Source: Macrostomum hystrix (taxonomy: Eukaryota > Animalia > Platyhelminthes). From it: DNA of 64,000 bases. Every line of letters starts with the position of its first letter. Positions within the stretch are counted from its first letter, which is position 1. The stretch spans positions 26,164,001 to 26,228,000 of the forward strand of contig CATNEN010000038.1 in the NCBI GenBank assembly GCA_950097015.1, read 5' to 3'. The notes beneath the pieces were generated by a model. It made no database searches and was not told where the DNA came from. It saw only the letters and a program-made list of their open reading frames with translations. The translations under genes were made by a program, and so were the position numbers. Shown piece by piece: positions 1 through 64,000 of this stretch.

Positions 1-3000
1 CATTGTTGTAGGACAGCGCCAGACGGAACGCCTGGTAGGACAGGCTGAGGTCACCAACGGCCTGAGAGGAACGCGTGCGGTTTGAAAAGGTTTCAAAGGC
101 ATCTCTCCCGTGTCTCACCTCTCCCGTGTCTCATCTCTCCCGTGTCTCATCTCTCCTGTGTCTCATCTCTCTCAGTGTCTCATCTCTCCCCGTGTCTCAT
201 CTCTCCCGTGTCTCATCTCTCCCGCGTCTCATCTCTCCCGTGTCTCATCTCTCCCGTGTCTCATCTCTCCCGTGTCTCATCTCTCCCGTGTCTCATCTCT
301 CCCGTGTCTCATCTCTCCCGTGTCTCATCTCTCCCGTGTCTCACCTCTCCCGTGTCTCATCTCTCCCGTGTCTCATCTCTCCCGTGTCTCATCTCTCCCG
401 TGTGTCATCTCTCCCGTGTCTCATCTCTCCTGTGTCTCATCTCTCCTGTGTCTCATCTCTCCTGTGTCTCATCTCTCCCGTGTGTCATCTCTCCCGTGTC
501 TCATCTCTCCCGTGTCTCATCTCTCCCGTGTCTCATCTCTCCCATGTCTCATCTCTCCCGTGTCTCATCTCTCCCATGTCTCATCTCTCCCGTGTCTCAT
601 CTCTAGCGTGTCTCATCTCTCCCGTGTCTCATCTCTCCCGTGTCTCATCTCTCCCGTGTCTCATCTCTCCCGTGTCTCATCTCTCCCGTGTCTCATCTCT
701 CCTTTGTCTCATCTCTCCCGTGTCTCACCTCTCCCGTGTCTCACCTCTCCCGTGTCTCACCTCTCCCGTGTCTCATCTCTCCCGTGTCTTAACTCTCTTG
801 TGTTTCTCTACCGTATTCAATCTCTTGTCATTCGTATACGTTAGTCATACATGCATCACATACTAAAAGCAGTTATTTAATCTCTTTTTCAGCATTTCTG
901 TGTCTGCATTACCTAATTAATTGTCTTTTTCTAATGCTTTTTTCCAAATCATTTGTTCTTCATCTGGTAATCAAATGCTGCTGTAAATATTGGCCCTTTT
1001 CCTATTGAAGTTGAGGCCCAATTTTCTTTAAACTCGATACAAACAGGTGGTTCAGCTTGTCTGCTAGGAGTCTACGTCATGCCTACTCAGCCACTGAACT
1101 GATGATGTCAAAGCAGTTTAAGATATCGGACACGCTGCAGCTTGCAACAGGGTGTACTTTAGCTGCTGTACTAGCAGGAAAAAGTGATAATTTTCTGTAT
1201 CTTTTTCAGGTCTTCTTTTAGAAAAAACGTTTCGATTGTAGATGATAGAATCAAAACAGCTACACACGATCACACGACCTGGGATATAACTTTTCCAGAA
1301 ATATTAGGATTTTTAAGCGATTTTTGTGATTCTGAGAGTAAGAATACAGAATGTAATTCTTGGCAGCTGCACAGGTGCGAGTTGGTACAGCAAATAATTT
1401 CAATTCACAAAGAATCTGATAGAAATACACAGATTGAATCAGTTGTTTATCTTACAACTTACGCCTTATATTATTAAACCCACACTACTAGGGAAAATAA
1501 ACTCTCACCCCTTATCGATAATAAACTCTCACCCCTTATCGATAATAAACTCTCACCCCTTATCGATAATAAACTCTCACCCCTTATCCATAATAAACTC
1601 TCACCCCTTATCGACAATAAACTCTCACCCCTTATCGATAATAAACTCTCACCCCTTATCGATAACAAAGTCTAACCCCTTATCGATAATAAAGTCTCAC
1701 CCCTTATCGATAATAAACTCTCAGCCCTTATCGATAATTAACTCTCACCCCTTATCAATAATAAACTCTCACCCCTTATCGATAATAAACTCTCACCCCT
1801 TATCGATAATAAACTCTCACCCCTTATCGATAATAAACTCTCACCCCTTATCGATAATAAACTCTAACCCCTTATCGATAATAAACTCTAACCCCTTATC
1901 GATAATAAACTCTAACCCCTTATCGATAATAAAGTCTCACCCCTTTATCAAGGATAAACTCCCCTATAATCTTATCTTTCTAACAGCAGTTAAAAAATAG
2001 CTTATTAAAGATCCACTTACCAGAGCCACGTGGCCTAGGTTGTACCAAACGTCGGCTAGTTCATCCTTCTTGGCTACTGTGATGGCTCGATCGAAACAAG
2101 TCAGACACATGTCGTACTGCTGGGCATAGAAACAGCACAAAGCCAGGTTGGTGTACAACTGGGCAGATGCGAGACCCAACTGCAGCAATCGTCTGGTAAT
2201 ATTTGAGGATGATCAATAGAAATTGGATAATGAAATGCTTCAAGTACTGAAATCTTACAGTTTCTGGAATGTGATTGCAGGTACGGAATACTGATTACAC
2301 GTACTCAAATAAGATTACAGATACTCAAATAAGATTACAGATACTCAAATAAGAGTACAGATACTCAAATAAGATTACAGATACTCAAATAAGATTACAG
2401 ATACTCAAATAAGATTACGGGTAATCGAATAAGATTACAGATACTCAAACAAGATTACAGGTACTCGAATAAGATTACAAGTACTTCATTTTTTACATGT
2501 ACTGAAGGTTTTGAAATCATTATTTTATGTATCTGAAATATGTAACTAAGACACAAGTCTGATTTGTACAAAGATAAAATAACTAGTATCAAGTTGAATA
2601 AATTGATAGGATTTGTTCTGAAGCAAAGAATTCGATTTTGACGTCAGTATCCTATGATTATTTTTTTAACAAAAAACTGAGAGATTATGGTACACCATTT
2701 AAACCTGAGTCTGAATAAACTCGAAGATAGATTTCAGGAAACAATTTTGTTTCTCTTCACTCGAGTCAAACGACGATTAGTAACTCGAGAAGCTATCGTT
2801 CTAATGTCAGCCGGGTAATGGCTCTTTGAAATATCGCCGCAGGCAAATTTCTGGAGAAAGGCTGAAGAAATCGAGTAGAAATTCTCGCTTTCTCTTTGAA
2901 TCTCTGAGATTTGATTTGATTTGATTTTATCGTGAGTTCTCGACTCAAATATGTAATTGAGGGTGGGTGTGGCTTCTCCCCAGTCCACGGACTGGACAGC

Positions 3001-4548
3001 CTTCAGATGCGCCGCTGCCCCAGGCCCAATTGGGACAGGTATAATCAATTATATTTATTAGCATTTGTTATACGTACCTGTATATTTTCAAAGCCAACTC
3101 GGGTTGGTCATTGTAAAAGTACTGAGTGGCTATGGAGGCCAGGGCTTCAATATTCATTGCGTCGTAGCGAAGGACGTCTTTGTAACACTCGGTAGCTTTT
3201 TCTAGATTTCCCAGGCCCTGGATAGTGAAAATAGGCTCTGCTTATTTAGGCACAAAAGAAAACTTTGCCACTACGTTGCTATTCTCTACTCTCATTCTTT
3301 TCTCTCAGCTCTATTCTCATCCTTTCCTCTCAGCTCTACTCTCATTCTTTTCTCTCCTCTTTTCTCACCCTTTCCTCTCAGCTCTGTTCTCACCCTTTCC
3401 TCTCAGCTCTACTCTCATTCTTTTCTCTCCTCTTTTCTCACCCTTTCCTCTCAGCTCTGTTCTCACCCTTTCCTCTCAGCTCTACTCTCATCCCTTCTTC
3501 TAAGCTCTATTCTCACCCTTTCCTCTCAGCTCTATTCTCACCCTTTCCTCTCAGCTCTATTCTCATCCTTTCCTCTCAGCTCTACTCTCATTCTTTTCTC
3601 TCCTCTTTTCTCACCCTTTTCTCTCAGCACTATTCTCACCCTTTCTTCTCAGCTCTACTCTCATCCCTTCTTCTAAGCTCTATTCTCACCCTTTCCTCTC
3701 AGCTCTATTCTCATCCTTTCCTCTCAGCTCTACTCTCATTCTTTTCTCTCAGCTCTATTCTCACACTTTACTCTCACCTCCTGAATTCTGGCCAATCCAG
3801 TGAGCAGGCATCGATCATTGGGAAACTTGCTCAGTCCCTGATTATAGTTGTCTATGGCAGCCAGTGGCTGGTCCAGTTTAGCATAGACTTTGCCCAGCAA
3901 CAAGTAGCTCTCAAGGCACTCTTGCTGTTTGAGGGCAGATCTCAGCTGCTGCTCACAGTCACGAAACAATCCCAGCTTGTAATAACAGCGAGCCAGTTGA
4001 AGCTTCCACCACCAGTCCTGAAACTGGTGCGCCTCGGTTGCCATGGCGGCCAGTTGAAGCGCAGTTCTGACATCGTTCTCGTGATAAAGAATGTACTCAA
4101 ATAAGGCCCGACTCATCTGAGGCTTGGGCGCGTATTTGGCAAAGTTGAGCCTGCTCAAATTTATAAATGGACCGTCTGGTGTGCTCAACATGGAGGCCGT
4201 GCCCAGGCGGACAAGCCGACCCGATGATGACGTCACTGGGCGAGCGTTCGAGGCTGTGCGAGGAGTCTTCAGTGCCTGGGAAAGTTTGTAGTGGATGACG
4301 CTTGTAGTAGTCTCGTAAGCCTACTTATAGTATACCTTTTAACAAATTTTTCTGACATAACTGAAGTTTATTTAGTCCTAGAAAAGTGAGTTTGATTTAG
4401 TCAGCACTCGGAGTTTACCGTAGACAATAGTAAAAAATGATATCGATTTAGTCAAGTGCCGCGTTTTTAAACCGTTCCATGACTTGATATTCTAAGAAAC
4501 GAGTTTTCATTAAATAACGGTGTACCAGACAGACAGGACAGACAGACT

Positions 4549-4579
<31 letters not shown>

Positions 4580-4600
4580 TGACAGACAGACAGACAGACT

Positions 4601-4635
<35 letters not shown>

Positions 4636-4700
4636 TGACTGACAGACAGACAGACTGACAGACAGACAGGCTGACAGACAGACAGGCTGACAGACAGACT

Positions 4701-4736
<36 letters not shown>

Positions 4737-4768
4737 GGCTGACAGACAGACAGGCTGACAGACAGACT

Positions 4769-4827
<59 letters not shown>

Positions 4828-5031
4828 TGACAGACAGACAAAATGACAGACAGGCTGACAGACAAACTGACAGACAGACTGACAGACAGACAAACTGACA
4901 GACAGGCTGACAGACAAACTGACAGACAGGCTGACAGACAGACAGACAGACAGACAAACTGACAGACAGGCTGACAGACAGACAGACAGGCTGACAGACA
5001 GACTGACAGACAGACAGACAGACAGACATTC

Positions 5032-5095
<64 letters not shown>

Positions 5096-6367
5096 TGACA
5101 GACAGACAGACAGACAGACTGACAGACTGACAGACAGACAAACTGACAGACAGGCTGACAGACAAACTGACAGACAGACTGACAGACAGACAAACTGACA
5201 GACAGGCTGACAGACAAACTGACAGACAGGCTGACAGACAGACAGACAGACTGACAAACTGACAGACAGACAGACAGGCTCACAGACAGGCTGACAGACA
5301 GACAGACAGGCAGGCAGACAGACAGACAGACAGACACAATGGCTGACAGACAGACAGACAAGACAGACGGGCAGGCAGGCACAAACGCCAGTCCCACCTG
5401 TTCAAGCGAGCCAGCTCCGGAGCTCTGTGTGCCGGGCCGAGCAAAGCCGGTGACCGGCCTTCCTGACTGAGTTGAGGGCCGCATCGCCTGCTGCAAGCCT
5501 CCGGCACCGCCGCCGCCGCCAGCTGTCGCAACCCGCAGAGATGTGCCCGGCCTAGCCACCGACGCGATGGCCGAATCATCCAACAGGCCCTCTGCCATGC
5601 CGTCTTCGTCATTCTCGATGTCATCGACGTAGACTTGCTCAGTGAGGGCCTGCATCTTGAGCAGCCAGGCAGCCTAGCATTGCGGAAGTATTAGGGAGTA
5701 TAGCTAAAAAGCTCTTCATAAAATCAAAAACAGTTAAATATTTCCAGAATAAATCAATGACTATAAGCCTCTCGTACTCAAAAGAAATAACAAATTTAAT
5801 CACAAAAAAACAATTTTTTATAATAAAGGACTCAGAACCAGCAGCACTAAGTTATTTTTCCTAAATTTGTAAACAAATCGACCTAATTACAGTGGTTTAT
5901 TTCAAACAAACATGGCAGCAACTTGTAGTTAAAAAGAATTTTTTATTTAGACACTAAAGTAATGAAGATATAGTATAGAGAATATACATTATCATTGCCT
6001 CATTCATCACACTATCTTTTACAATATATATATTTCACCATTTACTAAAAATTAAATATTTAATTAACTTACAATGTAATTATTCAATTCTACAATTTCT
6101 AAATATTTAGCTTTTAATTTAAATATATCAGTGAGACGCTTCTTACGTATCCGCTAAACAACTTAAACAAGTTTGCTACTATTTTAGACTTATTTAAAAC
6201 AACATTTAGCAACCATTTTATACATACGCCATTCAAGTAAAACCTGTTGACAACTATTGAATTACCTCATCGAAAGAATTTTTTTCTAATATTTCGGTGC
6301 ACTTCTCAACACATTTTTCAAACTTGCGCCTTCGAAATAGACTGAGAGCTTGAAATAACGGGTCCAT
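1..6367 (-). CDS. TTC8: Tetratricopeptide repeat protein 8 / BBSome subunit BBS8, multi-exon, 3' end beyond window start
   Basis: Exons 6367-6266 (MDPLFQALSLFRRRKFEKC...), 5673-5398 (AAWLLKMQALTEQVYVDD...RPGTS), 4275-3778 (ALKTPRTA...RLGTASML...DWWWKLQLARCYYKLG), 3217-3078, 2192-2021 (RRLLQLG...NLALCCFYAQQYDM...ADVWYNLGHVAL) and 61-1 (AVGDLSLSYQAFRLALSYNN). All introns are GT-AG with consistent phases; motifs match BBS8. Confidence 0.96.
100..790. repeat. 16-bp minisatellite (TGTCTCATCTCTCCCG)n, TTC8 intron 5
   Basis: Direct inspection, about 43 units. Confidence 0.95.
1497..1945. repeat. 24-bp minisatellite (ATAAACTCTCACCCCTTATCGATA)n, TTC8 intron 5
   Basis: Direct inspection. Confidence 0.95.
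2295..2485. repeat. 20-bp minisatellite (AAGATTACAGATACTCAAAT)n
   Basis: Direct inspection. Confidence 0.9.
3278..3776. repeat. About 23-25-bp CT-rich minisatellite, TTC8 intron 3
   Basis: CTCTATTCTCACCCTTTCCTCTCAG and variants. Confidence 0.9.
4526..5370. repeat. (GACA)n microsatellite with variants, TTC8 intron 2
   Basis: Direct inspection. Confidence 0.95.
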
Positions 6368-8095
6368 GTGTGAAAACAAAATCGTTTTTAACCTACAATT
6401 GAATTAAAGGTAAGTTGGAGATTGCATTATTGACGACGAAAACAAAAAGTAAAAAAGGAGTGAAGTTAAAACGTTGGAATGCAAATAATTTTTTAAGTAG
6501 TATCTTTTTGGTAGTTAATATACAGTATTTGACAACTAATAGTTAATTAAGTAGCTTGATAAACTGCATTTTATCAAATTGCAATAACACTTGTACTATC
6601 TTAGTCAAATGTTGTTTTATCGCGTATTAGAAAATCCGTTTAAAATTTACGCGAGCCGTGCTAAACATGCTAAACAGAAAGTAGACCGAAGCCGAATTCA
6701 ACTGGTTTAATATCCATAATTCCACAAATTGACTTCAAATTTAACACAATATTATTTTTTTAATTCAGATGCTTAAATAAATTAGGGCATATACGTCTCT
6801 TTTTAGTTCATTAAATTGCAGTGCCACACGAATTCAGAGCACATTAAATTTCGGTTTTGACTTTCTATTTCACACTCGTGATTTAACAAACTAAATAGAC
6901 ATGTTTAGAACGAATAATCAACTAAATATATATACATCTATTATGCATTTTTATTATAAGGAATGATTTACCCAGAATTTTTTTAGCTACAATTAATAAA
7001 AAAGTACTTGTTTTAAGAACACCACTTTAAATGCAGTGGGTCCATCTTCATAAACGAACAAATTTATTCAGAAATCGAACAGTATTTTACAACATAATAA
7101 ACTAATAAAATACTCTACAAGAACAGCCAAATCTATAAGTCCTATAATAAACCACAGAACCTACCTACCACACGCAGCAGTTTCTAGATAATATCACCTA
7201 ACACAAGCTGCGTGTGCCAATTTGCGTAATATATACTTTCATTGTTTATCTTTATTTTAAAGGTATATTTGCTAGTTTAATATGGCTAAAATAGTTTTTA
7301 GTCATCAAAGCTACTACACATATAGATGCTTGGCCAGTTGACCAATAGTTATAGGTGATTCATTTGCAATTCTTATGCTAATTTGGATGCATTTATTAAA
7401 GTATATCAAAAACCTCTTTATTTTAAGAGACTATATTTTAGCGTTGAAATTTTTTTAGCAAAAAATTCAAGGCGCAAAAAAATTCGTAGTTTCACAAAAC
7501 AGAACATAATTTGGATAATTTTCAAGGTAAAACGAAAAAACAGAGTGATGCATTAGTAGCGGCTAAACACATGAAATTCAGTGCCTCCACTTTTACGACG
7601 TTATATGGCAACAATGCTTAAATATTCTAATTACAAATAGTGACTTTAACGCACAGCAGTTATAGAGTTACAGGTTACAGCTAAAGCATAATGCGCATTC
7701 ATGCACACAAACATCATTGATGATGTAAACTCGAATTGGAAAGTGGTTAAAAACATGTGTTTAGGTGCAACTTTTGACACTTTAGACTTTCGATTCGAAA
7801 GTTAACGCACTTACGAGAAAATGTAACGACATAAAAGTCAAAGCTTACGTAAATCAATTTTTAGTATATCGTCTTGTCCAACACGGTATAGTCTTGTCTA
7901 AACATCATAAAGTCAGCCATTTTGGGGATACATTTGAGGCCACGATAGTAAGACAACAGAAATAATAGACTTTAGTTAGATCTAAACAACAGAAATGAAA
8001 CATAGTGCAGCTTTCAGGAAGAAGAATGACTGCAGGTGTGTTTTAGACAAAGTAAAATAAAAAAAACATGATCCACAAACCTTTAATTAAAGAGT

Positions 8096-10594
8096 CTAAG
8101 AAAGTAGATTGCCGTACAATTTGCTGCCGAATTTCACATCGGAGCTGGATGGAGTCAGCTCCATGTTCATCTCCAACAGACTGGGCTCAGTATCATAGGT
8201 GGAGATGCCCTGCTGCTGCTGCTGTCGGTGGTGATGATGACGCGATGTCAGGTGCTGCTGCGATTGCGACTGCGGCAGCAGTGGAGGTCCCGGTGGAGGC
8301 TGCAGCGGCTGTTGCTGATGCCCGAGCATGCTCTGCATACCGAGATGCTGCAGCTGCTGCTGCTGGTTGCCTAGGTAACCAGCGGCCGTGCGTTCCTGAC
8401 GCCGACGTCGTCGCTTAGCCACCAGATAGAATCCGCTAACCGAGGCGATGGCGATGATTAACAGCAGCAGTGCTGGCAAGGAGACGTAAAGCATCAACCG
8501 GGCGAAACCGCTGCCGCCTGCGGCTGCCGTGCCAAAAGTCGCATCCGCGGAGCCAGCCTTGCTGCCGTCACGACGTTGCCTGGGGCCGCAGGCTCGTTCG
8601 GTGAGCCCCTGGGGTGGCTCCTGCTGCTGACTGCTGCCATAGCGCGACTGGCAGACAAGGCGGCAGTCGGCCGCGGCCGAGGCGGCTGCTGCGGTGGCGG
8701 CTGGCGGCCACAGGCGCTCGTTGACGGTCAGTTCCAGGCCGCCGCTGCCTGAGCCTCCGAGGCCGCGCAGGCTGTCGGCGGTCAGTTGGGCGACGCTGCT
8801 GGGCTCGACGCCAAGGCTGATGTAGCGCACCGACTCGAGGCCGCAGAAGCCGCAGCCGTCGGCGTCAATTAGTCGAAGCCGATTCCCGCCCAGATCGAGG
8901 TGCGTCAACGCTCGGTCGACAGCCGGAAGCTGCCAGTTGACGCTGAACTCGGCCAGCCGGTTGTCGCGAAGGTCAAGAACGCTCAGAGCGGGCAGTTTTG
9001 CGAGCAGGGTCGGGTCCAGGGCGTCGATGCGGTTCTTGGAGAGGAACAGCGACTGCAGGCTGTGAAGTCCGTACAGGCTGGTAGAGCAGACTCTATCCAG
9101 TCTGTTTCCGCTGAGGTCCAGAAAGGCCAACTCGCTTAGATCGGCGAACGCCAACGGATCGAGGCGTCTGATTCGGTTGTCGCTGAGGTCTAGCTTGCGC
9201 AAACCGGTCAGGCCGGCAAAGTGTCCCTTGTGGAGCTCGGTTAGCTGGTTCTTCTCCAGGTAGAGATAGCGCAGGCTGGTCAATAGCTGGAACTCGTCTC
9301 CAGCCAGGGTTTGAATATAGTTGGATGCCAGGTTCAACGAGAAGGTATGGTTTAGACCGACGAACATCAGCCGGCGAACCTCGATTAGCCGGTTAGAAGC
9401 CAGGGACAGAGTGTCCAGACGAGGCAGCGGTGTGAAGGCAAAGTCCTCAACGTGTTCAATGTGGTTCTCGGTTAGCACTAGATAACGTAGGTTTGAGAGC
9501 CCAGCCAGTGTTCTGTTATTGACTGTGCGCAGTTCGTTCTTCTGCAATACCAGACTGCGAGTCCATGACAGGCTGGCGAAGCTATAGTCCTCAATCCGCT
9601 GGATGCTATTGTCGAACAGATTCAGCGAGTCTATTTTGCCGGCGTCGCGAAAGTCGTTGACTCGGATGCGCACAATGTGATTGCGCTGAATGTGCACCTC
9701 AGATAAACTGGCCGGGCCGAGGCCTGTGGCATAGGCCAGTAAATAGGTCGGCACCTGTACAAACTGGTTCCTATCCAAATATAGCGAGGTGAGATTGCCC
9801 ATGAAGTTGAACACGGTGCGGGACAGGTGAGAGATTCTGTTGTCAACCAGGCTGAGGTATTTCAACTGGCGGCAGCACTGGTCGAATGCCGAATCGCCGA
9901 CCGCGTCGATTCGATTGCCGAACAATTTTAAGCTGGAGAGCGACGTCAGGCCAGAGAAAGTGAAGTCTTGCAGCACCTTGATGAGATTGCGCTGCAGATT
10001 AAGCACCTGTAGCCGAGACATGCAGTCGAAACTGCTGGGATCGATTCGTTCGATCTGGTTGTTAGCCAGGTACAAGTACATCAGGGAGCGCAGGTTGCAC
10101 TGGTTGCCGGGGCTGAACACCCGCTGGGAGCCGAATGTGGCCTGGGAAATCTCTGTCAACTGATTGCCATCCAGATCCAGGTAGATGAGCTGTTGCAGAC
10201 TGTCAAACAGGCGGTGGGAAACCGACCGGATGCTATTGGAGCCCAGCTCAAGACGGTGCAGGTTGCGCAGGGACGCAAAGTGCGGCTGGTCGAGCACACT
10301 CAGCCGATTCGAACTCAGGTCGAGTTTGAGAAGGGCGGGTCCGATGGTGAGACCCATGCCAAGCTGGCCTTCGATGGCTTCAATGCCGAAGCCTGGCGCT
10401 GACAGCTCGTAGCCACGGCATTTGAATGTCGGCCCGGCCAGGAGCTGCTGCTGCTGCTGTGGCTGGCTAGTACCGAAGTCAAGCGCCGGGCTCCAGTTGT
10501 GGCAGGACAGTTCGCGCGATGCCTGGGCACTCGGCCGTGTCTGACAGACGCAAGTTACTGCCGGCTGGGACGCTGTGCTGAAGCTTGGCTCTTG

Positions 10595-10627
<33 letters not shown>

Positions 10628-10657
10628 CAACGCCGTGGTGTGAAACATGAGCACCAT
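8096..10657 (-). CDS. Single-exon type I membrane protein with about 20 extracellular leucine-rich repeats, no TIR domain
   Basis: ATG at 10657, poly-Leu signal peptide, Cys-containing N-cap, tandem LxxLxLxxNxI/L repeats, hydrophobic TM (LMLYVSLPALLLLIIAIASVSGFYLVA) followed by KRRRRR, then a Q/H/P-rich tail; stop at 8096. Confidence 0.9.
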
Positions 10658-11469
10658 TTTGAGTTGTGTCACTGATTGCTAAGTTGAGAACTGGTTCGCT
10701 CAAGAAACAGGAGGCGATGTTCTGCAGTTAAGGAGGCAGGAGGATCAGATCTAATTGTCATCGACGTTTGGTTTCATTGGCGCACAAGGAAAATAGAATA
10801 GGAGAGTGACAGAGAACAGGGGCATGTACTGTCTCTAATAATGCATACAGTACAGTTAGGGGGGTGGTGGGTAGGGTCACAGTAGCTGGATTGGCTGAAT
10901 CACTCCCCACTAAATATGGCCCTAGCGGTGAGGCAGGGCGAGGGGCTTGGGAAGTTGGGGTGGGTTTTGGGCTGGTCGGAAATTAAGGGGCGGCTTGAGG
11001 GGAGAAGAGTTAGAGAGAGGAAAATTGAAGAGGTGCTTCGCGCGGTCGTTCTATAAACTTGCTAGCAATGAGAAGTGGGGTTGTTGTAGGAGAATGGTGA
11101 ATTCGTGGGCTTGTTTAGTTCGCTTCGTGTCGTCTTCTGTATTGCTTCGATTCCCATATGAGAACGATTCGCGTTCAAATAAGCATTTTCCATGTAAGAA
11201 CCCGAGCGACAGTTGAGCTGCCCGCCTTCTCCCCTCCCTGCTACTGAGTCTAGACTATAGGGCCGTCGTCGTGTCATTTCCGTCTGCTACCCAAGCTGGT
11301 CGCAATGGGGGAAGAAACTATGAAAAATTGCTTCCCAGCAGCAGGCTTATGTGATTGTGCTGTACAATGGCCCATTCCTTGCTGTGACTTCTGATTACAC
11401 TCACTTTGCACTCAAATCGTTTCTGCGGAGGACAGCTTGGAAAATTTTATTCTGGGGATATGGAAATAG

Positions 11470-11636
11470 GGAGAGATCTAGAAAGAAATCTATAGAGAGA
11501 TCAGTGAGGGTCTAGTGAGAAATCTAGTGAGAGATCTAGTGAGAGATCTAGTGAGAGATCAGTGAGAGATCTAGAGTGAGATCTAGTGAGATCCAATCAA
11601 ATCTAGTGAGAGATCTAATGAGAGATCTAGTGAGAG
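11470..11636. repeat. About 12-bp repeat (GAGATCTAGTGA)n at the truncated end of the Bel/Pao relic
   Basis: Direct inspection. Confidence 0.85.
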
Positions 11637-13925
11637 ATTTTTGTGGTGTTTGAAGACATCTTGATGACGGGAAAGTGCGGCAGGACGTAGATGATCATCG
11701 ATGATCTTTCCTTTTGGACTAGTATCATCGACGATTTCCAGGATCCCTTCTGCTTTGTGCTTTTCGAACTCTCCATAGTACTCTTGACGTTCCGCCTGTT
11801 AAAGACGACGGTGTGTAGCCTGAGCGCGACCCCAAGCTTGTCCGAAGTTTGATGGGAGTTGCTCCGCTCCAGGCTTGAAGGGTAATGCGACCGAGTAACG
11901 ACCGTCCGATCCACGTGTGGCTGAGTCCAGGAGGTCTTTCGTCAAAACGTCGCCTCGTGGATTGGGTTTTTCGGCCCCTCTTTCGATGCCGAGCAGCTCG
12001 AGGCTGGTCATTCGGTCGACCAGACATTCAAGGTTGTCGCGACGGGATTGTGACAGCAGTGAGTTGGCGATGAGTTGACTAGAGTTGAGAAGCCCACTGG
12101 GTCTACAGTCGTCGGTGTTTTCGAGGCAGCCTGTGAGGACGGCACCAAGCGGGGTGAGGTGCGCGGTCAGACTTTGCCGCAGTGGGATTGCAGGAACGCT
12201 CGGGCCTATTAACCGCTGAGCATAGTCGTTACCGATGAGCAAATCTAACTCAAGTTCCCCGTCTTGGGAAGGTAGGAGATTGGCTATTCCATGGGGCAAG
12301 TGTTGCAGAGTGGCCAGAATGTCGCTTGGTAGCTGGACAGCTGGTATGTGGATTGGTGGAGCGATGTGCTCGGTTGCCAGAACTCGGAGTGGTAAACGGC
12401 GGCCATCGGGTGTAGAGAGTTCGAGTTCGACGATGTCTGCAGTCACTCGGCGACGAGAGTCGGTGTGACATGAAGAGCTGTCAAGCGAGATTCGGCGATG
12501 TAAACGAAGACCGAGTTTTCGAGCCACCTCGAGTTTTATGTACGTGAAACTGCAGCCGCCATCGATGAGGACCGACACTCGCGTAGTTCCGCCGCTAGTC
12601 GGGTTTACAGCAGTGGCAGAGAATGTGGCCATGATGGACGGCCTTATCAACTCGTCGCAGGTGGAGGAGATGCAGGAGACGGTATTGAAGGTGTTATCGT
12701 TCATGGCTTTTAAGTTGGCGAATGCCGTCGGCAATGCGGCCGTCGAGTCGAGGTTGCTGTTGGCTTTCGCTGTTGAGTCGACGTGAAGAACATGCTGTGG
12801 CGGATTGAAACGCGCTCCGTGAAGTGATGTGTGGTGCAGGGCTCGACACTCGCGGCATCTGTTCCGGGAGCTACAGTTTAAGGTGGCATGGCTACGCAGG
12901 CAGTTGAGGCACAGGGCCTTGCTCCGAATAATGCAGAGCCGATCATCGGGCTTCGATGTCCTGACCGTTCGCAGTAGACGCAGATCGGTGCATGTGCACG
13001 TGACCAGCACTAGGAGTGGGTGAAGTTACGGAGCGGTTTGTGGCAGCGTTGATTCGACTAGCTCCGGCATAGGGGGCGAAACCATGTATCCACACAGCTA
13101 AGTCGAAAATGAAGACGCGCAGCACCACCTCGACTCGTGGAAAGCTCGGTCACAAATCTCAAAACCGAGTAAGACCAACATACGCTAACCTGACTGCCAG
13201 CGGCCTCCCCGCACCTGCCAGCTCAGTCGGCTCCATTGCATTCGGTGTATCTAACCAACAGGACGCTGTACAACAACTTATTGGCGCAATGGCTCAGATG
13301 ATGCAGCAGAACCAGCTGCTCGTACAACAGCTTCACATAAACCAGACCACATCCCAGCCCGAACCTCCGACGCCTCGACCGGCGTCCCTCTTCGGCGACA
13401 CAATCCTCCGCAATGTCCAACTTCAAGGTTTCGACGGTGAAGACCCAGCTAGTTTCCCTGCATTTTGGAGTTCTTTCACTTACCGCATCGACAGCTGCAA
13501 CTACACAGACGTTGTTAAATTTGAAGCTCTTCGCGGGCTTCTCGCTGGCGCTGCCCTCCGGAAACTAGGTGGTCTCGACGCCTGTCAACCGGGGGCCTAC
13601 AACCAAGCCTGCCGTATTCTCCAAGCTAATTATGGCGACCTGTGGGAGCAGAAGAGCAGAATCGACCACCAGAGCCTGGAGGAATTTTCAGACACACTTC
13701 GCCTCACAGTCGGCCAGCTAACTCGCCTCGGTGAAACCAGTGCCGCCCTGGATCCCTACGTGCATGCACTGTGGCCAAAGCTTCCACCGGCACTCCAATC
13801 AGATATCCAGGATGTGCGTTGTAAGTCGTTGCAACCGCTAATTCCAACAATGCAAGAGCTCCAAGGACACCTCGACAACAAGCTTCGAGCCATCCGTGCC
13901 TCGCAAGCCAACTACACATCAGCTG
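11635..13925. mobile_element. Degenerate Bel/Pao LTR retrotransposon fragment (gag, aspartic protease, start of RT)
   Basis: Plus strand 13109-13924 encodes a DUF1759-like gag N-terminus (FDGEDPASFPAFWSSF...KFEALRGLLAGAA). Minus strand 13095-11635 encodes zinc knuckles (CVYCERSGH; CLNCLRSHATLNC; CRECRALHHTSLH), the protease (VLIDGGCSFTYI...LLIGND), GRYSVALPFK and YVLPHFPVIKMSSNTTKI. Stops and frameshifts are present. Confidence 0.9.
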
Positions 13926-14185
13926 CATACTTTAGTGCGCTCTGCTACCAGTTTGTCGCTTGGGACAAAATTTCCTTGCTTTAACTTGTATTAAGAAAGT
14001 GAAAAGCATTTGGTCCGAAGATCTAGTGGGCTTAGTGCGCACTAGAAGCAACTAAAGGGGAACTCTACCGAGAAAGGAATTAAAAACATAGACAACGATT
14101 GAGTTAACAAGGGGGCGGGGCAGGATGCGTAGTCTATGGGCTAAAAGGACGATAGAAAGCGAAACAATTAAAGTGCAGTGAAACG

Positions 14186-14235
14186 CACAGATTCTATACT
14201 ACCTATAGTATAGAATCTGTAATATAGAATCTGTG
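14186..14235. mobile_element. 50-bp miniature DNA transposon (P/hAT-like termini) with 8-bp TSD
   Basis: TIR CACAGATTCTATA...TATAGAATCTGTG; GTGAAACG duplicated at 14178-14185 and 14236-14243. Confidence 0.8.
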
Positions 14236-14666
14236 GTGAAACGTACTGATTAACTAATTGGTGAGCAAGAGAGAAAAGAGGAGAGTCGAAGGAAACAACG
14301 AGAAGGTTTTCTGGAGGAAGCATTTCCGACAGGAGCTCTTAAAGTCTCATAAATAGTCCCAAAGCATCGATTGGGCTGTAAACTGAAGCGAGCAAATTGC
14401 AGAGCATAAAAATAAGCCATCAATCAATATTAATCTGCCTAATGCAATCCCCAACATACGAACCCCAAGAGCTGAACGAAACAGGACAGGCCTGGCTACT
14501 GTCTAATTCGAGTGGGGGGGAATTAAGATAATTAAGAGGAATGAGAATGAGATTGTGAGACTACAAGTAATAGGGATGGATAGTGAATTAGTGAATTTAA
14601 ATTGCACCCAGTTCAGTGCTGCTCTTTTAAAGGCTGTGTACATCTGTTTAGTCCATGGACAGAAAC

Positions 14667-14743
14667 GAGAATGAAAATGAGAGTGAGAATGAGAGTGAGA
14701 GTGGGAGTAAGAGTGAGAGTGAGGGTGAGAGTTAGAATGAGTT

Positions 14744-14778
<35 letters not shown>

Positions 14779-15205
14779 TTGAGGGTGAGAGTGAGAGTGA
14801 GATTGAGGATGAGAGTGAGAGTGAGAATGAGAGTGAGAGTGAGAATTAGACTGAGAGTGAGAGTTAGAGTGAGAGTGAGAGTGGGAGTAAGAGTGAGAGT
14901 GAGGGTGAGAGTTAGAATGAGTTTGAGAGTGAGTGTGAGAGTGAGGGTGAGAGTGAGATTGAGGGTGAGAGTGAGAGTGAGATTGAGGATGAGAGTGAGA
15001 GTGAGAATGAGAGTGAGAGTGAGAATTAGACTGAGAGTGAGAGTGAGAGTGAGAGTGGGAGTAAGAGTGAGAGTGAGGGTGAGAGTTAGAATGAGTTTGA
15101 GAGTGAGAGTGAGATTGAGGGTGAGAGTGAGATTGAGGGTGAGAGTGAGAGTGAGATTGAGGATGAGAGTGAGAGTGAGAATGAGAGTGAGAGTGAGAAT
15201 TAGAC

Positions 15206-15242
<37 letters not shown>

Positions 15243-15294
15243 TAGAATGAGTTTGAGAGTGAGAGTGAGATTGAGGGTGAGAGTGAGATTGAGG

Positions 15295-15342
<48 letters not shown>

Positions 15343-15561
15343 ATGAGAGTGAGAGTGAGAGTGAGATTGAGGATGAGAGTGAGAGTGAGAGTGAGAATGA
15401 GAGTGAGAGTGAAAATTAGAGTGAGAGTGAGAGTGAGAGTGAGATTGAGGATGAGAGTAAGAGTGAGAGTGAGAATGAGAGTGAGAGTGAGAGTGAGAGT
15501 GAGAATGAGAGTGAGATTGAGGATGAGAGTGAGAGTGAGAGTGAGAATGAGAGTGAGAGTT

Positions 15562-15636
<75 letters not shown>

Positions 15637-15660
15637 ATTAGAGTGAGAGTGAGAGTGAAA
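14667..15660. repeat. (GAGAGT)n hexamer satellite
   Basis: Direct inspection. Confidence 0.95.
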
Positions 15661-16039
15661 GAGCAACAAACACACAAATCATGTGTGTTAAATAAAAATG
15701 CGAAATGGCACAGAACCATTGATGGCGATGAAATCAATGGAGTCATGGGAAATTGACAGTATTGAAAGTACATTAGCTGTCGGGCGCCAACTGTTTCTGT
15801 GACAGGAAGTGAAATTTTGAAAACTGATGATTTTCTATCTGTAGCAAATTGATGCATGCATAGAAGGCTGCTGTGTGCAAAGTGGTCTGTGATGGACCAA
15901 CAGTATATCGTCTGCATGACTGCCAAAATACCAGCTGAAAGTTATTTTAAGTCTGCAGACCAGCTGTTCTGCATTTGGGCGGAGCAGCAGATTTGGCTGA
16001 TTCTGCTGCTAATATATTCAAAGGGCACGAGAGGACATT

Positions 16040-16350
16040 GGGAGTGCGTGGCAGGGCGAGAGAATGGGAGAGAGTAACGAAGTGACATTGGCAGTGAGTG
16101 ACAGGGTGGGAGAATCGAAGAGAGTAACGGAGTGACATTGGCAGTGAGTGACAGGGTGAGAGAATCGAAGAGAGTAACGGAGTGACATTGGCAGTGAGTG
16201 GCAGGGTGAGAGAATGGGAGAGAGTAACGAAGTGACATTGGCAGTGAGTGACAGGGTGGGAGAATCGAAGAGAGTAACGGAGTGACATTGGCAGTGAGTG
16301 ACGGGGTGAGAAAATGGAAGAGAGTGACAAAGTGATATTGGCAGTGACTG
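16040..16350. repeat. 50-bp minisatellite, about 6 units
   Basis: AGAGTAACGGAGTGACATTGGCAGTGAGTGACAGGGTGAGAGAATCGAAG. Confidence 0.9.
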
Positions 16351-16732
16351 GCAAAGACAGCGCGAGGCAAAGAGAAGCAAATGATGTCTTACCCGAGTAG
16401 AAATGCACGTTCAGCAGATGATAAAAAATCACGCCAAACAAAGCACCTACTTCACCTAAAAAATCCATTATATATATGCCTGGGCGCATTTTTTTACATT
16501 TTAGCAGCGATTGACGTGGACAAGGCAAGCGAAAGTTGCGTCGCATCGCATTTTCGCAGCAAGTATATTCTGTGTTTTACTACCTTACCTTAAAACAATA
16601 TAATGGGCTGTAATAAAAAGTTTTTAGCATAAAAAAATATACGCCAGGGGAATTATGCGGGAGTTAAATTTTCTACTGATTATTCATCGCGCTATGGTAC
16701 TGTAAAAAACATTCAGAACATGCTGCTTTTAT

Positions 16733-17215
16733 CACACTCTTCCCCTCTCCCTCCCACACTCTTCCTCTCTCCCTTCCACTCTTCCCCACTCCATCCCACA
16801 CTCTTCCCCTCTCCCTCCCACACTCTTCCCCTCTCCCTTCCACTCTTCCCCACTCCATCCCACACTCTTCCCCTCTCCCTCCCACACTCTTCCCCTCTCC
16901 CTTCCACTCTTCCCCACTCCATCCCACACTCTTCCCCTCTCCCTCCCACACTCTTCCCCTCTCCCTCCCACACTCTTCCCCTCTCCCTCCCACACACTTC
17001 CCGTCTCCCTACCACACACTTCCCGTCTCCCTCCCACACTCTTTCCCTCTCCTTTTCACACACTTCCCGTCTCCCTACCACACACTTCCCGTCTCCCTAC
17101 CACACACTTCCCGTCTCCCTACCACACACTTCCCGTCTCCCTACCACACACTTCCCGTCTCCCTACCACACACTTCCCGTCTCCCTACCACACACTTCCC
17201 GTCTCCCTACCACAA
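16733..17215. repeat. C-rich minisatellite of about 22 bp, with two sub-families
   Basis: CACACTCTTCCCCTCTCCCTCC grading into CACACACTTCCCGTCTCCCTAC. Confidence 0.9.
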
Positions 17216-17839
17216 CACTCATTAATTCCCCTACAAACTGCTTTAATCCCACTCTATTCGGAACTCAAACACTTTCAACCCGCAGTCTTCATCCAACTAA
17301 TCCCTCCCCTCCTACTCTTCATTCTTCGATCAGCCTCTACTCCAATATTCTCTATTCATCATCCGTTGTAGCAGAAACGCATTCTAAAGCCCAACTATAA
17401 ACATGTCACAGTCACTCATGTCCTCATTCTGGGATTTTGTGTAGAAATTCTCCCATTTAGCAATGCTGCTCGGGTCGTTGTCCTTCTCTGATCTGCAGTG
17501 TCACGGAGACAAGCATAAAAATGTTTTAACGCTTCTAATATATACAGCATATAGATATATAAATTAATCCCAGATTCTTACAGTTCCCAAGGGTCGGGTC
17601 ACAGCAAATATAATTACAACCACTGGAATAGGGCCGTAAAAAACCACTAGCTTAAAAGTACATTAATAAATAGCTTACATTTTTTGCTACGTGTAGGCAG
17701 AAACTCTGATACTTGTTACATACAATGCACCGTGGTTTTTAAGACGGTTATAGCAATGTTGCAGTAAAACCCAAATTTTAGACACATTGACAGAAGGAAT
17801 ATGCAGCGTCAGTCCTAGATTACAAACTATCTCTTGCGT

Positions 17840-19295
17840 ATCCTACACTTTCTCATCCTTATCCTTGACTTTCTGAGCCTTATCCCAGACTTACTGATCC
17901 TTTTTCTTGGACTTTCTCATCCTCTATCCTACACTTTCTCATCCTTATCCTTGACTTTCTGAGCCTTATCCAAGTCTTACTGATCCTTTTTCTTGGACTT
18001 TCTCATCCTCTATCCTACACTTTCTCATCCTTATCCTTGACTTTCTGAGCCTTATCCAAGTCTTACTGATCCTTTTTCTTGGACTTTCTCATCCTCTATC
18101 CTACACTTTCTCATCCTTATCCTTGACTTTCTGATCCTTATCCTACACTTTCTCATCCTTATCCTTGACTTTCTCATCCTTATCCATGACTTTCTGATCC
18201 TTATCCTACACTTTCTCATCCTTATCCTTGACTTTCTCATCCTTATCCTTGACTTTCTGATCCTTATCCTAGACTTTCTCATCCTTATCCTACACTTTCT
18301 CATCCTTATCCTACACTTTCTCATCCTTATCCTACACTTTCTCATCCTTATCCTTGACTTTCTCATCCTTATCCTACACTTTCTCATCCTTATTCTAGAC
18401 TTTCTCATCCTTATCCTAGACTTTCTCATCCTTATCCTAGACTTTCTCATCCTTATCCTAGACTTTCTCATCCTTATCCTAGACTTTCTCATTCTTATCC
18501 TAAACTTTATCATCCTTATCCATGACTTTCTGATCCTTATCCTAGACTTTCTCATCCTTATCCTAGACTTTCTCATCCTTATCCTAGACTTTCTCATCCT
18601 TATCCTAGACTTTCTCATTCTTATCCTAAACTTTATCATCCTTATCCATGACTTTCTGATCCTTATCCTAGACTTTCTCATCCTTATCCTACACTTTCTC
18701 ATCCTTATCCTAGGCTTTCTCATTCTTATCCAAAACTTTCTCATCCTTATCCTACACTTTCTCATCCTTATCCTAGACTTTCTCATTCTTATCCTAAACT
18801 TTATCATCCTTATCCATGACTTTCTGATCCTTATCCTAGTCTTTCTCATCCTTATCCTACACTTTCTCATCCTTATCCTAGGCTTTCTCATTCTTATCCA
18901 AAACTTTCTCATCCTTATCCTACACTTTCTCATCCTTATCCTAGACTTTCTCATTCTTATCCTAAACTTTCTCATCCTTATCCTAGACTTTCTCATCCTT
19001 ATCCTACACTTTCTCATCCTTATCCTAGGCTTTCTCATTCTTATGCAAAACTTTCTCATCCTTATCCTACACTTTCTCATCCTTATCCTAGACTTTCTCA
19101 TCCTTATCCTAGACTTTCTCATCCTTATCCTAGACTTTCTCATTCTTATCCTAAACTTTCTCATCCTTATCCTACACTTTCTCATCCTTATCCTAGACTT
19201 TCTCATCCTTATCCTAGACTTTCTCATCCTTATCCTAGACTTTCTCATTCTTATCCTAAACTTTCTCATCCTTATCCATGACTTTCTGATCCTCA
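17840..19295. repeat. 21-bp minisatellite (CCTTATCCTAGACTTTCTCAT)n with an 86-bp higher-order unit at its left end
   Basis: CTTACTGATC recurs at 17890, 17976 and 18062. Confidence 0.95.
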
Positions 19296-19828
19296 TCGTA
19301 GACTCATCGCGATTTATCTGAGTTATATTTATTCCAGTCTATGCAGTTATCCCAGCATAGGCGCAGTTGTAATGTTATTTCAGCTAAAAGTACAAACGCA
19401 GGTTAATAAAACAGACTGTTTTATTACTCTTAACAGCTGCATTGGAACTAACTGTAGAGAACCTAATAAATATAAAATGCAACTTTTAATCGCAAAGTAC
19501 ATGAGCAGCAAAGGCAGCTAGTTAAGAAATGGCCAGCTACCAAGCCAAATAGAAACTGCTAATGAAGGGGCGGCTGTTGTCTTCAAGGTTTGACAAAACT
19601 GAGCGTTTTCCTGGAAAAGGCTGGCTGAATCCCGGACGAAATTATGCAAATTTCTTTGCAATGCGAACAGCGGCAATAAATTATTATTATTTCCCCTACT
19701 TAAAGTGTAGAAATCAGCGGCAGACGTCAAATACTCGTTCAAATGTCACATATCAGCCCGCTTTGCCTCTATTAGAAATAAATGCAAGCAAAATGCGGAA
19801 ATTACACTTGGATCGTAACAGCAAAAGC

Positions 19829-22800
19829 ATCTGGGAGAGTGACAGCATGAGGATCTGGGAGAGTGACAGCATGAGGATCTGGGAGAGTGACAGCGTGAGG
19901 ATCTGGGAGAGTGACAGCATGAGGATTTGAGAGTAACAGCATGAGGATCTGGGAGAGTGACAGCATGAGGATTTGAGAGTGTCAGCATGAGGATCTGGGA
20001 GAGTGTCAGCATGAGGATTTGAGAGTGACAGCATGAGGATCTGGGAGAGTGACAGCATGAGGATTTGAGAGAGTGTCAGCATGAGGATCTGGGAGAGTGA
20101 CAGCGTGAGGATCTGGGAGAGTGACAGCATGAGGATTTGAGAGTAACAGCATGAGGATCTGGGAGAGTGTCAGCATGAGGATTTGAGAGTGACAGCATGA
20201 GGATCTGGGAGAGTGTCAGCATGAGGATTTGAGAGTGACAGCATGAGGATCTGGGAGAGTGACAGCATGAGGATTTGAGAGTGACAGCATGAGGATCTGG
20301 GAGAGTGACAGCGTGAGGATCTGGGAGAGTGACAGCATGAGGATTTGAGAGTAACAGCATGAGGATCTGGGAGAGTGACAGCATGAGGATTTGAGAGTAA
20401 CAGCATGAGGATCTGGGAGAGTGACAGCATGAGGATTTGAGAGTGTCAGCATGAGGATCTGGGAGAGTGTCAGCATGAGGATCTGGGAGAGTGTCAGCAT
20501 GAGGATTTGAGAGTGACAGCATGAGGATCTGGGAGAGTGACAGCATGAGGATTTGAGAGTGACAGCATGAGGATCTGGGAGAGTGACAGCATGAGGATCT
20601 GGGAGAGTGACAGCATGAGGATCTGGGAGAGTGACAGCATGAGGATCTGGGAGAGTGACAGCATGAGGATCTGGGAGAGTGACAGCATGAGGATCTGGGA
20701 GAGTGACAGCATGAGGATTTGAGAGAGTGTCAGCATGAGGATCTGGGAAAGTGACAGCATGAGGATCTGAGAGAGTGTCAGCATGAGGATCTGGGAAAGT
20801 GACAGCATGAGGATCTGGGAGAGTGACAGCATGAGGATCTGGGAGAGTGACAGCGTGAGGATCTGGGAGAGTGACAGCATGAGGATTTGAGAGTAACAGC
20901 ATGAGGATCTGGGAGAGTGACAGCATGAGGATTTGAGAGTGTCAGCATGAGGATCTGGGAGAGTGTCAGCATGAGGATTTGAGAGTGACAGCATGAGGAT
21001 CTGGGAGAGTGACAGCATGAGGATTTGAGAGAGTGTCAGCATGAGGATCTGGGAGAGTGACAGCGTGAGGATCTGGGAGAGTGACAGCATGAGGATTTGA
21101 GAGTAACAGCATGAGGATCTGGGAGAGTGTCAGCATGAGGATTTGAGAGTGACAGCATGAGGATCTGGGAGAGTGTCAGCATGAGGATTTGAGAGTGACA
21201 GCATGAGGATCTGGGAGAGTGACAGCATGAGGATTTGAGAGTGACAGCATGAGGATCTGGGAGAGTGACAGCGTGAGGATCTGGGAGAGTGACAGCATGA
21301 GGATTTGAGAGTAACAGCATGAGGATCTGGGAGAGTGACAGCATGAGGATTTGAGAGTAACAGCATGAGGATCTGGGAGAGTGACAGCATGAGGATTTGA
21401 GAGTGTCAGCATGAGGATCTGGGAGAGTGTCAGCATGAGGATCTGGGAGAGTGTCAGCATGAGGATTTGAGAGTGACAGCATGAGGATCTGGGAGAGTGA
21501 CAGCATGAGGATTTGAGAGTGACAGCATGAGGATCTGGGAGAGTGACAGCATGAGGATCTGGGAGAGTGACAGCATGAGGATCTGGGAGAGTGACAGCAT
21601 GAGGATCTGGGAGAGTGACAGCATGAGGATCTGGGAGAGTGACAGCATGAGGATCTGGGAGAGTGACAGCATGAGGATTTGAGAGAGTGTCAGCATGAGG
21701 ATCTGGGAAAGTGACAGCATGAGGATCTGAGAGAGTGTCAGCATGAGGATCTGGGAAAGTGACAGCATGAGGATCTGGGAGAGTGTCAGCATGAGGATCT
21801 GGGAGAGTGTCAGCATGAGGATTTGAGAGTGACAGCATGAGGATCTGGGAGAGTGACAGCATGAGGATCTGGGAGAGTGACAGCATGAGGATTTGACAGA
21901 GTGTCAGCATGAGGATCTGGGAGAGTGACAGCATGAGGATCTGGGAGAGTGACAGCATGAGGATCTGGGAGAGTGACAGCATGAGGATTTGAGAGAGTGT
22001 CAGCATGAGGATCTGGGAGAGTGACAGCATGAGGATCTGGGAGAGTGACAGCATGAGGATCTGGGAGAGTGACAGCATGAGGATCTGGGAGAGTGACAGC
22101 ATGAGGATTTGAGAGAGTGTCAGCATGAGGATCTGGGAAAGTGACAGCATGAGGATCTGGGAGAGTGTCAGCATGAGGATTTGAGAGTGACAGCATGAGG
22201 ATCTGGGAGAGTGACAGCATGAGGATTTGAGAGAGTGTCAGCATGAGGATCTGGGAGAGTGACAGCATGAGGATCTGGGAGAGTGACAGCATGAGGATCT
22301 GGGAGAGTGACAGCATGAGGATTTGAGAGAGTGTCAGCATGAGGATCTGGGAGAGTGACAGCATGAGGATTTGAGAGAGTGTCAGCATGAGGATCTGGGA
22401 GAGTGACAGTATGAGGATCTGGGAGAGTGTCAGCATGAGGATCTGGGAGAGTGACAGCATGAGGATTTGAGAGAGTGTCAGCATGAGGATCTGGGAGAGT
22501 GACAGCATGAGGATCTGGGAGAGTGACAGCATGAGGATCTGGGAGAGTGACAGCATGAGGATCTGGGAGAGTGACAGCATGAGGATTTGAGAGAGTGTCA
22601 GCATGAGGATCTGGGAAAGTGACAGCATGAGGATCTGGGAGAGTGTCAGCATGAGGATTTGAGAGTGACAGCATGAGGATCTGGGAGAGTGACAGCATGA
22701 GGATTTGAGAGAGTGTCAGCATGAGGATCTGGGAGAGTGACAGCATGAGGATCTGGGAGAGTGACAGCATGAGGATCTGGGAGAGTGACAGCATGAGGAT

Positions 22801-23306
22801 TTGAGAGAGTGTCAGCATGAGGATCTGGGAGAGTGACAGCATGAGGATTTGAGAGAGTGTCAGCATGAGGATCTGGGAGAGTGACAGTATGAGGATCTGG
22901 GAGAGTGTCAGCATGAGGATCTGGGAGAGTGACAGCATGAGGATCTGGGAGAGTGACAGCATGAGGATCTGGGAGAGTGACAGCATGAGGATTTGAGAGA
23001 GTGTCAGCATGAGGATCTGGGAAAGTGACAGCATGAGGATCTGGGAGAGTGTCAGCATGAGGATCTGGGAGAGTGTCAGCATGAGGATTTGAGAGTGACA
23101 GCATGAGGATCTGGGAGAGTGACAGCATGAGGATTTGAGAGAGTGTCAGCATGAGGATCTGGGAGAGTGACAGTATGAGGATCTGGGAGAGTGTCAGCAT
23201 GAGGATCTGGGAGAGTGTCAGCATGAGGATCTGGGAGAGTGACAGCACGAGGATTTGAGAGAGTGTCAGCATGAGGATCTGGGAGAGTGACAGCATGAGG
23301 ATCTGG
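19829..23306. repeat. 24/22-bp minisatellite (GATCTGGGAGAGTGACAGCATGAG)n, 3.5 kb
   Basis: Direct inspection; 960-bp and 478-bp block duplications. Confidence 0.97.
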
Positions 23307-24070
23307 TAGTGATGAAATAAGCAACAAAATGTACACAATCTATAAATTGTTGAAGCGAACTACACATCAGTGGGATGAGAAAGTGGCAGATCACAGTTTG
23401 AGCAAGTATTTTGAACCTTTGTATTTCGTGTGTTTGAGTGCGTTTATGGCAATAGTGATTGATTTATAGTGCAAAACTAAAAAAACTATTTAAAACATTT
23501 TTTCTCCGAAACAGAAATATCATAGCAATAATCGGAATTGTTCGGATAAAAAGCTTGGCAAACGAAGTGTGTACTTTAAGTACAATTAAATTTTAGAGCA
23601 CAATATAATTAAAAATATACAAAAAATAAGAATAATTAACCGATGTGCAACAAAAAACTTTTAAGAATATAAGAAATAAAAATGCTTATCAAATTCATCC
23701 TTTAATGGTTTGTAGATTGGTACACAAAATATTAAATTAGGCACAGCCAAATAATACTTGTAGACTTACTTTGTAAAATGTCAATAATTACCTAGTAATA
23801 TAAATTCCAAAGCTTAAAATTTTACATTTTTCAAATCTACTTAGAAAATGAATTACTATGTATACACAAATGGAAATATATTTCGGTCAATCAATAAACA
23901 TATTTGTCGAGAATGAATAAAAAAACAACTCATTAAATATGCTAGTTTAAGTGTGATTGTTAGTTTTTGCAGACAAAATTAGCTGGTCATGAAAGGTCGC
24001 AGACATCGTAGACAAACTACAAATATAAATAATATCTATAAAAGTAAAATCAATAACTTTTATTTAATCA

Positions 24071-27000
24071 TCATTGATTCGGACTGGCTAGCGGCGATGT
24101 TCTTGACGCTGAGGCGGCTGAAGCTGGCGAAGTCAGGCAGCTGAGGCGAGACCGGTGCCTCTCGCGCAGCCGCTGGGATCTGGCTCGCACTAGAAACGGC
24201 TGCTGATGCTGATGCTGATGCGCCTGCAGCAGCTGCTGCTGGTTTAGGCGACTATTGCGGCGAAGACTAATTCCGCCGGGGCCGTCCGCCGTGTTGCCAG
24301 CCTCGGCCGACTTGCTGGCTATGAGATTCTGCACCGGCAGGGAGAAGGTTAATTAGGGAGCTGGCGGATATGCACTTATTCCGCCCGATACCATTTATAT
24401 TCTCTTCTCTTGCTTTTCTGCCCTCTACTTCTCCATCCGCCCTCTACTTCTGCATCCGCCCTCTACTTCTGCATCAGCCCTCTACTACTCCATCCGCTCT
24501 CTACTTCTGCATCCGCCCTCTACTTCTGCATCCGCCCTCTACTTCTCCATCCGCCCTCTACTTCTGCATCCGCCCTCTACTTCTCCATCCGCTCTCTACT
24601 TTTCCATCCGCCATCTACTTCTCCATCCGCCCTCTCCCTGATCCACACCCGACCTCTCCCTGATCCACATCCGCCCTCCCTCTCCCTGATCCACATCCGC
24701 CCTCCCTCTCCCTGATCCACATCCGCCCTCTCCCTGATCCACACCCGCCCTCTCCCTGATCCACACCCGACCTCTCCTTCTCCATCCGCCCTCTACTTGA
24801 CCATCCGCCCTCTCCCTGATCTCCATCCGCCCTCTACTTGACCATCCGCTCTCTCCTTTTACATCGGCCACCTACTTTACCATCCGCCCTCTCCCTGATC
24901 TACATCCGCCCTCTATCTGATCTCCATCCGCCCTCTCCCTGATCTCCATCCGCCCTCTCCCTGATCTCCATCCGCCCTCTCCCTGATCTCCATCCGCCCT
25001 CTCCCTGATCTCCATCCGCCCTCTCCCTGATCTCCATCCGCCCACTCCCTTATCTCCATGCACCCTCTCCTTCACCATCCGCCCTGTCCTCCCATTAGCG
25101 CCCCCTCTCTTTCCAATTCTTAATCTCGTAACCAGCAAGTCCAGACTAACCTCAAAATAGGCCTTTAATTGTCCAACATCCGCTCGCATTTCGGCCTTCT
25201 GCTCGGGCGTGTACACGCTTCTCTCGGCGCTGACACTGGCGTGCAGCCTGACTAAACTGTTCTCGGCCTCGCGTAGCCGAGCTTCGGCTTGCTGCCTGGC
25301 CCGCTGCTCGGCTGCCAACTCCAGGCTAGCTCTGGCTCGCTGCTCGCTCAGCTGGCGAACCGCGTCGCTGAGCTCCTGGGCCTTAAATCGGTTTTGAGCA
25401 TAGCGGCCAGCTGTTAAATCCCAACAACAGTGAGTCAGCTGTTTGATCCCAAAAACACTGTTCTACTCGTAAGGAGTTTAATCCCAATATTTCCTGACCT
25501 GCTGATCGAAAGCCGCCCGCTCCCCTTCCAAAGCTGAGGCCAAAGCCGCCTTCTCGCGTATTCGCTCTTCCACTTCTTTACGAAGCTGAAGCATTTCATC
25601 AGCAAAAGCTTTGTCGCCTTCCTGCAACATTGCGGAAGTGAAGCCCTAATCGATAAAACAACAGACTTTTTTTAAAGGTAAACTCATGCGCATTAGGATA
25701 ATGAAGCATTGTGAAAGTATAGATAAGAAAAAAGTAAATTTTTCTGGAAAGTACTCTTTTAGCGAGTTTCCAAGCGAGAAGAATTACGTAGAAAGTACAG
25801 TTTTTCTAAGAAACACGCATTTACTAGAATGTAGATCTCTTAAAGATTAGAATTTCTTAGAATGCTAAAATTCCTAGAAACAAAAACTTCCGGGACATAA
25901 CACAAATTCCAAAAAAATTTTATAGTTAAATATTTCGTTCTTTTACTAGGCTGCCAAGCGACGCTGCCACGCTGTCCGCCCTGAGCTTCTCTTCTTCCAG
26001 CAGCTGCTTGGCTCGCCTCTCCAAAGCGGCCTTCTCATCGCGAGTTCGCTCCAGAGTAGTCTGAGCGTCGGACATCTCGACGCGCAGGGCGGCCAGTTCT
26101 GATTCTAATTCGCGCATAGCAACCTCAGCATATTCCTTTTCCTGCTGCAGCTCGGTCTGCTGCGCTTCCAGGCGCTGAGAAAAAAATTTTGAGAAGATTC
26201 CAAGAAATACTACAGTGGCTTTCCCGCAAACATTTTCCTGATAATCTCTTAGTTTTCCAGGCACGAATTCTTAGAAAGTCAATGGTATTCCTGGCCCCTT
26301 CTCCAATAAATTATTTTTTTCTTTTAACTTTCAAGCTTCTGCCGGCACTTATTCCAGGAAATCTCATGGCGCTACGGGCTCTTTTCCAGGAAATCTAATG
26401 GTACTTCAGGCACGTATTCCGGAAAATATATTGGCGCTACGGGCTTTTATTCCAAGAAATCCCATGGCACTACGGGCTCGCATTACAGGAAATCTAATGG
26501 CACTACGGGCTTGCATTCCAGGAAATCTTATGGCACTACGGGCTTGCACTCCAGGAAATCTCATGGCACTACGGGCTTGCATTCCAGGAAATCTCATGGC
26601 ACTACGGGCTTGCATTCTAGGAAATCCCATGGCACTACGAGCTCGTATTCCAGTAAATCTCATGGTACTACGGGCTCGTATTCCAGGAAATCTCATGGTA
26701 CTACGGGCTCGTATTCCAGGAAATCTCATGGTACTACGGGCTCGTATTCCAGGAAATATCATGGCACTCAGGCTCGTATTCTAGGAAAGCTCATGGCACT
26801 ACAGTCACTTTTTGTAGTAAATCTCTTGGAACTACGGGCTCGTATTCCAGGAAATCTTATGATGTGTCAGCTGTTTATTCCCCACATATTCCTGGAAGTT
26901 TCATTGTTTCTATCTCACATGGTTTCCAGGAAAAGCCATTGTTTTCCAGGCATTTTAGGAACGTGTGAGGTATTTCATGACAACTATTAATGAAAAGTAC

Positions 27001-28190
27001 ATAATATTCACAGGCAAGATTTATTTTCAATGGCTTTTAAATTGTTTACTCTCTACTAAGAGTATGTTATTAAAAGTAAACTAAAGAGACATACCATAGC
27101 TTTCTCTTCTTCGCTTTGTCGAAGTTCAACCTCTTCTGCTAGCATTTCTGAAAATAAAATTGCATAACATTGAAAATCCTCTAGAGATAATAATCCTACA
27201 GAAAAAAAATTATTTTATTTTAATCTAGACCAACTTCGATAACGCTCGGATTGAGTAACCTTCTCCATGCCCTGACTCTCCAGTGTGGCGATCAGCTTGT
27301 CAGATATCAGAAAATTTGCGTGCGTTCTGAAAAAAAATTACACCATGTTTGCACATTACACAAATACTACTACTATTTAAACAGTAGTACGAGCGTATTA
27401 ATAAGATGTGTACATCAATTTTTAGAATATATTAGTTTTTACATTCTGGAGGCGTCGCTGAGTGCCGCAAACCAGGCCTGTTGAATAGTTCGATTCTCGC
27501 AGGAGAACAGGAAACGTACCTAATAAATGGCGAGTTTAACAACAACCTAACAAACCCATATTAAACTTATCAAACTAAAAAATCACCTAATATAACCCCA
27601 CTGATAAAGGTCAAATGAAATATCCTTACTGAATCAGGGAAAATCACCTTCAATATTTTATAATTACGAGTTACAAATAGCTAACAACAATGAATAGTAG
27701 TGGCACCATTTTAGTAAACTCACCATTGGTACAAAAATATTGATTTCTATACCATGAGGCACTATTGCATCTGAGATACATGATATTACACAGTCTCCAA
27801 GTGGAATTGCTGCCTAAATAATGAAATAAACGCATTTTTACACTTTATGAGTCTTAATGTTAAAAATAATTTCAACTAATGACAAATAATAAACCAACTT
27901 ACATTTACTTTGACATTGTAAAATGATGACTTCTTAATTCTGGCAGCATCTTCTTCTTTGAAGACTAATAGGAAGCCCTCCTTAATGACACAGAATCTGA
28001 TGGAATTGATAATTAATAATTAACTGTTAATGTGCAATATGATAAAAACTTTATAACTCGAAAACTTTGCATGTGAGGCATACCTTCTTTGCCATTTGTT
28101 GCTAACATTTGAACGCTTTATCAATATGCCATGGTATTGAACGCGACCATCAAGGTTGAAGTCATAATCTGTACCTCTAGGCAGAGACAT
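24071..28190 (-). CDS. PLEKHD1: Pleckstrin homology domain plus coiled-coil protein, PLEKHD1-like
   Basis: Ten exons: 28190-28084, 27996-27903, 27813-27724, 27519-27443, 27326-27235, 27147-27095, 26174-25947, 25621-25499, 25381-25151, 24328-24071. PH domain VQYHGILIKR...KWQRRFCVIKEGFLL...IPLGDC...QAWFAAL; LIATLESQG and EMRADVGQLKAYFE match PLEKHD1 motifs; phases are consistent. Confidence 0.85.
24420..25085. repeat. About 20-23-bp C-rich minisatellite, last intron of the PLEKHD1-like gene
   Basis: CATCCGCCCTCTACTTCT(G/C) and CATCCGCCCTCTCCCTGATCTC units. Confidence 0.9.
26350..26860. repeat. 33-bp minisatellite, PLEKHD1-like intron 6
   Basis: ATTCCAGGAAATCTCATGGCACTACGGGCTCGT. Confidence 0.92.
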
Positions 28191-28341
28191 GGTCTTTCAG
28201 TGTCACTTGGTCTGTAAGGTAATTAGCTGAACATATTAGAAGTGTTTTACATCATGTTTTATAAAATATTCATTTCAAGTCAAATGCTACTACAAGCAAG
28301 GCTCATTAGAAAAAATTAATAGTTCATTTTGATATAGGCCT

Positions 28342-28859
28342 CTATAGTCAGGACCATTGCACTCCTGTGCACAGAACAAATCCCATCATTCAAAAAACTT
28401 TGCTTGTGCCATACTAAGGAACTATTTTTTGTCAAAATACACAACAGGCCTAACATATTTAAATAAAAAATAGTAGCTAAGAGCTAATTAGGGCTAAAAA
28501 AATAATAAATTGTCATACTTGAAAATCATTTCTGATTATCAGTTAAAGCTGAAGTCCAATATTATAAATTATCCATATTTTAGGTTAAAAATTACTAACT
28601 AGGCCTAATCAAAAAATTGAATTTGTTTTGTAGAAATAAAAATATAGCCATATTTTTTTAAATATCTGCTAATACAGAGAAAAATAATTGATTTTACTGT
28701 CTGCTAAATATTGTCTTAGCAAATTTTTGTCCTGTGCCATACTGTGCATGATTACCTTCTTATGTCTGCTGTTGTGCTGAAATGTACAGGCGCTGCACAT
28801 GTTTAACCCCCCTTATATGCCTGAATTTTCCATGAAAAAGGCCATCTTCCTGACTATGG
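28342..28859. mobile_element. About 518-bp non-autonomous DNA transposon (MITE) with 8-bp TSD
   Basis: Termini CTATAGTCAGGA / TCCTGACTATGG; ATAGGCCT at 28334-28341 and 28860-28867. Confidence 0.7.
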
Positions 28860-30889
28860 ATAGGCCTAAGCAGACAAATGAAGTTTTGTTAATAATATAT
28901 CTTATTACATTAACAAAATTTTATGAAAGTCAAAGATGGACACACACCGTGATGCTTTGTTCTAATGGCTTGCAATGACAGATTTCAGAAAGCAAAAAAA
29001 GGATTTAAATATAATTGCAATATCATCAATACAGAATAAAACTACACTTGCTAACCAAGTTACCATTAGGGGCCAAAGCCAAATACAGGACAGTTTTTGT
29101 AATTATTATGCTAGACATAGGGCCTACTGCCAGTAAGTTCAAAACTTGCTAAAAATTGTTATAATTGAGCATGCAAAGTTAGAGGATTGTGGTTATTATT
29201 ATTGTTAGTGCCTGATCTCTATGCCTAAAGGCCTAAGTTAATTTTTATCTGAAATGTCCACAAATTTGTACCTAGCCTTTGACTGTCCCATTTTAGGCAT
29301 AGAAAAGTGATAGAAAAGTCACATCGAAAATAGGCATATAGGCATAGAAAAGTCACAAGGCCTTAGGGTCCATGTTATGACTTAAAGACAAAGGCTACCT
29401 AGTCAAGTCTAGTCCCAGGCCATATATGATCAGCCAGGTTTCCGGTCCTTTTGTCTGCTGCCATGTCATGTTCTTGTCTGCTATTAACTTGTCTTTAAAA
29501 GACAAGTTTACTCTATGGATCAGTCAGAAGGGATAGGTACACGTGGTGCCTGGTTCGTGGTACAAAAAACGGCAATTAGAATAAGCAAAGTGCATAAAAT
29601 TACAAACAAAAAACCGATGGCACCATCTCTGCCCATCTAACACGACTTTTAAACACTCATGCTAAGCGATGGCGTGTGAGCACATTACTTATAATTTATT
29701 TCCTTGAATTATGAAATCTGAACTTCCGTGATATTGCGTCTTCGCAACGGCGTGATATAACGCCTTCACGAATTAGTCCTTTTGCAATACGTATATTGTC
29801 AGTGTGGCTGCGTTTTACCATGTATCACCATTATAATAAGTTATTAAGACAAAAAGGACAAAATAGGCTTGTCTTGTAAAAACGATTAACTTTGTCTTTA
29901 TTCGCATCGAAAATAGTTTTGTGAGTTTCAGGAAGTGAGTTTAAGGAAGTGAGGAACAAAATATTTACGGCGACGCGGCCATGTTACTTTTCAGCAACAA
30001 AATAAAGTTCGTATTGATTCATGAATTCACCCCTTTCACTCCTAATTATTTTAAGTTAATTGGTGTTCTTAAGAAGATTTTTTAGTACTCTTTTTCGCTT
30101 TCTCTATTTCAGTTTTATAGCTTATATGTGGCGGATATTAAATTTAGGATTGTATAAATGCAGCCACAAGGGTAGAAGTTCAACAATCAAGTGCCATGAC
30201 AGTGGCACTTGAATGCGTAAAAGTGTCTAGCATAGAGCTAGATAACATTTTCAGGGGTGGGAAAACTAGCTGCCTCTTAGAGATTTTGGGTCTGCTTTAA
30301 ACTATCCTAAAAATTACTGCTTTCTGCACTGGACCCGCAGCCGTCGTGCAGCTACGATCTAGATAGAACCGCCTCTCCCTATCGTCTCATCTCTCCCCTG
30401 TCTCACCGCTTCCGTCTCATATCTCTCCCCTCTATAAAAGTATTTTAAGCTAAGCTGTTGGGGTAAATCGGCTAAATCGGTAAAATTGTGTAAATCGGCG
30501 AAGACTCGAAACGAAATGAATTGCAGATCGACATGCTCCACGCACACAGTAATAACTTAAGATCATTATTGCAATTACTTTTTATAAAAAGTGCACAATC
30601 TATACACACCTACACGATGCACCGCTATAATTGCTCGTATAGTAGTATATGCGCACATTAAAATCAACACTTGATCAAAACTGTAGACGACTATATTGAT
30701 TAGAATGACGTATGCGACAGAAAGGAGAGCCGATAATCAATTCTAGCTGCCGATTCAGACGCATGTATATACGGGCCTAGGCTAGCTTCCCGCATGATAA
30801 CATGGGCCAGGTGGCTCGGCTCGTGAACGCCTTGCCTTGCACAAGATGAGAGCCGGGACCGCGCTTTACTGTTTGTTTACTATTCAATG

Positions 30890-31742
30890 GTTGCGACCAC
30901 TGCACCCCCTAATCCAAGGTTTGCGACAACCCCTAATCCAAAGTTGCGACCACCCCCTAATCCATGGTTGCGACCACCCCCTAATCCAAGGTTGCGACCA
31001 CCCCCTAATCCAAGGTTGCGACAACCCCTAATCCAAGGTTGCGACCACCCCCTAATCCAAGGTTGCGACAACCCCTAATCCAAGGTTGCGACCACCCCCT
31101 AATCCAAGGTTGCGACAACCCCTAATCCAAGGTTGCGACAACCCCTAATCCAAGGTTGCGACCACCCCCTAATCCAAGGTTGCGACAACCCCTAATCCAA
31201 GGTTGCGACCACCCCCTAATCCAAGGTTGCGACAACCCCTAATCCAAGGTTGCGACCACCCCCTAATCCAAGGTTGCGACAACCCCTAATCCAAGGTTGC
31301 GACAACCCCTAATCCAAGGTAGCGACCACCCCCTAATCCAAGGTTGCGACCACCCCCTAATCCAAGGTTGCGACCACCCCCTAATCCAAGGTTGCGACAA
31401 CCCCTAATCCAAGGTTGCGACCACCCCCTAATCCAAGGTTGCGACAACCCCTAATCCAAGGTTGCGACCACCCCCTAATCCAAGGTTGCGACAACCCCTA
31501 ATCCAAGGTTGCGACAACCCCTAATCCAAGGTTGCGACCACCCCCTAATCCAAGGTTGCGACAACCCCTAATCCAAGGTTGCGACCACCCCCTAATCCAA
31601 GGTTGCGACAACCCCTAATCCAAGGTTGCGACAACCCCTAATCCAAGGTTGCGACCACCCCCTAATCCAAGGTTGCGACAACCCCTAATCCAAGGTTGCG
31701 ACAACCCCTAATCCAAGCTAGGTTGCGACCACCCCCTAATCC
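30890..31742. repeat. 23/24-bp minisatellite (GCGACCACCCCCTAATCCAAGGTT)n
   Basis: Direct inspection. Confidence 0.95.
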
Positions 31743-31917
31743 AGTAGGGGGTCAGGGAGAGGACAGTAGGGGGTCAGGGTGAGGACAGTAGGGGGTCAGG
31801 GAGAGGACAGTAGGGGGTCAGGGAGAGGACAGTAGGGGGTCAAGGTGAGGACAGTAGGGGGTCAGGGACAGGACAGTAGGGGGTCAGGGAGAGGACAGTA
31901 GGGGGTCAAGGAGAGGA
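31742..31917. repeat. 22-bp minisatellite (CAGTAGGGGGTCAGGGAGAGGA)n overlapping the DUF21 gene stop codon
   Basis: About 8 units; the last unit contains TCA at 31906-31908. Confidence 0.92.
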
Positions 31918-34900
31918 GCTGATAGTTTGTCGCATAAGCAGTGGTGTACGCTCCGACTCAAGCACGGTTCTGACTTCCACCTGAATCGTGTCAGCTGACA
32001 TCCGATCCACAGTTAGGCTGTTGGTCTCGCGATTCTGGTAAACTCCATGGCTCGATAATTCTCGTTGACAATTTGACACGGTGATGTGACAGTCATTAGA
32101 GTGGCTTTCGTTCTTGAGCTCCTCTCGAAGATTGTCGGCTTCATCTTGAATAGTGTCAAGCAGCAATTTCTCTAGCACGTTTTCTAGCGTGATGATGCCT
32201 TGGACGACGCTATCTGACGATTTTGGCTGGTTGCTAAGAACAACAGCCATGTGACCTGGCAAAGTTTTTACACGGGCGTATTTTAGTTTCGTTTCGATGG
32301 CATTCTAAAAGTAGACAACTTAATAAATGCGGCGAGTTAGAAATCAGATATGCAGCGCGTGCGATCGACCAGTACCTATAAAAAAAAGAAAATAAATATC
32401 TATTTACCAGTTATATGTTTCGAAAATTATGTATGTGACTTTTCTGTTTTTCAGACTTCGTGTGTTTTAGGGGTTTATCATTATTTTAATAATATCACAT
32501 CAATTTTTGCGCAAATTATTCGCGATTCACATTAACTTTCTGGGTTATTTGTATACTTTCGTGTTTAAAGTTAAATTCGTCGAAAGTTTCCGGTTTTAAT
32601 GGTAACGTTAAATTTCCGGGTTTCTGCAAAAAATTAAAATTAAAAACTTATTTTAGAAACTACTTTGCGTAAGTACACTTTCTGGGTTTTTAACATAGGC
32701 ATTTTACGTAAATTTTCTGAGTTTCGTAGCTTTCGTGCATATTTTCCGGGTTTTCAACTTCAGTTTTTACGGAAAATGTCCTAGTTTTGCCTATCTGAGA
32801 TGTTTCGTTCTTTTTTTCGGGTTTCAGTTGATTTTTTGTAGGTTCCCAGACAAGGAACACTACGAGTTGTCTACTCCTAGTGGCCCTTGTTCCCAGATTC
32901 TAGGCTTACATATATATAATTTTCTGTCATGTTGCATTGCATTTCGCGTATATATCTATATTAAATACGGCACTCAACTCTTTCCCTGCTGAAAGATCTT
33001 CAACAGATCGTAGAGCTGGGCGCTGCTCTGCACAAACGGCATCTGGCGGAAGCAGCGCCGGTCGGTCATGAGTCGCGAAATCGGCGACTCCGACTGTGAA
33101 TCGAACAGCAGCAGCATCTTGACCAGCAAGTGGCCGCGAATGTCGCCTCGGTTGTCGGCGTGATACACAGGCACTCGGGAGTGAGCGCTTTGAAGGATGC
33201 GAAGCCTCGTGTCGGAGTCCAGGATGGCCTTGTCGGAGATCATGAAAACGCTGCCTATTGGGGTGCAGACGTCACCTGCTGTGACACTTGTCAGCTCCAG
33301 GGCGCCCCGGATTATTGTTACCTATGAAATGATTTTGTAAACGCAATTTTTAGATTTCTCCCTGTGTGAGCATCTCTATCCATTCGTTCCTTCTAAATCC
33401 CTATAAATTTATTTTTCATCTAATCCGGTTAACTACCAGATACGGAAATTTGAAATGGGTGTCTTAGACGGATGCTGTGGCATGGTTCCAAAAGCTGCTA
33501 CTGGCCCAGTGTCTAAAGCAGCCTTTATCGTAGCCTCATTCGCTTGAGCATGCTCCATCGGGTTGTCTAAAGTGTTTGCAGTGCTGCTGTGTCATCAAAG
33601 GCGACTGGCGAAAAGCCTCACACCTGTTGAGGAGTGATCAGCTCATCAGTGAGTAGCGAAATGGCTTTAAACCAATTCTCTTGTTTATATAGAAAACCAG
33701 AAATTTTCGTTTTTGCTCGGGCGGAGATCGAAGCACAGTTCTCAACCGAGCTGTAAGTGCACCATTGATCCCTTCAGTGACTGTAGCCTATTCTAGGAAG
33801 TTTATAGGAACTCGACTCTTACCATTTTTAGCAAGGAATGTAGCAAGTCAAATTTTCGAAAGTCTGTATTGTGATCCGGTATTTTTCATTATTTCCGGGC
33901 GTTTATGAAATGTTCAAACTTTTTTCGACACATTTCCGGATTAAAATCCGCGGACACAATACATTGGTGAAGTGCGAAACTTTCCGGGCGAAGACGAAAA
34001 ACTCCGGACGAATTTTCCGACGGGTTAATCCTTATAAATCCCTTCTTTAATCCATCTCAATCCCTTCGTTAATCCATCTCAATCTCTTCGTTTTTCCATC
34101 TCAATCCCTTCATTAATCCATTTAAATCCCTTCATTAATCCATTTCAATACCTTCGTTAATCCATTTCAATACCTTCGTTAATCCATTTCGATCCCTTCG
34201 TTATTCCATCTCAATCCCTTCATTAATCCATTTCTATCCCTTCCTTAATCCATCTCAATCCCTTCGTTAATCCATTTCGATCCCTTCGTTATTCCATCTC
34301 AATCCCTTCATTAATCCATTTCTATCCCTTCCTTAATCCATTTCAATCTCTTCGTTTTTCCATCTCAATCCCTTCATTAATCCATTTCAATCCCTTCGTT
34401 AATCCATTTCAATCCCTTCGTTAATCCATTTCAATCCCTTCGTTATTCCATCGCAATCCCTTCATTAATCCATTTCAATCCCCTCGTTAATCTATCTCAA
34501 TCTCTTCGTTTTTCCATCTCAATCTCTTCATTAATCCATTTCAATACATTCGTTAATCCATTTCAATCCCTTCGTTTTTCCATCTCAATCCCTTCATTAA
34601 TCCATTTCTATCCCTTCGTTAATCCATCTTAATCCCTTCATTAATCCATTTCAATCCCTTCGTTAATCCATTTCAATCCCTTCGTTATTCCATCGCAATC
34701 CCTTCATTAGTCCATTTCAATCCCCTCGTTAATCTATTTCAATCTCTTCGTTTTTCCATCTCAATCTCTTCATTAATCCATTTCAATCCCTTCGTTAATT
34801 CATTCCAATCCCTTCGTTAATCCATCTTAATCCCTTCCTTAATCAATTCCAATCCCTTCGTTAATCCATTTCAATCCCTTCGTTAATCCATTTCTATCCC

Positions 34901-37900
34901 TTCGTTAATCCATTTCAATCCCTTCGTTAATCCATTTCAATCCCTTCGTTAATCCATTTCTATCCCTTCCTTAATCCATCTCAACCTCTTCGTTAATCCA
35001 TTTCAATCCCTTCGTTAATTCATTTCAATACATTCGTTAATCCATCTTTATCCCTTCGTTAATCCATCAGAATCCCTTGTTTAAATCCGTTTTCTCAATC
35101 GCCAATCAAATGGCAATCGAAACCAAAAGCCTGACCTCGTCTCTCGTGAGCACAGACCGTCGATGCTGCTCATTTCCAGGATCTTCGCAGTTGTCTCCAG
35201 CAGCAGCTGACAGCATCGAGCCGGCCCTCGAGCGAGTCCGACCGCCGCCTCGGGCCTGCCTTCGAATCTCCGGCCCGTGGAAGCTCACCAAGGATTTGAG
35301 CTCTTCACGTTTGAACACAGTTTCGTGATCGGCGCCAAGCAGGCAGTCGAGCAACTTGGCGATTGGGTAAGCGATAGGTGACATCACGGCCATGCACACG
35401 TACACAATGCTGCGGGTGAGGATCGAGGCGATCGATTTGAGAAATCAACTGAGCACTTTTTGTGAAAAATTGACTGTCTATTTATGTCACTTTAATATTA
35501 TTTCAGTCATTATAATATTATTTCAGCCACTCTAATCCTATTTCAGTCACCCTAATCTGATTTCAGTCACTACAATCTGATTTCAGTCACTACAATCTGA
35601 TTTCAGTCACTACAATCTGATTTCAGTCACTACAATCTGATTTCAGTCACTACAATCTGATTTCAGTCACTACAATCTGATTTCAGTCACTACAATCTGA
35701 TTTCAGTCACTACAATCTGATTTCAGTCAGTACAATCTTATTTCAGTCAGTACAATCTTATTTCAGTCACCCTAATCTTATTTCAGTCAGTACAGTCTTA
35801 TTTCAGTCAGTACAGTCTTATTTCAGTCAGTACAATCTTATTTCAGTCAGTACAGTCTGATTTCAGTCACTACAATCTTATTTCAGTCAGTACAGTCTTA
35901 TTTCAGTCAGTACAATCTTATTTCAGTCAGTACAATCTTATTTCAGTCAGTACAATCTTATTTCAGTCACCCTAATCTTATTTCAGTCAGTACAGTCTTA
36001 TTTCAGTCAGTACAGTCTTATTTCAGTCAGTACAATCTTATTTCAGTCAGTACAGTCTGATTTCAGTCACTACAATCTTATTTCAGTCAGTACAGTCTTA
36101 TTTCAGTCAGTACAATCTTATTTCGGTCACTACAATCTTATTTCAGTCAGTACAGTCTTATTTCAGTCAGTACAGTCTTATTTCAGTCAGTACAATCTTA
36201 TTTCAGTCAGTACAATCTTTTTCAGTCAGAACAATCTTATTTCAGTCAGTACAGTCTTATTTCAGTCAGTACAGTCTTATTTCAGTCAGAACAGTCTTAT
36301 TTCAGTCAGTACAATCTTATTTCAGTCAGTACAATCTTATTTCAGTCAGTACAGTCTTATTTCAGTCAGTACAATCTTATTTCAGTCAGTACAATCTTAT
36401 TTCAGCCAGTACAGTCTTATTTCAGTCAGTACAATCTTATTTCAGCCAGTACAGTCTTATTTCAGTCAGTACAGTCTTATTTCAGTCAGTACAGTCTTAT
36501 TTCAGTCACTACAATCTTATTTCAGTCAGTACAGTCTTATTTCAGTCAGTACAATCTTATTTCAGTCAGTACAATCTTATTTCAGCCAGTACAGTCTTAT
36601 TTCAGTCAGTACAATCTTATTTCAGCCAGTACAGTCTTATTTCAGTCAGTACAGTCTTATTTCAGTCAGTACAGTCTTATTTCAGTCACTACAATCTTAT
36701 TTCAGTCAGTACAGTCTTATTTCAGTCAGTACAATCTTATTTCAGTCAGTACAATCTTATTTCAGTCAGTACAATCTTTTTCAGTCAGAACAATCTTATT
36801 TCAGTCAGTACAGTCTTATTTCAGTCAGTACAGTCTTATTTCAGTCAGAACAGTCTTATTTCAGTCAGTACAATCTTATTTCAGTCAGTACAATCTTATT
36901 TCAGTCAGTACAGTCTTATTTCAGTCAGTACAGTCTTATTTCAGTCAGTACAATCTTATTTCAGTCAGTACAATCTTATTTCAGCCAGTACAGTCTTATT
37001 TCAGTCAGTACAATCTTATTTCAGCCAGTACAGTCTTATTTCAGTCAGTACAGTCTTATTTCAGTCAGTACAGTCTTATTTCAGTCACTACAATCTTATT
37101 TCAGTCAGTACAGTCTTATTTCAGTCAGTACAATCTTATTTCAGTCAGTACAATCTTATTTCAGCCAGTACAGTCTTATTTCAGTCAGTACAATCTTATT
37201 TCAGCCAGTACAGTCTTATTTCAGTCAGTACAGTCTTATTTCAGTCAGTACAGTCTTATTTCAGTCACTACAATCTTATTTCAGTCAGTACAGTCTTATT
37301 TCAGTCAGTACAGTCTTATTTCAGTCAGTACAATCTTATTTCAGTCAGTACAGTCTGATTTCAGTCACTACAATCTTATTTCAGTCAGTACAGTCTTATT
37401 TCAGTCAGTACAATCTTATTTCAGTCAGTACAATCTTATTTCAGTCAGTACAGTCTTATTTCAGTCAGTACAATCTTATTTCAGTCAGTACAATCTTATT
37501 TCAGCCAGTACAGTCTTATTTCAGTCAGTACAATCTTATTTCAGCCAGTACAGTCTTATTTCAGTCAGTACAGTCTTATTTCAGTCAGTACAGTCTTATT
37601 TCAGTCACTACAATCTTATTTCAGTCAGTACAGTCTTATTTCAGTCAGTACAATCTTATTTCAGTCAGTACAATCTTATTTCAGCCAGTACAGTCTTATT
37701 TCAGTCAGTACAATCTTATTTCAGCCAGTACAGTCTTATTTCAGTCAGTACAGTCTTATTTCAGTCAGTACAGTCTTATTTCAGTCACTACAATCTTATT
37801 TCAGTCAGTACAGTCTTATTTCAGTCAGTACAGTCTTATTTCAGTCAGTACAATCTTATTTCAGTCAGTACAGTCTGATTTCAGTCACTACAATCTTATT

Positions 37901-40625
37901 TCAGTCAGTACAGTCTTATTTCAGTCAGTACAATCTTATTTCAGTCAGTACAATCTTATTTCAGTCAGTACAATCTTATTTCAGTCACCCTAATCTTATT
38001 TCAGTCAGTACAGTCTTATTTCAGTCAGTACAGTCTTATTTCAGTCAGTACAATCTTATTTCAGTCAGTACAGTCTGATTTCAGTCAGTACAATCTTATT
38101 TCAGTCAGTACAGTCTTATTTCAGTCAGTACAATCTTATTTCAGTCAGTACAATCTTATTTCAGTCAGTACAATCTTTTTCAGTCAGAACAATCTTATTT
38201 CAGTCAGTACAGTCTTATTTCAGTCAGTACAGTCTTATTTCAGTCAGAACAGTCTTATTTCAGTCAGTACAATCTTATTTCAGTCAGTACAATCTTATTT
38301 CAGTCAGTACAGTCTTATTTCAGTCAGTACAATCTTATTTCAGTCAGTACAATCTTATTTCAGTCAGTACAATCTTATTTCAGTCACCCTAATCTTATTT
38401 CAGTCAGTACAGTCTTATTTCAGTCAGTACAGTCTTATTTCAGTCAGTACAATCTTATTTCAGTCAGTACAGTCTGATTTCAGTCACTACAATCTTATTT
38501 CAGTCAGTACAGTCTTATTTCAGTCAGTACAATCTTATTTCAGTCAGTACAATCTTATTTCAGTCAGTACAATCTTTTTCAGTCAGAACAATCTTATTTC
38601 AGTCAGTACAGTCTTATTTCAGTCAGTACAGTCTTATTTCAGTCAGAACAGTCTTATTTCAGTCAGTACAATCTTATTTCAGTCAGTACAATCTTATTTC
38701 AGTCAGTACAGTCTTATTTCAGTCAGTACAATCTTATTTCAGTCAGTACAATCTTATTTCAGCCAGTACAGTCTTATTTCAGTCAGTACAATCTTATTTC
38801 AGCCAGTACAGTCTTATTTCAGTCAGTACAGTCTTATTTCAGTCAGTACAGTCTTATTTCAGTCACTACAATCTTATTTCAGTCAGTACAGTCTTATTTC
38901 AGTCAGTACAATCTTATTTCAGTCAGTACAATCTTATTTCAGTCAGTACAATCTTTTTCAGTCAGAACAATCTTATTTCAGTCAGTACAGTCTTATTTCA
39001 GTCAGTACAGTCTTATTTCAGTCAGAACAGTCTTATTTCAGTCAGTACAATCTTATTTCAGTCAGTACAATCTTATTTCAGTCAGTACAGTCTTATTTCA
39101 GTCAGTACAATCTTATTTCAGTCAGTACAATCTTATTTCAGCCAGTACAGTCTTATTTCAGTCAGTACAATCTTATTTCAGCCAGTACAGTCTTATTTCA
39201 GTCAGTACAGTCTTATTTCAGTCAGTACAGTCTTATTTCAGTCACTATAATATTTTCCAGTAAATCTAATCAATCTTCAGTCGCTTTCACCATACGAAAA
39301 GCCTTTTATGCGTAGTAGTAGCATAGTCTTGTACTCACGGCGAACAGTAATAACCGATCTTCAGTCCGTAGCGAGTGCACAGAGCCTGAGGAATAACCCT
39401 GAAATTTTAGAAAAATGTTGTACATGCTACTCATTGAAATTAAGTCAGTAGTCTGCATGGAGTGTAAAAGAATAAGTTTAACTCACTCTCCAAAAAACAG
39501 TACGGCGGTGACTGACACTAGAACGGCGGTGATTGGGTCCGACACTCGGTCAAGAAAAATTGGCATCGCTTCTACGCACGCCGCGTTGCCTAGCAACAGA
39601 GTGACGAGCAGCCAGTGATGCCGCCGGATGATGGGGAACAGACGCTGGGCATGGCGCTTAGTTTCGCCTGTGCCAGAGTCGCTGAGCACTTTTAAGCTGA
39701 GCAGGTCTAGGCTCAGTAGGCCAATTGTCAGACCGCTCATTAGGCCTACGAGTAGCGGAGCAGTTGTTTGAGGAATATAGAATATATTAATTTTACACCT
39801 CATTCCTCTGTTAGGCCCAATGTACAGCCGTGTACAACCATTCAGTTCATGGAGTAGATATTGAAGTGGAGCAGATTGGATCCAGAATGGAAGCAGATTG
39901 GATACAGAAGGGAAGCAGATTTGATACAGAAGGGAAGCAGATTGGATATTGAAGGGAAGCAGATTTGATACAAAATGGAAGCAGATTTGGTACAGAAGGG
40001 AAGCAGATTGGATATTAAGGGAAGCAGATTTGATACAAAATGGAAGCAGATTTGGTACAGAAGGGAAGCAGATTTGATACAGAAGGGAAGCAGATTGGAT
40101 ACTGAAAGGAAACATATTTGATACAAAATGGAAGCAGATTTGATACAGAAGGGAAGCAGATTGGATATTGAAGGGAAGCAGATTTGATACAAAATGGAAG
40201 CAGATTTGATACAAAATGGAAGCAGATTTGGTACAGAAAGGAAGCAGATTGGATATTAAGGGAAGCAGATTTGATACAAAATGGAAGCAGATTTGGTACA
40301 GAAGGGAAGCAGATTGGATATTGAAGGGAAACAGATTTGATACAAAATGGAAGCAGATTTGGTACAGAAGGGAAGCAGATTGAATATAGAAGGGAAGCAG
40401 ATTGGATATTGAAAGGAAGCAGATTTCATAGTGAAAGGAAAGGCATTTAAACAGAAAAATTCGAAGCAACATACCTGCGCCTAACACCAGGAATGCATAA
40501 ATAGCCAGATAAATCCAGAAGAGTGCATCCTCGGGAGTGGCCTTGTGATCAGCCAAATGATAATCCGTGCCATTGCACAAGAGGTCATCCTGAGACACTA
40601 TCAGACAGTTGATGTATCGAGACAT
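31906..40625 (-). CDS. DUF21 (CNNM transmembrane) plus CBS-pair metal transporter, MAM3/plant DUF21-like
   Basis: Exons 40625-40475, 39745-39487 ([14 protein letters not shown]...[13 protein letters not shown]...FFGE), 39398-39339 ([15 protein letters not shown]), 35409-35136 ([15 protein letters not shown]...REELKSLV), 33321-32979 (IIRGALEL...HSRVPVY) and 32255-31906 (SHMAVV...[13 protein letters not shown]). GT-AG introns, phases consistent. Confidence 0.92.
34025..35080. repeat. 22-bp minisatellite (TTAATCCATTTCAATCCCTTCG)n, DUF21 gene intron 4
   Basis: Direct inspection. Confidence 0.95.
35500..39250. repeat. 20-bp minisatellite (TTTCAGTCAGTACA(A/G)TCTTA)n, 3.75 kb, DUF21 gene intron 3
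   Basis: Direct inspection. Confidence 0.97.
39865..40430. repeat. 22-bp minisatellite (GAAGCAGATTTGATACAAAATG)n, DUF21 gene intron 1
   Basis: Direct inspection; trimeric higher-order pattern. Confidence 0.93.
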
Positions 40626-41074
40626 GCTTGAAGTAAAAATTATCTTTGCTAATAATGATTCGTTTAGTTGCAAACTTTAGTTAAACGTGTCGCGTGCAAT
40701 GACTACATGTAAATTCGCACCAGAGCGTTACTTATAATTAAAATCTCAGGTGTTATCAGATCTAAGCCACCAATAGGAGGAAGAGCTGGTTTGCATTATA
40801 GACAAGCCGCACAAGACATTGCTAGTGTGTTGTTACAAATCTGGGTTAGCCTCTCGACCGAAAAATAATCGTCATGGAAAGGTATGGTCAAGTGCCTCTG
40901 TGCATAGAAATTTGGTAGGTCTTTATCTCAAACTACTCATACTACAATCTACTCTTCTACTACACACATTGCTTCATTTTAATGTGACTATTTGAGTTTT
41001 AGCATTAGTGGCACCTTTATAAATTCCGTTGCTGAATTACAGTGTTTTCTTCTCTTATATCACTACTCTGCCTC

Positions 41075-41578
41075 ACCTGTCGCCTCACTGTCTAACACCT
41101 GTCATCTCACTGTCTAACACCTGTCATCTCACTGTCTAACACCTGTCACCTCACAATATCACACCTGTCATCTCATAATATCACACCTGTCATCTCATAA
41201 TATCACACCTGTCATCTCACTATCTCACACCTGTCATCTTACTGTCTCACACCTGTCATCTCACTGTCTCACACCTGTCATCTCACCATCTCACACCTGT
41301 CATCTCTCACTATCTCACATTTGTCATCTCAATTTGTCTCACACCTGTCATCTCATTATCTCACACCTGTCATCTCACTATCTCACACCTGTCATCTCAC
41401 AATCTCACACCTGTCATCTCACAATCTCACACCTGTCATTTCTCACTATCTCACATTTGTCATCTCAATGTCTCACACCTGTCATCTCACTGTCTCACAC
41501 CTGTCATCTCACAATCTCACACCTTTCATCTCACTGTCTCACACCTGTCATCTCACAATATCACACCTGTCATCACCT
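41075..41578. repeat. 22-bp minisatellite (CACACCTGTCATCTCACTGTCT)n
   Basis: Direct inspection. Confidence 0.92.
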
Positions 41579-41915
41579 GCCGAGGACCATTCAGTGTGGC
41601 CGATGGCATTCGAACCATAGACAGCTTATTAAATGGCTATGATTTTTTCTGAAATCAGATTGCTTATTTGAGGCCCGTTATATCCGGTTGAGGCCCATTA
41701 TATGATGTAACGGTCTCGAAATTAAAGTAGTCTGTATACCACAGACTACCGATTCCTCGCTCTGAAGCGCCCATTAGACGTCTCTAAAATATGCAATCGG
41801 ATTTTATTTGGTAATATACTCGTAGTATTCTCACTTCTATCAAAGCGCAAGCATAACTCTATGAAATTCCAAATATGGCCAAAAGTTAACAATCCACGAT
41901 TCTGTCAAAGCAGTT

Positions 41916-42876
41916 CTACAGCAGTGCAAAGAAGTCGCGAATCTCAGACTCCGTCATGAGGCTGTTTCCCATTGCTAAGGCTCTCAGCGTTCCTCTGAAG
42001 ATTCTACTATCGCCGTTGCGCTTACCAAACTGGAAACACAATGGAGAGAGAACAGGATAGTCGCTATTAGGTATGACGGTCACAGTTGATGGGGCCAGGA
42101 AAGCATTTCCTAGAAACAATCCCCACGAGTCGCCTGCCGGAGTCGACGTGAAACCCAAGTCGATCCATTCGTTCGGGTCCGCGGACATTGGGGTGTTAGT
42201 TAGAATGAAATTCCTCGTAGCTGCACTAGCCTGTGTATTCACAAAGACGAGAGGTCGGTTGGGAACATCATATTCCCAAACGTATCATGGTAGATAATCC
42301 GCTCGCGCAGGACATAAATTCAACAAAGGCTTGCACTTGTGGCACGCGCTTGATCCTGAGAAATACTGTCAAGCCAGTATTGAAAGTGATGTCGCTGTAG
42401 TTCATTGCCAAATACGAGTTGACACCATCGAAGACAGCGCCGTCCTCAGACCACTGGACACTCTTGGGGTAGATGCGGTTGACTGTTTCATCAGTCTGAC
42501 ACAGCAAGTTTCCAAAGTTGGTCATCTCGTCTCCGACCCAAACGTTCGTCAACTTGGCTAGCGCCGATGCCGAGTACTTCATGGGGAATCGGATGAGCAC
42601 TCGGCAGTCGCTGCTCACACCGGAGAGAAGCTGGCGATACACGGACTGGTAGCGGAAGATGCTGCATTGTTGAAGGTCTGTTCTGAATTGTATCACCAGG
42701 AGACCCAGTCTCTCCTTGTTCGATGCTTCAACGGTGTACTGAATTTCGCTGCTTGTCTGCAGTTTGTACAGAGCCGTGGTGTCAGGGACACATTGCACCT
42801 GCATTTGAGTCCAGGTGTCTCCGAGTCCGCGATGGCAAATGGCCAGCAAGCTTAACAGGTGCAGAGCTGTAATCAT
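41916..42876 (-). pseudogene. Intronless secreted concanavalin-A/LamG-like protein with a single frameshift near 42275 (pseudogene or sequence error)
   Basis: Signal peptide MITALHLLSLLAICHRGLG; GAVFDGVNSYL...GLTVFLRIK in ORF 42268-42945 and FRGTLRALAMGNSLMTESEIRDFF in ORF 41916-42242. Removing one G from TTTGGG joins them as ...MIRLEYDVPNRPLVFVN. Confidence 0.6.
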
Positions 42877-43009
42877 CCTTCCTGGTGGTCGTTTGATAAG
42901 CAAGAATCGCTTGCGGCATGGCATATATACGAGTATATGTAGCATTGTTCGTCAAAAACAGTAGCGTAGTCAGGGGGAGGGGGCATTCCCCCAGAATCGG
43001 ATGACCAAC

Positions 43010-43210
43010 GCCCCCCACACAATTAGATGAGCAAAATCCTTACGTTGGCGTTCTATTTTGAAGTAGGTCATTTCTGCAACAGCCGCCACTACTGCATCAT
43101 GGGGTACTATGAGTACTACGCTGCCTTCTTTGAGGTTTGCTGGGAATCGATGAAATTTCATTTCTGCAGAACAGTCGCTTGCGTAGTTTTTGCAGCCATA
43201 TATCATTGTT
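43010..43210 (-). pseudogene. Degenerate THAP zinc-finger fragment (likely DNA-transposon relic)
   Basis: IYGCKN...MKFHRFP motif, with frameshifted remnants resembling RICS..xxGG downstream. Confidence 0.5.
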
Positions 43211-44105
43211 GTTGTGTGTGCGACTTCTATGTGACTTCTATCACTCGGGGTGACACCGCTGCAGGAACTGCTCCACCTTCCGCTCGTCTCTGAGTCTCTA
43301 GCAACCGTTGAAGTCTAAATCAGCTCGAACGGCGTCACATCTCGGGCAGGTGAACCAGTGGTCTTTCGAGATCTTTCGAGATCCACAAACCGCGCGATCT
43401 CTGCTGGGCTCCAGCTTCACCTTTTGTCGCGAGTAGTCGGTCTTCTGGCTGTGTCCAGTCCGGAGCTGCGCCACCAGAACCTAGCGACTCCGCGTCGTAG
43501 CCGTACTGCACTAAGTGATGGTGCCACTATCGATGGTGTTGTTGTTATGGTTGCTGGTCGGAACTGAATCTCCCAGGGACTGGGCCTACCGAACCACCGA
43601 ATTCATCAGAACGACCAGAATTCCGGCATTCGTGTTCTTGGCCAAAGGCCCGATGGGGTCTTGCCGGAGTCTGAAACTGCTCAGAGGTCTGCCAGTAGTT
43701 GAGCTTTGTTTTATGGCTTTGTCTCGCTTGGAAGTTGTCAACAGTCTATGGTAAAAAAACTTTCCAATAACATGAAAAAGAACAATGACATGTTTGTTAT
43801 TGCTCATCCATGATTAGTAGTTTGTCCATGGCTCTACTTTGTGCTACTAAATTTCATAAAATCACAGTTTGATGATTCTCTCGTAAGTCCTGTGGTATTA
43901 TCTGCTAAATATGTAAAAATTGCAACAAAATATGCTTTGAGTATGAAATGACGAACAGTCAGATAGACGAAACGACAGACTCTAGAGATTTAGAGAAAGG
44001 TGAATTAAATGGACAGTGGAATATATCTGGCAATAGAAATTAGAAAAATGTAGAATAATCCAAAATTTTCAAAATCGCTTCGAAATATTCGCAGTAATTC
44101 TTAGA

Positions 44106-47100
44106 TCAGGCAACGCGATCATTATTGGCTTCAGCACGTCTGGCTCTGGCCTCCAGGCGATGCTTCAGGTTACCCAGATTGCGCTTCATCAGAGCCAGAT
44201 CGCGCGACAGGGTGGATAGATCTAGCATCAGCAGGCTGATGCCGAACAGCACCGATATGGTGATAGCCAGGGCGCCAACTGAACCAGCCGCTGCTGCCTC
44301 CACCGCTGGAGGGACGAAGAATTTGCCGCGGGTGTCCAACTTGCCTGACACCTCTGCGGGGTAGGCGGCGTTGATGAAGACTATGAAGACTTCAGGACTC
44401 ATGCTCACTTTATGGTTTATTAAGACTTTAGAGTTTATGAAGAGAATTCAAGGTATATGTAGAAGCGTGTGAGTGGCATAGCAGTCTAATACGTTTAGCT
44501 CTCGCACCAAAGGGCCCTGAGCTCGACTCCGCGGCGAGGCCACATTTATTTTAGACGCTCGGGGGCTTGTCGAGCAATTTACGCCAACCTCCAAGGCACA
44601 GTGAGAGTGTACACCACCTGACGATGAGAATGTCAGGGCACACGTACACACCTCTGCGAGTGTGTGTCTGCATACGGTATCCGTGAGCGTGTGTGTTCAG
44701 GAGTCAGCGAAATGGGCAGAATTGCCTCCTCGCCGGCTGCAGGTCTAGTGTCACGAAACGATGTCCCGCAGCCCTCCTGCAACTGCTATTATTATTATTT
44801 TATTATTAATATAAAAATAGTGTAAAATGTTTATGAAGACTTCAGGGCTAAAGGAGAGACTGCATGGTTCATGTAGAGTAATGCAATATCTCTCACTGGT
44901 ACAGATCGGCAGGGAGGTGAGGTTCCAGTCACCGCTACTGCGGCAGAGTACGATTGGCTGCCCGGTGCCTGTGTCCATGCCATCCTGGCAGGCGAAGGTC
45001 ACGATGGTTTTGTAGGGCAGCAGTTGCTGCTGATTCACTCTGCTGGTGTTGGTGATAGTCACGGTGCCATTGGCGAAGCTGATCATGGCCTGAGGCTTGT
45101 AGTTCAGCTTGTCCAGCATGGCGGATCCGGCCGCCGTCGTCGGGATCAGAATGTCCGTGTTGCAGCTTACCTCTGGTTCGGAGATGGGAGATAGGATCTG
45201 ATGCCGACTTCTTTTCACTCCTACGACTGCCCAGTCACTCTACTGTCTTCATTGAGCACACCCCATGAGTACACTCTCTGACCACACCCCATGAGTACAC
45301 TCTCTGACCACACCCCATGAGTACACTCTCTGTCCACACCCCATGAGTACACTCTCTGACCACACCCCATGAGTACACTCTCTGACCACACCCCATGAGA
45401 ACACTCTCTGACCACACCCCATGAGTACACTCTCTGACCACACCCCATGAGTACACTCTCTGACCACACCCCATGAGTACACTCTATGACTCACCGATGC
45501 ACTCAGCAGTCTTGAGTAGGGCTAGCTTGGTGCCCATCACGCCAGTCCACGCGCCCTCGATAAGGCTGCCGTTGAGCAGATCGCAGCCGATGCTCTTCTC
45601 AAAGTTTCTATCATCAAAGAAGTATCCAGGCGTTGAGCATTTGATGTAGACCCGGTTTGGAAAGTAAGGAAAACTGCTGCTTTGAAATTCCGTGTACTGC
45701 TTCTGATTGATCCTATTGTCAGCCTTGTAGGCCATGGCCTGGTCAGTGTTAATCAGGCCGCTGATGTCTGGACATTTCACGGCTGCAATTTTTGTGACAA
45801 GGAAGACAAGCTTATTAGCAGCTAATAGGTAAAACTGGGAATATGATATTTTACGCAGGTTGTCTATCAGGTCTCACAGATTGTCTAACAGGTTACACAA
45901 ATTGTTTAACAGGTAACACAATTTTTCTGACAGGCAACAAATATTTTCTAACAGGCTGCACTGATTATCCAACGGGTTACACTGATTGTCTAACATGTCA
46001 CACAGATTGCCTAACAGGTTATACCGGTTGTTTAACAGGTTACACAATTAGTCTAACAGGTTAAACAGATTGTCTAACAGGTTGCACAGATTGTCTAACC
46101 GGTCACACGGATTGTCTAACCGGTCACACAGATTGTCTAACCGGTCACACAGATTGTCCAACCGGCCACACAGATTGTCTAACCGGTCACAGATTGTCTA
46201 ACAGGCTACAAAGAATTGTCTAACAGGCTACACTGATTATCCAACGGGTTACACTGATAGTCTAAAAGGTTAGACTGTTTGTCTAACAGGTTACACTGTT
46301 TGTCTAACAGGTTACACTGTTTGTCTAACAGGTTACACAGACTGCCTAACAGGTTACACAGACTGCCTAACAGGTTGACTCACGCTGGCAGGTGTTTAAA
46401 TCGAACGGCAGCCACTCGCCAATGGTCGGGTCCAAATAGTTTTGTCCACACTCAACTGGGCTGGTGATAGCGCTGGTGTTCTGGTACGAGACGTAGCCCC
46501 GACTGCAGGTAACGTAGAATTTCTGGCTGTAGTTGAAATACGGCAACGCTAATTGGGAATCGTACGGCTCCACGTTGGGTATGCGAAATTCGCTCATCAG
46601 CTTGGATGTGGCGCACCGAATGGCTGGCGGAGATCGGAAATTTTTTACATTTTTAACAGGTTCCACCGAATTTGTCTAACAGGTTCCATGAAATTAGTCT
46701 AACATTTTTATTACAATTGTCAAACATGTTTGATATAAAGTGTCTAACAGATGACAGATGAAATTAGTCTAACATGTTTGATGAAAGTGTCTAACATGTT
46801 TGATGAAAGTGTCTAACATGTTTGATGACAGTTGTCTAACATGTTTGATGAAAGTGTCTAACATGTTTGATGAAAGTGTCTAACATGTTTGATGACAGTT
46901 GTCTAACATGTTTGATGACAGTGTCTAACATGTTTGATGACAGTGTCTAACATGTTTGATGACAGTGTCTAACATGTTTGATGAAAGTGTCTAACATGTT
47001 TGATGACAGTTGTCTAACATGTTTGATGACAGTGTCTAACATGTTTGATGACAGTTGTCTAACATGTTTGATGACAGTATCTAACATGTTTCATGAAAGC

Positions 47101-50100
47101 TGTTTCTGTAGTTCACAAGTGCCTCAGTTCACCAAGCATTCGGGAATCAGCATTAGTTGGGGGTAGAGATTTGGCTGTACATCTGGCCCATTGGGACTAG
47201 GTTAAATTTCTATTTTTATTCTTCATCGATTCAATGAACTTTATATTTCAAGCCCACAAACTAACGATAGCATTGCTCCACAGATCCCTGCTGCACTACA
47301 GCCGAGTAGGCAGTGCCGGACATGTTGTAACCGCAGCGGACATTGTTCACTTTCAAACCGTTGACGCTGCTGGCAGTTGGAGTTGCCAGGGTGGCAGTGG
47401 GCGAATCTCTTTCCCGATAGAAGCCGGGCAGGCAGTCAAGGCTTACTTCCAGGCCCACGTTGAACAGGTTGTAGTACTGCCTGCCGTTTGTCGCATTTAC
47501 GCCTCGCATTGTGCCAGGATTGTAGCCCGCGATTAGGCTGCTGTCACACTTGGCAACTGGGGGGGGGACAATAAGAACCAATGAGAATTCTGTCAATCAA
47601 TTAGAATTCTGTCAATCAATTAGAATTCTGTCAATCAATGAGAATTCTGTCAATCAATGAGAATTCTGTCAATCAATGAGAATTCTGTCAATCAATTAGA
47701 CATCTGTCAATCAATGAGAATTCTGTCAATCAATGAGAATTCTGTCAATCAATGAGAATTCTGTCAATCAATGAGAATTCTGTCAATCAATTAGACATCT
47801 GTCAATCAATGAGAATTCTGTCAATCAATGAGAATTCTGTCAATCAATGAGAATTCTGTCAATCAATTAGACATCTGTCAATCAATGAGAATTCTGTCAA
47901 TCAATGAGAATTCTGTCAATCAATTAGAATTCTGTCAATCAATTAGAATTCTGTCAATCAATTAGAATTCCGTCAATCAATTAGAATTCTGTAAACTGCA
48001 TTCTGTATTTCACACTACTGCCAGTCAGTAGCATATCCAGCTAATTCATACCAGGCTTCTCGCAGAGAGTGGCGAACGAGCCGGCGCAGCTGACAACAGA
48101 CAAACCGCTCGACTGCAGCCACACAGCGTTTGCATTGGCAACCAGCTGAGATTTGTAGGCGACGCAACCGACTGCAGAGCTTGCTCCGCTAACAGGGCCA
48201 AAGCCGCTGAGCCACAGATTGTCGGAGATTGCTAACGACAGGTTAGACCAGGCGAAGGTTCCGCCTGAGGATGATGGGTACAATGTAGGAGCTGCAACCT
48301 TCAGGAGTTTGAGGTGACAAAATCTTAAAATAAAAGTGAGTGGTGAGAGGGAGACAATGATCCACCCGACGACTGTCAGAAGACACAACTACCAGAAGAC
48401 ACAACTACCAGAAGACACAACTACCAGAAGACACATCTACCAGAAGACACAACTACCAGAAGACACAACTACCAGAAGACACATCTACCAGAAGACACAA
48501 CTGCCAGAAGACACATCTACCAGAAGACACATCTACCAGAAGACACCTGCCAGAAGACACAACTACCAGAAGACACAAATACCAGAAGACACAACTACCA
48601 GAAGACACAACTGCCAGAAGACGCAACTGCCAGAAGACGCAACTGCCAGGACACATCTACCAGAAGACACAACTGCCAGAAGACACAACTGCCAGAAGAC
48701 ACATCTACCAGAAGACACAACTACCAGAAGACACAACTACCAGAAGACACAACTACCAGAAGACACAACTACCAGAAGACACAACTACCAGAAGACACAT
48801 CTACCAGAAGACACAACTGCCAGAAGACACATCTACCAGAAGACACATCTACCAGAAGACACCTGCCAGAAGACACAACTACCAGAAGACACAAATACCA
48901 GAAGACACATCTACCAGAAGACACAACTGCCAGGACACATCTACCAGAAGACACAACTGCCAGAAGACACAACTGCCAGAAGACACATCTACCAGAAGAC
49001 ACAACTACCAGAAGACACAACTGCCAGAAGACATAACTACCAGAAGACACAACTACCAGAAGACGCAACTGCCAATAGACACAACTGTCAGAAGACACAA
49101 CTACCAGAAGACACAACTACCAGAAGACACAACTACCAGAAGACACAACTACCAGAAGACACAACTACCAGAAGACACAACTACCAGAAGACACATCTAC
49201 CAGAAGACACAACTGCCAGAAGACACATCTACCAGAAGACACATCTACCAGAAGACACCTGCCAGAAGACACAACTACCAGAAGACACAAATACCAGAAG
49301 ACACAACTACCAGAAGACACAACTGCCAGAAGACGCAACTGCCAGAAGACGCAACTGCCAGGACACATCTACCAGAAGACACAACTGCCAGAAGACACAA
49401 CTGCCAGAAGACACATCTACCAGAAGACACAACTACCAGAAGACACAACTACCAGAAGACACAACTACCAGAAGACACAACTACCAGAAGACACAACTAC
49501 CAGAAGACACATCTACCAGAAGACACAACTGCCAGAAGACACATCTACCAGAAGACACATCTACCAGAAGACACCTGCCAGAAGACACAACTACCAGAAG
49601 ACACAAATACCAGAAGACACATCTACCAGAAGACACAACTGCCAGGACACATCTACCAGAAGACACAACTGCCAGAAGACACAACTGCCAGAAGACACAT
49701 CTACCAGAAGACACAACTACCAGAAGACACAACTGCCAGAAGACATAACTACCAGAAGACACAACTACCAGAAGACGCAACTGCCAATAGACACAACTGC
49801 CAGAAGACACATCTACCAGAAGACACAACTGCCAGAAGACACATCTACCAGAAGACGCAACTGCCAGAAGACGCAACTGCCAGAAGACGCAACTGCCAGA
49901 AGAAGACACAACTACCAGAAGACACAACTGCCAGAAGACACATCTACCAGAAGACACAACTGCCAGAAGACACAACTGCCAGAAGACACAACTACCAGAA
50001 GACACAACTGCCAGAAGACACAACTGCCAGAAGACACAACTACCAGAAGACGCAACTGCCAATAGACACAACTGCCAGAAGACACATCTACCAGAAGACA

Positions 50101-51485
50101 CAACTGCCAGAAGACACAACTGCCAGAAGACGCAACTGCCAGAAGACATAACTACCAGAAGACACAACTGCCAGAAGACATAACTACCAGAAGACACAAC
50201 TGCCAGAAGACACAACTGCCAGAAGACACAACTAACAGAAGACACAACTGCCAGAAGACACAACTGCCAGAAGACACAACTACCAGAAGACACAACTGCC
50301 AGAAGACACAACTGCCTGAAGACTGTGAAAGTGGAGGCAGAGAGCTACAATGGGACTTGGTTGGGATCACTCACTGGCGTTGTCAGCGCCAACCCAGAGC
50401 TGGTCGCTGCCGAAGCCGATGCTGTTTAGGCTCAGCCTGAGGCCGTCAATTTGGGCATCACTAGCCGGCTGTGGCAGTCTGGCAGACAGTGTGGAACAGG
50501 CGGCGCTGGCGGAGGATCTGTTGACAGGGGCTCCGCCGAACAGCAGGATGTAGCAGGCGCCGGCCAAGGCTGAATAGCGCCAGTTTGAATCGGTACCACA
50601 GAGGTCAGTAGCGGCTGAGGCATCGGATACTGTTGCAGGCAAACATGGACTAGTAAATTATAAGTTTGATTCATGGCTAATTCTAAAAAAGCTTGTAGCC
50701 TATGGTAAGAGTATCGGGCCCGCGAGTTGAAGGTCTGGGGTTCGATTCCAGACTCAACTTTTATGGTATTTTAAGTATTATTAATTTAAAATTTATTTTT
50801 TTATTTTTTTTAAACGATAACAACACTGCAGCAAGGCTGTGGAAAATGACACATCATTTGGTGACAGTAGAACCGAAGCCAGTGATGAGGCAATTCTAAC
50901 CAGTTCGCTGATTCTTGAGCACACACGCACACAGATACTGTACGCAGGCACTCGCTCTCACAGGTGTGTATGTCTGTCCTGACTTTCTCATCGTCAGGCA
51001 GTGTACACTCTCACTGTGCCTTGGAATTTGGCCCTCAAGGGCGAAAATTACACGACAAGCCCCTAAGCTTTCTCTCAGCTAATCGAGCTCAGGGCTGGGA
51101 CCTTAGTGCGTTGCTCCAGTCCATGGACTGAACAGCCGTACGTAGGCACATAATTTAGCGACCCGCTGCCAGCGATGAGACAATAATTCTGCACATTCTT
51201 CTGGCCTTGATTACACAGCAGTACACAGCAGTACACAGACACACAGACACTGATTGATCGACAGGTGGTGCCTAGCTGGCTTTCTCATCGTTGCCAAGTA
51301 TATTTACTTATTCTTAAAGTACATTTGAAGATGCCTTGGGGGTGGGCCCTCTTAGGAGTAAATTGTAAAGAGTAAACTAAGGAAAACAATAGATCAATAA
51401 AGTAAATCCTTGGTTACTTACCATACGGCTTAAACGTAACTATAAGAATGCCAATAACAAATTTTAGCCAAATTATAAGTAGCAT
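44106..51485 (-). CDS. Type I membrane protein: signal peptide, C-type lectin domain, four sushi/CCP-like modules, TM and short tail
   Basis: Exons 51485-51422 (MLLIIWLKFVIGILIVTFKPY; least certain), 50629-50375, 48291-48052 (CTLD: C..W...ACY...AAC...LWVG...FAWSN...CV...W...C...LCEK), 47556-47266, 46623-46384, 45782-45495, 45172-44897 (VTFACQDG...CRSSGDWNLTSLPIC) and 44353-44106 (TM GALAITISVLFGISLLML). All introns are phase 1. Confidence 0.82.
44468..44810 (+). mobile_element. tRNA-derived SINE, copy A
   Basis: A-box-like TGGCATAGCAG, B-box-like GAGCTCGACTCC, body CCAAGGCACAGTGAGAGTGTACAC..CCTGACGATGAGAATGTCAGG, (ATT)n tail; homologous to 50790-51115 on the minus strand. Confidence 0.72.
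45257..45485. repeat. 26-bp minisatellite (CACACCCCATGAGTACACTCTCTGAC)n
   Basis: About 9 units. Confidence 0.93.
45860..47100. repeat. Related TGTCTAACA-core minisatellites of about 21-22 bp in two consecutive introns (45860-46375 and 46670-47100)
   Basis: TTGTCTAACAGGTTACACAGA and TGTCTAACATGTTTGATGACAG. Confidence 0.88.
47578..47992. repeat. 19-bp minisatellite (AGAATTCTGTCAATCAATG)n
   Basis: Direct inspection. Confidence 0.95.
48378..50316. repeat. 16-bp minisatellite (CT(A/G)CCAGAAGACACAA)n with a 712-bp block duplication
   Basis: Identical ORFs at 48453-48656 and 49165-49368. Confidence 0.96.
50691..50758 (+). other. tRNA-like Pol III head (SINE head or tRNA pseudogene)
   Basis: TAGCCTATGG A-box and GGTTCGATTCC B-box at tRNA spacing; acceptor and anticodon stems pair poorly. 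Confidence 0.5.
50790..51115 (-). mobile_element. tRNA-derived SINE, copy B
   Basis: Reverse complement aligns with copy A over about 175 bp of body at roughly 80% identity by hand count, and shares GCCCTGAGCTCGA and GGGGCTTGTCG. Confidence 0.72.
51160..51375 (-). mobile_element. Diverged third copy of the same SINE body
   Basis: Reverse complement retains GAGGGCC..CCAAGGCA, ACGATGAGAAAG, CACCTGT and AGAATT..GTCTCATCGCTGGC in the same order as copy B. Confidence 0.55.
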
Positions 51486-52079
51486 TTTGCCACTAGTCAA
51501 GCTTGATATAATATTGAAACTAATTTTGCAACTAGCTAAATAAGCAGCTCCATACTTCCATAAAAAGCTAAATCGGCGCGGTTGCCATTGGAAACGGTAA
51601 ACAAAGACAAAGCCATTGGCTAGAAAGGAAATTAAGCCTATAGCCATTGGCTTCAATGAATAGGCTTGATTAGCATTGTCGCATCTAATAAATCATTGCT
51701 AATACAAGTAGCCAGATTTCAGATTCCGCGTGCTGCACAATGTTCGCAGTATAAGCAAAGTACCTATTTATAATGGAAACGCTGTGTCAACTGTCAGAAT
51801 TGGGTGGGAAAGCACACTCAGTTATTCATCTCTGAGCAAACAAAACTTTGAGCCACTCTATATTGAAGCATCATCAAATACTACTCAACAAACCGATGCC
51901 TAACTGCATGACAAATTCACTACTTACTGAATAGTAGACCTAATTTACTCGTAATACTGATTTCAAACATTTCTATAACTTGATATAAACTTTACTTTGA
52001 ACTTTACTATTCGTAGGATAGCATTTAAAGTGTAAGGTAAGGAATAATGGGATATAAAAATGTGAGATCTTGAGTGCCA

Positions 52080-53415
52080 GAATGGGACTTGGAGTAGGAG
52101 AATGGGATCTGGAGAAGGAGAATGGAATCTGGAGTACTAGAATGAGATCTGGAGTACTAGAATGGGATCTGGAGTACTAGAATGGGATCTGGAGTACTGG
52201 AATGGGATCTGGAGTCCTGGAATGGGATCAGGAGTACTGGAATGGGATCTGGAGTTCTGGAATGGGATCTGGATTACTAGAATGGGATCTGGAGTACTAT
52301 AATGGAATTTGGAGTAAAAGAATGGAATCTGGAGTACTGGAATGGAATCTGGATTACTAGAATGGGATCTGGAGTACTATAATGGGATCTGGAGTACTGG
52401 AATGGGATCTGGATTACTAGAATGGGATCTGGAATACTAGAATGGGATCTGGAGTACTGGAATGGGATCTGGATTACTAGAATGGGATCTGGAATACTGG
52501 AATGGGATCTGGAGTACTGGAATGGGATCTGGATTACTAGAATGGGATCTGGAATACTAGAATGGGATCTGGAGTACTGGAATGGGATCTGGAGTACTGG
52601 AATGGGATCTTGATTACTAGAATGGGATCTGGATTACTAGAATGGGATCTGGAATACTAGAATGGGATCTGGAGTACTGGAATGGGATCTGGATTACTAG
52701 AATGGGATCTGGAATACTAGAATGGGATCTGGAGTACTGGAATGGGATCTGGATTACTAGAATGGGATCTGGAATACTAGAATGGGATCTGGAGTACTGG
52801 AATGGGATCTGGAGTACTGGAATGGGATCTTGATTACTAGAATGGGATCTGGAGTACTATAACGGGATCTGGATTACTAGAATGGGATCTGGAGTACTGG
52901 AATGGGATCTGGAGTACTGGAATGGGATCTTGATTACTAGAATGGGATCTGGAGTACTGGAATGGGATCTGGAGTACTGGAATGGGATCTGGAGTACTGG
53001 AATGGGATCAGGAGTACTGGAATGGGATCTGGAGTTCTGGAATGGGATCTGGATTACTAGAATGGGATCTGGAGTACTATAATGGAATTTGGAGTAAAAG
53101 AATGGGATCTGGATTACTAGAATGGGATCTGGAATACTAGAATAGGATCTGGAGTACTGGAATGGGATCTGGAGTACTGGAATGGGATCTTGATTACTAG
53201 AATGGGATCTGGAGTACTGGAATGGGATCTGGAGTACTGGAATGGGATCTGGATTACTAGAATGGGATCTGGAATACTAGAATGGGATCTGGAGCTCTGG
53301 AATGGGATCTGGATTACTAGAATGGGATCTGGAGTTCTGGAATGGGATCTGGATTACTAGAATGGGATCTGGATTACTAGAATGGGATCTGGAATACTAG
53401 AATGGGATCTGGACT
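52080..53415. repeat. 20-bp minisatellite (AATGGGATCTGGAGTACTGG)n
   Basis: Direct inspection. Confidence 0.96.
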
Positions 53416-53742
53416 ACATGAATGGCGTGAAAAGCAGACTATAATTTAAATAATCTAAGTATTTGCTTTACAATTGCTACAGTTGGGTCAGCGGAATGAG
53501 TCCAAATTTCCGCGGAATTCTGTGTGAAAGCGTCCCCTGCTTGCTCTTCTCGGATTGGTGGGTGTCGGGCCAATAAACCGAGGGGAGGGGTTTTCGATGT
53601 CACTTGGGATTCCCCATCCTTGCACGCAGCAATTAATTTTCTACCTGGAATCTAGTGCTTGCACCTGGACAGCAATCGAAATAATTTTGAAAATTGATGA
53701 GAACAGCTTCGCCATAAACACGATTAGTTAGAATAAGAGAAA

Positions 53743-54950
53743 ATGAGCCGCCGCTCATCAAGACAACCGACCATTTGGTTGCTAGTACTTTTTGACGCAG
53801 ATGGTCTAGTAGATTCTATTGAATTTAAGCAGACAGTGCCTAAAGTTGGAGAGCGAATAAACATAAACTACTATGGAGACGAACAGCTTTTCGAAGTCTT
53901 AGCTGTGTCAGGTGAGCTAAAGCTTCATATCTGCATACGCTACTCAACTCACTAATGCGTTCAATAATTCAGTCTTTCTTTTCATTTTCTCATTTTCTCT
54001 ACCTTTTCCTGCCGAGCGAAGAAACCAACATCTCCGTTCCTGCCGGAATGGTCAGCAGGGCTGACCATAGACACACTCATTTTTTCAAAGCAGGCAACAT
54101 CACAAGTCCTTTCCTGCACTTTTTTATCGGCAGCAACGGAATACAAGTTAGGCAGGTTAAGGTTAATGGGCGGCCCTCGCCTACCCCGCTGTGTCAGCTT
54201 CGACCACCCTCTTTCTCTCTCTCTCTCTCCAAAATCCTCTCTTCCACTCTTTCGTCTTTCCTCTATACCACTAACTGACTCTAAATTGTAGTACAGTTCA
54301 GATATTGCAATGTAAAATTTTTGTTCTTCTTCAGATGACAAGGCCATTGTTCGGCAAGCCGACTATGACTTTAACAAAAGCTCACGGTTGAAGGCCATCG
54401 AAGAAGAAAAAAAGTGCAGAGAAGAACAACACGCACCTTCGACTGGCGGCTTCCTTGATGTGCATGTACATGCTCACCAACCTACTGTTCCCAACAAGGT
54501 GCACCAAGCCGCTCCTTCCACTATTCCACCCAATACTCTGAAGAGAAAGGCATCGTCTTCTTTAACAGTGGCGAGTGAAATTCTTAAGAAATCAAAGGCA
54601 CAGAAGACTGCCCCTGCTTCAGTTATCAGCCACGCGATGCCCCCTACAGAAGCTAATCAGCAGGAAGCGGCTGCCAACGCAGCCATTCGAGATCCGGCTC
54701 TGACTGAGACAGTCAGCTCAATCTCCGAGTCATCATTAACCAGAGTGCTAGGAATCAACGTGCGGATGGAAAGAAGGCATTCCCGAAGCACATCTTTGAC
54801 GTTGTTCTTGAGGTCACGAGCAGGCATTTTCAAGGCGTATCACGAGAGCTGGTTGTCGGCGCAATCAACGAGGAAACAAGGAAGCTGCTCAGCGGGGTGC
54901 GCAACTGTCACATCAAAAGAAAGTGCTGCTACTGCAAAATGCGATCCTAA
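53743..54950 (+). CDS. Transposon-borne second gene, spliced; putative SH3-like N-terminal domain and BEN-like C-terminal domain, frameshifted near 54760
   Basis: Exon 53743-53911 (donor CAG|GTGAG) joins in frame to exon 2 from 54335 (acceptor TTCTTCTTCAG) into ORF 54388. The shifted frame gives ADGKKAFPKHIFDVVLEVTSRHFQGVSRELVVGAINEETRKLL, with a stop at 54948-54950. Confidence 0.6.
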
Positions 54951-54968
54951 CTCATTCCTGTGCATGGT

Positions 54969-55439
54969 TTATTCAAGCGCATAAGCGCAAGTGAAAATGG
55001 CGTCATGAAACTGATCACCGGTTTCAAGCGTCGCCAAGCTCCACAGGCATCTGACAGCCTGATTCTTGGCCTTGATTAGCTGGCAATACTGAGTGGTCGT
55101 CTTGACCCACCCTAGAATGCGCCGAATCTTCTTCACTGTGGAGAGGCTGAGACTCAGGTTAAATTTCACCTTCACTTGGTTGCGGAGATTTCGAGCCGAA
55201 ATTTTTCCTTCAGTCTGTTGGATCATGTTGTCAATGAACACCGCATGCCGCAGCGCCCAAAGTCGGCAAGGCTTTCTTCGATTGTCAGCCTTCCGCAAGC
55301 AACTGAAAAGCACTCTCTTGACTGTTTTTGGCAAAATGCTTAATGCTTCCGAAATGGACTTCACACTCTGCTTCCTCTCAAAATAGAGCTTTAAAATTTC
55401 TGCCTTCTGACTATCTGTGACATGGCAGCCTCTTTTCAT
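54969..55439 (-). pseudogene. Truncated Tc1-like transposase (DNA-binding region; ends just before the first catalytic Asp)
   Basis: HTH (SVKSISEALSILPKTVKRVL), SLSTVKKIRRILGW, YCQLIKAKNQAVRCLW...DQFHDAIFT, then breaks off where DE is expected. Confidence 0.85.
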
Positions 55440-56269
55440 AGCTAGAGTAACAATAAAAGACTATTTAATAATACAGCAATTACACTTGGAAAGTTGAATA
55501 GGGATATCGGTGTCTGGTTATAGTGAGCATTCACTATATACATGTAGCTCAAAGCAAAGAGAGTAGTATGCTGATGACATTTTGAGGGCAACCCTCAAAA
55601 GTTTCCCCCGCGGGCTCAGCCAATAGGAACACATTTCACACAATTTTCCACGGAATTCCGCGGCCATTCCGCGGAAATTTGGACTCATTCCGTTGACCCA
55701 ACAACTGTAATAGCTTGAATTAAACAGACTGATTAGGCCGTTAATATATAGGCAACAAATTAACAATACATTAGATTACACACAGTAAGAGTCAGATCTT
55801 ACACATTGTATTGATTAATTTAAATAAATATTTAAGTTAAGTATTCTATAGACAAAATAGGTGAGAAAATATTATTAGTACATCGTAAACTAATAAAAAT
55901 TATCTTGACAAAAAGTGATTTCAGAATGTGACTCTACTCATGCAAGTAGACTGGATAAATTTTGAAAATAAATCATTATTATTATTTAAAGCAATCATAA
56001 AAGCGGAGACTGAATAATAAAACAGTAGTTTAGGTCGATAAATAGATAATTATGAAGCCGGAAGTTAAATTTAGGCCTTACAAAGTGCTTAGAAATTTTA
56101 ACACAGCGCGTGGTTGGTTCATTCAGTTTACTTTAATTTGGTGTAAAGTGGGGTTGAAATAATCAATCTGAATTATTATTTCTGTACACTGAATACTAAA
56201 TATAAATTAAAATCAAAATTTATACCAAAGCTTTGAGGCGAACCTATGGTCTTAAAGACGTTGACGCTT

Positions 56270-56452
56270 GCGTGGGTGGCGGGTTTGAAGTGCGCAACTG
56301 GGTCACGTGATGTTTGCGTGGCTGGCGAGGGTTGAAGGCGCAACTGGGTCACGTGATGTTTGCGTGGCTGGCGGGGGTTGAAGTGCGCAACTGCGTCACG
56401 TGATGTATGCGTGGCTGGCGGACGCTGAATTGTGCAACTACGTGATATTTGC
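56270..56452. repeat. GC-rich repeat of about 46-47 bp, 4 units, containing GTCACGTGA
   Basis: CGTGGCTGGCGGGGGTTGAAGTGCGCAACTGGGTCACGTGATGTTTG. Confidence 0.85.
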
Positions 56453-56718
56453 CTGACCGGAAGTGGTCCTAACATTTAATTTAGGAGTTTTCTAATTAAA
56501 AAAAACGAAGTAAAAGAAGAAGTAAATTTTTATCATAAATATAATCAAAAGCAAACATATATAATCCTCCAATATAAAGGAAGCAGAATTTTCACAAGCA
56601 AGTACTGCCAGCTTAAATTCCGGATAGAAAAAGTGCGAAAAACAGCACAGCGTGTCACTGATTTAACAATCTAAACACAATTTCAGTTTTGAAAGGTTGT
56701 AGAATTAGTTTTTTAATG

Positions 56719-59700
56719 TTACTTTCGCTTCTTTAGCTCTTCGAATCGGCGTGTTAGATCGTCGAAATCGACGTCCTCGCTGGCACCACCAGCCGCGCCG
56801 GCTGCAGGATCGTTGCCATGTGGTTGCTGGGGTGGCGGCGGCTGCTGGTAGCTATTGGCCGGGCTATTTGGCACAGCCGGCAGGTCGGGCAGAGTGAACG
56901 CGCCAGGTGGAGGCCCGGACTTATCGTTGACAACAGGCGGCGGCATTTGCTGATAAGGTGGCGGCTGGACACCTATTTCGCAAAAGTTCAATGAGATGTA
57001 AGTTAAAATTGGCTTGCCTTTTACAAACTTTTACGCTTAGATCTTTACACCCAGTACACCAGTCCATTACTGTGCACCCCCAGCACCCAAGTCTTTTACT
57101 GCGCCGCCCCAACACCCACCACCCCAGTCCTTTACTGCGCAGCCACAAAACCCACCACCCCAGTCCTTTACTGCGCAGCCCCAACACCCACCCCAGTCTT
57201 TCACCGCGAAACCTTAACACCCACACCCACCACCTCAGTCCTTTAATGCGCAGCCCCAACAACCACCACCCCAGTCTTTTACCGCGGAGCCTTAACACCC
57301 ACACCCACCACCTCAGACCTTTACTGCGCAGCCTCAACACCCACCACCCCAGTGTTCTACCGCGGAGCCTTAACACCTACACCCACCACCTCAGTCCTTT
57401 TCTGCGCAGCCTCAACACCCACCAACCCGGTGTTTCACAACGGAGCCTTAACACCCACCACCCCAGTCTTTCATCGCGAAGCCCCTGCACCCACCAGCCC
57501 TGTCTTTCAGTCTTTCACTGTGCAGCCACCACCATAAAATGCAAGTCAGACAGGTCACAGCAGTCAAAAGAATTGCGTAGCGTAGGTAAAGTATCAAAAA
57601 AAACCCAACGTTGAAAAAAGCTTTGACTAAAAAAGCTTTGCCTCTCTCTCCCATCATCTTCCCTATTCTCTGCCATAATCTTCCCTACTCTCTCCCATCC
57701 TCTTCCACACTCTCTGCCATCATCTTCCCTACTCTCTCCCATCATCTTCCCCACTCTCTGCCATCATCTTCCCTACTCCCTCCCATCATCTTCCTCACTC
57801 TCTCCCATCATCTTCCTCACTCTCTCCCATCATCTTCCTCACTCTCTCCCATCATCTTCCTCACTCTCTCCCATCATCTTCCTCACTCTCTCCATTATCT
57901 TTCTCACTCTCTCCCATCATCTTCCCTACTCTCTCCATCATCTTCCCTACTCTCTCCATCATCTTCCCTACTCTCTCCATCATCTTCCCTACTCTCTCCC
58001 ATCATCTTCCTCACTCTCTCCCATCATCTTCCTCACTCTCTCCATCATCTTCCCTACTCTCTCCATCATCTTCCCTACTCTCTCCATCATCTTCCCTACT
58101 CTCTCCATCATCTTCCCTACTCTCTCCATCATCTTCCCTACTCTCTCCATCATCTTCCTCACTCTCTCCCATCATCTTCCTCACTCTCTCCCATCATCTT
58201 CCTCACTCTCTCCCATCATCTTCCTCACTCTCTCCATCATCTTCCTCACTCTCTCCATCATCTTCCTCACTCTCTCCCATCATTTTCCACACTCTCTCCC
58301 ATTATCTCCGCTACTCTCTCCAACATCTTCCTTACTATCTCCCATCATCTTTCTCACTCTCTCCCATCATCTTCCCACTCTCTCCCATCATCTTCCCCTA
58401 TCTCTCTCAGACTCACTCTCTGAATCCCTTCTCTCCCCATTGTATTCGATTGTCTCCAGCATTTCATGCTCAGTTTAGAATCTAGCGTACCTCCAGGCGC
58501 AGAAGCTCCGCCGGTGGCGGCCGCCGCAGCCGTCGGTAAGCCAGCGAATGAGCCAGTAGAAACGGGGCTAGGCGCATAGCCGGGTTGCGGAAAGCCAGGC
58601 TGCATAGGGTAAGGCGCGGCTGGCACTGACGGCAAGCCGCCGCCGCCGCCTCCACCGCTACCGCCACTTCCACCGCCGGCGCCGCCACCTTTGCGACCGC
58701 CAAATCCAGCGTCGATGTCAATCAAATTGGCACCGCTTTCTTCTCCTTCGCGCATTACGTCCGGATCCGGAGTGAACGGCACGTTGAACGATTTGGCAAT
58801 CTCTACTAGATACTTTTCTACCAGAAGCTTCGGTGGAGCCTGCACTCCTAACTTATGGATGACCTTCTCGCTCACATTGTTCATCTGGTTGGATAGGCAG
58901 GCCTGGGCGAACTCTTTGCTGTACTTTAGTGTCAACTGTTCGGCTACAGATTTGAATTCGGCTACGTCAGATTGTAAGCGAGGTGTCACCCAGATTAGGG
59001 TGGCAACGGCCTCTTCTAGGCCAGGGTCGAGCTCTCTGGGGATAATCATGTGAAAGTTATATTTGCAAACACTTACAATTCACAATTCCTCTCCATTTAT
59101 TATATTAAAAAATTATTCAAGTGTTTAAAAGGAATTATAGAAGAAGAGTTAAATAAAGAATAACTTACTATTAGGTACTGGTGATATTTTTATAGATAAT
59201 AATCACAATTGAAAAGATAATATACATATGAAAATACTAAGAAATAAAAATAGTTAACCCAGAAAATTTAGATCTCTTGAGTGCTATTAAACCCAGAAAA
59301 AAGAAGATTTTTATCTGCCTTAAAAACTAACTTCAAAGAAGTCTATAAAGAAAGTTGTGATTTTTTACATTTAATGCATGAAGCTTTAGTTTTAGTTAAT
59401 TTGTTAGCAATAATAGTTTTAAGTACTTACTGCATTAACAAAAGGGTTTAAAACATACATGCGCAACCTCCCAAATCTTAGCCGGCCGTGCGACTTAGTT
59501 TTTGCTCTCATTTGCGACTTAGTTCATTTCATTGCTCTATTTACGACTTAGTTTGCTCTCATTTGCTCTCTTTTTCTCTCCCCTTTTTCCTTTTCTTCAC
59601 GCCTTCCTTTTTTGTCCCTTGGTCCCCCCTTTGATTTTTTTGCGCTTGGTCAATTGGTTTTTGCGACTTACCTTGCTTGGCCCTCGTTTCACCCGGCCGG

Positions 59701-61337
59701 TTCGGCCGGGTCGGCCGGGTGTTGCGCATGTATGGGTTTAAAAAATAGTGGCTATGCAAAAGAAAGAATTATATCTGGGACTGACTATTTTGAGACATAA
59801 TTAAGAATAACAATGTATGAAATGAAAACCTATGCATGTATTTGCATGTATGCATGTAGACAATGTAGAGAATGCATATATTAAAAAAATAAAAATAACC
59901 TAGTAAAATTTTGTCTTGTCAAATACATTATGTAAATTTACTTAAATTTAGTAAATAAAAAGTTTTCTATTATTTAGTTGTTTTCTGTTAGTAAAGCAGC
60001 ATTTGCATCAAAAAAAATAGTTCAAGTGACATCAAGAATTCCAGAAATTTAGCAAACAAAAATGTTAATTCTAAATGTATTTCTCATAGCAAATTCTCAT
60101 ATGAAGTTGTATTAGGGGACATGTATATTGGCACATGCCATAAGGATTAGCCTTTACTTATATTGGATAGCTTAGGGAGATAGATATTACATACATGTGC
60201 AACCTCTCAAATCTTAGCCGGCCAATTTACAACTTAGTTTGCTCTCAGTTGTGACTTAGTTCGTTTCATTGCTCTATTTACAATTTAGTTTGCTCTTATT
60301 TGCTCTATTTTCTTCCCCCCTTTTCCTCTTCTTCATGCCTTCCTTTTTTGTCCCTTGGTCCCCCCTTTGATTTTTTTGCGCTTGGTTGATTGGTTTTTGC
60401 GACTTACCTTGCTTGGCCCTTGTTTCACCCGGCCGAAACGGCCAGGCGTTGCGCATGTATGTAGATATGAGGTTGATGGCCAGGGGTCTAGGCCATCTAG
60501 CAGGGGTTATTTGCAATCTATCAAGTAATTCCATTTCAAATCTGAAGTGAAAACTAAAAATATGTTTCTCTGAATTAAAATTAGGCCTACTAATAGGTAA
60601 ATTTTGACTTTAAGTAGGCCTACATTACATAAAAAATATAATTAATGATGATAGCTGATCTATCAAGTCAGACCTTACTAATGGCTGACTTTCATTCAAA
60701 CAACTAAAGACATTTAAAACATTCATGCACTATGTCTATAGTAACTTAACATAGTTTAAAGATGTAATATAATTAGGTTAAAAAAACTGTGATAAAGTTC
60801 CTAAAACTGTTTCTTTCCAAACAAAAATATTAAATGACATTAATTTCATGAAAAAAAGAAATAAGAAATATATATTAAGAGTATATTAAAAGTGAATACT
60901 TTACTACGTCTTTAGGCCTATGTCAATTTATCCAATTATAAAAAAATCCAATTCTTAAAAGGAAAAATCATTAAATTACCACAAAAAAAATCATTAGAAA
61001 AGTAATACACACTATGTTAATCCCAATGGAGTAAAAACATCGCTACATTTGCACTGCAAAGCACTTACTTTTGACTACTGATGAGTCCAAAGCGAGCAAG
61101 AAGAAGATCACAATACATCTCGATTATTTCCATGGCTTCCACGAGATAGTCTTCTCGAATAATATGCTCAACACGAATTCGAGCTCGATCATCTTTGCCG
61201 GCTTGAATATAATCAGAGATTTCTTTTCGCGCTTTAAGAGCAAGCTCTGTCTTTTTTTTCTCAAGTAGCTTTAAACGGTTGATCACAAGTCGCAAATTGG
61301 TCTTAAGCTTGCTGTAGTTGGCCTGCTTAGAGAACAT
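56719..61337 (-). CDS. IST1: IST1 homolog (ESCRT-III associated factor)
   Basis: Exons 61337-61069 (KLKTNLRLVINRLKLLEKKKTE...RIRVEHIIREDYLVEAME), 59035-58491 (ELDPGLEEAVATLIW...) and 56972-56719 (C-terminal MIM DFDDLTRRFEELKKRK); phases consistent. Confidence 0.97.
57075..58400. repeat. Two C-rich minisatellites in IST1 intron 2 (57075-57500 and 57640-58400)
   Basis: CACCCACCACCCCAGTC.. units and CTCTCTCCCATCATCTTCCTCA units. Confidence 0.9.
59454..59734. mobile_element. MITE copy 1 in IST1 intron 1, 9-bp TSD
   Basis: TIR CATACATGCGCAAC / GTTGCGCATGTATG; GGTTTAAAA on both flanks. Confidence 0.88.
60190..60461. mobile_element. MITE copy 2 (same family) in IST1 intron 1, 9-bp TSD
   Basis: Same TIR and body as copy 1; flanks TAGATATTA / TAGATATGA. 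Confidence 0.88.
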
Positions 61338-62906
61338 GCTCGAAGATGAAACTATAAACTTAATTCACTACAATATATCACTGGTTTTTGCAGGCACAGT
61401 GTACTTTGGTAGAAATCAGCTAAGGCGTTACTAGAAGGTCAATGTCATGTAGGTAAAAATATTTTTTTAAGTTGTTTCTTTGAAATCAAACTTTTGTGTG
61501 AGTAATGTATTGATTAAACAAAGTGTAGAAATATATTACCTATTTAGCTTAAACTGATTTATTTTTCAAAGCATTTCGGGAATAAAACTATTAGTTTACT
61601 CCTACTCCATTCCTCAAACTATAAAAAATTGCATCGAAGCAATCCATCGTTGTGTTGTGTTTAACTCTTCTATATATAGCGCCAAATTATGCTTACTCAA
61701 CGATCTAGAATTTGATGTTCATAAGCTGAACTCTTCACAAAAGTAGTGCATGGTTTTTGCATGCCTACCTTTTTTAATACAATCGGTGGTGTTTTAATAC
61801 ATTAGCATATAAACATATTATATTCCATATAGAATTTTATAATCTTACATGCTGATTTAATAGGTTCAGACAAATTGTAGTAGTTGCACATAATATAATA
61901 CATTAGTATACAAACACAGCATGCACGCTTCAATAACAAACGTGCAGAAGTAAGTTACGCTTGAAGCTTGAGGCTCAGTTCACGACTGCGTCCTAGCCAC
62001 AGTCGAAATCCCTCAATGAATTTATAATTTATGATCGCGGCGATGTGTAAAACATACTCAATGGTTTGCCGATGCTGACTGCGACTGCGCGGTCGTCGCT
62101 GCAGATTCCCAACAGGGCTCCTGAAGCGGCTCACGCCATCCATGCAACCGGTGAATGCGCACGCTTCGTCTTTCATATTCGGTTGGAGGGCCAGCACGAT
62201 CTGCGTCAAAATATGAATTTGCCTACTATACATGTATAACAGAACTTTATAATCAAACTGCTTAAACAACAGTACAAAAACGGGTCCAAAAATGCCCTAA
62301 TTGTGCCGTAAAAGCATCCGGCTGAATCGCATCGTTGCTCATGCAACGCATACTTAAAACTATATTATGGCATATCATTTTATCGACATGTATAGCTAGC
62401 TTTCTAATTCGGCGTAGCCGCGAATTAGCCAGTATTACACACACGATCGGGATGGGATGAAACGATCGCATCATCGGAATGCTGACGCGTCATAAGGGTG
62501 CGGTCGTCGTTCGTTAACAGACACATACTACATACCTGATCAGAGGCTATTCCGATTGCGACAACGAGAGAATTTTCAGTGTACTAAATGAGCCCACTTG
62601 TATAGTACCAAGGACCGACAACTAAGAGCGCTATCTGTGCATCACTGCTCGAGCACTCCAGATGTAGTACTGCAGCATGAGTACTCGTTATGAGTACTTA
62701 ACGAGCGCCTGCATGATGCAGCTAATTGTGTAGACATTCTCGGCAACGATTGAAACTGTCTCTGCGGCGTCACAAAAAGTCTAGTTGTAAATGTAAATCC
62801 AATTATACGTCAGTTGGTATAGCATGCAGCACTCGCATTCCGCGTTCGTTCAGCTATCGAATAACGATCACTACAGTCTCACAGTGCACAGTTTAAATTT
62901 TAACTA

Positions 62907-63523
62907 TACTCAGCAACAGCTAAAACCCCCCAACTAACGCTGTCACACGGCCCAAAAGTTTTGTATGCCATCGGTGACTCAGAAATGTGTGAAGGCTGCC
63001 GCCGCCAGATGCGAGCGCAAAGTGCGGCATGGGGGATTTGGGGAGGGGGTGGCGCAACTCTATGCAGACCTATGCAGAGCTGCTACAGCAGCAGTTTCTG
63101 CCATTTGCTACGACAACCTTTGGCGGCCCGCAGACCTGCATGCTTCAAGACGACAACGCTGCGCCACATCGAGCAGCACACGTGCAGCTGCTGAAGGAGC
63201 AGCTCGGCATTCGCACATTGAACTGGCCGTCAAAGTCTCCAGACATGAGCCCCATCGAGCATGTCTGGGACTTTGTAAAGCGAAGAGTTCAGCAGGATGC
63301 CCCACAGAATGCTGAACAGTTGCGACTGGCGGTGCTGAATGCCTGGCAGCAGCTGCCCCAAGAGTTCATCAACCGGCTGTTGATCAGGATGCCACGACGA
63401 TTCACGGCACTTTTGCATGCTCGTGGTTCCTACACACGATACTGCAAGACTAGAATTAAAGACATTGCTTAACTTTTGTGCCCGTGTGACAGCGCGAGTT
63501 GGGGGTTTAGCTGTTGCTGAGTA
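62907..63523 (+). mobile_element. Internally deleted Tc1 (DD34E) element retaining the catalytic C-terminus
   Basis: TIR TACTCAGCAACAGCTAAA..CCCCCAACT..CGCTGTCACACGG at both ends with TA flanks; ORF 63029-63472 has LQDDNAAPH...WPSKSPDMSPIEHVW, with 34 residues between D and E. Confidence 0.92.
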
Positions 63524-64000
63524 TATTCTGTATTTATCAGCTATCTCTCTCTCCCTCTCTAGTTAAGCTATTCCGAAATTCCGAAACTACATGTACATTA
63601 GGGTTTGCAATTAAAGGTCCTCATCTCATACCGGTAATTGATCGATCACATCTCTTTTATTTACCGGTAATTACAGGTTAACAGTATTGCTATAATTTAA
63701 TTCACTAAAAACGTGTTTGTTGTTCCCTTCTTAAAAAACATTTAAAAATGTGTTTGGGCTGATAAGTGAGAATCGTAGGCATGTATATTTAGCTTGAGAA
63801 TCTGAATAAAATATGTTTTACAGTAGAGGACAGCAACTTGAAACTGTAATTAGAACAACATCATTAACTACTTTTAAAGAGTCTGCACATCATCACATGT
63901 GAAAATGAAGTGTCAGTCAATTTTCGCTGAGTGCCGATTGCGGATTGAAAGATAAAGCTTTGAAGAAGCTCACTGATGAAGCTCAAGCTGCAGGTGAAAA

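Follow-up and report, generated by a model that had tools for sequence, protein, structure and literature searches.

Remains of a second gene with a predicted BEN-like fold in a Tc1-like transposon of the flatworm Macrostomum hystrix

In textbooks, Tc1/mariner elements stand for transposons with a single gene. A minor lineage of the superfamily, L31, lives in marine invertebrates (bivalves and corals) and is reported to have an ORF2 of unknown function. In PIF/Harbinger (transposase plus Myb-like protein) and CACTA/En-Spm (TnpD plus TnpA), the second gene encodes a sequence-specific DNA-binding protein. These partner proteins read subterminal repeats and help to recruit or assemble the transposase. 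BEN domains are widespread in animal chromatin and transcription factors. In cellular BEN proteins such as BEND5/6 and Insv a coiled coil stands before the C-terminal BEN domain, and several cellular BEN proteins read short CG-rich palindromes.

The TLEWI elements of bivalves have a Tc1-like transposase with GT-AG spliceosomal introns and 3-6 exons, the last two of which hold the second D and the E. They have a very low copy number, are of the DD36E type with a YQDNDSKH motif, and mostly lack TIRs and TSDs (bioRxiv 10.1101/656579, Puzakov et al.). The ciliate TBE/Tec elements are multi-ORF relatives of Tc1/mariner, with extra ORFs that include a zinc-finger protein, and L31 lies outside the Tc1 family (PMC7325037). 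In the literature searched, we found no description of a Tc1-like transposase paired with a spliced BEN-type gene.

We analysed a stretch of 64,000 nucleotides from Macrostomum hystrix, referred to as the window. Positions 53480-55707 (2,228 bp) are probably a dead copy, with two deletions, of a Tc1-like cut-and-paste transposon that is rare and young (Table 1). The anatomy of the element together with the BEN fold of its second gene is the claim that we hold with high confidence. The inverted ends (CAGTTGGG...) are 37-39 nt long; the left tip, CAGTTG, lies at 53480 and the right tip, CAACTG, at 55702-55707. The right tip reads CCCAACAACTG in the window copy vs CCCAACTG in the other copies, the former being 3 bases longer.

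An earlier note on this DNA had described a Tc1/mariner-type element with TIRs of about 40 bp starting with CAGTTG, a TA target duplication, a minus-strand transposase truncated at ...HDAIFT and, pointing towards it, a plus-strand gene that contains a phase-1 GT-AG intron. All of these held up. The TIR arms 53482-53518 and 55666-55702 of the window copy are 97% complementary over 37 nt and extend to the tips, TA stands on both sides, and both genes lie within one unit bounded by TIRs and TSD. The minus-strand ORF 54969..55439 reads ...GDQFHDAIFT and then junk, and the intron has canonical predicted signals. Furthermore, both remaining two-ended copies are enclosed by TA...TA, and since the flanks of the three two-ended copies are unrelated, these are genuine insertions.

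Table 1. Features of the window copy (positions in the 64,000-nucleotide window)
Feature	Position	Strand	Remark
Left TA target-site duplication	53478..53479	.	other two-ended copies likewise TA...TA
Left terminal inverted repeat, CAGTTGGGTCAGCGG...	53480..53518	+	contains palindromic decamer TTCCGCGGAA at 53508-53517
ORF2 5' region, presumed promoter and 5'UTR	53519..53742	+	putative function
ORF2 exon 1, 56 codons + 1 base	53743..53911	+	ATG 53743; beta-rich, no recognisable fold
Predicted phase-1 intron, 423 nt	53912..54334	+	sequence signals: GTGAGC ... ACTAAC ... pyrimidine tract ... CAG
ORF2 exon 2, proximal part	54335..54754	+	basic/disordered linker to ...SSLTRVLG; residues 74-193 of intact exon 2 match P0001
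688-bp deletion junction	54751..54755	.	GGAA microhomology
ORF2 exon 2, distal part	54755..54950	+	second half of putative BEN-fold domain, Cys cluster, stop TAA 54948-54950; out of frame with upstream part
Filler of 5-6 nt (GCGCAA) at ~2.1-kb deletion junction	54985..54990	.	
Transposase exon 1 remnant (putative HTH DNA-binding part)	54990..55439	-	ends ...FHDAIFT directly before first catalytic D
5' region of transposase gene	55440..55665	-	tandem decamers TTCCACGGAA / TTCCGCGGCC, then TTCCGCGGAA at 55667-55676 just inside right TIR
Right terminal inverted repeat	55666..55707	-	3 additional bases close to tip in window copy
Right TA target-site duplication	55708..55709	.	

What had been taken for a frameshift near 54760 is actually the 688-bp deletion. 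Lost with it are the first half of the BEN-fold domain and, before that, the coiled coil and the Pro-rich 10-aa repeats; the frame is shifted as well. The deletion of ~2.1 kb lost the ORF2 3' flank, the intergenic DNA, the end of transposase exon 1 and exons 2-4, so that the whole catalytic domain, from the first catalytic D onward, is missing from the window copy. The junctions of both deletions suggest that a gap left by excision was repaired incorrectly. Neither protein can be made, and with only the ends left the window copy could at most be mobilised in trans. Its biological weight is small, since it is dead, derived by deletion, and belongs to a family without a complete copy in the assembly.

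Across the 220-Mb genome the family occupies six places, with 95-99% identity between copies, and none of the six is complete. We deduced the full element by overlaying natural copies only, and analysed the proteins one exon at a time. The overlay gives an element of about 5.0 kb in which two genes converge, the start of each being ~265 bp from the nearer end. The left gene, ORF2, has two predicted exons (56 + 434 codons), and the right gene, the transposase, has four predicted exons (335 codons, DD35E). In three copies, including the window copy, remains of both genes are enclosed together by the TIRs and the TA duplication, which shows that ORF2 travels as cargo of the element and is no host gene that happens to lie beside it. 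Matches to ORF2 in the assembly are confined to element copies, profile search included, hence there is no host donor gene in this genome.

In terms of the transposase, four open exons are each collinear with a Tc1-like transposase of the mussel Mytilus coruscus, CAC5383315.1 (DDE domain-containing, PF13358), with E-values of 2e-17, 1e-19 and 3e-11 for exons 1, 2 and 3. The exon 1/2 junction falls precisely at residues 152|153. All three predicted introns are phase 0 with GTAAGC donors, and the exons meet at positions collinear with the Mytilus protein, which is spliced. The triad, read in copy L024, is FTDE ... DNDPKH ... SPDLMSPVE|NMW, with 85 residues from D1 to D2 and 35 residues between D2 and E. 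Matches to Pfam were sub-threshold, both for DDE_3 on exon 3 alone (E 0.029) and for the HTH families at the N-terminus (Sigma70_r4, HTH_32, HTH_23, HTH_Tnp_1).

This element resembles TLEWI in its Tc1-like transposase with predicted introns, with the second D and the E in the last two exons, and in its very low copy number. The lengths are close as well, with 335 aa here vs 322-378 aa in TLEWI and a D1-D2 distance of 85 vs 81-89 aa. TLEWI hosts are bivalves, and the nearest named homologue here comes from a mussel. On the contrary, the element described here is DD35E, with ADNDPKH, clean 39-nt TIRs and TA duplications, and has a second gene that is undescribed in TLEWI. The TBE/Tec elements also illustrate that members of the superfamily can hold additional ORFs, but they are ciliate-specific, with other architecture and cargo and without a BEN domain.

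The predicted ORF2 product begins with a beta-rich N-terminus, which is followed by a linker that is basic and disordered, then by a coiled coil and by 10-residue repeats rich in Pro; a BEN-fold domain (~110 residues) and a small Cys cluster form the C-terminal end. Exon 2 is intact in copy L023, with 434 codons. For the C-terminal domain, the modelled structure supports the term “BEN-like” at the fold level. The AF2 model of the intact L023 domain, made from an input alignment of 4 rows, is of moderate confidence (pLDDT 68.7, pTM 0.65). When compared by VIA-align with 48,161 PDB chains, its top five matches are all BEN domains, with 83-99 residues aligned across whole BEN domains. The Z values are 8.7 for BEND3, 7.8 for NACC1, 7.4 for Bsg25A, 7.1 for BEND6 and 6.7 for BANP, and the next match drops to 5.1, while a Z of 7-9 is unexceptional for helical models generally. 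A BEN fold is understood here as a compact all-helical domain, which in the chains that matched comprises roughly 90-130 residues. The sole coherent Foldseek matches are BEN, the top Atlas cluster for this domain carries PF10523, and protein-language-model features agree with BEN.

At the sequence level, the Pfam BEN family (PF10523) had no match in the window pieces or the intact ORF2, and none up to E = 10 in the intact ORF2 domain or its three homologues. A profile search of PDB sequences returned no BEN, the sole match being a chance dynein. PF10523 also found nothing in the whole genome, but control genomes were equally blank, which makes this search uninformative. The earlier proposal, in which the C-terminal segment represents a BEN domain's second half, is supported for the fold, as modelled on copy L023 (Z 6.7-8.7), while the sequence gave no BEN match in Pfam or PDB. 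The modelled fold is like that of cellular BEN proteins (BEND3, BANP, BEND6, NACC1, Drosophila Insv, Bsg25A/Elba). ORF2 differs from these in having no detectable sequence similarity, in being encoded by a transposon and in its extra C-terminal Cys cluster.

As for the N-terminus, exon 1 modelled alone gives four strands with low confidence (pLDDT 62.8), and its best structural match has a Z of only 2.5, to Fn3-type domains. No SH3 or Tudor chain was present among the structural matches of this model, Atlas gave no match, and no homologue or family was found for exon 1. The SH3-like N-terminus that had been suggested is not supported by these results.

Homologues of ORF2 are extremely rare. 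Among 1.84 billion representatives there are three true ones, namely P0001, Macrostomum lignano PAA48096.1 and P0005. The match to P0001 (E 7e-48) spans the coiled coil and the C-terminal domain. Alignment A1, of the C-terminal domain, has 19 invariant columns. A profile search of 5.8 billion proteins returned only the already-known M. lignano protein, and two metagenome scans and one viral-contig scan for ORF2 homologues were blank.

We lean slightly towards ORF2 being a long-term partner gene of the transposon lineage and not a one-off capture. In such a role, the ORF2 protein would be a sequence-specific DNA-binding partner that, like cellular BEN proteins, dimerises via a coiled coil, and would act on the DNA of the element itself. 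It would either aid end assembly with the transposase or set the transcription or chromatin state of the element. The best candidate sites would be the TTCCGCGGAA palindromes, a decamer that is concentrated at both element ends and that can be set beside the CG-rich palindromes targeted by cellular BEN proteins. Binding of the ORF2 protein to these palindromes is a tentative idea, and somewhat unlikely. The end decamers may equally be candidate binding sites of the transposase. The functional model proposed here is that of PIF/Harbinger and CACTA/En-Spm, which have a similar cut-and-paste two-gene layout but belong to other transposase superfamilies and use other DNA-binding folds (Myb/SANT, TnpA). 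It is less obvious why a Tc1-like transposase, which already brings a paired-like domain for DNA binding, should need a partner.

The last point would fit better with a one-off capture, in which recombination or gap repair brought a BEN-like gene of the host, or of some other transposon, into a single Tc1-like element, with ORF2 idle in transposition. A transposase with a putative HTH DNA-binding part of its own should need no partner. The family is found at merely six places, and their identity of 95-99% points to a single recent ancestor. The differences between copies look neutral as well, being mostly nonsynonymous with no sign of current constraint. Between the window copy and L023 there are 9 nonsynonymous and 2 synonymous differences, which are too few, follow the pattern expected for decay after insertion and are uninformative on long-term constraint. 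We nevertheless consider such a capture unlikely. The genome has no donor or paralogue outside the element, even by profile search, and the scattered distribution of the very few homologues is more in line with a mobile gene than with one of the host. Also, the TIR-proximal start of ORF2 mirrors that of the transposase gene, with the ATG 263 nt from the left end and 268 nt from the right end, respectively.

The partner-gene reading takes ORF2 as a spliced gene. If exon 1 were instead a chance ORF, any protein would begin either in another exon or within exon 2, at one of its internal Met codons. This is improbable, even though exon 1 is without homologue, family or fold match and its differences are largely nonsynonymous (4 of 5 between L024 and L023, 2 of 3 between the window copy and L023). 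The donor CAG|GTGAGC, a perfect AG|GTGAG, is located at 53911/53912 and the acceptor CAG| at 54334/54335. A branch-like ACTAAC motif and a long pyrimidine tract precede the predicted acceptor, and the phase is compatible. The exon-2 frame opens at a stop just 7 codons before the acceptor and is then free of ATG for ~100 codons, and homology to P0001 begins upstream of the first in-frame Met.

Membership in the two-ORF L31 family (DD37E), which the earlier note had mentioned, is very improbable despite the presence of a second ORF, as reported for bivalve and coral L31 elements, and a shared place among marine-invertebrate Tc1/mariner elements. The D-to-E spacing of this element and of its Mytilus homologue is 35, its motifs resemble those of Tc1 (DNDPKH, SPDLMSPVE-NMW, with SPDL..PVE-NMW as the pattern), its TIR tip is CAGTTG, as is usual for Tc1-like elements, and L31 sits outside the Tc1 family.

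A Tc1-like lineage with a second, spliced BEN-fold gene would add an architecture that is new to this superfamily, and the two-gene element would offer a testable case for the relation of BEN domains to mobile DNA. A broader reading, which we regard as rather doubtful, is that BEN-fold proteins are a recurrent partner of cut-and-paste transposons. Here the Tc1-like lineage would keep ORF2 across species (flatworm, mussel, marine eukaryotes) as an end-recognition or anti-silencing factor that reads TTCCGCGGAA. If true, BEN would be a transposon-borne DNA-reading module, independently recruited by at least two transposase superfamilies, and cellular BEN genes could have arisen from such modules.

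Lastly, an F-box-like ORF that flanks the element in the window gave no hit when used to check the lineage. We also looked for an empty-site paralogue of the window insertion and found none; the right flank is unique.

A DNA search of the 220-Mb M. hystrix assembly found the transposon family in six places only, with copies 95-99% identical. None of the six is complete, and the full element, of about 5 kb, is seen only by overlaying them. All three two-ended copies have TA...TA flanks in unrelated sequence, which marks them as real transposition products. An open exon 2 of ORF2, the second, plus-strand gene, is present only in the stretch L023 (C2, plus strand), and an open transposase only in the stretch L024 (C1).

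Copies of the transposon family and mapped features of its two genes and ends (window positions unless a contig or stretch is named)
Feature	Position	Strand	Remarks
Window copy (C38)	53480-55707		both ends; two internal deletions
First C1 copy	C1:962850-966172 (L024 351-3673)		both ends; transposase region whole; 984-bp deletion in ORF2
Second C1 copy	C1:3964954-3977712		both ends; about 10 kb foreign DNA mid-element, including APE/RT/RNase H LINE
C2 (+), C2 (-) and C9 copies	L023 = G000:C2:9326500-9336499; L026, L027 listed with C9:1766000-1775999, C2:9389000-9398999		left end only; within segmental duplication >9.4 kb, 99.6% identity
Left inverted arm	53482-53518		37 nt, 97% complementary to right arm
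Right inverted arm	55666-55702		37 nt, 97% complementary to left arm
TA flanks	53478-79 and 55708-09		one per side
ORF2 exon 1, predicted	starts ATG 53743	+	56 codons, up to donor
ORF2 splice donor, predicted	53911/53912	+	perfect CAG/GTGAGC
ORF2 splice acceptor, predicted	54334/54335	+	CAG/, phase compatible with donor
Transposase exon 1, predicted	L024 3408..2857	-	184 aa
Transposase exon 2, predicted	L024 2732..2577	-	52 aa
Transposase exon 3, predicted	L024 2304..2194	-	37 aa
Transposase exon 4, predicted	L024 1805..1620	-	62 aa, then stop
TTCCGCGGAA, left TIR			once
TTCCGCGGAA, right end	55646-55655		one mismatch
TTCCGCGGAA, right end	55667-55676		exact

The duplicated block of the one-ended copies (L023, L026, L027) sits near contig ends, and two of these copies are inverted to each other, about 70 kb apart on C2. 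The transposon fragment in L023 ends at about 2744, adjoining TTGCCGACCCCTG, a sequence resembling the terminus of a hAT-type element. The foreign DNA of the second C1 copy (L025 1792-10000 and L033 1-1917; G000:C1:3966291-3976416) contains a pair of direct repeats, each about 420 bp long and separated by 3.3 kb, together with two LINE-type ORFs, with APE endonuclease and reverse transcriptase followed by RNase H.

Every feature that the earlier note described in the window copy was confirmed, with a correction to the frameshift. The inverted arms extend outward to the tips CAGTTG and CAACTG, and the TA duplication recurs at the other two-ended copies. The minus-strand ORF 54969..55439 (MKRGCHV...GDQFHDAIFT), taken for a transposase truncated at ...HDAIFT, does end so and then turns to junk; in Pfam it has sub-threshold helix-turn-helix matches only. 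Compared with L024, a deletion between 54984 and 54990 has removed about 2.1 kb and left 5-6 nt of filler (GCGCAA) at the junction; it begins directly before the first catalytic D (FT/DE). Compared with L023, 688 bp is missing at 54751-54755, where the junction shows GGAA microhomology. The reading frame does shift here, as was noted near 54760, and the cause is this deletion, since 688 = 3 x 229 + 1. Junctions with microhomology or filler are typical of gap repair that has gone wrong after a DNA transposon is excised, and the window copy is therefore a dead, non-autonomous deletion derivative. Its doubly deleted form is unique among the copies in the assembly.

The L024 transposase consists of four open exons (335 codons in total), with three predicted introns, all in phase 0 and each with a GTAAGC donor, starting at 2856, 2576 and 2193 on the minus strand. 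Compared singly, unjoined, these exons are collinear with residues 52-152, 153-202, 205-241 and 243-251 of a Mytilus coruscus protein (CAC5383315.1), annotated as “Tc1-like transposase DDE domain-containing protein” (PF13358). In this protein the exon 1/2 junction maps precisely between residues 152 and 153. Two metagenomic homologues, P0126 and P0127, turn to junk right after KHPLKV, at the same position, so the intron at KHPLK/V looks old and common to several organisms.

In terms of class, the motifs FTDE, DNDPKH and SPDLMSPVE/NMW are spaced by 85 residues (D1-D2) and 35 residues (D2-E), identically in the mussel protein, and by this sequence signature the enzyme is a Tc1-like DD35E transposase. 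The spacing does not agree with the L31 type named in the earlier note, which is defined as DD37E and has been placed outside Tc1 (10.1101/656579; PMC7325037). The nearest described group is TLEWI, the “Tc1-like elements with introns” of bivalves, which also combine an intron-split Tc1-like transposase (3-6 exons) with low copy number (10.1101/656579). However, TLEWI are DD36E, carry YQDNDSKH and mostly lack TIRs (10.1101/656579), whereas the present element is DD35E with DNDPKH and has TIRs; membership is rejected by signature, motif and TIR criteria.

The two genes converge, each with its start some 265 bp in from the end on its side. All signals of the GT-AG intron proposed for ORF2 at 53912-54334 are present, including an ACTAAC motif and a long pyrimidine tract downstream of the donor. 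The nearest upstream stop in the exon-2 frame is only seven codons before the acceptor. Two indirect arguments support this predicted intron: exon 2 runs for about 100 codons without an ATG, and homology to the metagenomic protein P0001 begins upstream of the first in-frame Met of this exon.

L023 keeps exon 2 open over 434 codons without a break. From its start, the encoded product runs through a disordered basic region, a predicted coiled coil, some ten Pro-rich repeats of 10 residues each (ETPLPVTQRH) and a C-terminal domain with a Cys cluster at its end. Scanning 1.84 billion representatives with HMMER gave 125 matches, of which three are true homologues; the remainder align to the Pro-rich repeats. 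The homologues are P0001 (JGI metagenome, a 333-aa fragment with the coiled coil and C-terminal domain, E 7e-48), P0002 (Macrostomum lignano PAA48096.1, 186 aa) and P0005 (JGI metagenome, 142 aa). Their C-terminal domains share 36-47% identity and 19 invariant columns. In the M. hystrix genome this domain occurs solely inside element copies, which leaves ORF2 without a host donor gene there. Metagenome and viral scans for the neighbourhoods of foreign ORF2 homologues gave no matches.

The C-terminal domain very probably has a BEN fold, judging from its predicted structure. Pfam gave no BEN match up to E = 10, and the domain profile found nothing relevant among PDB sequences; the likeness appears at the level of fold. 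The intact domain (147 aa) was modelled with AlphaFold from a 4-row alignment (pLDDT 68.7, pTM 0.65) and the model compared with 48,161 PDB representatives, and the top five were all BEN domains: BEND3 BD1 (Z 8.7), NACC1 (7.8), Bsg25A (7.4), BEND6 (7.1) and BANP (6.7), followed by a match at Z 5.1. These five alignments span 83-99 residues, that is, whole domains. Foldseek E-values were weak, with BANP, BEND3 and Insv as the only coherent matches (TM 0.5-0.63); in its viral library, bracovirus BEN proteins also match. By language-model features, the closest cluster in Atlas is one with PF10523 (0.89, 173 shared features). The segment GKKAFPKHIFDVV...INEETRKLL, previously read as part of a BEN domain, corresponds to the last two helices of the modelled fold. 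The Cys cluster after the domain is conserved among L023 (2470-2509) and the C-termini of P0001 and P0002 (NCHIKRKCCYC, YCHYFRLCVFC, NCNSCTFC) and may be a small metal-binding knuckle.

The proposed SH3-like N-terminus was not supported. Exon 1, modelled alone and unjoined to exon 2, forms four strands at low confidence, with Fn3-type domains as best structural match (Z 2.5); alone, it had no match in Atlas. The earlier interpretation thus has support in part, for the Tc1-like element with two genes and for the BEN fold, but not for the SH3-like and L31 assignments.

Between the window copy and L023, ORF2 shows 9 nonsynonymous and 2 synonymous differences, and exons and intron have diverged alike, by about 1% each. 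Such few, mostly nonsynonymous differences are expected of neutral decay of inserted copies and are silent on constraint in the active lineage. Conservation across distant homologues suggests long-term constraint on the ORF2 domain.

By analogy with cellular BEN proteins, the ORF2 product would bind the element's own DNA, as a dimer and with sequence specificity, a role that recalls the DNA-binding partner proteins of Harbinger and En/Spm. A candidate site is the palindrome TTCCGCGGAA, which at up to one mismatch has three matches in the 64-kb window, all in the element's two ends. A two-mismatch variant (55656-55665) between the right-hand sites completes three tandem units. The palindrome could just as well be a site to which the transposase itself binds.

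Lastly, several features adjoin the copies. Beside the C2 copy, a 244-codon ORF (L023 3441-4175, minus strand) looks F-box/LRR-like, with no homologue at E <= 1e-5 in a word-indexed search of 5.8 billion proteins. Directly right of the first C1 copy, another ORF (L024 3605-3997, minus strand), containing ...HDVESFVSQCAGCSQL..., looks like a retroelement integrase zinc-finger region. In the window, a 1.36-kb minisatellite with strong GC skew (52066-53425; 68 copies of the 20-bp unit GATCTGGAGTACTAGAATGG, 89% matches) stops 55 bp short of the transposon's left end. Three tandem arrays lie to the right of the element, at 56268-56443 (46-47-bp unit), 57075-57507 (C-rich, 36/78-bp) and 57644-58396 (22-bp, 35 copies).
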